Positions 1 through 64,000 of a DNA stretch of 64,000 nucleotides are shown in pieces (position 1 is the stretch's first letter; each line of letters starts with the position of its first letter). The notes under the pieces are model-generated. The model worked only from the letters and a program-made list of their open reading frames with translations. It had not been told where the DNA came from and ran no database searches. Both the position numbers and the translations under genes were made by a program. The stretch is from Synechococcales cyanobacterium VAR_4_metabat_354 (GTDB lineage Bacteria > Cyanobacteriota > Cyanobacteriia > Cyanobacteriales > Chamaesiphonaceae), in NCBI GenBank assembly GCA_031414775.1, contig JANOQI010000011.1, forward strand, positions 1-64,000, read 5' to 3'.

Positions 1-807
1 TTATCAATTCAGAACAAGATTGCAGCGGTTCTTTCTGCCTATGATGACCTGATCGAAAATAACGATCGACGAATCACCCTACTCGAAAAAATGGCAGAGG
101 AAATCTACCGTGAATGGTTTGTCCGTCTGCGCTTTCCAGGACATGAGCAAGTCACATTTCACAAAGGCATCCCCGAAGGTTGGGAAATGGTGAAAATCGC
201 CAAAGCATTTGAGATGACAGGCGGTGGAACCCCATCCAAAGATGAAAATACATATTGGACTGAGGGAGAAATTAATTGGTATACTCCGTCAGATATTACT
301 GCATCAAATGGAATATTCCTTTTTAATTCTGGATTGCAATGTACAGAAGAAGGACTCAATAATAGCTCGGCAAGATTATTTCCTGCCTACTCTATTATGA
401 TGACAAGTAGAGCGACGATTGGAGCAATAGGAATAAACACAACTTCTGCTTGTACAAATCAGGGATTTATTACCTGCATTCCAAATAAAAATTACCCGTC
501 GATATTTTTATATCACTGGCTAAAACTCAACAAAACCTGTTTTGAGATGCTTTCAACTGGCTCAACTTTTGCTGAATTGAGCAAATCTACGTTTAAAAAG
601 ATGAGTATTCTTACCCCAAACAAGGAATTAATTACAAAATTTAATGACAACATTTTACCAATGTTTCAAAGCATAGAAATTCTATTGAAAGAGATTGATA
701 ATCTCAAACAAACACGCGATCGACTCCTAACTCGCTTGATCTCTGGCAAACTCTCCGTCGAAGATCTCGACATCCAATTTCCCCCCAGCATGACTACCGA
801 TGCTTAA
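1..807 (+). CDS. hsdS: Type I restriction-modification specificity subunit, C-terminal part (5' end lies before the window)
   Basis: Frame is open from base 1 (LSIQNKIAAVLSAYDDLIENNDRRITLLEKMAEEIYREWF). Has TRD motifs GGTPSK, SRATIG and NQGF, and the conserved C-terminal helix LKQTRDRLLTRLISGKL. hsdR lies downstream. Confidence 0.95.
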   Translation, partial: LSIQNKIAAVLSAYDDLIENNDRRITLLEKMAEEIYREWFVRLRFPGHEQVTFHKGIPEGWEMVKIAKAFEMTGGGTPSKDENTYWTEGEINWYTPSDITASNGIFLFNSGLQCTEEGLNNSSARLFPAYSIMMTSRATIGAIGINTTSACTNQGFITCIPNKNYPSIFLYHWLKLNKTCFEMLSTGSTFAELSKSTFKKMSILTPNKELITKFNDNILPMFQSIEILLKEIDNLKQTRDRLLTRLISGKLSVEDLDIQFPPSMTTDA

Positions 808-829
808 CCGATTTGAAATCTTCTAGTGG

Positions 830-1057
830 GGTTGGGCGGGTTTTGTTGGAAGGTGATGGTGTTAGACGAGGATTTCTAGCATAAACCCGCCCCTACGGTT
901 GGCTGGAAAAATGCGTCGTCGATTTGTTCATAGATCTGTAGGGGTAGGTGTCTTGTCGTTTTTTTATTCTGGGGGAACCCCAGAATAAAAACGCCGCTTT
1001 ATGCAATCTAATGTTGATGTCACTGTTCGATTTTAAACAAAACCTACCCTCCCCCAC
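830..1057. repeat. REP-like palindromic elements (GTAGGGGCGGGTTT/AAACCCGCCCCTAC type) with an internal 14-bp perfect hairpin
   Basis: GGTTGGGCGGGTTT (830-843) pairs imperfectly with AAACCCGCCCCTAC (883-896). GGGTAGGT (942-949) pairs with ACCTACCC (1042-1049). TTTTTATTCTGGGG-GAA-CCCCAGAATAAAAA lies at 961-991. Confidence 0.6.
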
Positions 1058-1071
1058 CAGGATCTAAAAAG

Positions 1072-1115
1072 ATCTCAGTAAACTAAAATCTCAAAATGAG
1101 ATATAATATTGAGAT
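1072..1115 (+). promoter_or_regulatory. Putative higBA promoter/operator
   Basis: ATCTCA-AAA-TGAGAT palindrome (1088-1102) abuts TATAAT (1102-1107). Extra half-sites: ATCTCA at 1072 and TGAGAT at 1110. Confidence 0.6.
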
Positions 1116-1133
1116 TAACGGATCTAAACGCAA

Positions 1134-1421
1134 ATGCACATAATCAGCCGAAAAAGACTGGTGCTATTCGTCAAGGTTCATGCAGACTCGGAAACCTCAC
1201 TAGATACTTGGTACAGAACCGCCAAAGCCGCCGAATGGCAAAATTTAGTCGAGCTTAGAGAAGCTTATCCTTCAGCCGATTTAGTGGGTATTTATACGGT
1301 TTTCAACATCAAAGGCAATCATTACCGATTGATAGCTGAAATCAACTACCGAAGCGGCACTATCTTTGTCCGAGATATCTTAACCCATGCAGAATACGAT
1401 AAGGAGCAATGGAAATCATGA
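1134..1421 (+). CDS. higB: HigB-family toxin (RelE-like mRNA interferase)
   Basis: 95 aa. MHIISRK start, YPSADLVG, VFNIKGNHYRLI and LTHAEYDK are typical HigB motifs. Toxin-first gene order. Confidence 0.9.
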   Translation: MHIISRKRLVLFVKVHADSETSLDTWYRTAKAAEWQNLVELREAYPSADLVGIYTVFNIKGNHYRLIAEINYRSGTIFVRDILTHAEYDKEQWKS

Positions 1422-1819
1422 CTGCTATATTAGATCGAGAATATGCAGAATTACTAGCAGCAACGCAACCAAAAGCGATCGAAACAGAAGAAGAAAACGA
1501 GTTTTACTTAGCCGAAGTTACTAAATTAATGCAGCTAGGCGAGACACTTTCCCCCGCCCAAGAGCGGTTACTCAAACTTTTGGTAAATTTGATTGAAAGC
1601 TTTGAAGAACGGCACTATCAACTAAAACCCGCTACTCCCTTAGAAATTTTAACTGAATTGGTCAGCGATCGAGGATTCAAGCAAAAAGACCTCATCCCAG
1701 TATTTGGTTCTCAAGGGGTAGCTTCTGAGGTACTCAATGGGAAGCGCGGAATCAGTAAAACTCATACTAAGGCATTAGGCGAGTTTTTCAAGGTTTCCCC
1801 TACGCTATTTTTCGATTAG
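1409..1819 (+). CDS. higA: HigA-family antitoxin (HTH)
   Basis: Overlaps the higB stop. C-terminal HTH (KQKDLIPVFGSQGVASEVLNGKRGIS). Alternative start at 1418. Confidence 0.88.
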   Translation: MEIMTAILDREYAELLAATQPKAIETEEENEFYLAEVTKLMQLGETLSPAQERLLKLLVNLIESFEERHYQLKPATPLEILTELVSDRGFKQKDLIPVFGSQGVASEVLNGKRGISKTHTKALGEFFKVSPTLFFD

Positions 1820-1837
1820 TAAGCTTAAAGAGTTGAT

Positions 1838-2128
1838 TCAAGAAAATGAGCCATGCCGTTGATTTGTCTCGACTAATCGACCAGTGACATATTTATGAAT
1901 AACACTGGAAATGAGGGTTTGATAGGGGATACCTTCTTCGATAGCTCTAGCTTGAATACCTTCTAAATCTGCTGAAGATAGACGTAATGTGATGCGCTTA
2001 TCTTTAGCAATTGCTGCTTTTGCATAACTTTGCAATTCCAGTAGGCGATTTGGCTCTTGTACCGATTGCCATTCTCCCGACTCAAATGTTTCTAAAAGTT
2101 CTTGTTCTTCACGATCGAGTTCATTCAT
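1838..2128 (-). CDS. CopG/ribbon-helix-helix antitoxin (BrnA-like)
   Basis: RHH motif KDKRITLRLSSADLEGIQARAIEEGIPYQTLISSVIHKYV. ATG at 2128 overlaps the toxin stop. Confidence 0.82.
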   Translation of the reverse strand: MNELDREEQELLETFESGEWQSVQEPNRLLELQSYAKAAIAKDKRITLRLSSADLEGIQARAIEEGIPYQTLISSVIHKYVTGRLVETNQRHGSFS

Positions 2129-2408
2129 TACTGTTACTTCCACTAAGATACTGTTTTGTTGCTTTCCGTGATGGAATAATAGTCTTCAAAAAAATCTCTG
2201 TATCTGTTTCTACATAAGGAACTAAATAAACATATTCCTTGATTTTGACTATTAATAAACGTTGGTTGGGATATTTTTCTCGATCGGGATGGATGAGATC
2301 GTCAAGGGTGTTTCCTTGCTGAATTGCTACCAAAACGGCTTCAAATGACACGTCACGCTCAGACTTGAGCTTTTCATTCTTTGACCCGTCCCATCGAATA
2401 TCTTTCAT
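2121..2408 (-). CDS. BrnT-like toxin
   Basis: WDGSKNEKLKSERDVSFE N-terminus and LKTIIPSRKATKQY C-terminus. 95 aa, coupled to the RHH antitoxin. Confidence 0.82.
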   Translation of the reverse strand: MKDIRWDGSKNEKLKSERDVSFEAVLVAIQQGNTLDDLIHPDREKYPNQRLLIVKIKEYVYLVPYVETDTEIFLKTIIPSRKATKQYLSGSNSNE

Positions 2409-2414
2409 CTGTCA

Positions 2415-2444
2415 ATCATACTGCCATTGTACATACAATGACAA
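2415..2444 (-). promoter_or_regulatory. Putative promoter/operator of the BrnT-like TA operon, probably leaderless
   Basis: Minus strand reads TTGTCA(2444-2439)-N18-TATGAT(2420-2415), 6 nt before the ATG. Palindrome CATTGTA-CA-TACAATG (2425-2440) lies mostly in the spacer. Confidence 0.6.
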
Positions 2445-2557
2445 CAGACAGGGAGCATCGCGGAGGGTAATAATTCAAATTTTGCTGTCAATGCCCAAAC
2501 TACAGGGCAAAATAAGTAAAGCAGATTCCACCGTGCGTTACAGATCGCGGTTTCCCA

Positions 2558-5500
2558 ATGCCTAATTTCATTTCCGAAGACGACATCGAACAGGCGGTTC
2601 TCCAAAAACTCCATCAGCAGCACGGTTTTCAACTCCTCAACTGCTACACCGTCGATCCCAACGACCTCAACGATCGATCCAACCGCACCGATAAACATGA
2701 TGTCATCTTAATCGATCGACTCAAAGCCGCCGCCCTCCGCCTCAATCCTGGACTACCAGCACACGCGATCGACAAAGCCTTAGCCATCCTTACCGATAGC
2801 CGCTCGGTAATGTCTCCAATCGCCGCCAACCGCGCCGTAGATGGACTGATTCGCGATGGGATCTCGATCGAATATGAAAACGAGCGCGGTAGAACCGAAC
2901 ATGGGCGCGTGCGCGTCATCGATTTTAACGACTTCAACTCCGCCGAGAATGCCCCTCAAACCAACGAATACCTCGCCGTCTCTCAACTCTGGATTAAAGG
3001 AAAACAGACCTATCGCCGCCCCGATATCCTGCTCTACATCAACGGTTTGCCCCTAGTCTTCATCGAACTTAAAAACTCCAACGTCAAACTTCAAACCGCC
3101 TTCGACGACAACCTCACCAACTACAAACGCGATATTCCCCAACTCTTCCACACCAACGCTTTCTGCATCCTCTCCAACGCTCTCGAAACCAAGATCGGCA
3201 GCTTTACCGCCACCTGGGAATACTTCTTCCCCTGGTTCCGTGCCGATGATGAGAAAGAAAAGATCGATCGAGACGGCATCGAATCATCTGCTACCAGTCT
3301 AGAACGGGCGATTCTAGGGCTTTGCTCCCCGCCCAAACTGTTGGACTACATCGAAAATTTCATCCTCTATCACAAAGAAACCCAGAAAATCATCGCCCAG
3401 AACCACCAGTTTATCGGCGTGAATAAAGCGATCGAATCCTTCGCCAATCGGGAAGCCAAAGATGGCAAATTAGGCGTATTCTGGCATACCCAGGGTTCGG
3501 GTAAGAGCTTCTCGATGATTTTCTATACCCGTAAAATTAACCGCAAACTCACAGGTAACTTCACCTTCGTTATCATCACCGACAGAGACGATCTCGATCG
3601 GCAAATTTATCTGAATTTTCTCAATACTGAAACAGTTAAACAAAAAGATGCCGCCCAACCCAAGAACAGCGCACAGATGCGCGAGTTTCTGTCTCAAAAC
3701 AAACCGATCATCTTTACCCTGATTCAGAAATTCCGCTACGACAAAGGCAAAAAGTATCCGATTTTGAGCGATCGCAACGACATTATCGTAATTATTGATG
3801 AAGCTCACCGTACCCAATACAACACCCTCGCCGAAAATCTACGGGCAGGTCTGCCCAACGCTAACTATCTAGCTTTTACAGGTACTCCTTTACTCGGAAC
3901 CGATCGCAAGACCAATGCCTGGTTTGGCGGTTACGTTAGCGAATACAACTTCTCCCAATCGATGGATGAGGGGGCAACCGTGCCGTTATTCTATGAAAAG
4001 CGCGTCCCAGAAGTACTGATCCAAAACGAAGATTTAAGCGCGGAGTTTTACGAGATCCTCGAAGATGAAGATTTAGATGATAGCCAACAGGCAAAGCTCG
4101 AACGAAAATTTGCTAGCGAGTTAGAAGTCATCAAACGAGACGATCGATTAGAGACTATTGCCAAAGACATTGTTTACCACTTTCCTCGGCGCGGATACTT
4201 GGGCAAAAGCTTAGTGGTATCGGTAGATAAGTTTACTGCTGTCAAAATGTACGAAAAAGTCCAGCACCAATGGAAAGCAGAAATCAAAAATCTGGTAGGC
4301 AGCATTAAAAATTCTCATAACGATATCGAAAAAGCCCAACTCAAAAAGATTTTAGACTTCATGCGTGCCACCGATATGGGTGTAGTGATCAGCCTCGAAA
4401 ATAGTGATGCTGAAATCGATCGCTTTGCCAAACAAGGACTAGATCTAAAGCCCCACCGCGATCGACTTCAGACAGTGGATCAAGAAGGCCATGATATCGA
4501 GTACCAGTTCAAAGATGCCGACCATCCCCTCCGATTGGTTTTCGTTTGTGCTATGTGGTTGACCGGATTTGATATGCCCAGCCTGTCTACGCTCTACCTA
4601 GACAAACCTATGAAAGACCATACGCTAATGCAGACGATCGCGCGGGCTAATCGGGTCAGCTCTCACGCGATCAATAACGTCACTAAGTCCAATGGTGAAA
4701 TTATTGATTATTACAATGTCTTTCGCAACATGAAAAAAGCCCTGAAAGACTATGCTCTGGGCGATAATCCTACTCAAGATGGAGAAGACTTTGACTCCCC
4801 CATTCAGCCAAAATCCAACCTGTTTGCTTTGCTAGACGATGCGATTCAGCAAGGACTCACCTTCTGCCGTGAGCACCAAATTGATCTCGAAAGTCTTTTG
4901 GCAACCGGAGACATCTTTAAAAGCCTAGAACAGTTCAAGCAGTTCGCCGATATTTTATTGGAAAGAGACGAATTGCGTAAAACATTCGCGGTTTATGACA
5001 ACACCATTAGCTCTCTTTACGAAGCCTGTAAACCAGAGATTTTAAGACAACAACGCCCGCTAATTCCGGCTTTTCAATACCTTCGAGGTGTAATCGACAG
5101 CATCGTCGATCGAACCAATATTGATTCTGTCAGCCTCAAAATTTCCGAATTACTCGATCAAAGTGTCGTTGCTGATGATCGAGATCCAAATCCAAAAGAA
5201 AATCCAGGACAATATAAATATACACTCATCCAAACCGGCAAAATCTGGGATTTGAGTAAGGTCAACTTCGAACAGCTCAAAACTGAGTTCAAAGACAAAT
5301 CCTACAAAAATATCGAAATCGCCGATCTCCGTAGCTTTATGGAAGACAAGCTTAACCAAATGCTTCAGCAAAATACCACCCGCACCGACTTTGCCAGAAG
5401 GTTACAGGAAATCATCGATCGATACAATGTAGACGGTTCAACTACCGAGAACTATTACGAAGCCTTGGTGGATTTTGCCCAAAACCTGCAACAGGAGTCA

Positions 5501-5830
5501 GAGCGGCATATGCGCGAAGGCTTGACTGAAGACGAATTGGAGCTATTCGATCTCCTCAAAAAAGATCACATGACTGTGGAAGAAACTCAAAAAGTTAGGC
5601 TGGCAGCTAAATCTCTGTTAGAGCGCTTAATCTCTACTCAGCCCAAAGTACTGGTGCAAGACTGGTACAAAAATGACCAGAGCCAACGCCAGGTCAAATC
5701 TACAGTAGAGACGGTTTTGGATCAAAATCTCCCGAAAAGTTATGAGCGGACAATCTTTAAAGCTAAGTGTGATAATGTATTTGACCTAATTTTTACTCTT
5801 TCTAGCACAGGACAAAAGTGGGCGGTATAG
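2558..5830 (+). CDS. hsdR: Type I restriction endonuclease subunit R
   Basis: 1090 aa. Nuclease motif RRPDILLYINGLPLVFIELKN; helicase motifs WHTQGSGKS, IIDEAHR, FTGTP, MWLTGFD and QTIARANR. Confidence 0.97.
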   Translation: MPNFISEDDIEQAVLQKLHQQHGFQLLNCYTVDPNDLNDRSNRTDKHDVILIDRLKAAALRLNPGLPAHAIDKALAILTDSRSVMSPIAANRAVDGLIRDGISIEYENERGRTEHGRVRVIDFNDFNSAENAPQTNEYLAVSQLWIKGKQTYRRPDILLYINGLPLVFIELKNSNVKLQTAFDDNLTNYKRDIPQLFHTNAFCILSNALETKIGSFTATWEYFFPWFRADDEKEKIDRDGIESSATSLERAILGLCSPPKLLDYIENFILYHKETQKIIAQNHQFIGVNKAIESFANREAKDGKLGVFWHTQGSGKSFSMIFYTRKINRKLTGNFTFVIITDRDDLDRQIYLNFLNTETVKQKDAAQPKNSAQMREFLSQNKPIIFTLIQKFRYDKGKKYPILSDRNDIIVIIDEAHRTQYNTLAENLRAGLPNANYLAFTGTPLLGTDRKTNAWFGGYVSEYNFSQSMDEGATVPLFYEKRVPEVLIQNEDLSAEFYEILEDEDLDDSQQAKLERKFASELEVIKRDDRLETIAKDIVYHFPRRGYLGKSLVVSVDKFTAVKMYEKVQHQWKAEIKNLVGSIKNSHNDIEKAQLKKILDFMRATDMGVVISLENSDAEIDRFAKQGLDLKPHRDRLQTVDQEGHDIEYQFKDADHPLRLVFVCAMWLTGFDMPSLSTLYLDKPMKDHTLMQTIARANRVSSHAINNVTKSNGEIIDYYNVFRNMKKALKDYALGDNPTQDGEDFDSPIQPKSNLFALLDDAIQQGLTFCREHQIDLESLLATGDIFKSLEQFKQFADILLERDELRKTFAVYDNTISSLYEACKPEILRQQRPLIPAFQYLRGVIDSIVDRTNIDSVSLKISELLDQSVVADDRDPNPKENPGQYKYTLIQTGKIWDLSKVNFEQLKTEFKDKSYKNIEIADLRSFMEDKLNQMLQQNTTRTDFARRLQEIIDRYNVDGSTTENYYEALVDFAQNLQQESERHMREGLTEDELELFDLLKKDHMTVEETQKVRLAAKSLLERLISTQPKVLVQDWYKNDQSQRQVKSTVETVLDQNLPKSYERTIFKAKCDNVFDLIFTLSSTGQKWAV

Positions 5831-5947
5831 AAAGAGGAATTATCACCTCGGACACCTGTGCATACTTGCGCCCAAAGCGATCGAACCATATAGTACGAAT
5901 GGACTTGTACTCGCAATATTGCCAAATATAGTTAAGGCTGGACTGCT

Positions 5948-7240
5948 ATGAAAATTCTGCATCTATCTGACATTCATATGGGCAGCGGCTTCGCCCATGG
6001 ACGGGTGAATCCAGCCACTGGACTAAATACCCGCCTGGAAGATTTTATTAAGTCTTTAACCGCTTGTATCGATCGAGCCATCCAAGAACCCGTCGATGTG
6101 GTGTTGTTTGGAGGCGATGCCTTCCCGGATGCGACCCCCGCCCCCTATATTCAAGAAGCCTTTGCTAGCCAGTTTCGGCGACTCGCCGATCACCAAATTC
6201 CCACCATTCTATTGGTGGGCAATCATGACCAACACGCCCAAGGTCAAGGCGGTGCCAGCCTATCGATTTATCGCACCCTTGGTGTACCAGGAATTATGGT
6301 GGGCGATCGACTGACCACTCACCAAATTGATACGAAGAATGGCCAGCTGCAAGTTCTGACAATTCCCTGGATTAATCGATCGGCCTTACTGACCCGCCCG
6401 GAATCGGAGAAACTTTCCCTTAGTGAAGTGAATGATTTGCTCCTGAGCCGCTTGGAGCCAGCCCTGGAAGGAGAAATTCGCCAGCTCAATCCCAATATCC
6501 CCACCATTCTTCTTGGCCATTTAATGGCTGATAACGCCAGGCTTGGGGCTGAGAAATTACTGGCAGTCGGCAAAGGCTTCAGTATGCCAGTTTCAATGCT
6601 GACCCGATCTTGCTTCGACTATGTAGCACTCGGCCATGTCCATCGCCACCAAAACCTCAACAAATCTAACAATCCGCCAGTGGTTTATCCCGGCAGCATC
6701 GAGCGGGTGGATTTCAGTGAAGAAAAAGAAGACAAGGGCTATGTACTGATTACGATCCAACCGGCGGCGAGTCCAGCACTCACGCCCTTCGATCGACCTT
6801 TCCAGGTGGCATGGGAATTCTGTACTTTGCCAGTGCGGCCTTTTGTGACGGTCAAAGTAGATGCCAGCAGTGCCGAAGATCCCCAAGCCCTGATTTTGAA
6901 GGCGATCGACAAAGCCCAGCTCGAAAATGCGGTAGTAAGGTTGGTTTATCAGATTACACCCCAGCAAACCGAGCTAATTAGTACCCCCCAGCTTCATGAA
7001 CTTTTATTGATCGCTCATAGTTACACTATTCAAGCTGAGTTAATCAGTCAGCTCACTCAGCCCCGCTTGCCAGAATTAGGTTGTAGTGCCAGCAGTCCGA
7101 TCGATGCTTTAACAACTTACCTAGATAATCGCCCAGACTTAGTGGCTATTAGTACGGCCATGCTGGCTGCTGCTCAAGATTTGTTGGCTAAAGACGATGT
7201 ATTATCAGAGAAATTGCTAGTAGAAGCGGCGACACCATAA
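5948..7240 (+). CDS. sbcD: Exonuclease SbcCD subunit D
   Basis: Metallophosphoesterase motifs HLSDIH, GGDAF, GNHD, LGHVH and YPGSIERVDF. Confidence 0.92.
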   Translation: MKILHLSDIHMGSGFAHGRVNPATGLNTRLEDFIKSLTACIDRAIQEPVDVVLFGGDAFPDATPAPYIQEAFASQFRRLADHQIPTILLVGNHDQHAQGQGGASLSIYRTLGVPGIMVGDRLTTHQIDTKNGQLQVLTIPWINRSALLTRPESEKLSLSEVNDLLLSRLEPALEGEIRQLNPNIPTILLGHLMADNARLGAEKLLAVGKGFSMPVSMLTRSCFDYVALGHVHRHQNLNKSNNPPVVYPGSIERVDFSEEKEDKGYVLITIQPAASPALTPFDRPFQVAWEFCTLPVRPFVTVKVDASSAEDPQALILKAIDKAQLENAVVRLVYQITPQQTELISTPQLHELLLIAHSYTIQAELISQLTQPRLPELGCSASSPIDALTTYLDNRPDLVAISTAMLAAAQDLLAKDDVLSEKLLVEAATP

Positions 7241-7242
7241 CC

Positions 7243-8772
7243 ATGGAAAACTTTAACTGGGGAAAACTCCAAAATGGCTCAGATCTGCGCGGCGTTGCCC
7301 TAGAGGGCGTTGTTGGCGAACAGGTCAATCTCACACCAGCTATTGCCATGGTTCTCGGTCAAGCCTTCACTGATTGGCTCAGTCAAAAAGTTGGCAAACC
7401 TAGCACCGAATTAACGGTTGCGATCGGACGGGATAGTCGCCTCTCGGGACCAGCCTTAATGCAAGCAGTGACAAAGGGCATCACTGCCATCGGCAGCCAA
7501 GTGTATGACTTTGGGCTGGCTTCCACCCCAGCCATGTTTATGAGTACCATTACCCCTGGTTTTGAGTGTGATGGAGCGATTATGCTGACCGCCAGTCATT
7601 TACCGTTTAATCGCAATGGTTTAAAGTTTTTCACGGCTCAAGGTGGCTTGCAGAAAAAAGATATCACCGACATCTTGGCATTAGCTGCTGCTAATGTTTT
7701 TGAGCTGGCCGCTACTCCTGGCTTAATTACGGCTCGTGACTTCATGTCAGTTTATGCCCAGCAACTGGTGGCCAAGATTCAGGAAGGAGTTAACCATCCC
7801 GATAATTTTGCACAGCCCTTGGCCGGATTGAAAATTGTAGTAGATGCCGGTAATGGAGCCGGGGGATTTTATGTCGATCGCGTGTTGCAGCCGTTGGGCG
7901 CAGATACGACTGGTAGCCAGTTTTTAGAACCCGATGGCACTTTTCCCAACCATATACCTAATCCCGAAGACCCTACCGCTATTCAATCAATTTGCCAAGC
8001 AGTTATCACCAATCAAGCTGATTTTGGGATTATCTTTGATACCGATGTCGATCGGAGTGGAGCTGTTGACCAAACTGGCAAAGAACTCAACCGCAATCGG
8101 TTAATTGCCCTGCTGGCCGCGATTGTTTTACAAGAACATCCTGGCTCCACCATTGTGACCGATTCAATTACTTCTGACGGATTAACTAAATTTATTGAGC
8201 AAGACTTGCAGGGCAAGCATCATCGCTTTAAGCGTGGTTACAAAAATGTGATTGATGAGTCTATCCGACTTAATCAAGCTGGACAAGAATCCTGGTTAGC
8301 GATCGAAACCTCTGGACATGGAGCCTTTCAAGAAAATTACTTTTTGGACGATGGGGCTTACTCGATTGGCAAGCTTTTGATTGAACTAGCTAAATCTCAA
8401 CTGGCTGGCCAGTCTTTACCAAATTTAATTGCCAATCTACCAGAGCCAATCGAAAACGGTGAATTTCGGATCAAAATCACCGGAGACGATTTTAAAGCTT
8501 ACGGGATTCAAGTTATTGAACAATTGCAAAGTTTTGTCTCCAGTCAGTCCGATTGGCAGATCGTACCCAATAACTATGAAGGTGTGCGTATCTCTTGTTT
8601 AGCAGCTACCGAATCGGGCTGGTGCTTATTGCGCTTATCACTACATGATCCGGTGATGCCGCTGAACATTGAGTCCAACGTACCCGGTGGTGTTGGCCAA
8701 ATCCGCGATCGACTCCTGGCATTTCTACAAAATATGGAATCTCTCGACTTATCAGCACTAGCTGCTAACTAG
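7243..8772 (+). CDS. Phosphomannomutase/phosphoglucomutase
   Basis: Catalytic Ser loop TASHLP, metal loop FDTDVDR, plus GRDSR and IETSGH. Confidence 0.92.
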   Translation: MENFNWGKLQNGSDLRGVALEGVVGEQVNLTPAIAMVLGQAFTDWLSQKVGKPSTELTVAIGRDSRLSGPALMQAVTKGITAIGSQVYDFGLASTPAMFMSTITPGFECDGAIMLTASHLPFNRNGLKFFTAQGGLQKKDITDILALAAANVFELAATPGLITARDFMSVYAQQLVAKIQEGVNHPDNFAQPLAGLKIVVDAGNGAGGFYVDRVLQPLGADTTGSQFLEPDGTFPNHIPNPEDPTAIQSICQAVITNQADFGIIFDTDVDRSGAVDQTGKELNRNRLIALLAAIVLQEHPGSTIVTDSITSDGLTKFIEQDLQGKHHRFKRGYKNVIDESIRLNQAGQESWLAIETSGHGAFQENYFLDDGAYSIGKLLIELAKSQLAGQSLPNLIANLPEPIENGEFRIKITGDDFKAYGIQVIEQLQSFVSSQSDWQIVPNNYEGVRISCLAATESGWCLLRLSLHDPVMPLNIESNVPGGVGQIRDRLLAFLQNMESLDLSALAAN

Positions 8773-8785
8773 ATTTTCAGATTGC

Positions 8786-9940
8786 TTAGCTCTGGTCAGT
8801 TGGTAATGCCTGAATATCTTTGGCCAGCTGCTGAAGATGCTGCTCTCGATCGATCATCAGCGGGCTTGGATCAACATTGACAGCCGCTAACATTTTTTTC
8901 CAGCGATAAACCCAATCGTGCCTTAGTAGCGAGTTAACAACATTACGTCGCCGAATTCTTTCCAATCTCTCTGGTTGAGCATCTAAATCGGCGATCGCAG
9001 CCAGAATATCTTGATCGCGAGGATCGACTTTGATCACAACATCTTCCCAATCAAAATATTGAGAGAAAGTGTTACTAGTTGGTGGTATCCCCAACATAAT
9101 CGTGCCAGCAGCAGCTCCTTCAAAGAAGCGACTACCCATTTCTTGAGATTTACCAATCGTCGCTGCTTCATCGAATTTAGCAAAATAGTTAATACTATAG
9201 CAACTTCTTTGCAACAGACTAATCAGCTTCAGGCGATGTTCAAGATGATTGTCTATTTTGAGAGCCTGTTTTTTGATAGTGTCGTAGTAATAAAACAAGT
9301 TGCTGTTTTGAGCTTTTTTAATTAGAGGTTCATGCACTTGTGGTGCTCTACGACCAAGCGAACAAACATCGATCGAACGTTGGGGCGGATTGGGGTAAGG
9401 GCAAAATTTCAGCGCGTCTACCCCAAAAGGAATATGAGTGACCGGTCGATCAATCATGCTACTCAACCTGGAATGGCAATAGTCAGAACTAACAAAAACG
9501 TGATCGAAGTTTCGGAAAGGTTCTTGGAGCAAACGCCAATTACTTAAATCTGGTTCAAACATTTCGGTAATGTAACAAGCCGTATGCCGGCATTTATCTC
9601 GCCAGCCCTGAATCAAACCGATCGATTGCAGATCCCAAGGAACATTTACAACTACCAACAACAAATCATATTCGTGATCAATCACAAATTCTTTGGGATA
9701 CGGGGTGATTTTTTCGGCCAACCGCTCTGACCTACCCACATATTTGGCCAAACGGTAAAGTTTACGGAGGGAATCGTAAGTATTGACTGGAGCAAATAAA
9801 TCGGCTTCTTCAAAATCGCAGATCAAGTCTTCAAACTCGTAAAGAGCACAACTAGCGGCATCAGAGTTAAAGCCGCGCATGGAAGCAACGAGAATGCGAG
9901 CTGATTCTTTTTTATTAATGTCAGAAGAACTGGTAGACAT
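8786..9940 (-). CDS. Glycosyltransferase (GT-B, Glyco_trans_1_2-like)
   Basis: C-terminal motifs SRFFEGAAAG and HDWVYRW. Confidence 0.75.
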   Translation of the reverse strand: MSTSSSDINKKESARILVASMRGFNSDAASCALYEFEDLICDFEEADLFAPVNTYDSLRKLYRLAKYVGRSERLAEKITPYPKEFVIDHEYDLLLVVVNVPWDLQSIGLIQGWRDKCRHTACYITEMFEPDLSNWRLLQEPFRNFDHVFVSSDYCHSRLSSMIDRPVTHIPFGVDALKFCPYPNPPQRSIDVCSLGRRAPQVHEPLIKKAQNSNLFYYYDTIKKQALKIDNHLEHRLKLISLLQRSCYSINYFAKFDEAATIGKSQEMGSRFFEGAAAGTIMLGIPPTSNTFSQYFDWEDVVIKVDPRDQDILAAIADLDAQPERLERIRRRNVVNSLLRHDWVYRWKKMLAAVNVDPSPLMIDREQHLQQLAKDIQALPTDQS

Positions 9941-10087
9941 ATTGCTAGAAAATCACCCAGGATTTAGGTTAAATAGATGCAATTACTGGACAAAGCAATA
10001 AGCGGCTAATCAGAATTCCAGTATTTCTATCTTATGTCTAAGTTAGGCCACTTCATCAAGGTACAAAATCAAAACCATTTTTATGAA

Positions 10088-11392
10088 TTAACTTTCACAA
10101 GTGGGCAGGGTGATGGTAATAATAGTCCCCACATTGATTTTGCTCTCGATCGATAGTTCTCCGCGATAACGCTGGGTAATAGCCTGGACGATCGATAGGC
10201 CTAAACCAGAGCCACTGCTAGCATTTCCGGCGGTTGACCTGGCTGGATATACCCGATAAAAGCGGTCTAAAAGCCTCGGCAAATCAGCCTCGGCAATACC
10301 AATGCCCTGATCTTGCACCTGCACTTGCAAAATTAGCGGGCTAGATTTAGGCACGGCCTGGAGATGAATCGAAACCACCGACGCGGTTTGTGATTCAGAT
10401 TGCTCTGGAGTGTACTGCACCGCATTGGTAATCAAATTGGTAAAGAGTCGGGCTAGCTCATCCCAATCACCCATCACATTGAATTCTGGTGGGTAATCAG
10501 CGATCTCAATCTGAAGTTGGATACCTTTGGCCGTAGCGGCCAACTGCTGTTCTTCCATTACTTCTACAAGTAAAGCATCCAACGGAATTTGCTCGGCTTC
10601 AATCGGGGTACTGCTGTCCTGACGCGCTAAAAACAGCAAATCATCCACTAGTCGGCCTAGTCGGCGGGTGAGGCGTTCAATTACCTGCAATTGTTGTCGC
10701 TGTTCGGTGGGTAGTTGGGCATTAGTCGCTAAGGCCACTTGGACATTGGTTTGAATAGTAGCCAAAGGATTACGTAATTCGTGAGAAGCATCCGCCGTAA
10801 ACTGCTTGAGTTGCTGATAAGAAGCCTTGATTGGTTCCATCGCTAAGCCAGAAAGAAACCAACCTACTGCCGAGACGGCAATCATCATCAATGATGTCCC
10901 GACTAATAAATCTACCAGTAAGAGTTGGCTAGGCTTAGTCACTTCAAACCAGGGATGACTAACCCTTAGCCAGCCTAAGGTCTGCTGATGAAAACGCACT
11001 GGCTGGGTAATTTGCCGCAACAGGTGTTTGGGACTTATCGAGATAGTTTCGCCGTTAGCGTTGTGATGTAGCGGTGCCTGAAGTGGCTCTGGCCAAGTTG
11101 ACCATAATAACTTGTCTTGCAGGTCAAATAACTCTAGATCAATATGATCATCTTCTAAATCAGCAAAATTATTGTGAAAACTCTCGGCCACATCAATTTG
11201 ACCATGGCGATCGATTGCGATCGATCTACGCACTACTTCCACCACATGATCGAGGGTGTCATCAATCCGTTCAATGAGGGTGCCACGCACATAGAAAAAC
11301 ACCCCACTAGCAAAGACCAGCAGCACCACCGCCGTGACGATCGCATACCAAATAGCCAAACGGCGGCGGGTAGCTTGAAACATAATAGTCAC
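10088..11392 (-). CDS. Two-component sensor histidine kinase (ManS-like)
   Basis: Two TM segments, H-box FTADASHELRNPL, N-box NLITNAVQYT, G-boxes DQGIGI and GSGLGLSI. The MFQATRRRLA N-terminus (ATG 11383) resembles cyanobacterial ManS. Confidence 0.9.
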   Translation of the reverse strand: MTIMFQATRRRLAIWYAIVTAVVLLVFASGVFFYVRGTLIERIDDTLDHVVEVVRRSIAIDRHGQIDVAESFHNNFADLEDDHIDLELFDLQDKLLWSTWPEPLQAPLHHNANGETISISPKHLLRQITQPVRFHQQTLGWLRVSHPWFEVTKPSQLLLVDLLVGTSLMMIAVSAVGWFLSGLAMEPIKASYQQLKQFTADASHELRNPLATIQTNVQVALATNAQLPTEQRQQLQVIERLTRRLGRLVDDLLFLARQDSSTPIEAEQIPLDALLVEVMEEQQLAATAKGIQLQIEIADYPPEFNVMGDWDELARLFTNLITNAVQYTPEQSESQTASVVSIHLQAVPKSSPLILQVQVQDQGIGIAEADLPRLLDRFYRVYPARSTAGNASSGSGLGLSIVQAITQRYRGELSIESKINVGTIITITLPTCES

Positions 11393-12300
11393 AATTTTTG
11401 CTGCTGATAAACTTCATTGGCAGCTCGAAACACCAAAGAGTGCCGATAGACTAAACTATCCAAATCGGCTGCATAGCCGCCGCCAATCACATAGGCCACT
11501 GGATAACCAGCTCGCACACAAGTGCTAAGTACCTGCATATCGCGACAGAACAATCCTCGATCGGTCAGTGCTAACTTGCCAAGTCGATCGCTAACATGCG
11601 GATCAACCCCAGCATCATACAGCACCAGATCTGGTTTAAAAGATGTCAATAAATCGGGCAAATACTGCGCCAAGATCTGCAAATATTCATGATCTTCCAT
11701 TCCCTCCACCAAAGGCACATCCAGATCGCTGGCCTGTTTGGTATTGGGAAAATTGATGCCACAGTGCATCGAAAAAGTAAATACATCCGGGTCATTTTGA
11801 AAGATCGCGGCTGTGCCATCCCCTTGATGCACATCTAAATCGACAATTAGCACCTTTTTAACTAATCCTTCCTGTTGCAGCACCTTGGTAGCCATTGCTA
11901 AATCATTAAAAATGCAAAAGCCTGATCCATAGCCCGGAAAAGCATGGTGGGTGCCGCCAGCAGAATTTCCGGCCAAGCCAAATTCGAGGGCGAGCCGCGC
12001 CGCTAAAGTAGTGCCACCCAGCGCAATTTGGGTGCGATTGACTAGTTGGGGACTCCAAGGCAAACCGATCCGCCGCATCGCCTTGGGATCGATCGATCCA
12101 TCCTGGTAAGACTGCACATAGTCAACAGTATGCACTAGCTCAATCCATTCACTAGCCGGTAATTCTGGTTGATACACCCGACCAACCACCCCCTCCGCTA
12201 CTAACAGATTATGTAAAATTCCAAACTTAGCCATCGGAAACCGATGGCCGTCGGGCAGCGGTGTTACATAGTCTGGGTGGTACACCAAGGGTGGGGACAT
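11389..12300 (-). CDS. Histone deacetylase family protein
   Basis: Motifs GGTHHA, GFCIFND, DLDVHQGDGT and GGGY. Confidence 0.93.
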   Translation of the reverse strand: MSPPLVYHPDYVTPLPDGHRFPMAKFGILHNLLVAEGVVGRVYQPELPASEWIELVHTVDYVQSYQDGSIDPKAMRRIGLPWSPQLVNRTQIALGGTTLAARLALEFGLAGNSAGGTHHAFPGYGSGFCIFNDLAMATKVLQQEGLVKKVLIVDLDVHQGDGTAAIFQNDPDVFTFSMHCGINFPNTKQASDLDVPLVEGMEDHEYLQILAQYLPDLLTSFKPDLVLYDAGVDPHVSDRLGKLALTDRGLFCRDMQVLSTCVRAGYPVAYVIGGGYAADLDSLVYRHSLVFRAANEVYQQQKL

Positions 12301-12339
12301 TGCGGTAAAGTGTTGTTGAGATATTCTTTTGAACTACTG

Positions 12340-12882
12340 ATGCTGAGACGAATCGCCAGACTACTAGTAACCCTGTTGCTCATTGTACAGATCGGGGCAG
12401 CACCTGCCCAGGCTGCTAGCCTGAAGGGACATATTGATACTCTCGATGGTTATAAATTTCTCTATCCCAATGGCTGGGTAGAAGTGCCGTTCAAAAGCGA
12501 TGCGGATACGGTCTATCACGACCTGATTGAACCGACTGAAAATGTCAGCGTGATTATTAGCCAAGTACCTGGCAATAAAAAATTAGCTGATTTAGGTACG
12601 CCCACTGAGGTTGGTTTTAAGCTGGGCAAAAGTGCGATCGCCCCCGCTGGCTCGGGACGAGAAGCCGAGTTAACCACAGCGGAATCCGAAGAAATCCAAG
12701 GTAAAACCTATTACTACTTAGAATACTTAGTAAAAATTGGTGAGCAACAACGTTACAACCTGGCCAGCGTGGTAGTAAGCCGGGGCAAACTATTTACTTG
12801 CAATGCCTCCACTACAGCCAAACGCTGGCCAAAAATGAAAAAAACCCTCAACGAAATGATTCATTCTTTCAATGTCGCTTAA
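12340..12882 (+). CDS. psbP: Photosystem II PsbP family protein (CyanoP-like)
   Basis: Signal peptide from ATG 12340, then DGYKFLYPNGW and ENVSVIIS..LADLGTPTEVG. Confidence 0.8.
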   Translation: MLRRIARLLVTLLLIVQIGAAPAQAASLKGHIDTLDGYKFLYPNGWVEVPFKSDADTVYHDLIEPTENVSVIISQVPGNKKLADLGTPTEVGFKLGKSAIAPAGSGREAELTTAESEEIQGKTYYYLEYLVKIGEQQRYNLASVVVSRGKLFTCNASTTAKRWPKMKKTLNEMIHSFNVA

Positions 12883-13465
12883 CTTACCCCCGATCGTTTT
12901 AGCCTCGGCTTCCCCCGCACGGCGGCGTCTGCTGCAAACCATTGGCATCGAGCCACTGATTGAAGTCAGTAACTTTGATGAAGACCAAATTCAGTTGGAT
13001 GACCCGCAGGAGCTAGTCCAAGCTCTCGCTTTGGCTAAGGCCAAAACTGTCAGCGACAGACTGACCTACGACCATTGTGTGGTGTTGGGCTGCGATTCAA
13101 TTTTGTGGTTTAATGGCCAGGCTCAAGGCAAGCCACCCAATGCAGCAACAGCAATCCAGCGTTGGCACGAGATGCGGGGTGGGGTAGGATCTATCTATAC
13201 TGGTCATGTGATGATCGATCGCCAAAAGCAGCAAACAGTCATCCGGTGCGGCTGTACCAAAGTTTTTTTTGGGCAAGTTAGCGACAGGCAAATTGCCGCT
13301 TACGTGGCCACCGGAGAGCCACTCAAATGTGCTGGGGGATTTGCCTTAGAAGGGATGGGCGGACTGCTCGTCGATAAGATTGAGGGCTGTCATACCAATG
13401 TGATTGGTCTGAGTTTGCCGTTAATTCGTTCCATGCTGACTAGCCTTGGCTATGATGTCATCTAA
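12872..13465 (+). CDS. maf: Maf-family nucleoside triphosphate pyrophosphatase
   Basis: Motifs LASASPARRRLL, GCDS, GKP, GEPLKCAG and NVIGL. Confidence 0.93.
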   Translation: MSLNLPPIVLASASPARRRLLQTIGIEPLIEVSNFDEDQIQLDDPQELVQALALAKAKTVSDRLTYDHCVVLGCDSILWFNGQAQGKPPNAATAIQRWHEMRGGVGSIYTGHVMIDRQKQQTVIRCGCTKVFFGQVSDRQIAAYVATGEPLKCAGGFALEGMGGLLVDKIEGCHTNVIGLSLPLIRSMLTSLGYDVI

Positions 13466-13508
13466 CTTTTGAACAGGACATTAAGTATATTGATGGGGCA
13501 AGTAGAGT

Positions 13509-14588
13509 ATGACAGCTAGTAAAGAGTTTCAAGAGCATTTGCAAGCCGGGCAGATTTCTCAGGCCATCGCGTTAGTGGTTGGCAAATTGGTTGAACTAGA
13601 CGTTACCACTGATCTAGCAGCTACTGATACTAGCCCTCAAACCAGCCTGAGCACCAAAATTAGTTTGCTCACAGGTAAGATCAGCACTGAAGTCAACCCA
13701 GAATTATTGAGTCGGGAGTCTTCTCAGCAGATCCTGGATTTTCATACAGCTCAAATTACGGCCACCAACAAAGTGGTGCGCGATCATCTGCATAGCCTCC
13801 GCGAACTACTACAAATCCTGGGGGGTGTCATACCACCTAGCATAATTGCCTCAGATGACCAAACTGTTTCAGTTTCCAATCAAATTGCCGACCAGCAAAA
13901 TACAACAGACTTATCCTTATCTACTGTTCCTGAAATTATCCTGCCGCCAGCAGACCTTACCCCATCTGTACAAGTAAAAATTTCTAACATAGCCGACGAT
14001 GAATTCCAGCATATTGAGAAACTGCTTCAGTACTCTAATAATAAAAAGACTGAGCATGGATCCCGAGCGGCGGCGGGCATGGCAGCAGCGGTTGCTCAAG
14101 CTGGTTCACCCAAATTAGATGAAGCTAGTTCAATTCCCAATAAATTTGACCAAGTACTAAAATCAGCTGGGGTCAAAGAAAAAGAAGATGCGGCCAATAA
14201 CCCTTTTACCTCTGCTCCGCAGGTAGCCAAAGAACCAGACAATACTCGACAGCCAGCCATAAGCAACTATCATCTCGATGAAGAATGGGATGAATGGTTG
14301 CTCGAAGAAGATGCGATCTTATCGGAGCTGTCGCAAGTCAGTGAGGAAGTAACCAGGGATAAAATTCCAGATTGGAATGAACACTGGTTGAATCGATCGA
14401 ACGAACAGCAAGCAGCAGCAGAAGACTGGGAAAGTTTCATCCCAGAATATGTAGATTTGGATGCCCCTGCCCACCAGGGACAGGCCAATGTAGAGCGATT
14501 TCGCCAGAATCTGGTCAATGATCCCCAGTTGATGAGTGAACTGTTAGCCGAACTTGATGATATTGAGAGGTTGAATAAAGGTAAATAG
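13509..14588 (+). CDS. Hypothetical protein with an acidic, Trp-rich C-terminus
   Basis: 359-aa ORF that fills the gap between maf and coaE. No recognised catalytic motif. Confidence 0.75.
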   Translation: MTASKEFQEHLQAGQISQAIALVVGKLVELDVTTDLAATDTSPQTSLSTKISLLTGKISTEVNPELLSRESSQQILDFHTAQITATNKVVRDHLHSLRELLQILGGVIPPSIIASDDQTVSVSNQIADQQNTTDLSLSTVPEIILPPADLTPSVQVKISNIADDEFQHIEKLLQYSNNKKTEHGSRAAAGMAAAVAQAGSPKLDEASSIPNKFDQVLKSAGVKEKEDAANNPFTSAPQVAKEPDNTRQPAISNYHLDEEWDEWLLEEDAILSELSQVSEEVTRDKIPDWNEHWLNRSNEQQAAAEDWESFIPEYVDLDAPAHQGQANVERFRQNLVNDPQLMSELLAELDDIERLNKGK

Positions 14589-14589
14589 C

Positions 14590-15177
14590 CTAAGTCTTAG
14601 CGGCCAGTAGCCGATCGACTTGAGCCAGGAGTTCTTCCTCAGCACCAGAGTTGTCCAACACTACGTCTGCCAGTTTAATTTTCTCAGGTAAAGGCATTTG
14701 GCTAACAATCCGAGCTTGAGCTTGCTCAGCGCTGAGTCGATCGCGTTGTTGCAGTCTGGCCAGCTGCTGCGGTAAGTCACAAGCCACGACCCACACTTCA
14801 GTGACCATAGTTTGCAGCTGAGCTTCAAACAATAGGGGGATCACTGCTACGATAGTAGAACTGGTAGCTTGCTGAATGGCGCGGGCGAAGCAATCGCGCA
14901 CATAGGGATGGATAATCGATTCCAGCCAGTCCTTTTCGGCAGTCTGATAGAAAATAATCTCAGCTAACTGAGATCGATCAAGAGTGCCATCCGCCATTAG
15001 TAGATGAGAGCCATATCGATCGATAATCTTAGCCAAAGCGGAGCTGCCGGGAGTAACCGCTTGCCGCGCATAGGTATCAGCATCAAATATAGGCAAATGA
15101 TAATGCTGGGCTAAATATTTAGAGACCGTGCTTTTACCGGTGCTAATGCCACCAGTGAGTCCAATAATCCGCCGCAC
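14590..15177 (-). CDS. coaE: Dephospho-CoA kinase
   Basis: P-loop IGLTGGISTGKST, plus LESIIHPYV and IPLLFE. GTG start at 15177 follows the upstream gene's stop. Confidence 0.93.
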   Translation of the reverse strand: MRRIIGLTGGISTGKSTVSKYLAQHYHLPIFDADTYARQAVTPGSSALAKIIDRYGSHLLMADGTLDRSQLAEIIFYQTAEKDWLESIIHPYVRDCFARAIQQATSSTIVAVIPLLFEAQLQTMVTEVWVVACDLPQQLARLQQRDRLSAEQAQARIVSQMPLPEKIKLADVVLDNSGAEEELLAQVDRLLAAKT

Positions 15178-15178
15178 C

Positions 15179-15706
15179 CTAGGTAGAAACTTCTGAAAAT
15201 TCAATGACCCGGCCTTCATAGTCTTTAACTAAAAAGCTCAAAGGCTGTTCGCGCTGAATTTTGTGCTTCAGACCGCGTGTTTGAATTCGCATTAAGATCA
15301 TTTCTAAACATTCCCGATCAAAACACACATGCCGATCGCGGTCTCTATCAGAAATGTTCGCACCAGTAATAATATGCAACTGGGTATTTTTCTTGAGCTG
15401 GTACCACAGACCATCGGCAGGACGATTACCACGTACGGCAGACCTGCCCATTGGGGCTGACAGATAAATCGGGTCTAGTCCAGCACCGCCAATACTTTGC
15501 TCATAATCGTAGTAGTAATGCAAAGGCACATCGGCCACCGGCAAGTTCAACAACCCCTCATATAATTCTTTAGCGCCTTCTAAATCAGACACCATCAGGG
15601 TATGAACTTTCGGAGCACTAGTCAAAAACATCCACATGGCTCCAGCATACGCAGCCAGAAGCAGCACCATGATGCCTTGGGTAGAAAAGAGACTATCGAG
15701 TGGCAT
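15179..15706 (-). CDS. Glyoxalase/VOC-like domain protein with an N-terminal TM helix
   Basis: VOC-type strands VHTLMVSDLE, QLHII, RHVCFD and VKDYEGRVIE. Confidence 0.75.
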   Translation of the reverse strand: MPLDSLFSTQGIMVLLLAAYAGAMWMFLTSAPKVHTLMVSDLEGAKELYEGLLNLPVADVPLHYYYDYEQSIGGAGLDPIYLSAPMGRSAVRGNRPADGLWYQLKKNTQLHIITGANISDRDRDRHVCFDRECLEMILMRIQTRGLKHKIQREQPLSFLVKDYEGRVIEFSEVST

Positions 15707-15912
15707 AGTGGTATTTCTAGGTCTGACAACAAAATTCTAATGACTAGTATAGATCGGTTTTTTAACTTACGGCTGCTCATTAGCGCCCTCTATCTGGCAG
15801 AATCGGTAATCTAGCCGATGAAGAAGATTGACCAGACTTATGCCGCTGGGGTCATCTTCTGTGATAATATCCAGACTGCCTGAGCACCAGCCCTTACTCG
15901 CACCATTTTCCC

Positions 15913-17664
15913 ATGCCACCGTCAGACTTCCAACGCCGTACCAAAATTGTTGCAACTATTGGTCCTGCGACTAGTAGCCCACAGGTACTCAAAGAGCTGA
16001 TTCTTGCTGGGGCCACGACCCTGCGTTTAAACTTTTCGCATGGTACTCACGACGATCACCTCACCAGTATTCGTCTGATTCGGCAGATTTCTCATGAACT
16101 GGAACAGCCGGTAGGCATTCTACAAGATTTGCAGGGGCCAAAAATTCGCTTGGGTCGGTTTACAGATGGTTCGATTGTCCTCCAGAATGGCGATCCTTTT
16201 GTATTAACCAGTCGAGATATTCCGGGCACCCAAACAGAGAGTTCGGTTACCTATGACAAACTAGCAGCCGAAGTACCGTCTGGCGCTGTCATCTTGTTGG
16301 ATGATGGCAAGGTAGAAATGGTAGTAGAAAGCATAGACCACAGCGCTGAATCTCTCAACTGTCGCGTAGTAGTAGGTGGCAAGCTCTCCAATAGCAAGGG
16401 TGTGAATTTCCCCGGTGTTTATCTATCCATTAAAGCCATGACCGATAAAGATCGGCGGGATTTGATGTTTGGTCTAGACCAAGGTGTGGACTGGGTAGCT
16501 TTGAGCTTTGTGCGCAATCCAGAAGATGTTTTAGAAATCAAAGAATTAATTGCCAACGCCGGTAAAGAAGTCCCGGTCATTGCCAAAATCGAAAAACACG
16601 AAGCGATCGAACAAATGGAAGCGGTCTTATCTCTTTGTGACGGCGTGATGGTGGCGCGGGGCGACTTGGGTGTAGAGTTGCCAGCCGAAGATGTGCCAAT
16701 TTTACAGAAGCAATTAATTGCCACCGCCAACCGCCTGGGGATTCCGATCATTACTGCAACCCAGATGTTGGACAGCATGGTAAATAACCCCCGCGCCACC
16801 AGAGCCGAGATTTCGGATGTGGCCAATGCCATTATTGATGGCACCGATGCAGTCATGCTCTCCAACGAAACTGCTGTCGGCGAATTTCCGGTGGAAGCCG
16901 TTAAAATGATGGCCAAGATTGCTGTGCGAACTGAACGAGAACGTCTTGGTCGGCGAATCGAAGACACTAAAAAATCGATTCCTAATGCCATTAGTTCAGC
17001 CGTGGCCAGTATTGCCGAACAACTCGATGCCGCTGCCATTATGTCCCTGACCAAAACCGGCTCTACTGCCCGGAGCATCTCCAAGTTCCGACCGCAGCAA
17101 CCCATTTTGGCCATAACGGCTCATATGGATGTCGCGCGGCGTTTACAGATGGTTTGGGGCGTAAAACCTCTCCTAGTACTAGATTTACCTACTACCGGTG
17201 AAACGTTCCAAGCAGCGGTCAAAATAGCTCAGAATAATAATCTCCTCAACGAAGGAGACTTGGTAGTCTTGAGTTCAGGCACCCAGGGCGTGGCCGGTTC
17301 GACCGACTTAATTAAAGTCGAGGTAGTCACGGCGGTGTTAGGTCAGGGCAAGGGCATTGGTCAAGAGGCCGTAACGGGGGTGGCCAGAGTAGCTAATAAC
17401 ATCAAAGATATCAATAGCTTCCGAGCGGGGGATATCTTAGTGGCTCAGTCTACTGATGCTAGTTATCTAGATGCCATTCGCAAGGCTGCGGGAATTATCG
17501 TAGAAGATGAAAGCTTAACTTGCCATGCTGCCACGCTAGGTTTACGGCTAGGGAAACCAATTATTGTGGGAGTTAAAGATGCTACTACCAAGATTCGAGA
17601 TCAATCAGTAATTACTTTAGATGTAATGCGAGGACTGATTTATTCTGGCAAAATCGACATCTAA
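15913..17664 (+). CDS. pyk: Pyruvate kinase with C-terminal PEP-utiliser domain
   Basis: Motifs RRTKIVATIGPA, LNFSHG, MVARGDLGVE and ATQMLDSM. Confidence 0.97.
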   Translation: MPPSDFQRRTKIVATIGPATSSPQVLKELILAGATTLRLNFSHGTHDDHLTSIRLIRQISHELEQPVGILQDLQGPKIRLGRFTDGSIVLQNGDPFVLTSRDIPGTQTESSVTYDKLAAEVPSGAVILLDDGKVEMVVESIDHSAESLNCRVVVGGKLSNSKGVNFPGVYLSIKAMTDKDRRDLMFGLDQGVDWVALSFVRNPEDVLEIKELIANAGKEVPVIAKIEKHEAIEQMEAVLSLCDGVMVARGDLGVELPAEDVPILQKQLIATANRLGIPIITATQMLDSMVNNPRATRAEISDVANAIIDGTDAVMLSNETAVGEFPVEAVKMMAKIAVRTERERLGRRIEDTKKSIPNAISSAVASIAEQLDAAAIMSLTKTGSTARSISKFRPQQPILAITAHMDVARRLQMVWGVKPLLVLDLPTTGETFQAAVKIAQNNNLLNEGDLVVLSSGTQGVAGSTDLIKVEVVTAVLGQGKGIGQEAVTGVARVANNIKDINSFRAGDILVAQSTDASYLDAIRKAAGIIVEDESLTCHAATLGLRLGKPIIVGVKDATTKIRDQSVITLDVMRGLIYSGKIDI

Positions 17665-17681
17665 CATCTAAAAACCTTGGA

Positions 17682-17709
17682 AGTAGGATGGGTGCATCCC
17701 TTTCCTACT
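17682..17709. terminator. Hairpin between convergent pyk and aroH (GTAG...CTAC, REP-like)
   Basis: AGTAGGA...TCCTACT with an inner GGG/CCC pair. Confidence 0.45.
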
Positions 17710-17725
17710 AGCAACAATATTGTCC

Positions 17726-18127
17726 TTAATTAACTGGTACCCGTGCGATCGACTCTATCGTCCAGTCCGGGCGCAGATTGCTTGCTCCCCGCAGATAAGG
17801 ATGATCAACAGATTGATGTGCTGGCAAATTAGTATGCACCAAAAAGCGGATACATTGGGGTAAACTGCCCGCCACCTGCATTTGTTGCACATCCATCATC
17901 GCCACACTGTCCCAATGCGGGCGCTGTCTAGCAATCTGGGCAGGAAAAATTGCGTCTAAATCAGGGGTGGTGGTAAAAATAGCGCTGATCATTTCCTGGG
18001 GATCAAGATGGTTGCGAGCTTCTAAAGCGGCGAGCAATTCTAGGACGGATTCGGTAATTGCTTCGATCGAATTTTCCCGAGCTGTTGTTGCCCCTCGAAT
18101 TGCCCGCACACGCCACTCTGCACCCAT
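17726..18127 (-). CDS. aroH: Chorismate mutase, AroH class
   Basis: Motifs VRAIRGATT, DLDAIFPA and HPYLRGASNLRPD. Confidence 0.93.
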   Translation of the reverse strand: MGAEWRVRAIRGATTARENSIEAITESVLELLAALEARNHLDPQEMISAIFTTTPDLDAIFPAQIARQRPHWDSVAMMDVQQMQVAGSLPQCIRFLVHTNLPAHQSVDHPYLRGASNLRPDWTIESIARVPVN

Positions 18128-18152
18128 GTTGTCCTCATTAATTAATGACCAA

Positions 18153-18971
18153 TTATGGCCGATATAACCACAGCGGTTGACCGCTAGTGCTCATTTCAAA
18201 TTGTACCCAATTCACCGCTGTTCCAACACCTAAAGACTGGATTTGTCTTTGCAAAATGCGGTTTAGTAATGGTTTGCGCTCCTCAATATTACAGCACTTC
18301 GCTTGTTCAGGATCGAGACCAGCCAGCTCAGCAGCCCACCTTCTGGCATCCTCTTCGGTGCCTAACCTGTCCACCATGCCCAGATCCAAAGCCTGTTCAC
18401 CAGTGAATATCCGGCCATCAGCGAAGGTTTTGACTGTCTCTACTGGCAAATTGCGAGATTCAGCCACGATCTGCACGAATTGGGCATAGCTAGAGTCAAT
18501 CAATGCTTGGAGAATTTCTTGCTCGGGAGGTGTTAACTCTCGATCGAATGACAAGATATCTTTGTAGGCTCCAGATTTGATTACCTTAAAAGATACACCC
18601 ACCTTATCCAGCAGCTTTTCTAGGTTATTGCCGCGCAGAATTACCCCAATGCTGCCAGTGACGGTGCCGGGATTAGTCACAATATGTTTAGCTCCCATCC
18701 CGATGAAAACTCCGCCGGAAGCCGAGATATTGCCATAACTGGCCACAATTTGGACTTTAGATTGCAGCCGTTTCAGTGCGGTATAGATTTCGTAGGAATC
18801 ACCCACTGTTCCACCCGGACTATCAATCCGGAGTAACAGCGCCGGAAATTTCTTTTCTTCGACGGTTTTGAGCGCCGCTAATATGGCCTTGCGAGTGCTG
18901 CTGCCGATCGCTCCGGCAATTTCAATCCGGGCAATCTGTTTACTAGTTCTTGGTTTAAACGGCCAGACCAT
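18153..18971 (-). CDS. sppA: Signal peptide peptidase SppA (S49, short form)
   Basis: Motifs LRIDSPGG, SASGG, TGSIGV and DGRIFTGEQA. Confidence 0.92.
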   Translation of the reverse strand: MVWPFKPRTSKQIARIEIAGAIGSSTRKAILAALKTVEEKKFPALLLRIDSPGGTVGDSYEIYTALKRLQSKVQIVASYGNISASGGVFIGMGAKHIVTNPGTVTGSIGVILRGNNLEKLLDKVGVSFKVIKSGAYKDILSFDRELTPPEQEILQALIDSSYAQFVQIVAESRNLPVETVKTFADGRIFTGEQALDLGMVDRLGTEEDARRWAAELAGLDPEQAKCCNIEERKPLLNRILQRQIQSLGVGTAVNWVQFEMSTSGQPLWLYRP

Positions 18972-19034
18972 ATGATTTTACTTTTCCCAATGCTTAAAAA
19001 AAATATACAATTACAGTAACTACTTCCAAGATAC

Positions 19035-20024
19035 ATGCAGATTCCCAAGTATTCATCATTACTCCAGTCGGCCTTGATGATTTGCCCTTTTTTCTTATGG
19101 GGGACAGCAATGGTGGCCATGAAAGAAGCCACTCCCCATACTACGCCGTTTTTCTTAGCCAGTTTTCGGTTGCTGCCAGCGGGAATCTTAGTTTTGGTGG
19201 CGGCAGCAGTCTGGCAATTACCTCAGCCCCAAACTTGGCGTGCTTGGAGCTGGATTATTTTGTTTGGGCTGGTAGACGGCACCTTGTTCCAAGGATTTTT
19301 AGCTAATGGCTTAATGCGTACCGATGCCGGACTAGGCTCGGTGATGATTGATTCTCAACCTTTGGCGGTGGCGATACTGTCGGCCTGGCTACTGAAGGAA
19401 TCGATCGGACTCTGGGGGGGAATTGGTTTGGGCTTGGGAGTAATCGGCATTAGCTGTATTGGTTTGCCAGCTGAATGGTGGGAGCAAATTTTAGATCCAG
19501 CTAACCATGACCCCTTGCAAATCACTCAGCTCTTTACCCACGGTGAATGGCTGATGCTGTTAGCAGCCCTATCGATGGCGGTAGGAACAATTTTAATTCG
19601 CTATGTCACCCAGGAGTCGGATGCCGTGGTGGCCACCGGTTGGCATATGATAGTTGGCTCGGTGCCCTTGATATTTGCCACAGTTCTAGGTGAAGAAGCG
19701 CCCTGGCAACACTTAACTATTCTGGATTGGTCAGCTCTGGCTTATTCCACGGTTTTTGGCAGCGCGATCGCCTATGGACTGTTTTTCTACTTTGCCGCCC
19801 GGGGTAATTTAACTAGTTTGAGTTCGCTCACTTTTTTGACCCCGATTTTTGCGCTGATTTTTGGCAGTATTTTTCTGAACGAAAGCCTGACTGCCATTCA
19901 ATTTGGCGGAGTGGCGGTCACTTTAATCAGCATTTTTCTGATCAATCAGCGGGAAGCTATTAGCGCCAAGTTTCAGCCCCAGTCCCAAGAACTAGATGAT
20001 CCCAAGTCCTCAAACCTTTTGTAA
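19035..20024 (+). CDS. DMT/EamA family transporter
   Basis: About 10 hydrophobic helices in two EamA repeats. Confidence 0.88.
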   Translation: MQIPKYSSLLQSALMICPFFLWGTAMVAMKEATPHTTPFFLASFRLLPAGILVLVAAAVWQLPQPQTWRAWSWIILFGLVDGTLFQGFLANGLMRTDAGLGSVMIDSQPLAVAILSAWLLKESIGLWGGIGLGLGVIGISCIGLPAEWWEQILDPANHDPLQITQLFTHGEWLMLLAALSMAVGTILIRYVTQESDAVVATGWHMIVGSVPLIFATVLGEEAPWQHLTILDWSALAYSTVFGSAIAYGLFFYFAARGNLTSLSSLTFLTPIFALIFGSIFLNESLTAIQFGGVAVTLISIFLINQREAISAKFQPQSQELDDPKSSNLL

Positions 20025-20894
20025 AAATTCCTGAGCCAGTTTCATAAACGCTTTCGACCCCGGAGTATTCGGGTTATCGATTACTACCGGCTGAAAACTA
20101 TCGATCGATCTGGCCACATTCACATCCATCGGAATTCTGGTTTGGAAGACTTTTTCCGGTTTAAAATCCTGCACCACCCGTTGAATAACCTGATCGTAGT
20201 AACGGTTAAACATCATGTTGCCGGACAACACAAATACCACTCCGAGCAGCTGACTGTGTAACTGATTGGCATCTAGTTGATGGGCTTCACGTAAGCTAGT
20301 AATTCGGCGTTCTAGTAATTGCATTCCCACTAAGGATAAAGGTTCAGGCCGAGCGGGCATAATGTAATAATCACTAGCCATAATGCCACTACGGGTTAGT
20401 AAGTTATAACCAGGAGCACAGTCTAAGATAATAAAATCATATTCTGACTGCACTGGCGCTAAGATATCGCGCAGCAATCCCCCCTCAAAGCCATTCCACA
20501 CATCCAGAAAGTCCGCTTTGCTGCCTTCTAGGGCTTCTTGATGAAGTTTCTCGGATACTAAAAATTCGTCATAAATGTCAATATCTCCAGAAAGTAAATC
20601 TAATCCTGGTACCCCGGCCAAATTGCGGGTGATGGTATCAGTAGTAGTAAATTTATAACGATGACTGGGTTTGAGGGCTTTAGCGACCAGATAACTAATC
20701 GTCATCTTATCGCGGCGGGTCTTAGCGAAGTCCTGGGGCGACATCAGGCTCAATGTGGCACTGATTTGGGTGTCCAGATCTACTACTAATACTCGCTTTT
20801 GATGATACTTGGCCAAGCAGGTTGCCAGATTAACGGTGAGCGTTGTTTTACCCACCCCACCTTTCATATTGATTGTGGCAATTGTTAATCCCAT
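20010..20894 (-). CDS. ParA/Soj family ATPase
   Basis: Deviant Walker A NMKGGVGKTT, plus VDLDTQ and LDCAPG. Confidence 0.9.
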   Translation of the reverse strand: MGLTIATINMKGGVGKTTLTVNLATCLAKYHQKRVLVVDLDTQISATLSLMSPQDFAKTRRDKMTISYLVAKALKPSHRYKFTTTDTITRNLAGVPGLDLLSGDIDIYDEFLVSEKLHQEALEGSKADFLDVWNGFEGGLLRDILAPVQSEYDFIILDCAPGYNLLTRSGIMASDYYIMPARPEPLSLVGMQLLERRITSLREAHQLDANQLHSQLLGVVFVLSGNMMFNRYYDQVIQRVVQDFKPEKVFQTRIPMDVNVARSIDSFQPVVIDNPNTPGSKAFMKLAQEFLQKV

Positions 20895-20952
20895 GAATTA
20901 CTTAATGATAGACACCGCTAACATCATAGAACTCGATTGACCTTTCCACCAT

Positions 20953-20988
20953 AAAAAATCAGGAGTGGAAAAACTATCTCACTCCTGA
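20953..20988 (-). terminator. Intrinsic terminator of rimO-crhR
   Basis: 9-bp stem TCAGGAGTG/CACTCCTGA followed by a T-run on the minus strand. Confidence 0.75.
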
Positions 20989-21014
20989 CTGAACTAATTT
21001 ATTAAACTGTAGTC

Positions 21015-22514
21015 TTAACGACGACGACGGCTAGAACCACGAGCTTCTTGATAGTCCCGATCATCACTGCGGTTGGTGCGTTCACCTCCGCCACCATTAT
21101 TGTCCCGTAAAACGGGCTTGCCAGCCCGTTGGCCGCGTGGGCGGGAGTCGCGACGATCGTCACGCCGATCATAGCGATCACCTCGGTCTTGAACTGTTGG
21201 CTCTTCCATGTCTAAGTAGGCAGGACGAGTGCGATCGTATATCAACTGCAAGGCCGCTGCGGCAATGGTATGCACATCATATCCTTCACCCAACTGGGCA
21301 ATAATTGGCAAGAACGAGGCTACCCGTTCGCCAGCCAATGCTTCTAAGATATCAGACTGCACTTTTTCCATGTGCTTCGCTTCGATTTGAGCACGGGTCG
21401 GCACCTGACAAATAGTCAAGTCTTGGCGCACCCGGCGTTCGATCGTTTGCAATTTGCGCCGGTCCATGGGGTGAATCAAAGAAATAGCGGTGCCTTCTTT
21501 GCCAGCCCGACCAGTCCGACCGATCCGGTGGATATAGTTTTCGGGACTATCGGGCATGTCGTAGTTAATGACGTGGGTCAAGTGGTCTACATCCAAACCA
21601 CGAGCGGCGATGTCGGTAGCCACAATCCAACGCACTTTACACTGGCGGAAGCGATGTAACAGGCGTTCCCGTTGAGTTTGGGTGAGGTCACCGTGATATT
21701 CATCGGCGCTGTGCCCAGCCCCTTGGAGTTGACCAGTCAGATCAGCAGCAGCCTTCCGGGTACGAACAAAGATGATGGCTGACTCCGGCTGTTCTAGCTC
21801 CATGATGGGCTGAAGCATTTGAGCTTTAGTCCAACCACGGGGGACAAAATAAACCTGTTGATTAATCCGGTTCGGAGCGGCTTTGGGCTGCTCAACGGTG
21901 ACGATAATGGGATTATTTAGGAAACGATTTACCAAAGAACGAATTTGGGGGGCCATGGTGGCCGAGAATAAAGCTGTTTGCTTAGTCTCTGGTAACTTGC
22001 TCATGACTAATTCAACATCATCGATAAAGCCCATGCTCAGCATTTCGTCGGCTTCATCTAAGACAAACCAATCTACTTGATCCAGACGTAAACGACCGCG
22101 ATTGATTAAGTCAATCACCCGACCTGGCGTACCGACAACAATGGGTACTCCACTTTCGAGGCGGCGGATTTGTTGTTCGATCGATTGACCACCATAGACG
22201 GTCAAAATTGGCGAACGGCGCTCGCTGGTAATGAAAGTCTTCATCGCCTCGGAAACTTGCATGGCCAGTTCGCGAGTAGGGGTCAGGATCAAAGCTTGCA
22301 CAACAGGCTTTTGGAAGTCGATTCTTTCGAGAATAGGCAACGAAAAGGCAGCGGTTTTACCGGTACCAGTTTGCGATTGGCCGACCACATCTCTGCCAGC
22401 CAGCAATTCAGGAATCGCTTGGGCTTGAATATTAGTGGGTTCGGTGATACCTAGCTTTTCTAATTGAGCAATGATTTTTTCAGAAATGCCGAGGCTAGCA
22501 AAGGGAGTGGTCAT
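21015..22514 (-). CDS. crhR: DEAD-box RNA helicase (CrhR/DeaD-like)
   Basis: Motifs QTGTGKT, PTRELA, LDEAD, SAT, ARGLD and HRIGRTGR. Downstream of rimO, as in other cyanobacteria. Start MTTPF at 22514. Confidence 0.9.
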   Translation of the reverse strand: MTTPFASLGISEKIIAQLEKLGITEPTNIQAQAIPELLAGRDVVGQSQTGTGKTAAFSLPILERIDFQKPVVQALILTPTRELAMQVSEAMKTFITSERRSPILTVYGGQSIEQQIRRLESGVPIVVGTPGRVIDLINRGRLRLDQVDWFVLDEADEMLSMGFIDDVELVMSKLPETKQTALFSATMAPQIRSLVNRFLNNPIIVTVEQPKAAPNRINQQVYFVPRGWTKAQMLQPIMELEQPESAIIFVRTRKAAADLTGQLQGAGHSADEYHGDLTQTQRERLLHRFRQCKVRWIVATDIAARGLDVDHLTHVINYDMPDSPENYIHRIGRTGRAGKEGTAISLIHPMDRRKLQTIERRVRQDLTICQVPTRAQIEAKHMEKVQSDILEALAGERVASFLPIIAQLGEGYDVHTIAAAALQLIYDRTRPAYLDMEEPTVQDRGDRYDRRDDRRDSRPRGQRAGKPVLRDNNGGGGERTNRSDDRDYQEARGSSRRRR

Positions 22515-22602
22515 ATGTTGGTATTTTTCAGTGATTAGGATTAAGTCAAACTTGGAAAATGGGGAGTGAGGATGGCAGTGGTGCTTTCTCACTTTTAAAA
22601 AA

Positions 22603-23922
22603 CTAGAAGGTTACAACCTCCCCATACAGGTCATAATGATCAGCTTTATCGATCCGTACCGACGCGATTGAACCTAGACGAGCGACACCGCGCACATAGA
22701 CTTGGCCGTCCACTTCGGGAGCCGATCGCGCTGACCGGCCCACGAGTTCCCCGGAACTGGGGTTTTCTAGTTCAATTAAGACATCGACAACTTTCCCAAC
22801 TTCTTGCTGGTTTTTGGCCAGAGAGATCGGCTGTTGCAAAGCCATAAGGGCGGCATGTCGATCGGTCATCACTTCAGCAGGTACTTGATTAGGCAATTGC
22901 CCAGCCGGTGCTTCGGCTTCCGCTGAAAAGGTAAATACCCCAACATGATCGAACTGGTGGCGCGCCACAAATTCTTGCAAGTGGGCAAAATGGTCAGCGG
23001 TTTCACCGGGGAATCCCACAATGAAAGTAGTGCGCATCACCGCATCGGGCAAAGCTGCGCGGAGGCTATCCATAATGCGATCATTAACATGTCCCTGCCA
23101 AGGTCGATTCATGGCGCGTAACATTTCCGGGTGAGAGTGCTGCAGGGGCAAATCCAGATAGGGGATCACGTTAGGGGTTTCTTGCATGGCGGCGATCACC
23201 GCTGGTGTGAGACCAGTCGGATAGGCATAATGCATCCGAATCCAAGGCACATCTACTTTACCCAAAGCCCGTAATAACTCGGCCAGCTGGGGCTTGCCGT
23301 AAATATCTAAGCCGTAGTTGGTGGTGATTTGGGAAATTAGAATTAGTTCTTTAACTCCTTCATCAGCCAGCTGTTGTGCCTCAGCGACAATCGATTCGAT
23401 TGATCGCGATCGCTGCTTACCGCGTAGATGAGGAATGATGCAAAAACTACAAGCATAATCACAGCCTTCCGCTACCCGTAGATAAGCCACTCCTTCGGAG
23501 GTGGTGCGATAGCGCGGCACCCACTCGTCGGCAATATAACTGGGTTCGGCAGAAATAACCTGAACACGTTCACCAGTCTCGGCTCGTTCAATGACGTTGA
23601 CGATTTTCTGGTAATCGCCAGTGCCAACTACAGCCACCGCTTCTGGTATTTCATCCAGTAGTTGGCTCTGAAAATGTTGAGCCATACAACCAGTAATTAC
23701 TATTTTCTTTTGAGCTGCTGCCAGCTCAACCAAAGTACGCACCGACTCTTCCCGCGCCGACTCCACAAAACTACAGGTGTTGACGATTACATAGTCGGCA
23801 GTATCCTCGTCAGCATCAACATGATAGCCAGCTTGAACCAGTAAACCGAGCATGTGCTCGCTATCTATTCGATTTTTTTCACAGCCGAGATGGGAGATCG
23901 CGATTGATGGCTTATTACCCAT
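22603..23922 (-). CDS. rimO: Ribosomal protein S12 methylthiotransferase
   Basis: LGCEKN, radical SAM motif CDYACSFC, and TRAM domain APEVDG. Confidence 0.95.
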
Positions 23923-24475
23923 TGATGATTTATATACTCGCAGATTGGGCGGTCATGAAGGACACAGCAACTCCCAAGCAGCCCGAAGGCTAACCAAATT
24001 TAACCACTAAGTGGAAGACTACAAGACTGACACAGCTACGACACGAAGGTCAGGAACCACTAGTAACAAGTCTATAAGGCGTAGCCTTTGATAAGTCAGC
24101 AACTAGTGCTGATGACAACTGAATTTTTCAGGCTGGAGCCTTACGTTAAAAGCCTAAGGTGAGGCGGGCGCCAATGGTGAAACAGGACTGTTTAAGGCTT
24201 GAGCACGTTGCTACAAGCATTCCTGAAAGGTTTGGTTGTCAGTTTTGAGATGCGATATTGTCCGCTGAAAAACATTCTAACATGATGTTGCGGATTGTAA
24301 CTGATTTAGCTAAAACCGCTGAGACTAGCGGGCGAAAATGGAACAATAGATTCTCCATTTAACGAAGGGCTAATAGGTCTAGACTTGGAATGGTATAAAA
24401 TCAAGAATGCTGCTTCAGACCATTGCTTTTGAGGCGGAGCTGCAACGAATAAGACTGGATTCTTATGTTTATATT

Positions 24476-25330
24476 GTGAATCTAAAACAAACTTTTCAGA
24501 CCATCAACCCCATTATTGGAGTAGTGCATCTTCTGCCACTGCCCACCGCGCCGCGTTGGGGCGGAAATTTAAAAGCCGTGATCGATCGAGCGGAACAAGA
24601 AGCGCTAGCTTTAGCGTCCGGTGGAGTTGACGGCATTATCATCGAAAACTTTTTTGATGCGCCATTTACTAAGGGTCAAGTCGATCCAGCGGTAGTGAGT
24701 GCCATAACATTAGTGGTAAAGAGATTAATGGGTTTGGTAACTTTGCCGATCGGTATTAATGTACTGCGCAATGATGGCCAAAGTGCCCTGGCCATTGCGA
24801 CCTGTACGGGGGCACAATTTATTCGGGTCAACGTTTTAACCGGGGTCATGGCGACCGATCAAGGATTAATTGAAGGCTGTGCCTACGATCTACTGCGCTA
24901 CCGGCGGGAGTTGGGCAGTGATGTCAAAATTTTGGCGGATGTATTGGTTAAACATGCGAGGCCATTGGGTACCCCCAATCTGACCACGGCTGTTCAAGAT
25001 ACGATCGAGCGCGGTCTGGCCGATGCCGTAATTTTGTCTGGTTGGTCTACTGGCAATCCACCAGATCTAGAGGATTTGGAGCTGGCCACTAACGCGGCCA
25101 AGGGCACACCGGTTTTTATTGGCAGTGGAGCAGACTGGGAAAACATTTCGACTTTGATGCAAGCTGCTGACGGGGTGATTGTGTCTAGTGCCCTCAAGCG
25201 GCAGGGTAAAATAGAACAGTCGATCGATCCAATTCGGGTTAGCCAGTTTGTGGATGCCATGCGCAACAGTCCCCAAAATCAGCTTCAGCCAGAGACTCCT
25301 ATGGCTGTGCCCGTTACCCCGTCTCGATAG
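24476..25330 (+). CDS. btpA: Photosystem I biogenesis protein BtpA
   Basis: Motifs IIGVVHLLPLP, ENFFDAPF, GINVLRND and DVLVKH. GTG start at 24476 preferred. Confidence 0.92.
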   Translation: MNLKQTFQTINPIIGVVHLLPLPTAPRWGGNLKAVIDRAEQEALALASGGVDGIIIENFFDAPFTKGQVDPAVVSAITLVVKRLMGLVTLPIGINVLRNDGQSALAIATCTGAQFIRVNVLTGVMATDQGLIEGCAYDLLRYRRELGSDVKILADVLVKHARPLGTPNLTTAVQDTIERGLADAVILSGWSTGNPPDLEDLELATNAAKGTPVFIGSGADWENISTLMQAADGVIVSSALKRQGKIEQSIDPIRVSQFVDAMRNSPQNQLQPETPMAVPVTPSR

Positions 25331-25364
25331 CACCTAGCTCTTTAATCTTTAGCTTGTTTAATTT

Positions 25365-26360
25365 ATGCTTAATCGTCGTCAATCCTCCTGGATTCATCGT
25401 TTCTCCCGGCCACTCATTGGGGCAATCGCCGCCGTGGGGATCGCTGATACTGGTTATTTAACATCGGTAAAGCTAGCAGGTAACGGTGTGGCTTGCTCCA
25501 GCGCGGGCTGCAATCAGGTGTTGAGTAGTCCCTACGCCAACGTTTTTGGTTTACCTTTGACTTTGTTTGGCTTGCTGGCTTATGTGGCGATCGCCGTCCT
25601 AGCGATCGCGCCGCTGGTAATCAAAGCTCAGAGCAACAAGAAATTTCAGAGCCAACTCCAAGATTCAACTTGGTTAGGGATGTTTTTGATCGGTACCGCC
25701 ATGGCTATATTCAGCGGCTATCTGATGTATCTGTTGGCCTTTGTGATTAAGGCAGCTTGTCCTTTTTGTATTGTTTCGGCGATTTGCTCCTGCTCGATCT
25801 TGATCCTGACCTTAGTGGGCAGAGAGTGGAATGACATTGGTCAACTCCTATTTCGAGGATTGGGAGTAGCGGCGGTTACAGTGCTAGTCACTTTAGGTAT
25901 CTATAGCGGGGTCGGCAACACGGTGAGTGTTAATGCCGGTGATCCGACCACTACCAGCATCACCACTCTGCAACCACAGGGGCCTCTACCAGCCAAGGTC
26001 GGCTGGACAATCACCAGTAAATCTGGAGACGCAGAAATTGCGCTCGCCCAGCATCTCAAAAAAATCGATGCCAAAATGTACGGCGGTTTCTTTTGCTCGC
26101 ACTGCTACGAACAAAAGCAATTATTTGGTCGCGAAGCTTTCAAAAGTAGTATTAATTACATCGAGTGTCATCCGGAAGGCAAAAATCCTCAAGTAGCGCT
26201 GTGCGAAAAAGAAGGCATTAAAGGCTTTCCCACTTGGGATATCAAAGGCAAGAAGTACGAGGGCACGCGGCCACCAGAAGAATTAGCCAAAGTGAGTGAC
26301 TATCAAGGTTCTACAAACTTTATCTACTCGAAGTTGATGCCTAATTTTGTGCCAAAATAG
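25365..26360 (+). CDS. VKOR family protein fused to a thioredoxin-like domain
   Basis: CSSAGCNQVLSSPYA loop, CPFC in a TM segment, and a C-terminal CSHC...GFPTW domain. Confidence 0.92.
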   Translation: MLNRRQSSWIHRFSRPLIGAIAAVGIADTGYLTSVKLAGNGVACSSAGCNQVLSSPYANVFGLPLTLFGLLAYVAIAVLAIAPLVIKAQSNKKFQSQLQDSTWLGMFLIGTAMAIFSGYLMYLLAFVIKAACPFCIVSAICSCSILILTLVGREWNDIGQLLFRGLGVAAVTVLVTLGIYSGVGNTVSVNAGDPTTTSITTLQPQGPLPAKVGWTITSKSGDAEIALAQHLKKIDAKMYGGFFCSHCYEQKQLFGREAFKSSINYIECHPEGKNPQVALCEKEGIKGFPTWDIKGKKYEGTRPPEELAKVSDYQGSTNFIYSKLMPNFVPK

Positions 26361-26366
26361 GGGTGA

Positions 26367-28394
26367 TCACAAGTCCCAGATAGTAACGTATTCTTCGACA
26401 ATTTCGCCGCCAAATTGCTCGGCAATGCGAGCAGCGGCAGCATCCAAATCCAGGTCGGTGAAATGAGAAATAGCAACTTCTCCAGTGATTGCTGGCTGAG
26501 AAAAGGTTGATGCTGCTGGGGAGCCATTTTCCTTGCCATTCGTGATTGCAGCACCGGGTGCTGGCGATCGAAAGACAGCGGGCTGTTCCAGCACCATTAC
26601 GGGGTTAGAATATTCGGCTGGCAGCGGGGCTAAAATTTCCACTTCATCTGGTTCAAAACATTCTGCTGGTTCGTCCAAAATTTCATCATCAGCTAAAGCC
26701 ATGGCTGGCTGTGTTACAAGTTGCTCTGATGGACTGACGAGGGAAACAGGGTTTTGGTGGGCAGAGATCACCGCTGGTGCCATTAAATCGACTGAAGAAT
26801 CTAATTTCTGAGCAACGCTCCGAACGACTTTATTTTGAGCAGCTTTGTTTTTGCTAGCCACGTCGGACTCACCCAACTGCAACAAAACAGTAATTGGTCG
26901 ATCCAAGAGGGCAGTTAAGGCTTTCTGGAGATGATGCTTTTGGCCTTCAGCTATTTTCATAAAGGTGCTGCTCTTCATGCCGATCGTGGCCACATCTCCC
27001 TCTAGCGACAAGAATTGGCCGTGGGGAGCAAACAGACCCTTTCCCGAAGGCAACAGCTGCCCCAGAACTTGTTGCCAGGTAGCTGCGAGATCGATCGATA
27101 GAGCGGCTGGTTCAATTACTTCTGGCTTTGCTGGTTCTACTAATGTTTCAAAAACTGGGACAGCAGAAATTGGTAAGGATGCTTTGGTCTGCTCTCGTCC
27201 AGATTCCCTGGGATCGATCGATTCACTAGCTCCGACGGTCTGCGACAGGTTATTAGAAACGATGGGAATAGGAAAAGGTGGCAACTCAGCCTGAGCCTTT
27301 GCCCTGACCGGGGACAGCAATCCTAACAAAGTAATTTCTAACCACAGCCGAGGTTGAGTATTTCCTTTTAGCTGATTTTCACTGTCTTTGAGATGTTGTT
27401 GAGCAGCTAGGATGGTCGCTAATTCCATCGGAGCCGCTAACTCACGTACCGCTGGCCAAATTTCGGTAGTGAGGTTGGTTAGATCCTGGCGGCTGGGGAT
27501 CGCTTTGGCGATCGACAGATCCCGATAGAAACCAGCCAGGTTCTGTAAAATCATCAGCGGCTCTTTGCCCCTCTCCAGCAGCTGCCGACAATGGTCAAAT
27601 AAATTCTCGATGTGCTGCTGGTGAATAGCTTGACTCATCGCTAGCAAATCTTTTTCGGGCACCGAACCTACTAATTCCCACACTCGATCGACAGTCACCT
27701 CGCTACTCATTAAACTGAGCTGATCAAGCAGACTCTCGGCATCACGCAAGCCTCCCTGGGCAATTTGAGCCACTAACTGCACCGCGCCAGCCGTAATTTG
27801 CATCTGCTCCAGCTGGGCGATGTCAGCGAGATGTTTCACCATGTCGGCCAGCGGAATCCGGCGAAAGTCAAATTTTTGGCAACGGGAAATAATAGTGGGT
27901 AGTACCCGTTGGGGATCGGTAGTGGCCAGAATAAAGACCACATGCAGCGGCGGCTCCTCTAAAGTCTTAAGCAAAGAGTTAAAAGCTGCTGTACTCAGCA
28001 TATGACACTCATCGATCAGATAAACTTTATAACGGCATTGCACCGGCGCATATTGCGATCGATCAATAATCTCTCGAATATTATCCACCCCCGTATTACT
28101 GGCCGCATCAATCTCTACCACGTCCAGGGCATTGCCCAAGGTGATTGACTTACAAGTCAAGCATTCACCACATGGTTGTGCTGTGGGTACATCACTAGCC
28201 ATACAATTAAGAGACTTAGCCAAAATGCGGGCACTGGAAGTTTTGCCAGTACCGCGCGGACCAGTGAATAGGTAAGCTGGCGCGATCTTTTGTGACCGCA
28301 GAGCATTGGTGAGCGTTGTGGCAATCGCCTCTTGCCCCACCAAATCTGCGAAAGTCTGAGGTCGATATTTATGATGGAAGGGTAAATAACTCAT
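26367..28394 (-). CDS. dnaX: DNA polymerase III subunit gamma/tau
   Basis: Motifs HKYRPQTF, GPRGTGKT, EIDAAS, DECHML and SRC. Confidence 0.95.
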   Translation of the reverse strand: MSYLPFHHKYRPQTFADLVGQEAIATTLTNALRSQKIAPAYLFTGPRGTGKTSSARILAKSLNCMASDVPTAQPCGECLTCKSITLGNALDVVEIDAASNTGVDNIREIIDRSQYAPVQCRYKVYLIDECHMLSTAAFNSLLKTLEEPPLHVVFILATTDPQRVLPTIISRCQKFDFRRIPLADMVKHLADIAQLEQMQITAGAVQLVAQIAQGGLRDAESLLDQLSLMSSEVTVDRVWELVGSVPEKDLLAMSQAIHQQHIENLFDHCRQLLERGKEPLMILQNLAGFYRDLSIAKAIPSRQDLTNLTTEIWPAVRELAAPMELATILAAQQHLKDSENQLKGNTQPRLWLEITLLGLLSPVRAKAQAELPPFPIPIVSNNLSQTVGASESIDPRESGREQTKASLPISAVPVFETLVEPAKPEVIEPAALSIDLAATWQQVLGQLLPSGKGLFAPHGQFLSLEGDVATIGMKSSTFMKIAEGQKHHLQKALTALLDRPITVLLQLGESDVASKNKAAQNKVVRSVAQKLDSSVDLMAPAVISAHQNPVSLVSPSEQLVTQPAMALADDEILDEPAECFEPDEVEILAPLPAEYSNPVMVLEQPAVFRSPAPGAAITNGKENGSPAASTFSQPAITGEVAISHFTDLDLDAAAARIAEQFGGEIVEEYVTIWDL

Positions 28395-28600
28395 CGACAT
28401 CAAAATAAAAAATTGAGCCTGGTAATTTAGCTATCCCAATCTGGGATACCTGATAATCAGGAACTGCTAAAGGTGATCTGGATTCTAGGATACCAGTGAG
28501 TAATAATTCTCACTGGTATGTTTACCATTATTTTAGTAGAATCACTAACAGTTATCTCCGGCAAAACCTATGTACTACGTTAGCGCAAGGACAGTTGTAA

Positions 28601-29545
28601 ATGTTTAAAGGAATTTGGCGATCGAGTCCCAGTAAAGCCGCAGTTGTTACTGATGACTTACCACTCCTCAGCGATCCAGACCATGAATACTTATTTATGC
28701 AATTGCTAGAAGGTGTTACCCATGGCTGGCAGCAACCCCGGGTGATCAAATTTTTTCAGCGCGTGAAGCAACGAGCACCTAAATCACAATGGATCGCTTG
28801 GTTGAATGGTTTTGGCTTCCGATTGCTAAACTCCGCCGATCCGAATGAAGAACTAGCCCGCAAAATGATCCAGCTCAGTGAGCTGGACTGTGGAGAAGTA
28901 ACCACCTTAGCGGGAGAGTTTGGTCATCAGCTCCTTGAGCGAATTTATGGTGGTTCTGACGAAGAATCCTTGCCAGATTTGGACAGCAGTAGCTTGTTAG
29001 ACCTGGAACTGACCCTCCTAGAGCAAGCAGACCCCACCGCTACCCTGCCACCAATGGCTCTATCAGAAATAGAAACAGCCATGGGTGTCCGCTCCGATTA
29101 TCGAGAAGAGCGTCGATCGATGAACCCACCACCGCCAGCCCCACCAAGAGTGGTACTGCCAGATTTTGATCCGGTAACACTGCCGAACACCGATATACTA
29201 GCAGCGAAAGGCTCCACTGCTTTTACCGACTCTAATGTTGAATTTAACTTTGACGCTAGTTCTATTCCAACTACTCATCTAGACATCCCCATGTTTGGAG
29301 TAGTCCCTTCCGAACTACGGATTGCCAAGGAACCTGGCCTGTTGCCGATTGAAACCTATTCAGATCAGCCACCAATGTTAGAGGAGAAAGTAATTAGTAT
29401 CGACGAATTTGCGGTGATGCTCCAAAGCGATCCGGCTTTAGTACGAGAAATCGCTCAACAACTGGGCATAAATACCAACGATCCGCAAATGGTGCTGGAT
29501 GCAGTGATTACCCAAATGCAGCAGCAAATTCAAGACGGAAATTAG
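28601..29545 (+). CDS. Hypothetical protein, Pro/acidic-rich middle region
   Basis: 314-aa ORF ending 3 nt before rnhA. Confidence 0.75.
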   Translation: MFKGIWRSSPSKAAVVTDDLPLLSDPDHEYLFMQLLEGVTHGWQQPRVIKFFQRVKQRAPKSQWIAWLNGFGFRLLNSADPNEELARKMIQLSELDCGEVTTLAGEFGHQLLERIYGGSDEESLPDLDSSSLLDLELTLLEQADPTATLPPMALSEIETAMGVRSDYREERRSMNPPPPAPPRVVLPDFDPVTLPNTDILAAKGSTAFTDSNVEFNFDASSIPTTHLDIPMFGVVPSELRIAKEPGLLPIETYSDQPPMLEEKVISIDEFAVMLQSDPALVREIAQQLGINTNDPQMVLDAVITQMQQQIQDGN

Positions 29546-29548
29546 TTT

Positions 29549-30391
29549 ATGACAGTGATTGAAAGTCTCTATAGTGATGGAGCCTGTAAAGGTAATCCGG
29601 GACCTGGTGGCTGGGGAGCTGTAGCCTACTTTACCAACGGTTCCATATCAGAATTGGGTGGTAGTGACCCAGCGACGACGAACAACCGGATGGAAATGCA
29701 GGCCGCGATCGAAGCCCTCAATTTTTTTGTTAAATCCGGTCAAGCCGATCCTTGCACCATTTATACCGACAGTGAATACGTCATTAAAGGCATCACTAGT
29801 TGGCTAAAGGGCTGGAAAAATAAGGGGTGGAAAACCTCGGCTGGTAAACCAGTCCTAAATCAAGATTTGTGGGAAATATTAGATGAACTAAGCATCCAAA
29901 TTCGCCAGCAGACTCAAGGTAAACCAGTTCGCTGGGAATATGTTAAAGGTCATGCTGGCAATATTGGCAATGAGCGCTGTGATACGATCGCTAGCTCTTT
30001 TGCTCTCGGTAAACCAGTTCCACTTCAGCAAGGTCAAATTACAACAGTGCCAGTTAACTCTTCAACACCAGTTAATTCTTTAAACACATCACAGTCGCTC
30101 GAAGAAAACCATATCCATCATGGTGAGCACGACAATATCCCCCGGGGTGAGAGAGTAACCCATCTTCACTACTTAGTTGACACCCTTCATATTGCTGAAG
30201 AGATTGCCGCACAAGGATATTTCATCACTAGCTCCGAACTGGCAGATTTAATGGATATCAATGCTAATGCTGTAACTAGTCGTGGTGATCATTGGGTGTG
30301 GCGCAATTGGATGGTCTGTCGAGCCAGAAGAGAAGGAAATCAGATTCTTTGGCAGCTAGAAAGAATCGATCGATCAAAAGAACTGGCCTAA
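29549..30391 (+). CDS. rnhA: Ribonuclease HI with C-terminal extension
   Basis: Motifs SDGACKGNPGPGGWG, TTNNRME, TDSEY and VKGHAG..GNERCD. Confidence 0.95.
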   Translation: MTVIESLYSDGACKGNPGPGGWGAVAYFTNGSISELGGSDPATTNNRMEMQAAIEALNFFVKSGQADPCTIYTDSEYVIKGITSWLKGWKNKGWKTSAGKPVLNQDLWEILDELSIQIRQQTQGKPVRWEYVKGHAGNIGNERCDTIASSFALGKPVPLQQGQITTVPVNSSTPVNSLNTSQSLEENHIHHGEHDNIPRGERVTHLHYLVDTLHIAEEIAAQGYFITSSELADLMDINANAVTSRGDHWVWRNWMVCRARREGNQILWQLERIDRSKELA

Positions 30392-30527
30392 ATCTTTATT
30401 TTTGCGGTCAGTAAAATCGCTGAAAGTATCAAATAGTGATAGAAGTTTTTTTATTCAGCTAGTAGGCCAAAGCTGAATAAGAGAGCTAGTTTTAAGCATC
30501 AGCCATTTAATTTAACTCCAATAAAAT

Positions 30528-30541
30528 GTATCGCATGATAC
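30528..30541 (+). promoter_or_regulatory. NtcA binding site upstream of amt
   Basis: GTA-TCGCATGA-TAC (GTA-N8-TAC) within TGTATC...GATACA, with a -10-like CAAAAT 23 nt downstream. amt genes are established NtcA targets. Confidence 0.85.
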
Positions 30542-30628
30542 AGATTAGTAGGTGTCATCAATCACAAAATTGTTGCACTGTGATATAAAACTTCTAATCT
30601 TTGTTCTTGGCGTGAGGGAATCAATGCA

Positions 30629-32056
30629 GTGCTGAAAAAAATACTTTTAATATCCTTAGTTTCTTTATGGTTCTTAAGTGGTCCGTTGATGGGCAATGCC
30701 TGGGCTGCTGATGCACCCAAAGATCCGGTGGATACAGGAGATACGGCCTTTATGCTGGTAGCAGCAGCTTTAGTGTTACTGATGACTCCGGGACTAGCCT
30801 TCTTTTATGGTGGATTGGTGCGCTCGCGCAATGTCCTTAACACCATGATGATGAGCCTATTACTGATGGGCTTGGTTGGTGTGACCTGGGTGCTATTTGG
30901 CTATAGTCTAGCCTTTGATAATCCGATCGATCAAGCAGCCACAACCGCCGCCGGGATTGTGAAATTTGATCTCAAAGCGGTCAATCCCTTCATTGGTGGA
31001 CTAAGGTGGATGGGCTTAAATGGAGTCTCTGGCTCCGTACCAGTAGAATATGCAGGTACCATTCCTCACCAAGTATTTATGGTGTACCAGATGATGTTTG
31101 CGATCATCACCCCAGCGTTGATCTCTGGGGCGATCGTCGAACGGATGAGCTTCAAAGCTTACTTCTGGTTTGTATTAATCTGGTCTACTGTAATCTATGC
31201 GCCTCTTGCTCACTGGGTATGGGGTAAAGGCTGGTTAGGCGCCATGGGTGCTTTAGACTTTGCCGGTGGTAACGTTGTGCACATCAGCTCAGGGGTGTCT
31301 GCGGTGGTAGCAGCTTGGGTAATTGGCCCGCGCAAAACCTTCCGTACCCAGCCAGCTGCTCCCCATAACGTCCCCTACGTGATGATCGGGATTGGTTTAC
31401 TGTGGTTTGGTTGGTTTGGTTTTAATGGTGGTAGCGGCTTGAGTGCCAAAGGTGCAGTAATTCCTTTTGTCACCACCATGGTTGCCTCCGCAGCTGCTGG
31501 TTTAATGTGGTTGATTTTGGAATGGGTGTTACGCCAAAAGCCAACAGCAGTCGGTATTGCCAGTGGATTTTTGGCTGGCTTGGTCGGTATTACTCCCTGC
31601 GCTGGCTATGTCAGTCCGTTAGCAGCCATTTTAGTAGGATTAATTACATCCACTTGCTGTTTCTTTGCGGTGAGCTTACGAGCAAAACTACAATTTGATG
31701 ATTCCCTGGATGCTTTCCCCATACATGGTGTCGGTGGAACAGTCGGGGCGATTTTGACTGGGATATTTGCCTCTAAAGAGTTCTACCAAATTATGGGAGA
31801 GGATGGTAAAACCCCCATTGCCTTAGGCTTAGTAGATGGTAATGGTAAACAAATTGTCACCCAGTTAATTAGTATTGCTGCTACCTATGCTTTTGCCGCT
31901 GTGGGGACATTTATTATTCTCAAGGGTTTGAGCTTGGTGATGCCGCTCCGCACCAAAGAAGAATCTGAATACCAAGGTTTGGATGTTAGTGAACATGGTG
32001 AAGAAGGCTATGGTGAAGAATTCGCATCAGGTTTAAGCTTTGCTGAAAGAGAATAG
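30629..32056 (+). CDS. amt: Ammonium transporter
   Basis: Motifs MTPGLAFFYGG, DFAGGNVVH, WFGWFGFNGGS and DDSLDAFPIHG. Confidence 0.97.
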   Translation: MLKKILLISLVSLWFLSGPLMGNAWAADAPKDPVDTGDTAFMLVAAALVLLMTPGLAFFYGGLVRSRNVLNTMMMSLLLMGLVGVTWVLFGYSLAFDNPIDQAATTAAGIVKFDLKAVNPFIGGLRWMGLNGVSGSVPVEYAGTIPHQVFMVYQMMFAIITPALISGAIVERMSFKAYFWFVLIWSTVIYAPLAHWVWGKGWLGAMGALDFAGGNVVHISSGVSAVVAAWVIGPRKTFRTQPAAPHNVPYVMIGIGLLWFGWFGFNGGSGLSAKGAVIPFVTTMVASAAAGLMWLILEWVLRQKPTAVGIASGFLAGLVGITPCAGYVSPLAAILVGLITSTCCFFAVSLRAKLQFDDSLDAFPIHGVGGTVGAILTGIFASKEFYQIMGEDGKTPIALGLVDGNGKQIVTQLISIAATYAFAAVGTFIILKGLSLVMPLRTKEESEYQGLDVSEHGEEGYGEEFASGLSFAERE

Positions 32057-32093
32057 ATTTCTAGATATCTAATCTGGATCTTTAAATTGATCG

Positions 32094-32121
32094 ATCGCCA
32101 ACTAAATGAGTTGGCGATTTT
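32094..32121 (+). terminator. Intrinsic terminator after amt
   Basis: ATCGCCAACT-AAATG-AGTTGGCGAT-TTT. Confidence 0.7.
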
Positions 32122-32323
32122 GATAGGAATCTCAGTCTGATGGAGCCGGTAAAGCGGCACTCATCTTGACAAATATGTAGTGCTTTTGTAGTATCATTAT
32201 CCTAAATGTTTAGATAATGCTAAAATGTGTTTCGTTAAGTATGTGAATCAGGCAAAGTAGCTGTCACGAATGAAGCTCCGCTATGTTGGTTCTATTATTC
32301 TCAAAGACTATATTGTGATAAAG

Positions 32324-34033
32324 ATGAAAAATCACCTGTTGCCAACTACTCTCTTGGGTGCAACTGCCCTCGTTGGCTATGTCACACCAGCAGCAGCTTT
32401 ATCCCCAGTAGAAGTTCAGAGAATTGCTAAACAGCGTACCGTCCAGATCGAGGGATGTAACAAAGGCTCCGGCGTAATTATCCAAAAAAATGGTAATAAT
32501 TACACTGTGCTGACGGCAGCCCATGTGGTCAGTGACAGTGGCTGCGAAGTCATAGCCCCAGACGATACTAGCTATCGGGTTACCAAGGTAAATATTTTCC
32601 CCAATCAAATCGATCTAGCCGTAGTTAACTTCACCAGTAATAAAAACTACCCAGTTGCTAAAACAATCCGCAATTCTGATCGGATCGAAGCAGGTGAAAC
32701 TATTTATGTTTCTGGTTTTCCAGTCTCTACCGCTATTGCTAAATCCGTATTCGCCTTTGTCAAGGGAGATGTGGTCAGTAATGGTACTAAGCAACAGGAA
32801 AAAGGCTACTCACTGATTTACAACAATAGTACTTTGCCCGGATACAGTGGCGGCCCAGTTTGGAGCGATCAGGGCGAATTGATCGCGATCCACGGTCAAG
32901 GAGATATCGATACCAAATTACGAGATACGGTCAATGCCGATGTTCGGATTAAGACTGGATTCAATCTGGGGATTACCGTCAATACTTTTACCAAGCTTGC
33001 TTCTACAGCTGGAATCAATGGTTATGAGCCAGTGGCGATCGCGGCAAAACCCAAGCCGATCGATGATTTAATTGCTAGTGCCGTCCAAAAAGAACGCCAA
33101 GGTAACTATCGGGGTGTGTTAGTAGACATGGATCGAGCCATCACTCTGGATGCCAAGAATTCGCGACCTTACTACGGGCGGGGTCTAGCCAAGGCTCAGT
33201 TAGGAGATAACAAAGGAGCGATCGCAGACTATAACCGCGCTATTGCCCTCAATCCTAACTTTACTAACGCTTACCACAATCGTGGTTTTTCCAAGTCAGA
33301 GATCGGCGATGAAAAAGGAGCAATCAAAGACTACAACCGTGCGATCACGCTCAACCCGAATGATGACCAAGCCTACAATAATCGGGCTAGTGCTAAGTCG
33401 GAGGTCGGGGATAAAAAAGGAGCGATTAATGATTGGAATCGCGCCATCAACATCAATCCCAACTTTGCTTTTGCTTACCATAATCGAGCCATTGTGGAAG
33501 CGCGGCTAGGGAATTTAAAAAAAGCCCAAAATGATTGGAACCGCGCTCTTCAGATCAATCCTCAGTTAGCGCCAGCCTATAGAAACCGTGGCAATATCAA
33601 ATCTTTATTTGGAGATGCCAGAGGAGCTATCCAAGACTACAATCGGGCTATTTTTCTCAACCCTAATGATGCTCAAGCTTTCTACAACCGTGCTCATACC
33701 GAATCTGGGTTAGGCAATAAAAAGAAGGCAGTTGAAGACTATAACCGCGCGATCAACCTCTATCCCAACGATTTTCAATCGTACTACAATCGGGGCATTA
33801 CCAAATTTGAGTTAGGAAATCGTCAGGCCGCCATAGAAGACTACACCCGCGCCATCGCTATTAATCCAGGCTTTTCCTATGCCTACCATAACCGTGGGAC
33901 TGTCAAATCTGCTTTAGGCGACAAGGCCGGGGCACTCCTCGACTGGAGAAAAGCCGCCGAAATATTTAATCAACAAGGACAAGTAGCTAATTATCGCAAG
34001 TCGATGTCAGCGATCGAACGCCTGGGTTCCTAA
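32324..34033 (+). CDS. Secreted trypsin-like serine protease with TPR repeats
   Basis: Signal peptide; catalytic triad TAAHV / DLAVV / GYSGGP; about 9 tandem 34-aa TPRs (AYxNRG...GD..GAI.DYNRAI.LNP). Confidence 0.9.
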   Translation: MKNHLLPTTLLGATALVGYVTPAAALSPVEVQRIAKQRTVQIEGCNKGSGVIIQKNGNNYTVLTAAHVVSDSGCEVIAPDDTSYRVTKVNIFPNQIDLAVVNFTSNKNYPVAKTIRNSDRIEAGETIYVSGFPVSTAIAKSVFAFVKGDVVSNGTKQQEKGYSLIYNNSTLPGYSGGPVWSDQGELIAIHGQGDIDTKLRDTVNADVRIKTGFNLGITVNTFTKLASTAGINGYEPVAIAAKPKPIDDLIASAVQKERQGNYRGVLVDMDRAITLDAKNSRPYYGRGLAKAQLGDNKGAIADYNRAIALNPNFTNAYHNRGFSKSEIGDEKGAIKDYNRAITLNPNDDQAYNNRASAKSEVGDKKGAINDWNRAININPNFAFAYHNRAIVEARLGNLKKAQNDWNRALQINPQLAPAYRNRGNIKSLFGDARGAIQDYNRAIFLNPNDAQAFYNRAHTESGLGNKKKAVEDYNRAINLYPNDFQSYYNRGITKFELGNRQAAIEDYTRAIAINPGFSYAYHNRGTVKSALGDKAGALLDWRKAAEIFNQQGQVANYRKSMSAIERLGS

Positions 34034-34097
34034 CCAAAAGATTTTTTTGACTGCTATCTCAACCGTTCAAACGCCCTCTAAGTAGGGTAAGGAGCTA

Positions 34098-34125
34098 TTG
34101 CCACCACCATTAAATTTGTTATGAT
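34098..34125 (+). promoter_or_regulatory. Sigma70-type promoter of the small basic ORF
   Basis: TTGCCA(34098-34103)-N16-TATGAT(34120-34125), with an extended -10 TG at 34117. Confidence 0.6.
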
Positions 34126-34160
34126 CAGCAACAGTAGTTCATAAACTCAACCCAAGAACA

Positions 34161-34370
34161 ATGGCTAGAATGCTTAAGCGCTGGGAGTCACCGCGCAAAG
34201 AAGGTCGCAACGACAAAGGCAAAGGCGGCTCCGCCCGTCAACGACAGGTTAAAAAACAAATGAAAATGCTAAGGAAACGCCTGAAAGACCAAGGCCAATC
34301 CAGTAATCAGGGCAACAGCCCCCAGGGAGAGTTCTACACTCTCCCTTTTTTTTTGGACAATTTGCTGTAG
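34161..34370 (+). CDS. Small basic protein; candidate alternative ribosome-rescue factor expressed from non-stop mRNA
   Basis: 69 aa, K/R-rich, NDKGKGGS motif, own promoter, and an intrinsic terminator inside the ORF before the TAG. The function is an inference. Confidence 0.7.
   Translation: MARMLKRWESPRKEGRNDKGKGGSARQRQVKKQMKMLRKRLKDQGQSSNQGNSPQGEFYTLPFFLDNLL
34324..34354 (+). terminator. Intrinsic terminator located within the coding sequence
   Basis: Perfect 9-bp stem AGGGAGAGT-TCTAC-ACTCTCCCT followed by 8 further T; ends 13 nt before the stop codon at 34368-34370. Confidence 0.85.
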
Positions 34371-34408
34371 ATTAAGAATTATGCGCTTGCATCCCCCACT
34401 AAAAAATT

Positions 34409-35677
34409 ATGGCTCAATGGGATTTACGCAGCCTCTGGCAAACCTTGGTCTACTTTGAGGCCGTGCCGCTGCTCAAACAACTTCACCAGCTACAAGGACG
34501 AGCAATAGCCCCTAACCATAATTTTATGAATCAAGCAATTTTGGTAATTGGTGGGGTCGATCATCTCAGTCAACGAGTCGTTAAACAGCTGTGGCAAAAA
34601 GGCTATCATCCCTGTCTATTGGTACCTGCCGCTGAGCTATCGATCGCTCACCAACTTTTCCCTCAAGGCGTAGAAATTGTCGGCGGTGCTCTGAGCAGTA
34701 TCCCCACAACTGTCTGGCAGCAAGTGAGAGCGGTCATCTATTGCCCCGCAAGTGTTAACCAACCAGAACTGGATGCCCTAGTCCAACTTACCAATCAGCA
34801 TTTGCCTACCAGTAGCGATTTAGAACTTTTTGACTTCACCACAGCACAGACACCAGTGGCTCAAACTTGGGGGGCGGTGGATGATGTGGTAATGGGTGGG
34901 GTTAGTGCCAGTGGTCTGCAAAGTTCGACTAACTGTGCGCTGTTCACCGGCAATATCTCTACTGAAAACTCCGGCGGTTTTGCCTCGATTCGGACTCGTA
35001 ACTTTGAGCCAGCTCTAGATTTGAGCAACTATCAAGGGATTTCTTTACGGGTACGCGGTGATGGTAAACGCTACAAATTATTTTTACGCCCCAGCGAGCA
35101 GTGGGATGGTTTGGGCTATGCCTATTCCTTTGACACTAACAGCAGTATGGGCAACATCACCAATTTGCGAATTCCCTTTAGCAATTTAGTGCCTGTGATG
35201 CGAGCTAAGACGGTGCCCGATGCTCCTCCGATCGATCCCAGTAAAATTTCGGCTCTCCAAATCATGCTCAGCAAGTTTGAGTATGATGGCAACCTCAATC
35301 CCAATTTTCGAGCCGGTGATTTTGCCTTGGAATTATTCTCGATCGGAGCTTATGGCGATCGGATTCTGCCCCAACTGATTGTGGTAGCTCCCTTGACCAC
35401 CACCACTGGCAACGTTACTCAGCCTCTGGCTGGTAGCTTTAAGCCTTACACCACTTTGCAAATGGGTGTAGTAGTAGACCGCCCTGGTGGTCAGAATTTA
35501 GAGTTTGACTTACAAAAACTATCCAATGGCTCAGTGAGCAGTGAAGATCTGGCCGAACTTTGCGTGCAGTTACTCAATATTCCCACCGCCTGCAATCAAA
35601 CTATTAATGTTCAAGAAATTGGCCAGAGAGGGGTTAATACTTGGTCGAACCTGGTAGAAAAAGCTGTCCAATCCTAA
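34409..35677 (+). CDS. CIA30 (complex I intermediate-associated) domain protein with a degenerate NAD(P)-binding fold
   Basis: CIA30 motifs WGAVDDVVMGGVS, ENSGGFASIRT, RGDGKRYK and LSKFEYDG. Confidence 0.88.
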   Translation: MAQWDLRSLWQTLVYFEAVPLLKQLHQLQGRAIAPNHNFMNQAILVIGGVDHLSQRVVKQLWQKGYHPCLLVPAAELSIAHQLFPQGVEIVGGALSSIPTTVWQQVRAVIYCPASVNQPELDALVQLTNQHLPTSSDLELFDFTTAQTPVAQTWGAVDDVVMGGVSASGLQSSTNCALFTGNISTENSGGFASIRTRNFEPALDLSNYQGISLRVRGDGKRYKLFLRPSEQWDGLGYAYSFDTNSSMGNITNLRIPFSNLVPVMRAKTVPDAPPIDPSKISALQIMLSKFEYDGNLNPNFRAGDFALELFSIGAYGDRILPQLIVVAPLTTTTGNVTQPLAGSFKPYTTLQMGVVVDRPGGQNLEFDLQKLSNGSVSSEDLAELCVQLLNIPTACNQTINVQEIGQRGVNTWSNLVEKAVQS

Positions 35678-35683
35678 AAGACT

Positions 35684-36136
35684 ATGGCCAAGCAGGTTTT
35701 GGAACAATCTATCCAAATTAACGCCAGCGCCGTGATGGTCGATCGATGTATCACGGCACTAGATTTGCAACGACGGTGGCGGAATGGTAGCTGTGAAGCA
35801 ATTGGCGAATGGAGCGTGGCGGTGGGTAGCTATAGCCGTTTAATAATAAAAATGCCTTTGTTTCAATTCAGTTTAAGTAGAATTGTAGTGATCAGAGAAC
35901 CGGGACTAGTGGTATGGGGATTTAACGGATTGCTGACTGGACGAGATCGGTGGGAATGTCGCCCCAATGAACGCGGCACGCTGGTAGTGAATCGCTGGGA
36001 AATACAAGCTAGTAATGCGATCGGCTGGGGCTGGCAGCGCTTCAACCGTAAATGGACAACTGATGAGATGGCGGCGCAGTTAGTGCGCTTGAAATATGTG
36101 GCGGAAGAGCTGCACTATCTATCGGGGTTCCAATAA
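35684..36136 (+). CDS. SRPBCC/polyketide cyclase-like protein
   Basis: Pattern EQSIQINASA...REPGLVVWGF.G...GRDRWEC. Confidence 0.7.
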   Translation: MAKQVLEQSIQINASAVMVDRCITALDLQRRWRNGSCEAIGEWSVAVGSYSRLIIKMPLFQFSLSRIVVIREPGLVVWGFNGLLTGRDRWECRPNERGTLVVNRWEIQASNAIGWGWQRFNRKWTTDEMAAQLVRLKYVAEELHYLSGFQ

Positions 36137-36137
36137 A

Positions 36138-36210
36138 CATATTAAGAGCAATTGACTGATCTTATTCACAGAAGTGATACAATTAAGATCAGTCAATTGC
36201 TCTTAATATG
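36138..36210. repeat. 27-bp perfect inverted repeat with a 19-nt spacer
   Basis: CATATTAAGAGCAATTGACTGATCTTA (36138-36164) / TAAGATCAGTCAATTGCTCTTAATATG (36184-36210). Confidence 0.95.
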
Positions 36211-36212
36211 AT

Positions 36213-37679
36213 ATGTTCCAAATATCTGAAAAAGAAATTAAAGCCAGATTGCAGTTTGACAATCCGTGGTGGGAAGACAGTCAGATTGACCCCCGCTTTG
36301 ATCAAATGCGCCATCGTCATTACTTTGAGAGCTTCTTTGAATTGGTGAGTGATCGATCGATTAACCGCGCCATTGTCCTGATGGGACCAAGAAGAGTCGG
36401 TAAAACAGTGATGATCTACCACGCTGTAAAAAAGTTGATCGGTCAAGGGATCGCACCGCACCACATTTTGTATTTATCTCTAGAAACTCCGCTCTACACT
36501 GATTTACGTCTTGATCAGTTACTCACATTTTTTAGTGAGCTACACGAACACAATCGTCAAAGTAATCTCATAGTTTTTTTCGACGAGGTACAATATCTCA
36601 AAAATTGGGAAGTACACTTGAAATCTTTAGTGGATTCTTATCCCCAGTATCGATTTGTAGTAACAGGTTCGGCGGCGGCAGCGCTACGACTCAAAAGTCA
36701 GGAATCAGGCGCTGGCAGATTTTCTGATTTTTTACTGCCGCCATTGACCTTTGCTGAATATTTAAGCTTTATCGATCGAGAAGACGAACTGATCATTCAG
36801 CACAACGATCAATACGTTGCTACTAATATTACAGAATTAAATCAAGAATTCATCAACTATCTAAATTTTGGGGGGTATCCCGAAGCGGTATTATCGCCGA
36901 CTGTTCAAGGCAGCAGTTCCAGGTTTATTAAAAGTGACATCATCGACAAAGTACTACTGCGCGATCTGCCCAGTTTATATGGAATTAGTGACATTCAAGA
37001 ACTCAATCGCTTATTTACAACCTTGGCTTACAACACCGGTAATGAAGTCAGTTTAGATAATTTATCTAAATCTTCTGGGGTAGGGAAGACCACTTTAAAG
37101 CGATATATCGAGTATTTAGAAGCAGCTTTTTTGGTGCGTCGCATTTATCGCATCGATGATTCCGCTAAACGGTTCCAACGGGCGACTTCCTTCAAAGTAT
37201 ATTTGACCAACCCTTCTATGAGAGCCGCTCTTTTTGGCTATGTGGACGAAAACAGCCCAGCAACTGGAGCCTTGGCTGAAACGGCAATTTTTAGTCAGTG
37301 GTTCCATAGCGCCGATATTAGTCAACTACATTATGCCCGCTGGAAAAGCGGCGAGGTAGACTTAGTAGCCTTGGATAAGCTCGATCAAAAACCTTGGTGG
37401 TGTGTAGAAATCAAATGGTCAGATCGAGTCGTTCAAGATCATCAAGAAATTGCTGGACTAATTAAGTTTGCTAAAGACCATCACTTTTCCGAACCCCAGT
37501 TGGTTACGACCAAAACCATCACTCATCAATTTCCAGTCCAGGGAATTGAAATTAGGTTTAAGCCCAGTGCGGAGCAAGTCTATACTTTAGGGAAAAATAT
37601 TGTGCTTAGTTTACAGAAAAATCATCAAGAATTAACCGGATCTCATCAAGGGATGGATTTGGTCAGGAATGATTTTTAA
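36213..37679 (+). CDS. AAA+ ATPase (AAA_14) with a DUF4143-type C-terminal PD-(D/E)xK-like domain
   Basis: Walker A GPRRVGKT, Walker B FFDEVQ, then TGS, ESGAGR, GGYPE and C-terminal EVDLV...VEIKWS. Confidence 0.85.
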   Translation: MFQISEKEIKARLQFDNPWWEDSQIDPRFDQMRHRHYFESFFELVSDRSINRAIVLMGPRRVGKTVMIYHAVKKLIGQGIAPHHILYLSLETPLYTDLRLDQLLTFFSELHEHNRQSNLIVFFDEVQYLKNWEVHLKSLVDSYPQYRFVVTGSAAAALRLKSQESGAGRFSDFLLPPLTFAEYLSFIDREDELIIQHNDQYVATNITELNQEFINYLNFGGYPEAVLSPTVQGSSSRFIKSDIIDKVLLRDLPSLYGISDIQELNRLFTTLAYNTGNEVSLDNLSKSSGVGKTTLKRYIEYLEAAFLVRRIYRIDDSAKRFQRATSFKVYLTNPSMRAALFGYVDENSPATGALAETAIFSQWFHSADISQLHYARWKSGEVDLVALDKLDQKPWWCVEIKWSDRVVQDHQEIAGLIKFAKDHHFSEPQLVTTKTITHQFPVQGIEIRFKPSAEQVYTLGKNIVLSLQKNHQELTGSHQGMDLVRNDF

Positions 37680-37755
37680 AAAATCTGGCCAGAATATACA
37701 ATACGGTGATGACAATGGCATAATTAAACTAGTTTTTAATATCCACCGTCTGCTG

Positions 37756-39123
37756 ATGCTAGAATTGTTTGCCTCTGGTTTAGCTAATAGCTGGCTGAAT
37801 AACACTCAGATTTTGTCGGCACCCTACGACCCCGTGCCGTTAGTTAGCACTTGGCAAGGTCTACCCTTACTGAACCCGCCACAAGCCATCGAACAGCCGG
37901 TCAAAAAGTCGATCGAACAATACTTGCAAACCCTCCAAACCATGGGCTTAGATCCCCAAAAGCAGGGAATTTGGCTGCAAACAGACAGTGTAGGTCTGGT
38001 TAATTATCAAGCCCAAATGCCCCTACCAGCAGCTTCTTTGACCAAATCGGCTACCACTCTCGCCGCCCTCAAAACTTGGGGCATCAATAAGCGTTTCGAT
38101 ACCAACATTGGTATTACTGGACAAGTGCAGCAGGGGATCTTAGATGGCGATCTAGTAATTCAGGGTGCTGGCGACCCGCTGTTTGTCTCCGAGGACGCAC
38201 GGGCTCTAGGCGTTGCCCTCCATCAAATGGGGATTCAGCAGGTCAATGGCAACTTGGTAATAGTTGGCAACTTTGTCATGAACTACCAAAGAGATTCTAA
38301 AAAATCGGGAGAGCTGCTCAAACAATTTTTGGGCGGCACCTCAACACCCCAGAAAACAGCTAGAAAACAGCTGGAAAAAGTGGCGGCTGTTCCAGAGAAA
38401 TTCCCGGTCAAAATTGTTGGCCAAGTTGTAGTCACCGATCAACTGCCACCCCAAGCTGGAGCTATTATTCGCCACCAATCCCTGCCCCTCTTAGATATCC
38501 TGCGGGAAATGAATATTTATAGTAACAATGACATCGCTCAAATGTTAGCAGATGGAGTCGGTGGACATGATGTAATTATGCAAATTGCGACTACCAACGC
38601 GGGCTTTACTGCCGCCGAAATCCAGTTAATTAACGGTTCTGGCCTGGGAATGGAAAATCAGATTGCCCCTTATGCGGCCAGTCAAATTTTTCGGGCGATT
38701 CATGGCTTAGTCCAACCCCAAGGATTAACCATTGCTGATTTATTTCCATCCTCCGGTCTGGATACGAGAGGAAGTATGATCGATCGACATCTACCGGTAG
38801 GAACCACCGTTAAAACTGGTACCTTAAATGAAGTTAGTGCTCTAACCGGAGCATTACCAACTCGCGATCGAGGGTTAGTGTGGTTTACAATTATCAATCG
38901 AGGCGCAAAAATTGTCGAGCTGCGCCAGCAACAAGACAAATTGCTTCAAACCCTCTTCAGCTATTGGGGCAAAACCACTACTGTACCGGGGGGTATTCAA
39001 CGACAAAACACCATTCCAGCCTATTTGGGAGATCCGCAACGCAATGAGATTTTGGTGAAGTTGCCATCGATCGGTAACTTTTTGCCCGACCGCAAAATTC
39101 AGCCCAGGGTATCTGAACCATGA
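37756..39123 (+). CDS. dacB: D-alanyl-D-alanine carboxypeptidase/endopeptidase (peptidase S13, PBP4)
   Basis: SxxK (ASLTK), GDP, SNN and KTGTL motifs. Confidence 0.9.
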   Translation: MLELFASGLANSWLNNTQILSAPYDPVPLVSTWQGLPLLNPPQAIEQPVKKSIEQYLQTLQTMGLDPQKQGIWLQTDSVGLVNYQAQMPLPAASLTKSATTLAALKTWGINKRFDTNIGITGQVQQGILDGDLVIQGAGDPLFVSEDARALGVALHQMGIQQVNGNLVIVGNFVMNYQRDSKKSGELLKQFLGGTSTPQKTARKQLEKVAAVPEKFPVKIVGQVVVTDQLPPQAGAIIRHQSLPLLDILREMNIYSNNDIAQMLADGVGGHDVIMQIATTNAGFTAAEIQLINGSGLGMENQIAPYAASQIFRAIHGLVQPQGLTIADLFPSSGLDTRGSMIDRHLPVGTTVKTGTLNEVSALTGALPTRDRGLVWFTIINRGAKIVELRQQQDKLLQTLFSYWGKTTTVPGGIQRQNTIPAYLGDPQRNEILVKLPSIGNFLPDRKIQPRVSEP

Positions 39124-41981
39124 CTTCGGGAAATATAGCGGAAAATGTTGATGAGCTTAACCAGCGCGCACTAAGCACCCTGTCACGATCCATTACAGTT
39201 TCTCAGGGGAGGTTCGCCTTAACATTAGTTCGCTGTAACTACACTACACTACAACATCGTTTAGCGCATAGCTTAAAAGCTATATGCCCAATTCAAATTC
39301 AAGAATTCATCCTGCCGCCTCATCCAGAAAATTTGTGGCAACCGATTCTGAATGCTACTACTCACCAGCGGCAAACGGCTTTAATGGTTTTTGGCATCGC
39401 CGATGTCTGCAACCTCCCAACGCTGCTGCGTAATTTAGAAATAGAAAGAGTCAGCCTGAGCAGTCATTGTCAGCTACCGATTGTGCTATGGCTAAATGAA
39501 GAAACACTGAGTTATCTCGTCAAGCTAGCTCCGTATTTTTATGCCAGTACGGTTACAGCTATTACATTACTGCCTAGTCTCACTGAGCTAAATATCCTAT
39601 GGCGGGAAATTTCTGACCAGTTATTTGGGAAAATATTGACAACGGGGCTAGATCATTTTCACCCAAACGAACAATTGGGTTATGGCCTGCCCACCAAATT
39701 CCGTCAAGAACTAAAAGCAGCCACCAAAGACTTAAAAAGTAAAGGAGCGGTACCATTAGCGCTTACGGCTACTTGGCACTTAATTTTGGGTCGTGATGAT
39801 CATACCCAAGGCAAGCTGGGTGAAGCTTTAGTGCATTATCAAAAAAGCTTGCAGATTTGGGAGCAGCTGCAAAACCAAGCTGTCACCGGCGAACTGGTGG
39901 CATTTACTCACAATGCTCTCCAAACCCGCTGGGCAATACTTAAGTTACACATGGGTTGGTGTTATCAACAGCAAGCAATAGGTGCCGCGACCCACGGGCA
40001 ATTGGCTAGAGATGCATTTTTGTCCGTTGTTAGAGTTTTTGAGCAGCAGCAGCGGTGGGATACGGTGCGGCAAGTACTCACCCTGAGCGGCGATACCCTA
40101 CGCGCCATGGGCAATTGGCTAGAGTTAGAAAATATTGCTAATAGTGTCTTGGCCGAAAAGGAACTTCAGCGTCAACCGCTAAACATAGCTCAAGCACATG
40201 GCTTTTTAGCAGAAGTAGCGCTACACAACAGTGATTTCAAACGCGCTGCTGACCAGGCTCACTATGCTTTGAGCCTGACCCAGCAATATCAATTAGATAG
40301 TCAGCTCGGCAATGTCAATTTAGCACGGTATTTACTACTGGTAGCTAAGATTGAGGCCCGCTCTGGAGAATTCTTGATTGCCTTGAATCATTTGGAAAGA
40401 GCACAGGTAGAAGTGCCAAATGATTCTCAACTTTACCTGGATATCATTCAGGAGCTACGCCTACTCTACTACCACCAAGGTCAGTTCTGGGAATCTTTTC
40501 AAGCGAAGCAACAGCATCAGTTTTTTCGGCATCAACAAGGTTTAACGGCTTTTGTGGGGACAGCCGCCTCTCTCGATCAACCCTTGGCCATCGGACGAGA
40601 GCAAGATGTGCAGGAGCTAGTCGATCGACTGAGTAATGAAAACCAAAAACTAGTAGTCTTACATGGCGAAAGTGGGATGGGGAAAAGTTCGCTGTTACAT
40701 GGTGGTGTAATACCGGCTTTGCATGGTCAAATAGTGGCTGATCGACAGGTCGTAGTTGCCGCGCTGAAAACCTATCAAGATTGGACAACACAACTGTCCG
40801 AAAGTTTATCAGATGCAGTGGGGCATTCCGCTAGGCCAGGAGCTGCGACTCTAGGGCAAATTCAACAGCAACTTCATATCAATATCAACAATCAGTTACT
40901 GACAGTGCTGGTTTTTGACCAATTCGAGGAATTCTTTGTAGTATCGTCACCAGCCACCCAACGCCAGGAATTCTATCAGTTCTTCCAGGCTTGTCTGGTT
41001 CTACCGCACGTCAAAATTCTATTGGCAATCCGTCAAGCTAGTTTGCATCATTTGCTGGAGCTAGAGCGCTGTATCGATTTAAGTCTGATTGGTAAAAGTC
41101 TCCTCGATCGACAGATTCGCTATCAGCTCCGCAACTTTAGCATTAGTCAAGCCCAGACAGTGATTAGTAGCTTAACGAACAATTGCCACTACTATATTGA
41201 GCCAGCGCTAGTCGATCAGCTAGTTAGCGATCTGGCAGATGAATATGCTGAAATACCGCCAGCCCAGATTCAGGTAATTGGGGCACAACTCCAAGCCGAA
41301 AATGTTAAAACTTTAGGTCAATATTTTCAGCTCAGCCAAAAACCCCAGCAATATTTAATTGAACGGGCTTTAGAAGAAGCTAAACGCGATTGTGGCCAGG
41401 AAAACTTAGAAGCTGTGATAACTGCACTTTTTTTGTTGACTGATAGCCGAGGAAATCGACCACAACGCACTTTTTCCCAGTTGCTGCCAGCAACAGCAAC
41501 GACTGGAGGTAAGCATAGCGAAAAACTGCACCGGAGCAGTAACGTCTCGACATTATCCTCTCCACATAACTACTATGCCCAACTTTTACTATTGCTAAAT
41601 ATTTTGGTGGGATCAGGTTTGATTGCTTGCACCAAGTCTGAACCAGAACATCTCTATCAATTAGTCCATGATGATTTGGTGGAAATTATCCGATCGACAT
41701 ATCTAGCTCAACAGCAAGATCCTGCTCCCAGTAGAAGATCTAGGGTTAAATCGCCCAATAAGTCAATGATTAGGAAGTCTCAAGTTTACAGCAAAAAAGC
41801 TTGGTTGCAATGGATACAGCCGATCGGGACTGTTATGCACCAGCTAGTTGAGAAAGTTCTCCGACATCTAGTTTGGGGAAATATAAGCACCTCAGCTATT
41901 TTGGTGATCGATCGATCGAACATGACTATAACTAAGTCAGTAAAGTCGCTGATGGCTTGCCTCATCAGAAATAAATCTTAA
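39120..41981 (+). CDS. TPR-like region plus STAND (nSTAND1-type) NTPase, without a C-terminal repeat domain
   Basis: Motifs IGREQDV, Walker A GESGMGKSS, Walker B LVFDQFEEFF and winged-helix YQLVHDDLV. Confidence 0.8.
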   Translation: MTSGNIAENVDELNQRALSTLSRSITVSQGRFALTLVRCNYTTLQHRLAHSLKAICPIQIQEFILPPHPENLWQPILNATTHQRQTALMVFGIADVCNLPTLLRNLEIERVSLSSHCQLPIVLWLNEETLSYLVKLAPYFYASTVTAITLLPSLTELNILWREISDQLFGKILTTGLDHFHPNEQLGYGLPTKFRQELKAATKDLKSKGAVPLALTATWHLILGRDDHTQGKLGEALVHYQKSLQIWEQLQNQAVTGELVAFTHNALQTRWAILKLHMGWCYQQQAIGAATHGQLARDAFLSVVRVFEQQQRWDTVRQVLTLSGDTLRAMGNWLELENIANSVLAEKELQRQPLNIAQAHGFLAEVALHNSDFKRAADQAHYALSLTQQYQLDSQLGNVNLARYLLLVAKIEARSGEFLIALNHLERAQVEVPNDSQLYLDIIQELRLLYYHQGQFWESFQAKQQHQFFRHQQGLTAFVGTAASLDQPLAIGREQDVQELVDRLSNENQKLVVLHGESGMGKSSLLHGGVIPALHGQIVADRQVVVAALKTYQDWTTQLSESLSDAVGHSARPGAATLGQIQQQLHININNQLLTVLVFDQFEEFFVVSSPATQRQEFYQFFQACLVLPHVKILLAIRQASLHHLLELERCIDLSLIGKSLLDRQIRYQLRNFSISQAQTVISSLTNNCHYYIEPALVDQLVSDLADEYAEIPPAQIQVIGAQLQAENVKTLGQYFQLSQKPQQYLIERALEEAKRDCGQENLEAVITALFLLTDSRGNRPQRTFSQLLPATATTGGKHSEKLHRSSNVSTLSSPHNYYAQLLLLLNILVGSGLIACTKSEPEHLYQLVHDDLVEIIRSTYLAQQQDPAPSRRSRVKSPNKSMIRKSQVYSKKAWLQWIQPIGTVMHQLVEKVLRHLVWGNISTSAILVIDRSNMTITKSVKSLMACLIRNKS

Positions 41982-41990
41982 AAAAAGATA

Positions 41991-42472
41991 TTAGGCGTTG
42001 CTGATTATTGAATAATTGTTGTTGGTTAGTTCGATCGCCAATATTTGTCCTTGATATTTTTGGACAAACTCAGTGATGGCCAAACTACCGGGAGCCCAAG
42101 CACTAGACAGAGCATCAATGCGGTTTTTGCGAAAAGCGGCACCGACTTGTTCGGGATTGGTGCCAACAAATTGCAGGTCGGCCAGGGTCAGACCATAGTG
42201 GTTGGCTACTTCTGAAAAGGAGTGGAACTGGCCGCTGGTGGGGCTAATCTAACTTGTTTGCCTTTAAGATCTACAAAATTATGGATCTCAGAATTTTTCT
42301 TGACTATCAGTAGAAATAAATCGCGATAGAGAACGGCGATCGATCGAGCTAAGGAACCGCTGGGGACATCAGCTTGAGCAGTAGCTAGTTGCACTTTGGC
42401 TGCTGCTAGCAGGTCAATGTTTTCGACGGTGCCACCAGTAGGAATCACGTTGATGCGAGCTTTAATTCCAAG
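41991..42472 (-). pseudogene. Frameshifted, truncated TAXI-family TRAP solute-binding protein
   Basis: One frame gives TGGTVENIDLL..VQLATAQAD..DLKGKQV. After a frameshift near 42240 another frame continues SGQFHSFSEVANHYGL..AFRKNRIDAL. No N-terminus and no C-terminal half. Confidence 0.75.
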
Positions 42473-42657
42473 AGAAAGGTCGATGCCGATACATCCCGAT
42501 CTTTAGCAATGAATTTTTTTAGCTTGCGGATCATTCACTCCTACTGTCGATCGAAACAGCCCTAACCAGTTAAAGTCAGAGCCGTCTCAATTTAAATATT
42601 TCTCAAAATCGTCAAACACTGTAAGGAAAGCGTTGCAAATTCTAACTTTTAGTCAAA

Positions 42658-42731
42658 TCGGGATGAAAGGATTCGAACCTTCGACCTCTGCTTCCCGAAA
42701 GCAGCGCGCTACCAAGCTGCGCTACATCCCG
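42658..42731 (-). tRNA. trnP: tRNA-Pro(CGG)
   Basis: CGGGATGTAGCGCAGCTTGGTAGCGCG-CTGCT-TTCGGGA-AGCAG-AGGTC-GAAGG-TTCGAAT-CCTTT-CATCCCG-A. 74 nt cloverleaf; CCA not encoded. Confidence 0.97.
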
Positions 42732-42955
42732 TTAGCCTGCTAGTATACATCAAAACCAAAAAGAGCAAAACCTTGACATTTAATAATCTAAAAAAGAATG
42801 AAGCATTAGCGAGGTCTCTTCTCTCCACAACATCCCAGTTTGAGCGATGCTTGTTAAACTGTTATTAGTACTGAATTTCTCTCCAGCTGAAACTCTCAGA
42901 TCAAGAATCAAGCCACGTTTGAAGTACTACTTTACCATTTTGATTTTAAGTGTAG

Positions 42956-43450
42956 ATGGACAGACGAACGCTACTATCAGCAGCAGTCCTTTTTGGCAGT
43001 TCTGTCAGTGGACTTTATTTTTTATCCAGGAAACCATCACCCATGACAACTTCGCCCAACGAATTTGAAATTAACAAAGCTGAAAGCGAGTGGCGCGAGC
43101 TATTGACCCCCGAGCAATTTAACGTCTTGCGGAAGCATGGCACCGAAAGAGCTGGTACTAGTACCCTCGATAAGCAATATGGTAAAGGCACCTTTGCCTG
43201 TGCTGGTTGCGACTTACCCCTATTTGTTTCGGATACCAAGTTTAATAGCGGTACTGGCTGGCCTAGTTTTTACGATCCCATTCCCAATGCAATCGCTATT
43301 TCAGTCGATCGAACATTGTTAATGAAGCGGACAGAAGTGCATTGTCGCCGCTGCGGCGGACATTTAGGACATGTTTTTGAAGATGGCCCCAAACCAACGG
43401 GGTTGCGATATTGCATGAATGGCATATCAATGAAATTCATCCCCGCCTAA
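42956..43450 (+). CDS. msrB: Peptide methionine sulfoxide reductase MsrB with a twin-arginine-like N-terminus
   Basis: Motifs GTERA, SGTGWPSF, HLGHVFEDGP and RYCMN; two CxxC. Confidence 0.95.
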   Translation: MDRRTLLSAAVLFGSSVSGLYFLSRKPSPMTTSPNEFEINKAESEWRELLTPEQFNVLRKHGTERAGTSTLDKQYGKGTFACAGCDLPLFVSDTKFNSGTGWPSFYDPIPNAIAISVDRTLLMKRTEVHCRRCGGHLGHVFEDGPKPTGLRYCMNGISMKFIPA

Positions 43451-43608
43451 TCAATCACAGTCCCAGAAATTGGCTTGATTAACCAATGGCATTTTCTGGG
43501 GAATAGGCAAGCTGCGAACAATTGTTAATATATTTTTCGCATCCGATTCCGAAAACAGTAAAATTTGTAAGCCTGGCTGCTCACCACCTTTAAAATTTTC
43601 AACTTTAA

Positions 43609-44607
<999 letters not shown>

Positions 44608-44648
44608 GTAACTAGGCACAATTAAACCTCATCATTTTTTAATATCCT

Positions 44649-45734
44649 ATGCCGCCCCCATCATTAAAACTATTGCTCATGTCCACTTCGGTAGGACCAA
44701 TAGGTTCAGGTTTGGGCGGTGGGGTGGAATTAACCCTGCATAACCTGGCGATCGAGATGCGCCGTCGTGGGCATCAAATTCAAATTGTGGCTCCCGCCGG
44801 TTCGGTACTGGCCGATTTTTCGATCGCCCAAATTCCTGGTGCCCTGCAAACTACTGCCCAAAGCCAAGCAGTCACTGATCCGATCGAGATGCCCGCCGAT
44901 GCCGTACTAGCGAATATGTGGGACTATGCACGGCAGGTACAACAAGACTACGATTTAATTTTTAATATCGCCTATGATTGGCTACCTTTTTATCTGACCC
45001 CCTGGTTTCAGAAGCCGATCGCTCACTTTATTAGCATGGGTTCTTTAATCACCGCCCTGGATCTGGTGATGGAAACAGTAGCTATAAATTTTCCTGGATC
45101 GATCGGAGTCTGTAGCAAAACTCAAGCCGCCACTTTTAAATTTGGTAATCATTGTCGAATTCTCGGAGGCGCAGGACTAGATCTCAGCCTTTATCAATAT
45201 CAACCGCAACCAGAATCGTGCTTAGCTTTCTTAGGACGCATTGCTCCTGAAAAAGGACTAGAAGATGCCGTCGCCGCTGCTCAGGCGACCGGGCTAAAAC
45301 TTAAAATTATGGGCAAGATTCAAGATCTTGACTACTGGCAAAAGGTTCAAGCTAATTATCCCCAAGCCAACCTAGAATATTTGGGATTTTTAGATACGGC
45401 CATGATGCAAGCCGAGGTCGGTAAATGTCAGGCGTTAATTATGACTCCGCGCTGGATTGAAGCTTTTGGCAATGTGGCGATCGAAGCTTTAGCCTGTGGC
45501 GTACCAGTGATTACTTATGCTCGCGGTGGACCCACCGAAATTGTCCGGGATAGTGAAACCGGTTTTTTGGTAGAGCCAGACAGTATCGATGGATTAATTA
45601 CAGCGATTAAAAGATTAGGGGAAATTGATAGGTTAGCTTGCCGCCGACAAGCCGAACAAGAATATTCGGCGCAAGCCTGGGGCAACCAACTGGAAGAATG
45701 GTTCACCGTAATGCATCGCTTGGCAACAAGCTAA
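44649..45734 (+). CDS. Glycosyltransferase family 4
   Basis: Motifs GRIAPEKG and EAFGNVAIEALACGVPVI. Confidence 0.9.
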   Translation: MPPPSLKLLLMSTSVGPIGSGLGGGVELTLHNLAIEMRRRGHQIQIVAPAGSVLADFSIAQIPGALQTTAQSQAVTDPIEMPADAVLANMWDYARQVQQDYDLIFNIAYDWLPFYLTPWFQKPIAHFISMGSLITALDLVMETVAINFPGSIGVCSKTQAATFKFGNHCRILGGAGLDLSLYQYQPQPESCLAFLGRIAPEKGLEDAVAAAQATGLKLKIMGKIQDLDYWQKVQANYPQANLEYLGFLDTAMMQAEVGKCQALIMTPRWIEAFGNVAIEALACGVPVITYARGGPTEIVRDSETGFLVEPDSIDGLITAIKRLGEIDRLACRRQAEQEYSAQAWGNQLEEWFTVMHRLATS

Positions 45735-45744
45735 TACTGTCAAC

Positions 45745-47388
45745 TTACAATTCGGTCTTATCAATTAATTCCACTAATTTATGCTGTAAATTTTCCTTGG
45801 CTACTTTACTCCGCTGATCGCGCATTGCCTGGGAATCCTTCTGCTCTTGCAACTGTTTTATTAGTGCAGATTGGGTCATCACTAGGCTAATCTGCTGTGC
45901 AACTTGAGATAACAGGTCAATCTCAAATTTTTCCCACTCCCGAGCCGCACGACTCATATGACCAATTAACAAACCATGAAGAGTGTTTTCGATAATTACT
46001 GGCGCTACGATATTGGCGCGAATCTCTAACCGTTCCATCATCTTCAGATGGCACTCCGTCAAATCAGCAGTATAAGCATCGCTGATTGAGGAGACTCTTC
46101 CGGCCTCATAACCATTTCTCCGGTCATTTTCCAAGCAGGTATCCATAATCTCTTCGCCACTAATTGCTTTGATTGTTGGATCAACCGATTCAACCACAAT
46201 CTCACCGACAGATTCAGCATCCATCTGGAAAAAAAGTACCCGGTCAAGATGTAAGACTTCACGGATTTCGTCCATTAACTTCAGCATAAAGTCATGGGGA
46301 CTAGTGGAATGAGGCAGCTGAGTACTGATCTGAGATAGGATCTGCAAATGCAGAGCAGTCTCCTGTAGGACAGTTTTGTCACCGACTTGCGTCTGGCTCG
46401 AAAACTGTTCGGTTAAGGCATTCTTCTCGCTAACTTCCACTTGATTTAAAACTAGTCCTAAAAAATTAGCGATGTCGGCACAAATGTCTATCTCCCACTT
46501 TTGCCAGTGACGCGTCATAGAACACTGTTGAATAAACAGCAAACCCACCAACTGGTCGCCAACCATAATGGGTGCCGCAATATTAGACTTGATTTGAGCT
46601 TGCTGATAAAGTGCTAGCTGTTCTCGCTGGAAACCGCTGGTATTGAAATCATGGACTACCAAGATCAGACCATCTCGATATCGATCGACCTCCACCATCG
46701 ATTTAGTAAAGAAGATTTCTGTCACTTGTTCAGCAACTAACGGTGAAAAATTTGGAGAAGTTTCTTGCACTAAGATCTTTCCACTCAAATTGATAGCCAA
46801 TTTATAGACAAATACTCGATCAGCTCCCAAGATTTTTTTGACCGCTTGCACTGCTTGCCGATAAATCAGTTGGGGATCAGTACTGCGCTGCGACAGCGCC
46901 AACAAATCTCTAAATAAAGAAGATTGAGCATCGACAGCTTGCTGTTGTATCAAAGACTTCCGAAAATTATCAATCAGCTGGTGAGAGCTTTTGGTCAAGC
47001 GCTCTACCTCTTGCGCATGAGTGGGTAGAGTAGTATCTGAAGACATAAATTGTCCAAAGCTACCGCCATTGGCCTGGGTAATTTCTTGATTAAGATGATA
47101 TAAATCTGTCGATAACCGTCGCACCATCAAAATTGCTAGCGTACAGCTCACTGTTCCGATCGCTAAAAACATAACGGTAAACAATATCGTCTGATTGCTG
47201 TTATCCGTCGATATTATTTGGCTGTTGAGCAAAGGTCTACGCCCCCGAGCACTCTGGTCATTTGCTACCGTAACACCTAACATTAATAATGCAATTACCC
47301 AAGTCAGAATAATCCAAAAAATTTGTTGGTTCAAACTATTGGATTTGACCAACTTTAATTTACGAGGGTTAGAGACATTATTATTCAT
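45745..47388 (-). CDS. Membrane-anchored tandem-GAF protein; second GAF is cyanobacteriochrome-like
   Basis: Two TM helices; GAF1 (ADRVFVY..SNIAAPI); GAF2 (LDRVLFF..DTCL..ECHL..RANIVAPV..REWEKFE). Ends in a coiled coil. Confidence 0.82.
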   Translation of the reverse strand: MNNNVSNPRKLKLVKSNSLNQQIFWIILTWVIALLMLGVTVANDQSARGRRPLLNSQIISTDNSNQTILFTVMFLAIGTVSCTLAILMVRRLSTDLYHLNQEITQANGGSFGQFMSSDTTLPTHAQEVERLTKSSHQLIDNFRKSLIQQQAVDAQSSLFRDLLALSQRSTDPQLIYRQAVQAVKKILGADRVFVYKLAINLSGKILVQETSPNFSPLVAEQVTEIFFTKSMVEVDRYRDGLILVVHDFNTSGFQREQLALYQQAQIKSNIAAPIMVGDQLVGLLFIQQCSMTRHWQKWEIDICADIANFLGLVLNQVEVSEKNALTEQFSSQTQVGDKTVLQETALHLQILSQISTQLPHSTSPHDFMLKLMDEIREVLHLDRVLFFQMDAESVGEIVVESVDPTIKAISGEEIMDTCLENDRRNGYEAGRVSSISDAYTADLTECHLKMMERLEIRANIVAPVIIENTLHGLLIGHMSRAAREWEKFEIDLLSQVAQQISLVMTQSALIKQLQEQKDSQAMRDQRSKVAKENLQHKLVELIDKTEL

Positions 47389-47437
47389 AGCAAGATTTCA
47401 TATTTTCTGTGCGTTGTAGTCGATTATCGATTAGTAT

Positions 47438-48133
47438 TTAAACCACATTGGCGAAAGAAGTAAGATCGTTAACCTGCCAGTTCGCAATAGTGGCATTTCG
47501 GAAATTAGCCTGGTGAAAGTTACTACCTAAAGCTTGTAAGTTAACTAGTTTAGCACCGGTAAAGTTGGCGCTGTTACAATTAGCTTCGCTCAAGTTTGCA
47601 TTACATAGATCAGTACCAATTAGCTGGGTTCGAGTTAAGTTCGCACCCGACAGATTAGCATTAGTTAAATCTGCTCTATTGAGCAAGGTTGCCGTCAAGT
47701 TAGCGGCGCGTAATTCCACCCCCAGCATAAATGCATCCTCCAAATTAGCCCGACTGAGATTCACCTCGGCCAGATTAGCCAGAGTGAGGTCGGCTTTGGC
47801 CAAATTTGCTCCAATAAGGTTAGCTGTTGTCAAGTTAACCCCACTGAGGTTAGCCTCACTCAAGTTAGCACCACGCAGATCAACAGCTCGGAGATCAGCT
47901 CCTTCCAAATTTGTACCACTCAAATTAGCAGCCCGCAAATCAGCTCCGTTTAAAATCACCGCAGTCATCTCACAGTGGCTCAAATCGACTTTACGAAACC
48001 AGAAAGCTTGTAGATTGGACATCATTAAAACAGAACCGCTCAAGTCTGGATTAATCAGTGAGTTTATATTCCGCCAATTATTCCAAGCATCTGCGCCTTT
48101 CTTGAATTGAGCCAGATGCTCCGGATTAGCCAT
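47438..48133 (-). CDS. Pentapeptide repeat protein
   Basis: Long A(N/D)LxG-type repeats; N-terminus MANPEHLA..WNNWR. Confidence 0.93.
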   Translation of the reverse strand: MANPEHLAQFKKGADAWNNWRNINSLINPDLSGSVLMMSNLQAFWFRKVDLSHCEMTAVILNGADLRAANLSGTNLEGADLRAVDLRGANLSEANLSGVNLTTANLIGANLAKADLTLANLAEVNLSRANLEDAFMLGVELRAANLTATLLNRADLTNANLSGANLTRTQLIGTDLCNANLSEANCNSANFTGAKLVNLQALGSNFHQANFRNATIANWQVNDLTSFANVV

Positions 48134-48449
48134 TTCAATTCAACCCTCAATCACCAGAATTCTTTAACATCATCTAAATATCCACTGATTCTATCTGTTT
48201 TTTTGCTTTTTGCAATTCCTATTGCTATCACAATCAGCAGAATTGCCCAAAATGAAGCCGGACAATTTTATCATTATTAATAGCCCGAAATTTGAATTAC
48301 TGACTATTAATTTAAGCTTAAATGATACTAACCCAAAATCGTAGTTCAGTAACAGGAATATGCGATAATTTGGTGGCCTATTCATAGATTATGTAGAACG
48401 TCAATTATCTGCGACATGGCAATCTGCGTGCGAGACAAGGAGAAGTATC

Positions 48450-49733
48450 ATGGTTAAAATAGGCATTCTAGGATTAGGAACGGTAGGTACTGGTACTGTC
48501 CAGATTTTGAACGACCCTAAGGGTCGGCATCATCTCCTGCAAGAGATCGAAATTGCCAAGGTAGGTGTGAATAGTGTTGAAAAGCTCCGATCGGTTAGTT
48601 TTTCTTCCGGTGTTTTAACCACCGACCTAAATTCGATCGTCATCGACCCTGAAATCTCGATCATAGTGGAAGTAATCGGGGGTTTAGAACCAGCTCGTAG
48701 CTTAATACTGAAAGCGATCGCTCATGGCAAGCATGTCGTCACTGCCAACAAGGCAGTGATTTCCCGGTTTGGAGATGAAATTTTCACAGCGGCCAATAAA
48801 GCTGGGGTTTATGTTTTACTGGAAGCGGCAGTAGGTGGTGGTATTCCGATCATTCAGCCTCTTAAGCAGTCTTTGGGAGTGAATCGCATCAGTAAAGTTA
48901 CTGGTATTATCAACGGCACCACTAACTACATTTTGACCAGAATGACTACAGAGGGCGGTGAGTTTGAAGATATTTTAGCTGATGCCCAACAACTAGGCTA
49001 TGCCGAGGCCGACCCAACAGCAGATGTTGATGGTTTGGATGCTGGTGATAAAATCGCCATCCTAGCAGCCTTGGCCTTTGGTGATCGAATTAAACGCGAG
49101 GATGTCTACTGTGAAGGTATTCGCAAAGTTGGAGCGACCGATATTGCCTATGCCGATCGACTGGGCTATGTAATTAAACTGTTGGCAATCGCTGAAAAAT
49201 CTGCTGATAACTTAGTATCAGTGCGCGTTCACCCCACTTTGCTAGTTAAGTCCCATCCATTAGCTAGTGTCAATGGAGTCTACAACGCCATTTTAGTAGC
49301 AGGTGAGCCCCTCGGGCAGGTCATGCTTTTTGGTCCGGGTGCTGGGGCGGGCGCAACCGCTTCTGCCATAGTATCAGACCTAGTTACCATAGTAGCGGCT
49401 CGCCAATGTCAAAATGCCGCCGTTAATCCGCTCTTGAGCTGTCCGCATCAGCACTACGCGCAAATGGCTTCCTTAGAAAATATGGCTGGTCGTTTCTACG
49501 TGCGCTTCCAAACTCAAGATCTACCTGGTACTATCGGCCATATCGGCACTGCTTTTGGAAACCACCAAGTTAGCATTGAATCGATCGTCCAAACTTCGGT
49601 GAGCGCCGCTGGAGCCGAAATCGTGGTGGTCACAGGCGAAGTGGCTGAATCTAATTTCAGGCAGGCATTGCAGTCGATCAACCAACTACCAGCAATTCAG
49701 AGTATTCCGGCTATTTTAAATGTGGTGCAATAA
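48450..49733 (+). CDS. hom: Homoserine dehydrogenase with ACT domain
   Basis: Motifs GLGTVG, VTANK, EAAVGGGIP, NGTTNYIL and GYAEADP. Confidence 0.95.
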   Translation: MVKIGILGLGTVGTGTVQILNDPKGRHHLLQEIEIAKVGVNSVEKLRSVSFSSGVLTTDLNSIVIDPEISIIVEVIGGLEPARSLILKAIAHGKHVVTANKAVISRFGDEIFTAANKAGVYVLLEAAVGGGIPIIQPLKQSLGVNRISKVTGIINGTTNYILTRMTTEGGEFEDILADAQQLGYAEADPTADVDGLDAGDKIAILAALAFGDRIKREDVYCEGIRKVGATDIAYADRLGYVIKLLAIAEKSADNLVSVRVHPTLLVKSHPLASVNGVYNAILVAGEPLGQVMLFGPGAGAGATASAIVSDLVTIVAARQCQNAAVNPLLSCPHQHYAQMASLENMAGRFYVRFQTQDLPGTIGHIGTAFGNHQVSIESIVQTSVSAAGAEIVVVTGEVAESNFRQALQSINQLPAIQSIPAILNVVQ

Positions 49734-49847
49734 CACAAAGAACCTAGCACAGTCACTACTAATAAGGTGTTATATCCGAACTCGTATCCAAAAAATCCTG
49801 TGTTAGAATTTACACATCAGGCTAGCAGCAGGTGATGGAGACAAACC

Positions 49848-52349
49848 ATGTTTGAACGCTTTACAGAGAAAGCCATTAAGGTCATCATGCTGGCCCAGGA
49901 AGAGGCACGTCGCCTGGGACACAATTTCGTCGGCACTGAACAAATCCTCTTGGGTTTGATTGGTGAAGGCACCGGAGTCGCGGCCAAAGTCCTAAAGTCG
50001 ATGGGTGTCAATCTCAAAGATGCACGTATCGAAGTTGAAAAAATTATCGGTCGGGGTTCTGGATTTGTAGCGGTGGAAATTCCTTTCACTCCCAGAGCTA
50101 AGCGTGTTTTAGAACTGTCCTTAGAAGAGGCCAGACAACTAGGGCATAACTATATTGGTACCGAACACTTGCTCCTAGGTCTGATCCGCGAAGGTGAAGG
50201 CGTAGCGGCTAGAGTGCTAGAAAACCTTGGCGTAGATCTTTCCAAGGTACGGACGCAGGTAATTCGGATGCTGGGTGAAACGGCAGAAGCAGTAGCTCCC
50301 GGTGGCGGTTCCTCCGGTCGTGGCAATAAAACACCCACTCTTGATGAGTTTGGCTCCAACCTAACTCAGATGGCAATGGATGGTAAGCTCGACCCGGTTG
50401 TTGGCCGCGCTAAAGAGATTGAGCGGGTCATTCAGATATTAGGTCGGCGTACAAAAAACAACCCTGTGCTCATTGGTGAACCCGGTGTTGGCAAAACGGC
50501 AATTGCTGAAGGTCTAGCACAACGGATTATTGCTGCTGACGTTCCAGACATCTTAGAAGACAAGAGGGTAATGACTCTCGATATTGGTCTACTAGTGGCT
50601 GGTACCAAATATCGAGGGGAATTTGAAGAGCGTCTGAAAAAGATCATGGACGAAATCCGCCAAGCGGGTAACGTGATCTTGGTCATTGACGAGGTTCACA
50701 CCTTAATTGGTGCAGGAGCCGCCGAGGGCGCGATCGATGCCGCCAACATCCTCAAACCAGCTTTGGCCAGAGGTGAGTTGCAGTGTATCGGGGCTACCAC
50801 CCTAGACGAGTATCGTAAACATATTGAACGCGATGCGGCTCTGGAGCGGCGTTTCCAACCAGTGATGGTCGGCGAACCGAGCGTAGCTGAAACTATTGAG
50901 ATTCTGCATGGTTTGCGCGAACGCTATGAGCAGCATCACAAATTGCGAATTACGGATGACGCTCTTAAGGCTGCTGCCGAGTTAGCTGACCGGTATATTG
51001 CCGATAGGTTCCTGCCGGATAAGGCAATCGATCTGATGGACGAAGCTGGTTCGCGGGTAAGATTACTCAACTCCCAATTACCGGCTGCTGCCAAAGATTT
51101 AGACAAAGAGCTACGTCAAGTCCTCAAGGACAAAGATGATGCCGTTAGGTCTCAAGACTTTGAAAAGGCCGGTCAGCTCAAAGACCGCGAGTTAGAGATC
51201 AAAGCTGAGATCAAAAACATCGCTCAGGCCAAGCGGGCTGAATCAGCTGAAAACAAAGATGCCAAGACTCCGGACGTAACAGAAGAAGACATCGCGCACA
51301 TTGTAGCCTCTTGGACTGGCGTACCAGTGAGCAAGCTCACTGAATCGGAATCGATCAAGCTGCTGCATATGGAGGAAACTCTACACCAGCGCCTGATTGG
51401 TCAAGATGAAGCGGTAAGAGCCGTATCGCGTGCTATTCGGCGCGCCCGGGTCGGACTAAAAAATCCGAACCGTCCGATCGCCAGCTTTATCTTCTCCGGT
51501 CCTACTGGAGTTGGTAAAACTGAGTTGACCAAGGCGCTAGCAGCTTACTTCTTTGGTTCCGAGGAATCGATGATTCGGCTGGACATGTCGGAATACATGG
51601 AACGGCACACGGTTTCCAAGCTGATTGGTTCGCCCCCAGGCTATGTGGGCTTCAACGAAGGCGGTCAACTGACTGAAGCTGTGCGTCGTCGTCCCTATAC
51701 CGTTGTGCTTTTCGATGAAATCGAAAAAGCGCATCCCGACATCTTTAACATGTTGCTGCAAATCTTAGAAGATGGCCGCTTGACTGATTCTAAGGGTCGC
51801 ACGGTGGACTTCAAAAACACCCTGCTGATCATGACTTCTAACATCGGTTCTAAGGTAATCGAGAAGGGCGGCGGTGGTCTAGGCTTTGAGTTTGAAGACA
51901 ACAAAACCGAAGCTACCTACAACCGGATCAAGAGCTTAGTAAATGAAGAGCTGAAGAACTACTTCCGCCCTGAATTCCTCAACCGTCTGGATGAAATCAT
52001 CGTCTTCCAACAACTGACCAAGGACGAAGTCAAGCATATTGCCGATATTATGCTGGCCGACCTGTTTAAGCGCTTGACCGAAAAAGGTATCACCCTAGAA
52101 GTCACCGAGAAGTTTAAAGGTCGCCTGATCGAAGAAGGCTATAACCCAGCCTATGGCGCTCGTCCGCTGCGGCGCGCCATTATGCGTCTGCTAGAAGATG
52201 TGTTGGCTGAGGAAATGCTCTCTGGTCGTTTAAATGAAGGTGATTCGGGCATCGTCGATTTAGATGATGACAACAAAGCCTTTGTCCGGGAGAATCCCAA
52301 TCCCCCAGCAGTGCCCGAAGACCAAGCGGTCTTGAGTACTGTCGAGTAG
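49848..52349 (+). CDS. clpC: ATP-dependent Clp protease ATP-binding subunit ClpC
   Basis: [26 protein letters not shown] start; two AAA modules ([16 protein letters not shown]). Confidence 0.98.
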
Positions 52350-52362
52350 GATCTAATCCATG

Positions 52363-52398
52363 AAAAAGCTCCGCTGTCAGTAGACAGCGGAGCTTTTT
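52363..52398. terminator. Bidirectional intrinsic terminator between clpC and guaA
   Basis: AAAAAGCTCCGCTGTC-AGTA-GACAGCGGAGCTTTTT. Confidence 0.9.
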
Positions 52399-52428
52399 AA
52401 TGGATCAAGATCTAATTTCTATACCAAC

Positions 52429-54045
52429 CTATTCCCATTCGATCGTACCAGGAGGCTTCGAGGTAATATCGTAAACCACTCGATTCACACCTTTTACCTC
52501 GTTCACAATCCGATTAGAGATAATCTCCAATACATCATAGGGAACCCGCGACCAATCTGCCGTCATCCCATCTTCACTAGAAACAAAGCGCAGGACGATC
52601 GGATGAGCATAGGTTCGCTGATCGCCCATTACCCCCACACTTTTTACCTCAGCCAGCAATACGGCAAAAGCCTGCCAAACATCATTGTACAAGCCGTGAC
52701 GATTGACTTCTTGGCGCACTATTAAATCGGCATCCCGGAGCGTATTTAAACGTGCCGCCGTTACTTCACCCATAATCCGAATCGCTAAACCAGGACCGGG
52801 AAAAGGCTGTCGATTGACGATTTCCTCGGGGAGGTTCAGCACCTTACCAACTTTACGTACTTCGTCTTTAAACAGCTTGCGCAGCGGTTCCACCAGCTTG
52901 AACTGTAAATCCTTGGGCAAACCACCCACATTGTGGTGACTCTTAATTTTGACTGCTACCCGCTCACCAGTCTGCGGATCAACATTGGTATCAGCAGATT
53001 CAATTACATCGGGGTAGAGAGTACCCTGGGCTAGATAGTCAAAAGGACCAAACTTCTTCGATTCCTCCTCAAAGACCCGAATAAATTCAGTGCCAATAAT
53101 TTTGCGTTTTTCTTCTGGGTCAGTAACCCCGGCGACCGCATTGATAAATCTTTCTCGTGCCATCACATGCACGACCGGAATATGAAACTGCTCTTTAAAA
53201 AGCGTTACCAAGCGCTCTGGCTCTAGCTTGCGCATGAAACCCTGATCGATAAACATGCAGGTGAGCTGATCGCCGATCGCTCGATGCAGTAAAAAGGCCA
53301 GCGTCGAAGAATCAACACCACCAGATAGAGCTAACAAGACTCGTTTATCACCTACTCGCGCTCGTACTTCCCTAATCGCTTCTTCCACAAAAGCTTCTGT
53401 TGTCCAAGTGGGCTGGCAACCGCAGATGTGATAGACAAAGTTGCTAATCAGAGCAAAACCATCGATCGAATGCACCACTTCTGGGTGAAATTGCACCCCA
53501 TAAAGATGGCGCTGGTGATCTGCAATCGCCGCGCAGGGTGTGTTCTCAGTGTGCGCCAGCAACTCAAAACCGGCAGGTAGTTGCGTACAAGAGTCACCAT
53601 GACTCATCCACATCGTGCTGTTTTCAGCCACATTGGTAAGCAGATCAGTCGGGTCATCGATCCGGATGGCAGCTTTGCCATACTCTGCTCGCTTCGCTTT
53701 AATAACCTCGCCACCCAACTGCTGCACCATCAGCTGCATACCATAGCAGACGCCCAAAACCGGAATACCTAAAGCCCAGATCGCCGGGTCGCATTGCGGT
53801 GCTCCGGTGTCATAGACCGAGCTGGGTCCACCAGAGAGGATAATGCCTTGGGGGTTGAGTAGCTTTAACTGTTCGGCACTAGTCCGATAAGAAATTACTT
53901 CCGAATATACTTGTGTTTCTCGAATACGTCTGGCGATTAGCTCGGAGTACTGCGAACCAAAATCTAGGATAACGATAATCTGACGGTGAAGTTTACTGGT
54001 GATGGATTGTTCTTGACCAGTAATAGTTTGAATTTCGGCGGTCAC
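52429..54045 (-). CDS. guaA: GMP synthase (glutamine-hydrolysing)
   Basis: Motifs LDFGSQY, GVCYGMQ, QFHPEV, SGGVDS and KPPGTIEWE. Confidence 0.98.
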
Positions 54046-54181
54046 TGCGGGGCTCCCTAATCGCGACGTTGAATGAATGTAACAGGGATCAGAATTTTAC
54101 TAGTAGTTGGTCTTGAAAAGGAAAATATCGAACCAAATAAAATATTCGATTAAACTTAGCACAATTGTGACCAAAAAACTT

Positions 54182-54388
54182 TTACTCTGGCCATTCTGGA
54201 ATTACCCATTGGGGTGGAGCCATCATTTTTTTGCGGCGGGCTTCCTCGGCCATTTCATGCATTTGATCGATCGAAGTTTCGCCAATAAAGTTAGCCGCCG
54301 CGTTGATATGAGCCTCGCCTGGACAGTTATCTGGCTGTAGGCAACCATTTTGACATTCGGTAGCGCAGTTAATAGTTGAAGTTTCCAT
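54182..54388 (-). CDS. Small Cys-rich hypothetical protein
   Basis: 68 aa with a C-x3-C-x3-C-x5-C cluster; occupies the gap upstream of guaA. Confidence 0.7.
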   Translation of the reverse strand: METSTINCATECQNGCLQPDNCPGEAHINAAANFIGETSIDQMHEMAEEARRKKMMAPPQWVIPEWPE

Positions 54389-54523
54389 GCTTAAAAAAAT
54401 TGAATAATAATCTAAATAACCTTCCCAAAGTATAGAAAATGACTGCTGACCAATGCAAGTAAGCTTGCTTAGGAATCAACAGCCATCAATAAACTAATAA
54501 ATTGAAACGAATTGATCGCTTAG

Positions 54524-56155
54524 TTATCGACGATCAGACTTATAACTAGTCAACCATTCGCGTAGCTGTTCACCAGCCACATCTCGACCACCTAAGCCAA
54601 AGGCGATTGCACTAGCAATGGCGATCGCACCTAAGCTCAAACCAAACGCCAAGTTCACAATATCGGGAGCAATACCCATCCGCTGCAAGCCCATCGCGCT
54701 GACCAGCACAATGATTACCACCCGAGCCGCCTGCGCCAAGATATTGGCTTGACGATTGCCCGCTGAGTTAATCAATCGGTAGGCCAAGTTAGCCAAGAAT
54801 AAGCCGATGGCTACCACCACCAAGCCAGCCAGAATTTGACCAGCAATTACCAAAATACTTTTGGTAATGTTAGTCAGGGCTGGAATTTTCAGAACATCCA
54901 TAGCCGACACTACGGCTAGCAGCATGGTACCCACTAAAGTCACAATCCCAGCAATTTCGGATGGAGTTTTAGCCTGGATTCGGGTTTGATTAGGTGCGGC
55001 CTCGTCAACCAAACTACTCAGACCCAATGTCCGAATAATGTTATTGAAACCCATCGCCGACAAGGTACTAGTTACTAATTCACTGAGAAAGCGACCAATA
55101 AAGTAAGAAAGACCAATCAATGCTCCAGCTGTAAATATGCGGGGTAGCATTAGCATTACTTCGTTCAGCATGGTGACTGCTGGATCAGAAATGGCCGCAA
55201 TGTCTAATGCTTGTAATGCCGAGATAATTCCTGGTACCAGAATCAAGACATAAACAATGGTGCCAACAATACCAGCCAGAGTCTGGTTCGATGTTCTCGG
55301 TGGACTAGGTGGTGTAGCCTGACCAGGTGCTGTCCGAGGAATCGGAGGCCGGTTAAAACCAAGATTGGCGGCCAAACGCTCGGAGCCAGCTGCAATCGCG
55401 ACATTGATCACAATATCACGCACAATCCGAGCAATAAACCAACTTACTAGTCCAATGATGCCAGCCTTAAAGATCTTAGGCACGGCACTGATCATATCGC
55501 TAGTCAGGTTTTGCACTGGAGCTAGAGAACCGCTTAATCCGATCGCTTCCAGAATGGGACTCAGGAAGAAGAGCAAAATTAGCCAAAAGCTCAAATTGGC
55601 CATGGTCACGCTGGGTAGCATGGCATTGTGGCTATTGGTATCAACTTGCAACTTACGATCAAGACTAAAAGATTCAGAGACCCGCAAAATTAGCATTTTG
55701 ACGGCGGTGGCTACTAGCCAGGCAACTACTGCCAGAGCCGCTGCTGAAAATATTTTGGGTAAGAATCCCAATACTTGATGGAGTAATTCCTGCAAAGGGG
55801 CGGAAACACCGCTCAGATTCAGGGCATTCAAAAAACCGACAACACCAAAGAGAAAAACAATCCAAAAAACGATTGTCGAAACAATCCTCTCTGGCTTAAT
55901 ACCGCCGCCCGCTGAACCGCCAGTAAAATTACTCAGAAGTTGATTATCGATATTAGTTTTAGACAGCAGACTGCTAGCGATCCAACCGGCAATTAAGGCT
56001 ACGATCCAACCAATTAGTAATATGCTAATTGCCGCCAGCAGGCTAGGCAAAAAGCCCACCACTTGTCCAACGAACTTATTAACATCTACTCCCACTAATG
56101 CTTGCATGACCAGCACTTGTGACTGAAAAGTCATAGATTGCCAAATTTCATTCAT
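54524..56155 (-). CDS. Mechanosensitive-channel-associated TM-helix repeat protein (CmpX-like)
   Basis: Repeated (F/M)LPxIxxA TM units and C-terminal AIAFGLGGRDVA. Confidence 0.8.
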   Translation of the reverse strand: MNEIWQSMTFQSQVLVMQALVGVDVNKFVGQVVGFLPSLLAAISILLIGWIVALIAGWIASSLLSKTNIDNQLLSNFTGGSAGGGIKPERIVSTIVFWIVFLFGVVGFLNALNLSGVSAPLQELLHQVLGFLPKIFSAAALAVVAWLVATAVKMLILRVSESFSLDRKLQVDTNSHNAMLPSVTMANLSFWLILLFFLSPILEAIGLSGSLAPVQNLTSDMISAVPKIFKAGIIGLVSWFIARIVRDIVINVAIAAGSERLAANLGFNRPPIPRTAPGQATPPSPPRTSNQTLAGIVGTIVYVLILVPGIISALQALDIAAISDPAVTMLNEVMLMLPRIFTAGALIGLSYFIGRFLSELVTSTLSAMGFNNIIRTLGLSSLVDEAAPNQTRIQAKTPSEIAGIVTLVGTMLLAVVSAMDVLKIPALTNITKSILVIAGQILAGLVVVAIGLFLANLAYRLINSAGNRQANILAQAARVVIIVLVSAMGLQRMGIAPDIVNLAFGLSLGAIAIASAIAFGLGGRDVAGEQLREWLTSYKSDRR

Positions 56156-56658
56156 AGATGCACCATACTCACAGATAGAAGCTGTTGACGATTTATACAA
56201 CCGCAATCTCTTCGAGGGTCAACTATATGTAGCTGCCAGAATCCAAGAGATGCTAATGATTCTACGAATTTTCGTTAGCAATCACAAATTCGCTAGTTAC
56301 AAACCGTAACAATTTCACACTTCTTGATAGTTATAAATATGCTACACGATTACAAAATCTCGCGAGTATTAAAAATTAAAATTAGTAAATAACTAAATTC
56401 AAAAGCGTTGTCCACAGGACTCCTAGCAAATAGCTTGAGATTACAGACTTCATAAAATATATATTTTATGTAGCATAATAAAGAAGATAATTACAGGATA
56501 TCAATTACATTTATTAACTTCTTTATTAGCTAATACATTTCTCTAATCACATTTAAAACTTTTCCAACCACAGTTTTAAAATTCAGTGTTTAAAAATGGT
56601 GATACTGACAACTCTCTTTAATTTTCTAACTCTATAAATATCAGCATTTTAGCGCTTG

Positions 56659-57429
56659 CTAATTTGGCACTAGTTGATCATCTTTGGCCAAACAGCCATC
56701 TTCTAGATGCACGATTCGATCGGCTACATCCAAAATCCGGTTGTCATGAGTCACCATCAAAATGGTGGTGCCTTGCTCCTTGGCTAACCGCTGCATAATA
56801 GTCACTACGTCCCGCCCAGACTTACTATCTAAAGCTGCTGTCGGTTCGTCCGCCAACACTAACTTCGGACGACTCATTAAGGCTCTAGCGATCGCCACCC
56901 GCTGTTTTTGGCCACCCGATAGGCTCTCAGGGTAATAAGTCTTGCGATCGGACAAACCCACGGCATCCAGCATGGCGGCGGCGCGTTGCTGGGTTTCTTT
57001 ATTACTAATATGAGCGTGCAGTTGCCCGGACATTTCTACATTTTGCAGAGCTGTCAGGGACTTAAGCAGATTATGAGCCTGGAAAATATAGCCAATGTTC
57101 CGGCGCATTTTGGTCAGGTTGCTTTTGCTAGCGCCAATCAATTCGTCCCCCAGCACCTTCAGGCTGCCTTCTTGCGGCGATCGCAAACCACCCATCAAAG
57201 TTAGTAAAGTAGTCTTACCCGAGCCGGAGGGACCAGTCATAATCACCAATTCGCCTTTCCCCACTTGCAAACTGATATCGGATAAAACTTGCTTGCGGAG
57301 GGAGCCTTTGCCAAAGTAATGATTGAGGCGATCGATCGATACTACCACCTCCTCAAAGTGATGTTTGGGCTGAATAGTTTGTAGCTCTGGTGCTTTGCCA
57401 TTGAGATTGGTATTAATGGTATCAAACAT
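56659..57429 (-). CDS. devA: DevA-family ABC exporter ATP-binding subunit
   Basis: Motifs GPSGSGKTT, GYIFQAHNL, LSGGQKQRVAIARAL and DEPTAALD. Confidence 0.9.
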   Translation of the reverse strand: MFDTINTNLNGKAPELQTIQPKHHFEEVVVSIDRLNHYFGKGSLRKQVLSDISLQVGKGELVIMTGPSGSGKTTLLTLMGGLRSPQEGSLKVLGDELIGASKSNLTKMRRNIGYIFQAHNLLKSLTALQNVEMSGQLHAHISNKETQQRAAAMLDAVGLSDRKTYYPESLSGGQKQRVAIARALMSRPKLVLADEPTAALDSKSGRDVVTIMQRLAKEQGTTILMVTHDNRILDVADRIVHLEDGCLAKDDQLVPN

Positions 57430-57440
57430 AATAATTTCCT

Positions 57441-58613
57441 CTAGAACATATCAGCGGGGTCAGCGGCCCGCAGTTTCCGCACCGCGATCGCCCCCGACAC
57501 CAAGCACATAATAAAAGTCAAGAGCAATACCGTAGAGGCTCTGGCGACAGTCATCATTAACGGTAAATTAGTAGCATTTCGAGTCATGGTGTATAAACCC
57601 ACTGCCGCCAGCATCCCTGGAAAAAAGCCTACTATCGCGAGGATCACAGCTTCTTGGAAGACTATTATCAGTAAATAAAGGTCTGTATAACCCATGGCTT
57701 TGAGCGTTGCGTATTCTGACAAATGGTCGGCTACATCCGTATAGAGAATTTGATACACAATTACGATACCCACAATAAAGCCCATGATTGTGCCTAGGGT
57801 AAAAATGAATCCGATCGATGTGCCAGTTTGCCAATAGTTCAACTCAAAATCAATGAATTCTTCCCGGCTTAAGACCTTCACATCATCTGGCAATTGCTGA
57901 TCTAGGAGCTTGATAGTTTGCTTTAAGTCTGATCCGGGCTGGAGACGGACAACGCCAATATCTATTAGTCCTTTATCTCGCTTAAACAATCGGGTAAAGT
58001 TTGTATCACTAGTCATCACATTACCATCAGCGCCAAAGGATGCTCCCAGGGTAAACAAACCACCCACCTTTATTTTACGACTACGCATCTCAGTGGTAAC
58101 AGTTTTACCTTCCTTAAACCATTTACCCACATCGCCAAATTGTTCCCGCGACTGAATATCAAAAAGATAGGTGTCTGGCAACATAATTTGGTCAATGTTT
58201 TTCTGGTCTTCTGATTTTTTACTAATGCCTGGCAGGTCAAATAGTCCTCGATCAACTGGGTTATAGCCAATCACCATCATACTTCTGGTAGTTTTATTTT
58301 CTGGGTTTTTCCAGAGACCAAAATCGAGATAAATTGGCGTAATCGCAACCACGTTACTGAGCGATCGACTTTGATAAAGACGTCGTAGCGGTAAGCTTTT
58401 CATTGCAATCAGCGAAGTAGACTGTGGACTAATCAGAAATACATCACCCTGAATACTTTTGTGTAGTGTCACAGCACTATCAAACAACGCATCTCGAAAA
58501 CCAAGTTGCATAAACATCAAAATATCAGCAAACGAGATCCCCGCGATCGCCACCATTAATCGAATTTTTTCGTGGCTGAGCTGCAACCAAGCTAGCGGAA
58601 TTTTTCCAAACAT
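57441..58613 (-). CDS. devC: DevC-family ABC exporter permease
   Basis: Motifs IPLAWLQL, FMQLGF, EYATLKAMG and ADPADMF. Confidence 0.9.
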   Translation of the reverse strand: MFGKIPLAWLQLSHEKIRLMVAIAGISFADILMFMQLGFRDALFDSAVTLHKSIQGDVFLISPQSTSLIAMKSLPLRRLYQSRSLSNVVAITPIYLDFGLWKNPENKTTRSMMVIGYNPVDRGLFDLPGISKKSEDQKNIDQIMLPDTYLFDIQSREQFGDVGKWFKEGKTVTTEMRSRKIKVGGLFTLGASFGADGNVMTSDTNFTRLFKRDKGLIDIGVVRLQPGSDLKQTIKLLDQQLPDDVKVLSREEFIDFELNYWQTGTSIGFIFTLGTIMGFIVGIVIVYQILYTDVADHLSEYATLKAMGYTDLYLLIIVFQEAVILAIVGFFPGMLAAVGLYTMTRNATNLPLMMTVARASTVLLLTFIMCLVSGAIAVRKLRAADPADMF

Positions 58614-58625
58614 AGGTAATTAATG

Positions 58626-60164
58626 CTAGTTCTTGATTTTTATTTCTACTTTGGAGTTAGTTAAACCCCGGACTTGACTACTGTCCTGCGGATTGAGTGC
58701 CAGCTTTACTTCAACAATGCGGGAATCAGCGTCAGCTGCTGGGTCGGTATTTAGCACATCCTTTTTGGCGATCTGCTGCCCAATTTGACTCACCGTGCCC
58801 TGGATCATGCCGGTAAAGGCACCAGTTTCACTCTTGATTTCAGCAATTTGTCCCATCTTAATCTTACCGATATCACTTTCATAGACTTCGGCCACAGCTA
58901 CCATCTGCTCGTTTTGAGCCAGCTCAATAATGCCCTTGCTATTAGTGGCTTCACCCGGTCTGGTGTAAATTTTAAAAACTTCCCCAGCAATTGGTGCCCG
59001 GATATAAGCCAATTCCAAATCGGCCTTGACCTGCCGAGCGGCTGCGATCGAACTAGCAACTTCCGCCTCCGCCGACTTCACATCCACTGGTCGTACTTCC
59101 GAAATCTTGGCCGCAGTGGCTTTTGCTCCGATGATTTGCTCATTGAGGGTCGCGGCTGTCCGATTGTAGGTAGCTTCGGCTTCCTTAATCTGTTGCGTCA
59201 AGTTACTCACAATTCGCTTCTGGGTTGCCGTATTTTCGGCAATTTGCTGTTTGATAATACTAATGCTCTGCTGATATTGAGCCTTAGTTTCGGTCAATTG
59301 CTCTTGCACGGTGGCTTGCTCTAAGCACTTGCTATCGCGCAAACTGGCTTGGATGGCCTTCTCGGCAAACAGCGTATTGTAACGCTGACACTCCACCGTA
59401 GCATTGCGTAACTGCGCACTGAAACGACTAATCCGCGCCTGATAGGTCGGTTTTTCTCCAGCCAATTGCGCTGACAGCGCCTGAATTTTAGAGCTTTGCG
59501 CCTGTGGCTCAAAAATCAGTTGTTCTTTTAACCGAGTCAGAGTAGCTTTGGCAGTAGCAGTTTCCCCGCGCAGCTGCTGTTGAAAGCGGTTAACTTCAGA
59601 TCGTTGTGCCGAAATTTCCCCAGCTTGGGCACCGGATTTTACTTTGTTGAGCTTAGCTTGGGCCACTCGGATATCTTCTTGGGCTTTAGCCAACTGTGCT
59701 TGCTTGGTATTGCTACTATCCAAAATAGCCACCACCTGGCCAACAGTTACCCGATCACCCTCCTTGACTAGTAGCTTTTTGAGTAAACTACCTTGCGCCG
59801 AAGAAGCCCCTAACCTGATGACCTCACTTTCTGGTTCCAAACGCCCCAGCGCTGAGACAGCGTTAATTTTAGTTTCTGGAGCTGACGACGCTGTTATTTT
59901 CGGGTCGGCTTTGGGAGATGTCACCCCTGTCAAATACAAACTAGCTGGTATAGCCAATAATCCTGCCGCCGCTAATACCCACACCCATTTATTAGAAAGC
60001 CAAGAATTTGCCTCTGCTACTGGCTCAGACTCGATGACAGGAGTTAACTCATCGATGTCTTCGTTGTGATCAATGATGGTTGGTTCATCAGCCGGTGACA
60101 CTAATTCAGCATCGGTTACCGGATTGTTCAATCTATTGTCCATTCCGGGTTGAGATTGTGGCAT
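58626..60164 (-). CDS. devB: DevB-family membrane fusion protein
   Basis: VSALGRLEP, a long coiled coil, AEVYESDI and DSRIVEVK. Start uncertain (60164 or 60143). Confidence 0.88.
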   Translation of the reverse strand: MPQSQPGMDNRLNNPVTDAELVSPADEPTIIDHNEDIDELTPVIESEPVAEANSWLSNKWVWVLAAAGLLAIPASLYLTGVTSPKADPKITASSAPETKINAVSALGRLEPESEVIRLGASSAQGSLLKKLLVKEGDRVTVGQVVAILDSSNTKQAQLAKAQEDIRVAQAKLNKVKSGAQAGEISAQRSEVNRFQQQLRGETATAKATLTRLKEQLIFEPQAQSSKIQALSAQLAGEKPTYQARISRFSAQLRNATVECQRYNTLFAEKAIQASLRDSKCLEQATVQEQLTETKAQYQQSISIIKQQIAENTATQKRIVSNLTQQIKEAEATYNRTAATLNEQIIGAKATAAKISEVRPVDVKSAEAEVASSIAAARQVKADLELAYIRAPIAGEVFKIYTRPGEATNSKGIIELAQNEQMVAVAEVYESDIGKIKMGQIAEIKSETGAFTGMIQGTVSQIGQQIAKKDVLNTDPAADADSRIVEVKLALNPQDSSQVRGLTNSKVEIKIKN

Positions 60165-60292
60165 AGGAGCTGTCCAGAGTGAAGTTTGGCAAAATCGCAA
60201 TAAAACTATACAAGCGATTTTGAATAATAAAATGAGGGATAGTCGTTTTGCAATAAAATCGCTTATCCCTCAAGCAAGCTGAACCCAATAAT

Positions 60293-60339
60293 TAACTTAC
60301 TTGTTAGTTATCTTACCTAGCTGCTTAGGCCCCTGTCAA
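60293..60339 (-). promoter_or_regulatory. devBCA promoter with a putative TetR operator
   Basis: Minus strand TTGACA(60339-60334)-N18-TAAGAT(60315-60310), followed by the near-palindrome TAACTTAC-TT-GTTAGTTA (60293-60310). Confidence 0.65.
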
Positions 60340-60436
60340 GGGAGCAAAACTTCTGATTTTAAGTATTGGATCATAGAGACATCGGGTCTACAATGGACTC
60401 ACTATTTAGTTAAAAAGCATCCACCACAGTATTGCA

Positions 60437-61117
60437 ATGAACATAGCCAAGAAACTCTGCCAGAAAACTTCTAGCCGCGATCCAGAATTAACTAAGGCTA
60501 AGATCCTAGATGCAGCGGAGGCCGAGTTTGCAATCGGAGGTTTAACAGCAGCCCGGACTGAAGCGATTGCCGCCCAAACAGGGGTAACAAAGGCAATGAT
60601 TTATTACTATTTTGACAGTAAAGAAGACCTATACCGAGCTGTAATTGAGCGCTGTTTTAATGAAGATTTGATGCTAGTAGAATCCTTGCGTTTAGAAGAC
60701 TTAGCACCCCAGGAAGCCTTGGTTACTGGTCTGCGGATGATGTTACAAATGATGTCCGCCAAACCTCACATGGCGAATATATTTGCTTTAGAATCAATCC
60801 AGAATAAAGGCAAATATTACCCGAAGCAGACCGCTGAAATTCTGTATGGCAAGCTGATGTGCTTATTGGAGCAAGGAATGGCCACCGGAGTATTTCGACC
60901 GTTAGAACCTCGCCACACGGCGATCAATATTGTGGGCACCTGTGCTTTTTACTTTATTAGTCTCGAAAACATCAAATATCTGTGGCCAGGTAAGAAGATG
61001 CTGGGCAAAGAGATGATGCAACAGCACGCTCAAGAAGCGATGGATATGATTTTGGCTGGCATTTTAGCTGAACCTTATGTAAGTAGATCGATCGATGCCA
61101 ATATTCCCGTTTTCTAG
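60437..61117 (+). CDS. TetR/AcrR family transcriptional regulator
   Basis: HTH ILDAAEAEF...IAAQTGVTKAMIYYYFDSKEDLY; divergent from devBCA. Confidence 0.93.
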   Translation: MNIAKKLCQKTSSRDPELTKAKILDAAEAEFAIGGLTAARTEAIAAQTGVTKAMIYYYFDSKEDLYRAVIERCFNEDLMLVESLRLEDLAPQEALVTGLRMMLQMMSAKPHMANIFALESIQNKGKYYPKQTAEILYGKLMCLLEQGMATGVFRPLEPRHTAINIVGTCAFYFISLENIKYLWPGKKMLGKEMMQQHAQEAMDMILAGILAEPYVSRSIDANIPVF

Positions 61118-61130
61118 ACTGAATTAATTT

Positions 61131-61868
61131 CTAAACCGGATTATCAAAGAGTACGGTGGTCATATAACGCTCTGCCCACTCGGTGCCAAAAGCTTTTTCC
61201 AGCACCCGCCGAGTTTTGTCGTTTTGTTGCTGCTTATTGCAGTAGTAGTTCTGAGCCGCAATAATTTCATCCTGCTCTTGTTGAGTAACCGGTTGCGAAG
61301 AGTTGGCAATCTGACAATGCACTGTCAAAAAACCAGTCACTCTTTCTAAAAACCATTCCTCTTCCTGGGTATCCTCTGGCCGGATGAAAAAGCAAAATTC
61401 CGAAAAGATATCTGCCCAATCGGGCAGCTCGCGGGGCTGGCTAAAATTGCGCTGTGGTAATTGGGCTAAGGCTTGACAATAGGCTTCTGGTAAAACGCGC
61501 TGCTGGTTAAGAGGTGAAAGATCGGCAATGGCGGCACTGATTTGGCCGCGCCCGCCCACAATATCAGCCCCAAACATTGGTAGTGCATAGTCCGATCGAG
61601 GAAACATCACACAGTGCAGAATATCCAGATTCTTGCCGACTTGTGCTAGTTCTAGATGCAGCTTCCGGAACTGCGGTGTTTGGTAACACTTGTTTTCAAT
61701 AATTAGCTTTTCGCCCTCTAGCTTGCCCTCGACATATCCGAGGTCATCTGGTAAATAGTAGGGAGACAAGTCTAGGTGCTGATGCCAAATAGATTCGATC
61801 GAATCGGCCAGTTGGCGAATCAAGAGCTGTTGGCGAGCACGGATCGAAGAAGAGTTAGTAGCAGGCAT
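61131..61868 (-). CDS. pcyA: Phycocyanobilin:ferredoxin oxidoreductase
   Basis: Motifs [27 protein letters not shown] and [11 protein letters not shown]. Confidence 0.95.
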
Positions 61869-61950
61869 TAGGAGACTAGCAGGGGCAATAGGTATAATTA
61901 TCTTAAGAACTGAGTACTCATTTCCAGCTAAATCAATAACATAAATACAC

Positions 61951-61986
61951 AAAAAATATGCAGAGCTAGGTTAGAACTCCGCATAT
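61951..61986 (-). terminator. Intrinsic terminator after petF
   Basis: Minus strand ATATGCGGAG...CTCTGCATAT followed by a T-run. Confidence 0.7.
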
Positions 61987-62014
61987 GCTAGTAATTCACT
62001 CTAGAAACTGCGAC

Positions 62015-62314
62015 TTAGTACAAAGACTCTTCTTGGTGAGTTTCGATCGTACAGTCGGACTTAGGATAAGCCACACAAGTCAGTACGAAACCAGCTTCAA
62101 TCTGGTCGTCATCCAAGAAAGACTGATCAGATTGGTCAATTTCACCACTGGTGATTTTGCCAGCGCAGGTGGAACAAGCACCAGCACGGCAAGAGTAAGG
62201 CAGATCCAAACCCTGCTCTTCAGCAGCGTCTAGAATATAAGTATCATCAGCTACTTCGATGGTTTGATTTAAACCTTCAGCAGCACTGACTAATGTAACT
62301 TTGTAAGTCGCCAT
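62015..62314 (-). CDS. petF: Plant-type [2Fe-2S] ferredoxin
   Basis: MATYKVTL start, [13 protein letters not shown] and LTCVAYP; RBS GAGAGGA. Confidence 0.97.
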
Positions 62315-62529
62315 GGATAATTCCTCTCTAAAACAATCGCGAAAAATTTGCGGGTTCACCACCCCATCTGCATACTAAGGGAAAAATCCCCATTTGCAAC
62401 CGTTATCTAGTCTGGTGTTGAACGGTATTCATAATCGGATTAGCGAAATTCATCCTAATTACTTATGGGTGAATCGGAATCTTAAGGAGTAAAATCTTGG
62501 AACTGGACATTCGCCATCAACCTTGGTAA

Positions 62530-63714
62530 ATGAAAATATTAGTTTTGACTTGGGAATTTCCACCCCGTCTCATTGGCGGGATCTCGCGCCACTGTGCCGA
62601 GCTGTATCCGGAAATAACCAAACTAGGGTACGAAATACATCTGGTGACGATCGAAGTCGGCCTCGCTCCAGCCTATGAAATAATCGATGGCATTCATATC
62701 TATCGGGTTGAAGTCGAGCCTAGCCCTCGCGATCATCTATTGACCTGGATCAGTAATATGAATACCAGTTTGCAAGAACAAGCGCAGCTACTGGTGGCAT
62801 CTCAGCAATTCGATCTAATTCATGTCCACGATTGGTTGGTAGCCAAAGCAGCGATCGCGATCAAGAACATCACGGGCTTGCCTTTAATTGCCACGATTCA
62901 CGCCACCGAATATGGTCGGCATCAAGGCATCCACAACTATGACAGCGAGCAAATTCACCAGCAAGAGCGAGACCTAGTTCAAGAGGCGGTACAAACGATT
63001 GTTTGTAGTAAATACATGCATTGGGAGGTAGATGAAGTTTTGGGTTGCCCCCCTGACAATATCCACACCATCTATAACGGCATTAAACCAGAGAAAAAAC
63101 AGCGGCCTCAAGATTTTGACTTTTGGTCACTGCGCCGCAGCTTCGCGACCGATCATGAAAAAATCATCTACTATGTGGGACGAATGACTCCCGAAAAAGG
63201 GATTTTTGTTTTACTAAACGCCGCCTCTAATGTTTTGTGGGAAATGGAAGGACGGGTCAAGATTGTGTTTGTGGGTGGTGGTAATACCGATCAGCTGAAG
63301 AGTCGAGCCTGGGATTTAGGAATTTGGGATAAGTGCTTCTTTACTGGCTTTATGTCGGACAGTGATTTAGATAAATTTCAAACAGTGGCCGACTGTGCCG
63401 TCTTCCCGAGCCTGTATGAACCATTTGGGATTGTGGCTTTAGAGAGTTTTGCTTCTCATGTTCCGGTCGTAGTGTCAGATGCGGGTGGTTTGCCTGAGGT
63501 AGTCAGGCATGGACAAACCGGCATTGTCACCTGGAAAAACAACCCCGAGTCTCTAGCTTGGGGCATTTTGGAAGTGCTCCGCAACCCCAGCTATGCGAAA
63601 TGGCTCACCGACAACGCCTATGATGAATTGCGCTTGCGGTTCAACTGGGCAGATATTGCTCAACAGACGACCAAAGTCTATCGACTAGCCTTGGCCAAAG
63701 CCGATCTTAAATAA
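62530..63714 (+). CDS. Glycosyltransferase family 4
   Basis: Motifs WEFPPR, HVHDW, TIHATE and PSLYEPFGIVALE. Confidence 0.92.
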   Translation: MKILVLTWEFPPRLIGGISRHCAELYPEITKLGYEIHLVTIEVGLAPAYEIIDGIHIYRVEVEPSPRDHLLTWISNMNTSLQEQAQLLVASQQFDLIHVHDWLVAKAAIAIKNITGLPLIATIHATEYGRHQGIHNYDSEQIHQQERDLVQEAVQTIVCSKYMHWEVDEVLGCPPDNIHTIYNGIKPEKKQRPQDFDFWSLRRSFATDHEKIIYYVGRMTPEKGIFVLLNAASNVLWEMEGRVKIVFVGGGNTDQLKSRAWDLGIWDKCFFTGFMSDSDLDKFQTVADCAVFPSLYEPFGIVALESFASHVPVVVSDAGGLPEVVRHGQTGIVTWKNNPESLAWGILEVLRNPSYAKWLTDNAYDELRLRFNWADIAQQTTKVYRLALAKADLK

Positions 63715-64000
63715 TCTGGGCAATTTTGCGCAAGAGCTGCTCGGGCTGCACCCGGTTCCAAAACAATCGATCGACAGCCATGGCTTGTTCTTTGCTATTT
63801 TGCTGCTCGGGAGTAGAAATCAACAAGTAGCGGATATGCTGCGTTTCCGTCAAATTATGTAAATAGTTTAAGATATGGCTGGTCTGGTCTTGACCAATTT
63901 CTTGATCGATAATCACCAAATCTGGTTGCCATAGTTCAATTTGTTTGTGTGCCAGATAGGTTTCAGTGAGAGAAACCACTTGATAACCGGCGGCGGTCAA
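63707..64000 (-). CDS. C-terminal receiver-like domain of a gene starting beyond the window
   Basis: Receiver pattern AGYQV...WQPDLVIID...PEQLLRKI; frame is open to the window edge. Confidence 0.65.
   Translation of the reverse strand: MTAAGYQVVSLTETYLAHKQIELWQPDLVIIDQEIGQDQTSHILNYLHNLTETQHIRYLLISTPEQQNSKEQAMAVDRLFWNRVQPEQLLRKIAQII

Follow-up and report, generated by a model that had tools for sequence, protein, structure and literature searches.

The 64,000-nucleotide stretch of DNA analysed here (the window) contains, on its forward strand, a small gene whose neighbours are a trypsin-like protease/TPR gene (32270-34033) on one side and a CIA30-domain gene (34409-35677) on the other. As it would be read on a read-through transcript, its open reading frame (ORF) extends over 34161..34370, comprises 69 codons with an ATG start and encodes a small basic protein with many homologues. 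The initial annotation of this region had proposed the same ORF and protein sequence, an extended -10 promoter belonging to the gene itself and a terminator hairpin inside the reading frame, and all of them could be recovered. The promoter was found as a sequence motif: a sigma-70-type promoter-like site (34098..34125, forward strand) consists of TTGCCA (34098-34103), a 16-nt spacer and the extended -10 element TG-n-TATGAT, whose hexamer TATGAT occupies 34120-34125 with TG before it (10 out of 12 matches plus the TG). The region contained four promoter-like sites of such strength, compared with 1.5 +/- 1.2 in shuffled sequences.

Within the ORF, the alignment, codon statistics and AF2 model described below delimit a conserved core (residues 1-47; 34161..34301) that consists of an extended N-terminal part followed by a basic helix (residues 25-47). 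The core is followed by a polar, low-complexity linker (34302..34323), which is stop-free and, by comparison of relatives, variable in length and sequence. Hairpin scanning and fold energy then place a predicted intrinsic terminator within the reading frame (34324..34354), with a 9-bp stem, a 5-nt loop and nine T residues: positions 34324-34332 pair with 34338-34346 (nine pairs, five of them G-C, loop of five), and the T run extends from 34346 to 34354. The segment 34300-34356 folds with -21.3 kcal/mol, compared with -11.7 +/- 2.5 kcal/mol in shuffles (z = -3.83; equalled by none of 200 shuffles). The remaining tail codons and the TAG stop codon (34355..34370; TAG at 34368-34370), with tails that vary among relatives, are predicted to be missing from the terminated transcript. 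The distance from the T run to the TAG is 13 nt, as first proposed, and base 34354 lies within codon 65. Thus, a transcript released there would encode approximately 64 residues and, as had also been claimed, would have no stop codon.

Among RNA libraries, five runs matched, all as contigs (shares 0.04-0.28). A comparison with four of these runs gave one 151-nt contig over 34161-34288, which came from a metatranscriptome, belonged to a relative (90-95% alike), had adapter at its end and carries no information on transcript 3' ends.

A strict scan of the whole study genome identified 257 strong terminator-like sites, of which 33 were located inside open frames of at least 64 codons passing the T-tract. 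An in-frame terminator in a single genome is therefore not beyond chance, and the argument must rest on the relatives of the gene. It should be noted that these relatives are not independent, and that counts across genomes or genes are not to be read as probabilities.

Distribution and conservation of the protein family

Homology searches revealed 1073 homologues of the small basic protein at E <= 0.01 (out of 1074 candidates), with lengths of 66-112 aa. Every named homologue was designated 'hypothetical protein' and none of the 1073 contained a Pfam domain; a protein search with a Nostocales member and a cluster look-up likewise gave no name other than 'hypothetical protein'. Searching 1.84 billion cluster representatives with a profile yielded 451 matches at E <= 0.001, 389 of them at E <= 1e-10. 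No usable match was present among the named clusters of the ESM Atlas, where only unnamed cyanobacterial clusters were found, and a Pfam search with 34 members produced only scattered, non-significant matches (Syntaxin, DUF4202; best E approximately 0.01).

When each species was represented by a single genome, at least 491 loci were detected in Nostocales, Chamaesiphon, Phormidium, Coleofasciculus, Leptolyngbya and others. Culturable carriers among these loci include Tolypothrix tenuis PCC 7101 and the strain deposited as [Scytonema hofmanni] UTEX 2349, and Chamaesiphon minutus PCC 6605 is represented among the homologous proteins. The gene was present in 117 out of 401 genomes and in 63 out of 152 genera of a sample taken evenly across the phylum. 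It was absent from all 33 genomes of one family, and a group of twelve further families contained it in only 2 out of 217 genomes. Almost all carriers (116 out of 117) had a single match, and the remaining one (G187) had a weak second match (E = 1.7e-4).

Alignment of 34 members showed that residues 5-42 were nearly invariant and that the tails varied in both length and sequence. Between residues 5 and 41, 24 columns were invariant: LKRWESPR, G15, R16, N17, K19, G20, G22, G23, A25, R26, R28, Q29, K32, M36, L37, R38 and L41, which gives the core pattern LKRWESPR..GRN.KG.GG.AR. Within the KGKGGS segment, K19, G20, G22 and G23 belong to these invariant positions, and K21 and S24 were found in at least 90% of the 34 members. 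We also measured variation at the codon level in 88 distinct genes. The entropies of the first, second and third codon positions in the core were 0.41, 0.21 and 1.27, respectively, and pairwise codon differences in the core comprised 64437 synonymous and 21158 non-synonymous ones. The concentration of variation at third codon positions, with about three synonymous differences per non-synonymous one, indicates selection on the protein. Judged from these codon statistics, the small basic gene is a real, conserved protein gene under protein-level selection.

Residues 1-47 contain 17 lysine or arginine residues and 4 aspartate or glutamate residues (net charge approximately +13). On the basis of the 34-row alignment, AF2 predicted a helix at residues 25-47 (mean pLDDT per block, 81 for residues 21-30 and 93 for residues 31-40) and an extended conformation for the N-terminal 24 residues (block means 75 and 64); pLDDT was below 50 at residues 50-58 and 67-69. 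The GGQ motif is absent from the 69-aa sequence, so any hydrolysis by this protein would need a release factor.

The genomic neighbourhood of the gene was not conserved. Among the 87 other loci, 3 shared the downstream gene of the study locus and one shared its upstream gene. The commonest neighbour family was found at 17 out of 88 loci, upstream and on the same strand, and consisted of an ORF with an HExxH motif (a putative assignment made by eye). A TGnTAnnnT motif was observed at the corresponding upstream position in 53 out of 88 homologous genes, and in 37 out of 116 in the phylum sample. Lacking a conserved neighbour, the gene is unlikely to serve as the leader of a particular operon. 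More generally, the locus could be regarded as a regulatory RNA, either a leader peptide controlling terminator read-through or a base-pairing small RNA that is also translated. It has its own promoter and terminator, which would delimit a transcript of approximately 220 nt, and its ORF spans the terminator as in attenuators. Nevertheless, we consider this very improbable: the downstream gene is not conserved, the peptide is far more conserved than usual leader peptides and varies at third codon positions, and no Rfam family matched at E <= 1 over 33000-35500.

Terminator and stop codon among relatives

We collected 100 loci (L001-L100) and removed 12 duplicates, which resulted in the 88 distinct genes; 80 of the 100 loci came from a ranking by alignment score, in which long open frames might be over-represented. 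For each of the 88 genes, the first hairpin after the core was taken for the scan of stops and terminators. A hairpin with a T-tract was present after the core in 88 out of 88 genes, compared with a mean of 2.05 (maximum 4) out of 88 in composition-matched shuffles and with 6 out of 86 upstream control regions. The 5' arms of the terminator stems comprised 46 different sequences among the 88 genes, so that structure rather than sequence is conserved. RNAalifold analysis of 69 hairpin regions recovered six pairs, four of which had compensatory changes, from a MAFFT alignment that left the stems out of register.

The in-frame stop codon began after the hairpin in all 88 genes, and more than 8 nt after it in 86; in the two remaining genes, L019 and L049 from Chamaesiphon, a TAA was formed from the end of the T run, at +6 nt after the stem. 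The linker between the end of the core (residue 42) and the start of the hairpin measured 21-82 nt in all but 3 out of 82 genes. In the other two frames between the end of the core and the end of the hairpin, a stop was found in 19 out of 82 genes (frame +1) and in 78 out of 82 (frame +2). The T-tract started in each of the three codon phases in similar numbers of genes (29, 27 and 26 out of 82), and the hairpin is therefore not fixed as a peptide. The printed stem arms were purine-rich on the 5' side (for example, GGGAGA and GGGGAA) and pyrimidine-rich on the 3' side, a composition that would yield no TAA, TAG or TGA in any frame; thus, by a reading of the printed arms and not by a statistical test, the stems appear to be stop-free in any frame.

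Since ranking by score might favour long open frames, the test was repeated on every matching genome of the even phylum sample (116 besides the study genome). A terminator preceded the in-frame stop in 112 out of 115 assessable genomes; the remaining locus (L232) runs off its contig and was not assessable. The strict script recovered 107 of these cases, and five more (L189, L206, L224, L237 and L238), whose hairpins had longer loops or a mismatch, were recognized with RNAfold and by eye. The three exceptions were G199 (L225), G266 (L249) and G406 (L251), in which a stop followed soon after the helix and no terminator was present before it. G266 and G406 are divergent members (E = 4e-17 and 5e-9, respectively), and KGKGG has been lost in G406. 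It was predicted initially that the core (approximately residues 1-42) would be conserved, the tail variable and a terminator located before the stop codon, and this was what we observed in the 112 genomes. On the other hand, a stop before the hairpin had been named as the case that would speak against this reading; such a stop was absent from the same 112 genomes and present in the three others, two of them divergent. The three genomes with an ordinary stop show that the protein can exist without the terminator device.

We then considered where the stop codon is located behind the terminator. The distance from hairpin to stop ranged from 6 to 284 nt (median 46 nt, mean 56.8 nt). Stops in the two alternative frames of this downstream DNA had a frequency of 0.0556 per codon, which predicts distances of 37 nt (median) and 54 nt (mean), counted from 8 nt into the T run. 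Observed and expected distances agree once the stop-free T run is added. By this measure, the tail and the placing of the stop codon follow neutral expectation. The frame appears to be held open up to the terminator with selection indifferent beyond it, as would be expected if the message normally ends there. A terminator conserved before the stop, combined with a neutral stop position, points to an mRNA that is built without a stop codon, and we consider it highly probable that this stop-less design is under selection.

Another explanation would be an ordinary small basic nucleic-acid- or ribosome-binding protein whose gene end is merely overlapped by a terminator. Owing to ribosome coupling or to weak termination, a sufficient number of transcripts would then extend to the stop codon, and the full product would be made and left untagged. 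The 33 terminator-like sites found in long open frames of the study genome and the three relatives with a normal stop after the core are compatible with this possibility. Moreover, according to PMC4824070, translation close to a terminator can suppress termination, and a ribosome translating through the hairpin might do so here and give rise to a stop-bearing read-through mRNA. Such an explanation, however, accounts neither for the lack of stops before the hairpin in 88 out of 88 and 112 out of 115 genes despite the variable linker nor for the neutral stop position and tail, as a functional tail would be conserved; we regard it as unlikely. Taken together, the comparative data describe a widespread and previously undescribed cyanobacterial gene family whose stop-less design is, on the evidence of its relatives, conserved and selected.

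Rescue machinery and possible function

The study genome encodes the components of trans-translation and of translational release. A tmRNA gene, with the tag ANNIVPFARKAAPVAA, is located on contig C62 and SmpB on contig C59; both RF1 and RF2 are encoded, the latter with SPF. ArfB is a back-up rescue factor whose basic C-terminal helix enters the empty mRNA channel. The study genome has an ArfB of 137 aa with GGQ and a basic tail. Three matches to PF00472 were found in this genome (on C10, C26 and C62), and the small basic gene was not among them; ArfA (Pfam PF03889) gave no match across the study genome at E <= 1. In a 2024 survey of 162 cyanobacterial genomes, smpB was reported in 161, ssrA in 155, arfB in 90, arfA in 0 and rqcH in 161 (PMC11633108).

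In our sample of 401 genomes, 59 had both the small basic gene and ArfB, 58 had the small gene only, 55 had ArfB only and 229 had neither. Half of the carriers of the small basic gene thus had ArfB as well, and no complementarity between the two distributions was found. From these distributions, the small basic gene appears not to be a replacement for ArfB.

On the basis of these observations, we propose the following mechanism. Transcription would proceed from the gene's own promoter and would be ended by the intrinsic terminator inside the reading frame. Ribosomes would run to the 3' end of the terminated transcripts, which have no stop codon, and the product of approximately 64 residues would be tagged by tmRNA-SmpB with the sequence given above and then degraded. 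The protein would accumulate only if trans-translation were saturated or lost, and under these conditions would serve as a back-up rescue factor. Its KGKGG segment and basic helix would attach to stalled ribosomes at the vacant decoding centre and in the mRNA channel, and a release factor would cut the peptidyl-tRNA, the small basic protein being devoid of GGQ. We infer four of these steps, namely that transcription ends at the hairpin in vivo, that the product is tagged and degraded, that the protein binds the ribosome and that it recruits a release factor.

The different parts of this proposal are not equally probable. The structural half of the ArfA/BrfA-like reading put forward initially is strongly supported by the conserved core, the in-frame terminator and the drifting stop codon, and gating of the small basic gene by trans-translation appears probable. 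We infer the functional half, that is, tmRNA sensing and release-factor-dependent rescue, from the likeness to arfA and brfA in the stop-less design, from KGKG(G)S and from the predicted basic helix at residues 25-47; function of the protein as a rescue factor would be close to an even chance, if not slightly below it. Against the rescue reading stand the normal stops in 3 out of 115 genomes, the absence of significant similarity to ArfA and the lack of complementarity with ArfB in the distribution data. Co-folding of RF2 (21-row alignment) with residues 1-50 gave an ipSAE of 0.00 in both runs; these runs had no controls and are evidence neither way.

The main rival is that the gene is gated by trans-translation and has a function other than the recruitment of a release factor, for instance as a signal or brake when tmRNA capacity is exhausted. 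The protein could silence or hibernate ribosomes, bind rRNA or tmRNA, or alter RNA decay. All of the evidence for the stop-less design applies equally to such a role, nothing ties the small basic protein to a release factor, and half of the carrier genomes already have ArfB. A profile search against all PDB chains at E <= 10, among which a BrfA chain is assumed to be included, gave as its only and non-significant match the rRNA-binding basic segment of Nop14 (E = 0.22). However, arfA and brfA, both stop-less genes, encode rescue factors according to PMC6299226 and PMC6881298, and KGKG(G)S represents the best local match to ArfA; we consider a role of this other kind possible and distinctly less probable than not.

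For the explanation as a whole, namely a trans-translation-gated back-up rescue factor that is ArfA/BrfA-like in its working and outside both families, we see an even chance. The statement that cyanobacteria own a release-factor-dependent rescue factor, with no sequence relationship to ArfA, BrfA or ArfT and switched on only when trans-translation fails, is put forward tentatively and falls a little short of even. If it holds, the switch would be the in-frame terminator, with purine and pyrimidine arms that are unable to form a stop codon, and the small basic gene would be transcribed as the 3' trailer of tRNA-Leu(CAA) in about a quarter of the carriers.

The authors of the BrfA study predicted that many bacteria contain unidentified rescue factors (PMC6881298). 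So far, release-factor-dependent back-up factors are known from proteobacteria (ArfA and ArfT) and from Bacillus (BrfA). If the rescue-factor reading is true, the small basic gene would close this gap in much of the phylum, including the 58 sampled genomes that carry it without a detectable ArfB. Our literature search found no cyanobacterial alternative rescue factor of such kind, and the string KRWESPR was found in no paper. In the available text of a Synechocystis ribosome-profiling preprint (10.64898/2025.12.20.695498), supplements aside, the words tmRNA, ArfA, rescue and non-stop are absent. The combination of a conserved core, a reading frame that stays open across a terminator and a stop at a random position provides a signature by which other phyla can be searched.

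Comparison with known rescue systems

ArfB (YaeJ) carries its own GGQ hydrolase domain, whereas the small basic protein has no GGQ. ArfA shares more features with it, as both proteins are small and basic and both would be made from a non-stop mRNA (predicted for the cyanobacterial gene). In both families, the annotated proteins differ in length (69-110 aa in ArfA and 66-112 aa in the small basic family). No overall homology to ArfA had been noted initially, and none was found: PF03889 did not match the small basic protein at E <= 1 nor any of the 34 members at E <= 10, and BLASTP against E. coli ArfA gave a non-significant E of 1.2. Comparison of the 34-member alignment with 17 ArfA sequences by hhalign produced a single match of 14 columns with a probability of 1.5%, in which kEGRNDKGKGGSAR was aligned with RVEKNKKGKGSYMR of ArfA; E. 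coli ArfA contains KNKKGKGSYMRKGK. In this best match, N-K-KGKGS-x-x-R of ArfA corresponds to N-D-KGKGGS-A-R of the small basic family. The proposed likeness between KGKGGS and the KGKGS of ArfA is limited to these few columns at this low probability. The likeness is at the motif level and could be convergent; a resemblance over six residues is proof neither of homology nor of a shared binding site. ArfA is described as binding the empty mRNA channel with its KGKGS motif, and ArfT as having KKGGSTNKK (PMC6299226). As noted initially, the motif is more N-terminal in the small basic protein, where it precedes the helix at residues 25-47, whereas in ArfA it is near the C-terminus. The two also differ in that arfA is described as undergoing RNase III cleavage as well as using a terminator (PMC6299226), whereas only a terminator was seen in the small basic gene. 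The ArfA lineage belongs to beta- and gamma-proteobacteria (YhdL, PF03889), and the small basic protein is no member of it by any of the tests made here.

ArfT of Francisella and the ArfT-like/KGG-repeat proteins are described as small and basic, with a K-G-G-S motif beside a charged helix, and, in this comparison by description, the same holds for the small basic protein. According to PMC6299226, arfT is without an internal terminator, whereas the small basic gene contains one. The ArfT-like family of Burroughs and Aravind is the KGG-repeat family, whose cyanobacterial members include alr1718 and proteins that carry the annotation KGG repeat protein (PMC6514570). Four accessions of the small basic family and the name Chamaesiphon were looked for in the supplement to that paper and are absent from it. 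The KGG repeat (PF10685) gave no match in the study genome at E <= 1 and none in the 34 members at E <= 10.

The closest parallel in gene anatomy is BrfA (YqkK) of Bacillus subtilis. Its gene is described as having 71 sense codons and a rho-independent terminator in the coding region, which give a product of approximately 62 residues that is degraded via tmRNA tagging, and BrfA as recruiting RF2 (PMC6881298). The function of BrfA has been tested experimentally (PMC6881298), whereas that of the small basic protein is predicted from sequence. No sequence similarity to BrfA emerged from the profile search against all PDB chains, in which Nop14 was the only match. The two also differ in layout, as BrfA has N-terminal helices and C-terminal positive charge, whereas the small basic protein consists of an extended part, KGKGG and one long helix. 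Apart from these differences, both proteins are basic, have no GGQ and are restricted to one lineage, and the genes have the same anatomy: 71 versus 69 codons, approximately 62 versus 64 residues, and an internal terminator. For brfA, synonymous changes that disrupt the hairpin are reported to make the protein constitutive. The trait shared by arfA and brfA, an mRNA that is cut short ahead of its stop codon through a signal within the ORF, is predicted from the sequences of all 88 distinct genes and of 112 out of 115 genomes. If the small basic protein does act as a rescue factor, the stop-less fail-safe circuit would have been invented independently a third time, from unrelated sequence and for the first time in a phototroph lineage.

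tRNA genes flanking the small basic gene

The mRNA of the small basic gene may begin as part of a tRNA transcript at some of its loci. A tRNA-Leu(CAA) gene lay directly upstream, on the same strand, at 17 of the 88 distinct loci, and the distance from its 3' end to the core of the small gene (residues 1-47) was 33-140 nt at these loci. The same arrangement was found in 31 of the 116 phylum-sample genomes besides the window's own (loci L136-L251); examples from the homologous loci include L052, L062, L072, L075, L084 and L096. Because this spacing frequently leaves no room for a promoter, the mRNA at such loci may be the 3' trailer of tRNA-Leu(CAA). This arrangement was absent from the window's own small gene.

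On the downstream side, a tRNA-Gln(UUG) gene followed on the same strand in 12 of the 116 genomes (L141, L146, L155, L159, L161, L162, L167, L169, L170, L180, L182 and L184), about 110-380 nt from the terminator hairpin, and three of these 12 loci also had the upstream tRNA-Leu. At L180, the open frame of the small gene continued through the tRNA-Gln(UUG) gene.

Composition of terminator hairpins and other sites in the genome

In the window (34324-34346) and in the homologous hairpins inspected, purines predominate in the 5' arms of the terminator (of the type GGGAGA or GGGGAA), and pyrimidines in the 3' arms. Arms of such composition cannot form a stop codon in any frame, and therefore the open frame would withstand insertions and deletions in the linker between core and hairpin. 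A second small hairpin (GGGC-AACA-GCCC, window 34310-34321) is predicted by folding immediately 5' of the terminator stem.

Across the window's own genome, 33 of 257 strong terminator-like hairpins were located within reading frames that stay open for 64 or more codons (for example, C16:148361, C36:113785 and C54:97758). Most of them are probably hairpins within ordinary genes or in antisense frames; further stop-less genes could be hidden among them.

The same genome encodes tmRNA (C62 c[9308,9702], with the tag ANNIVPFARKAAPVAA) and a canonical ArfB of 137 aa (C62 141372-141782), about 130 kb apart on one contig, as well as SmpB on contig C59. Thus, if the small protein is a rescue factor, this organism would have three rescue routes.

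Core-only relatives and variation of the tail

Three relatives, L225 (G199), L249 (G266) and L251 (G406), terminated at a conventional stop codon within a few residues past the basic helix, with no terminator ahead of it; the last has also lost the KGKGG motif. These naturally occurring 'core-only' forms might be used as controls. In contrast with the free-drifting tails of other loci, the tails behind the T-tract were alike in L206, L224, L237 and L238, which belong to one clade (...LNIRTD..RRLL..., DNA TGAATATTCGGACAGAT), reflecting either an overlapping conserved element or simply the close kinship of these genomes. Among the enterobacterial ArfA homologues examined, annotated lengths also vary (69-110 aa) via their tails, which is the same symptom as in the small gene, namely a lack of selection on the stop codon.
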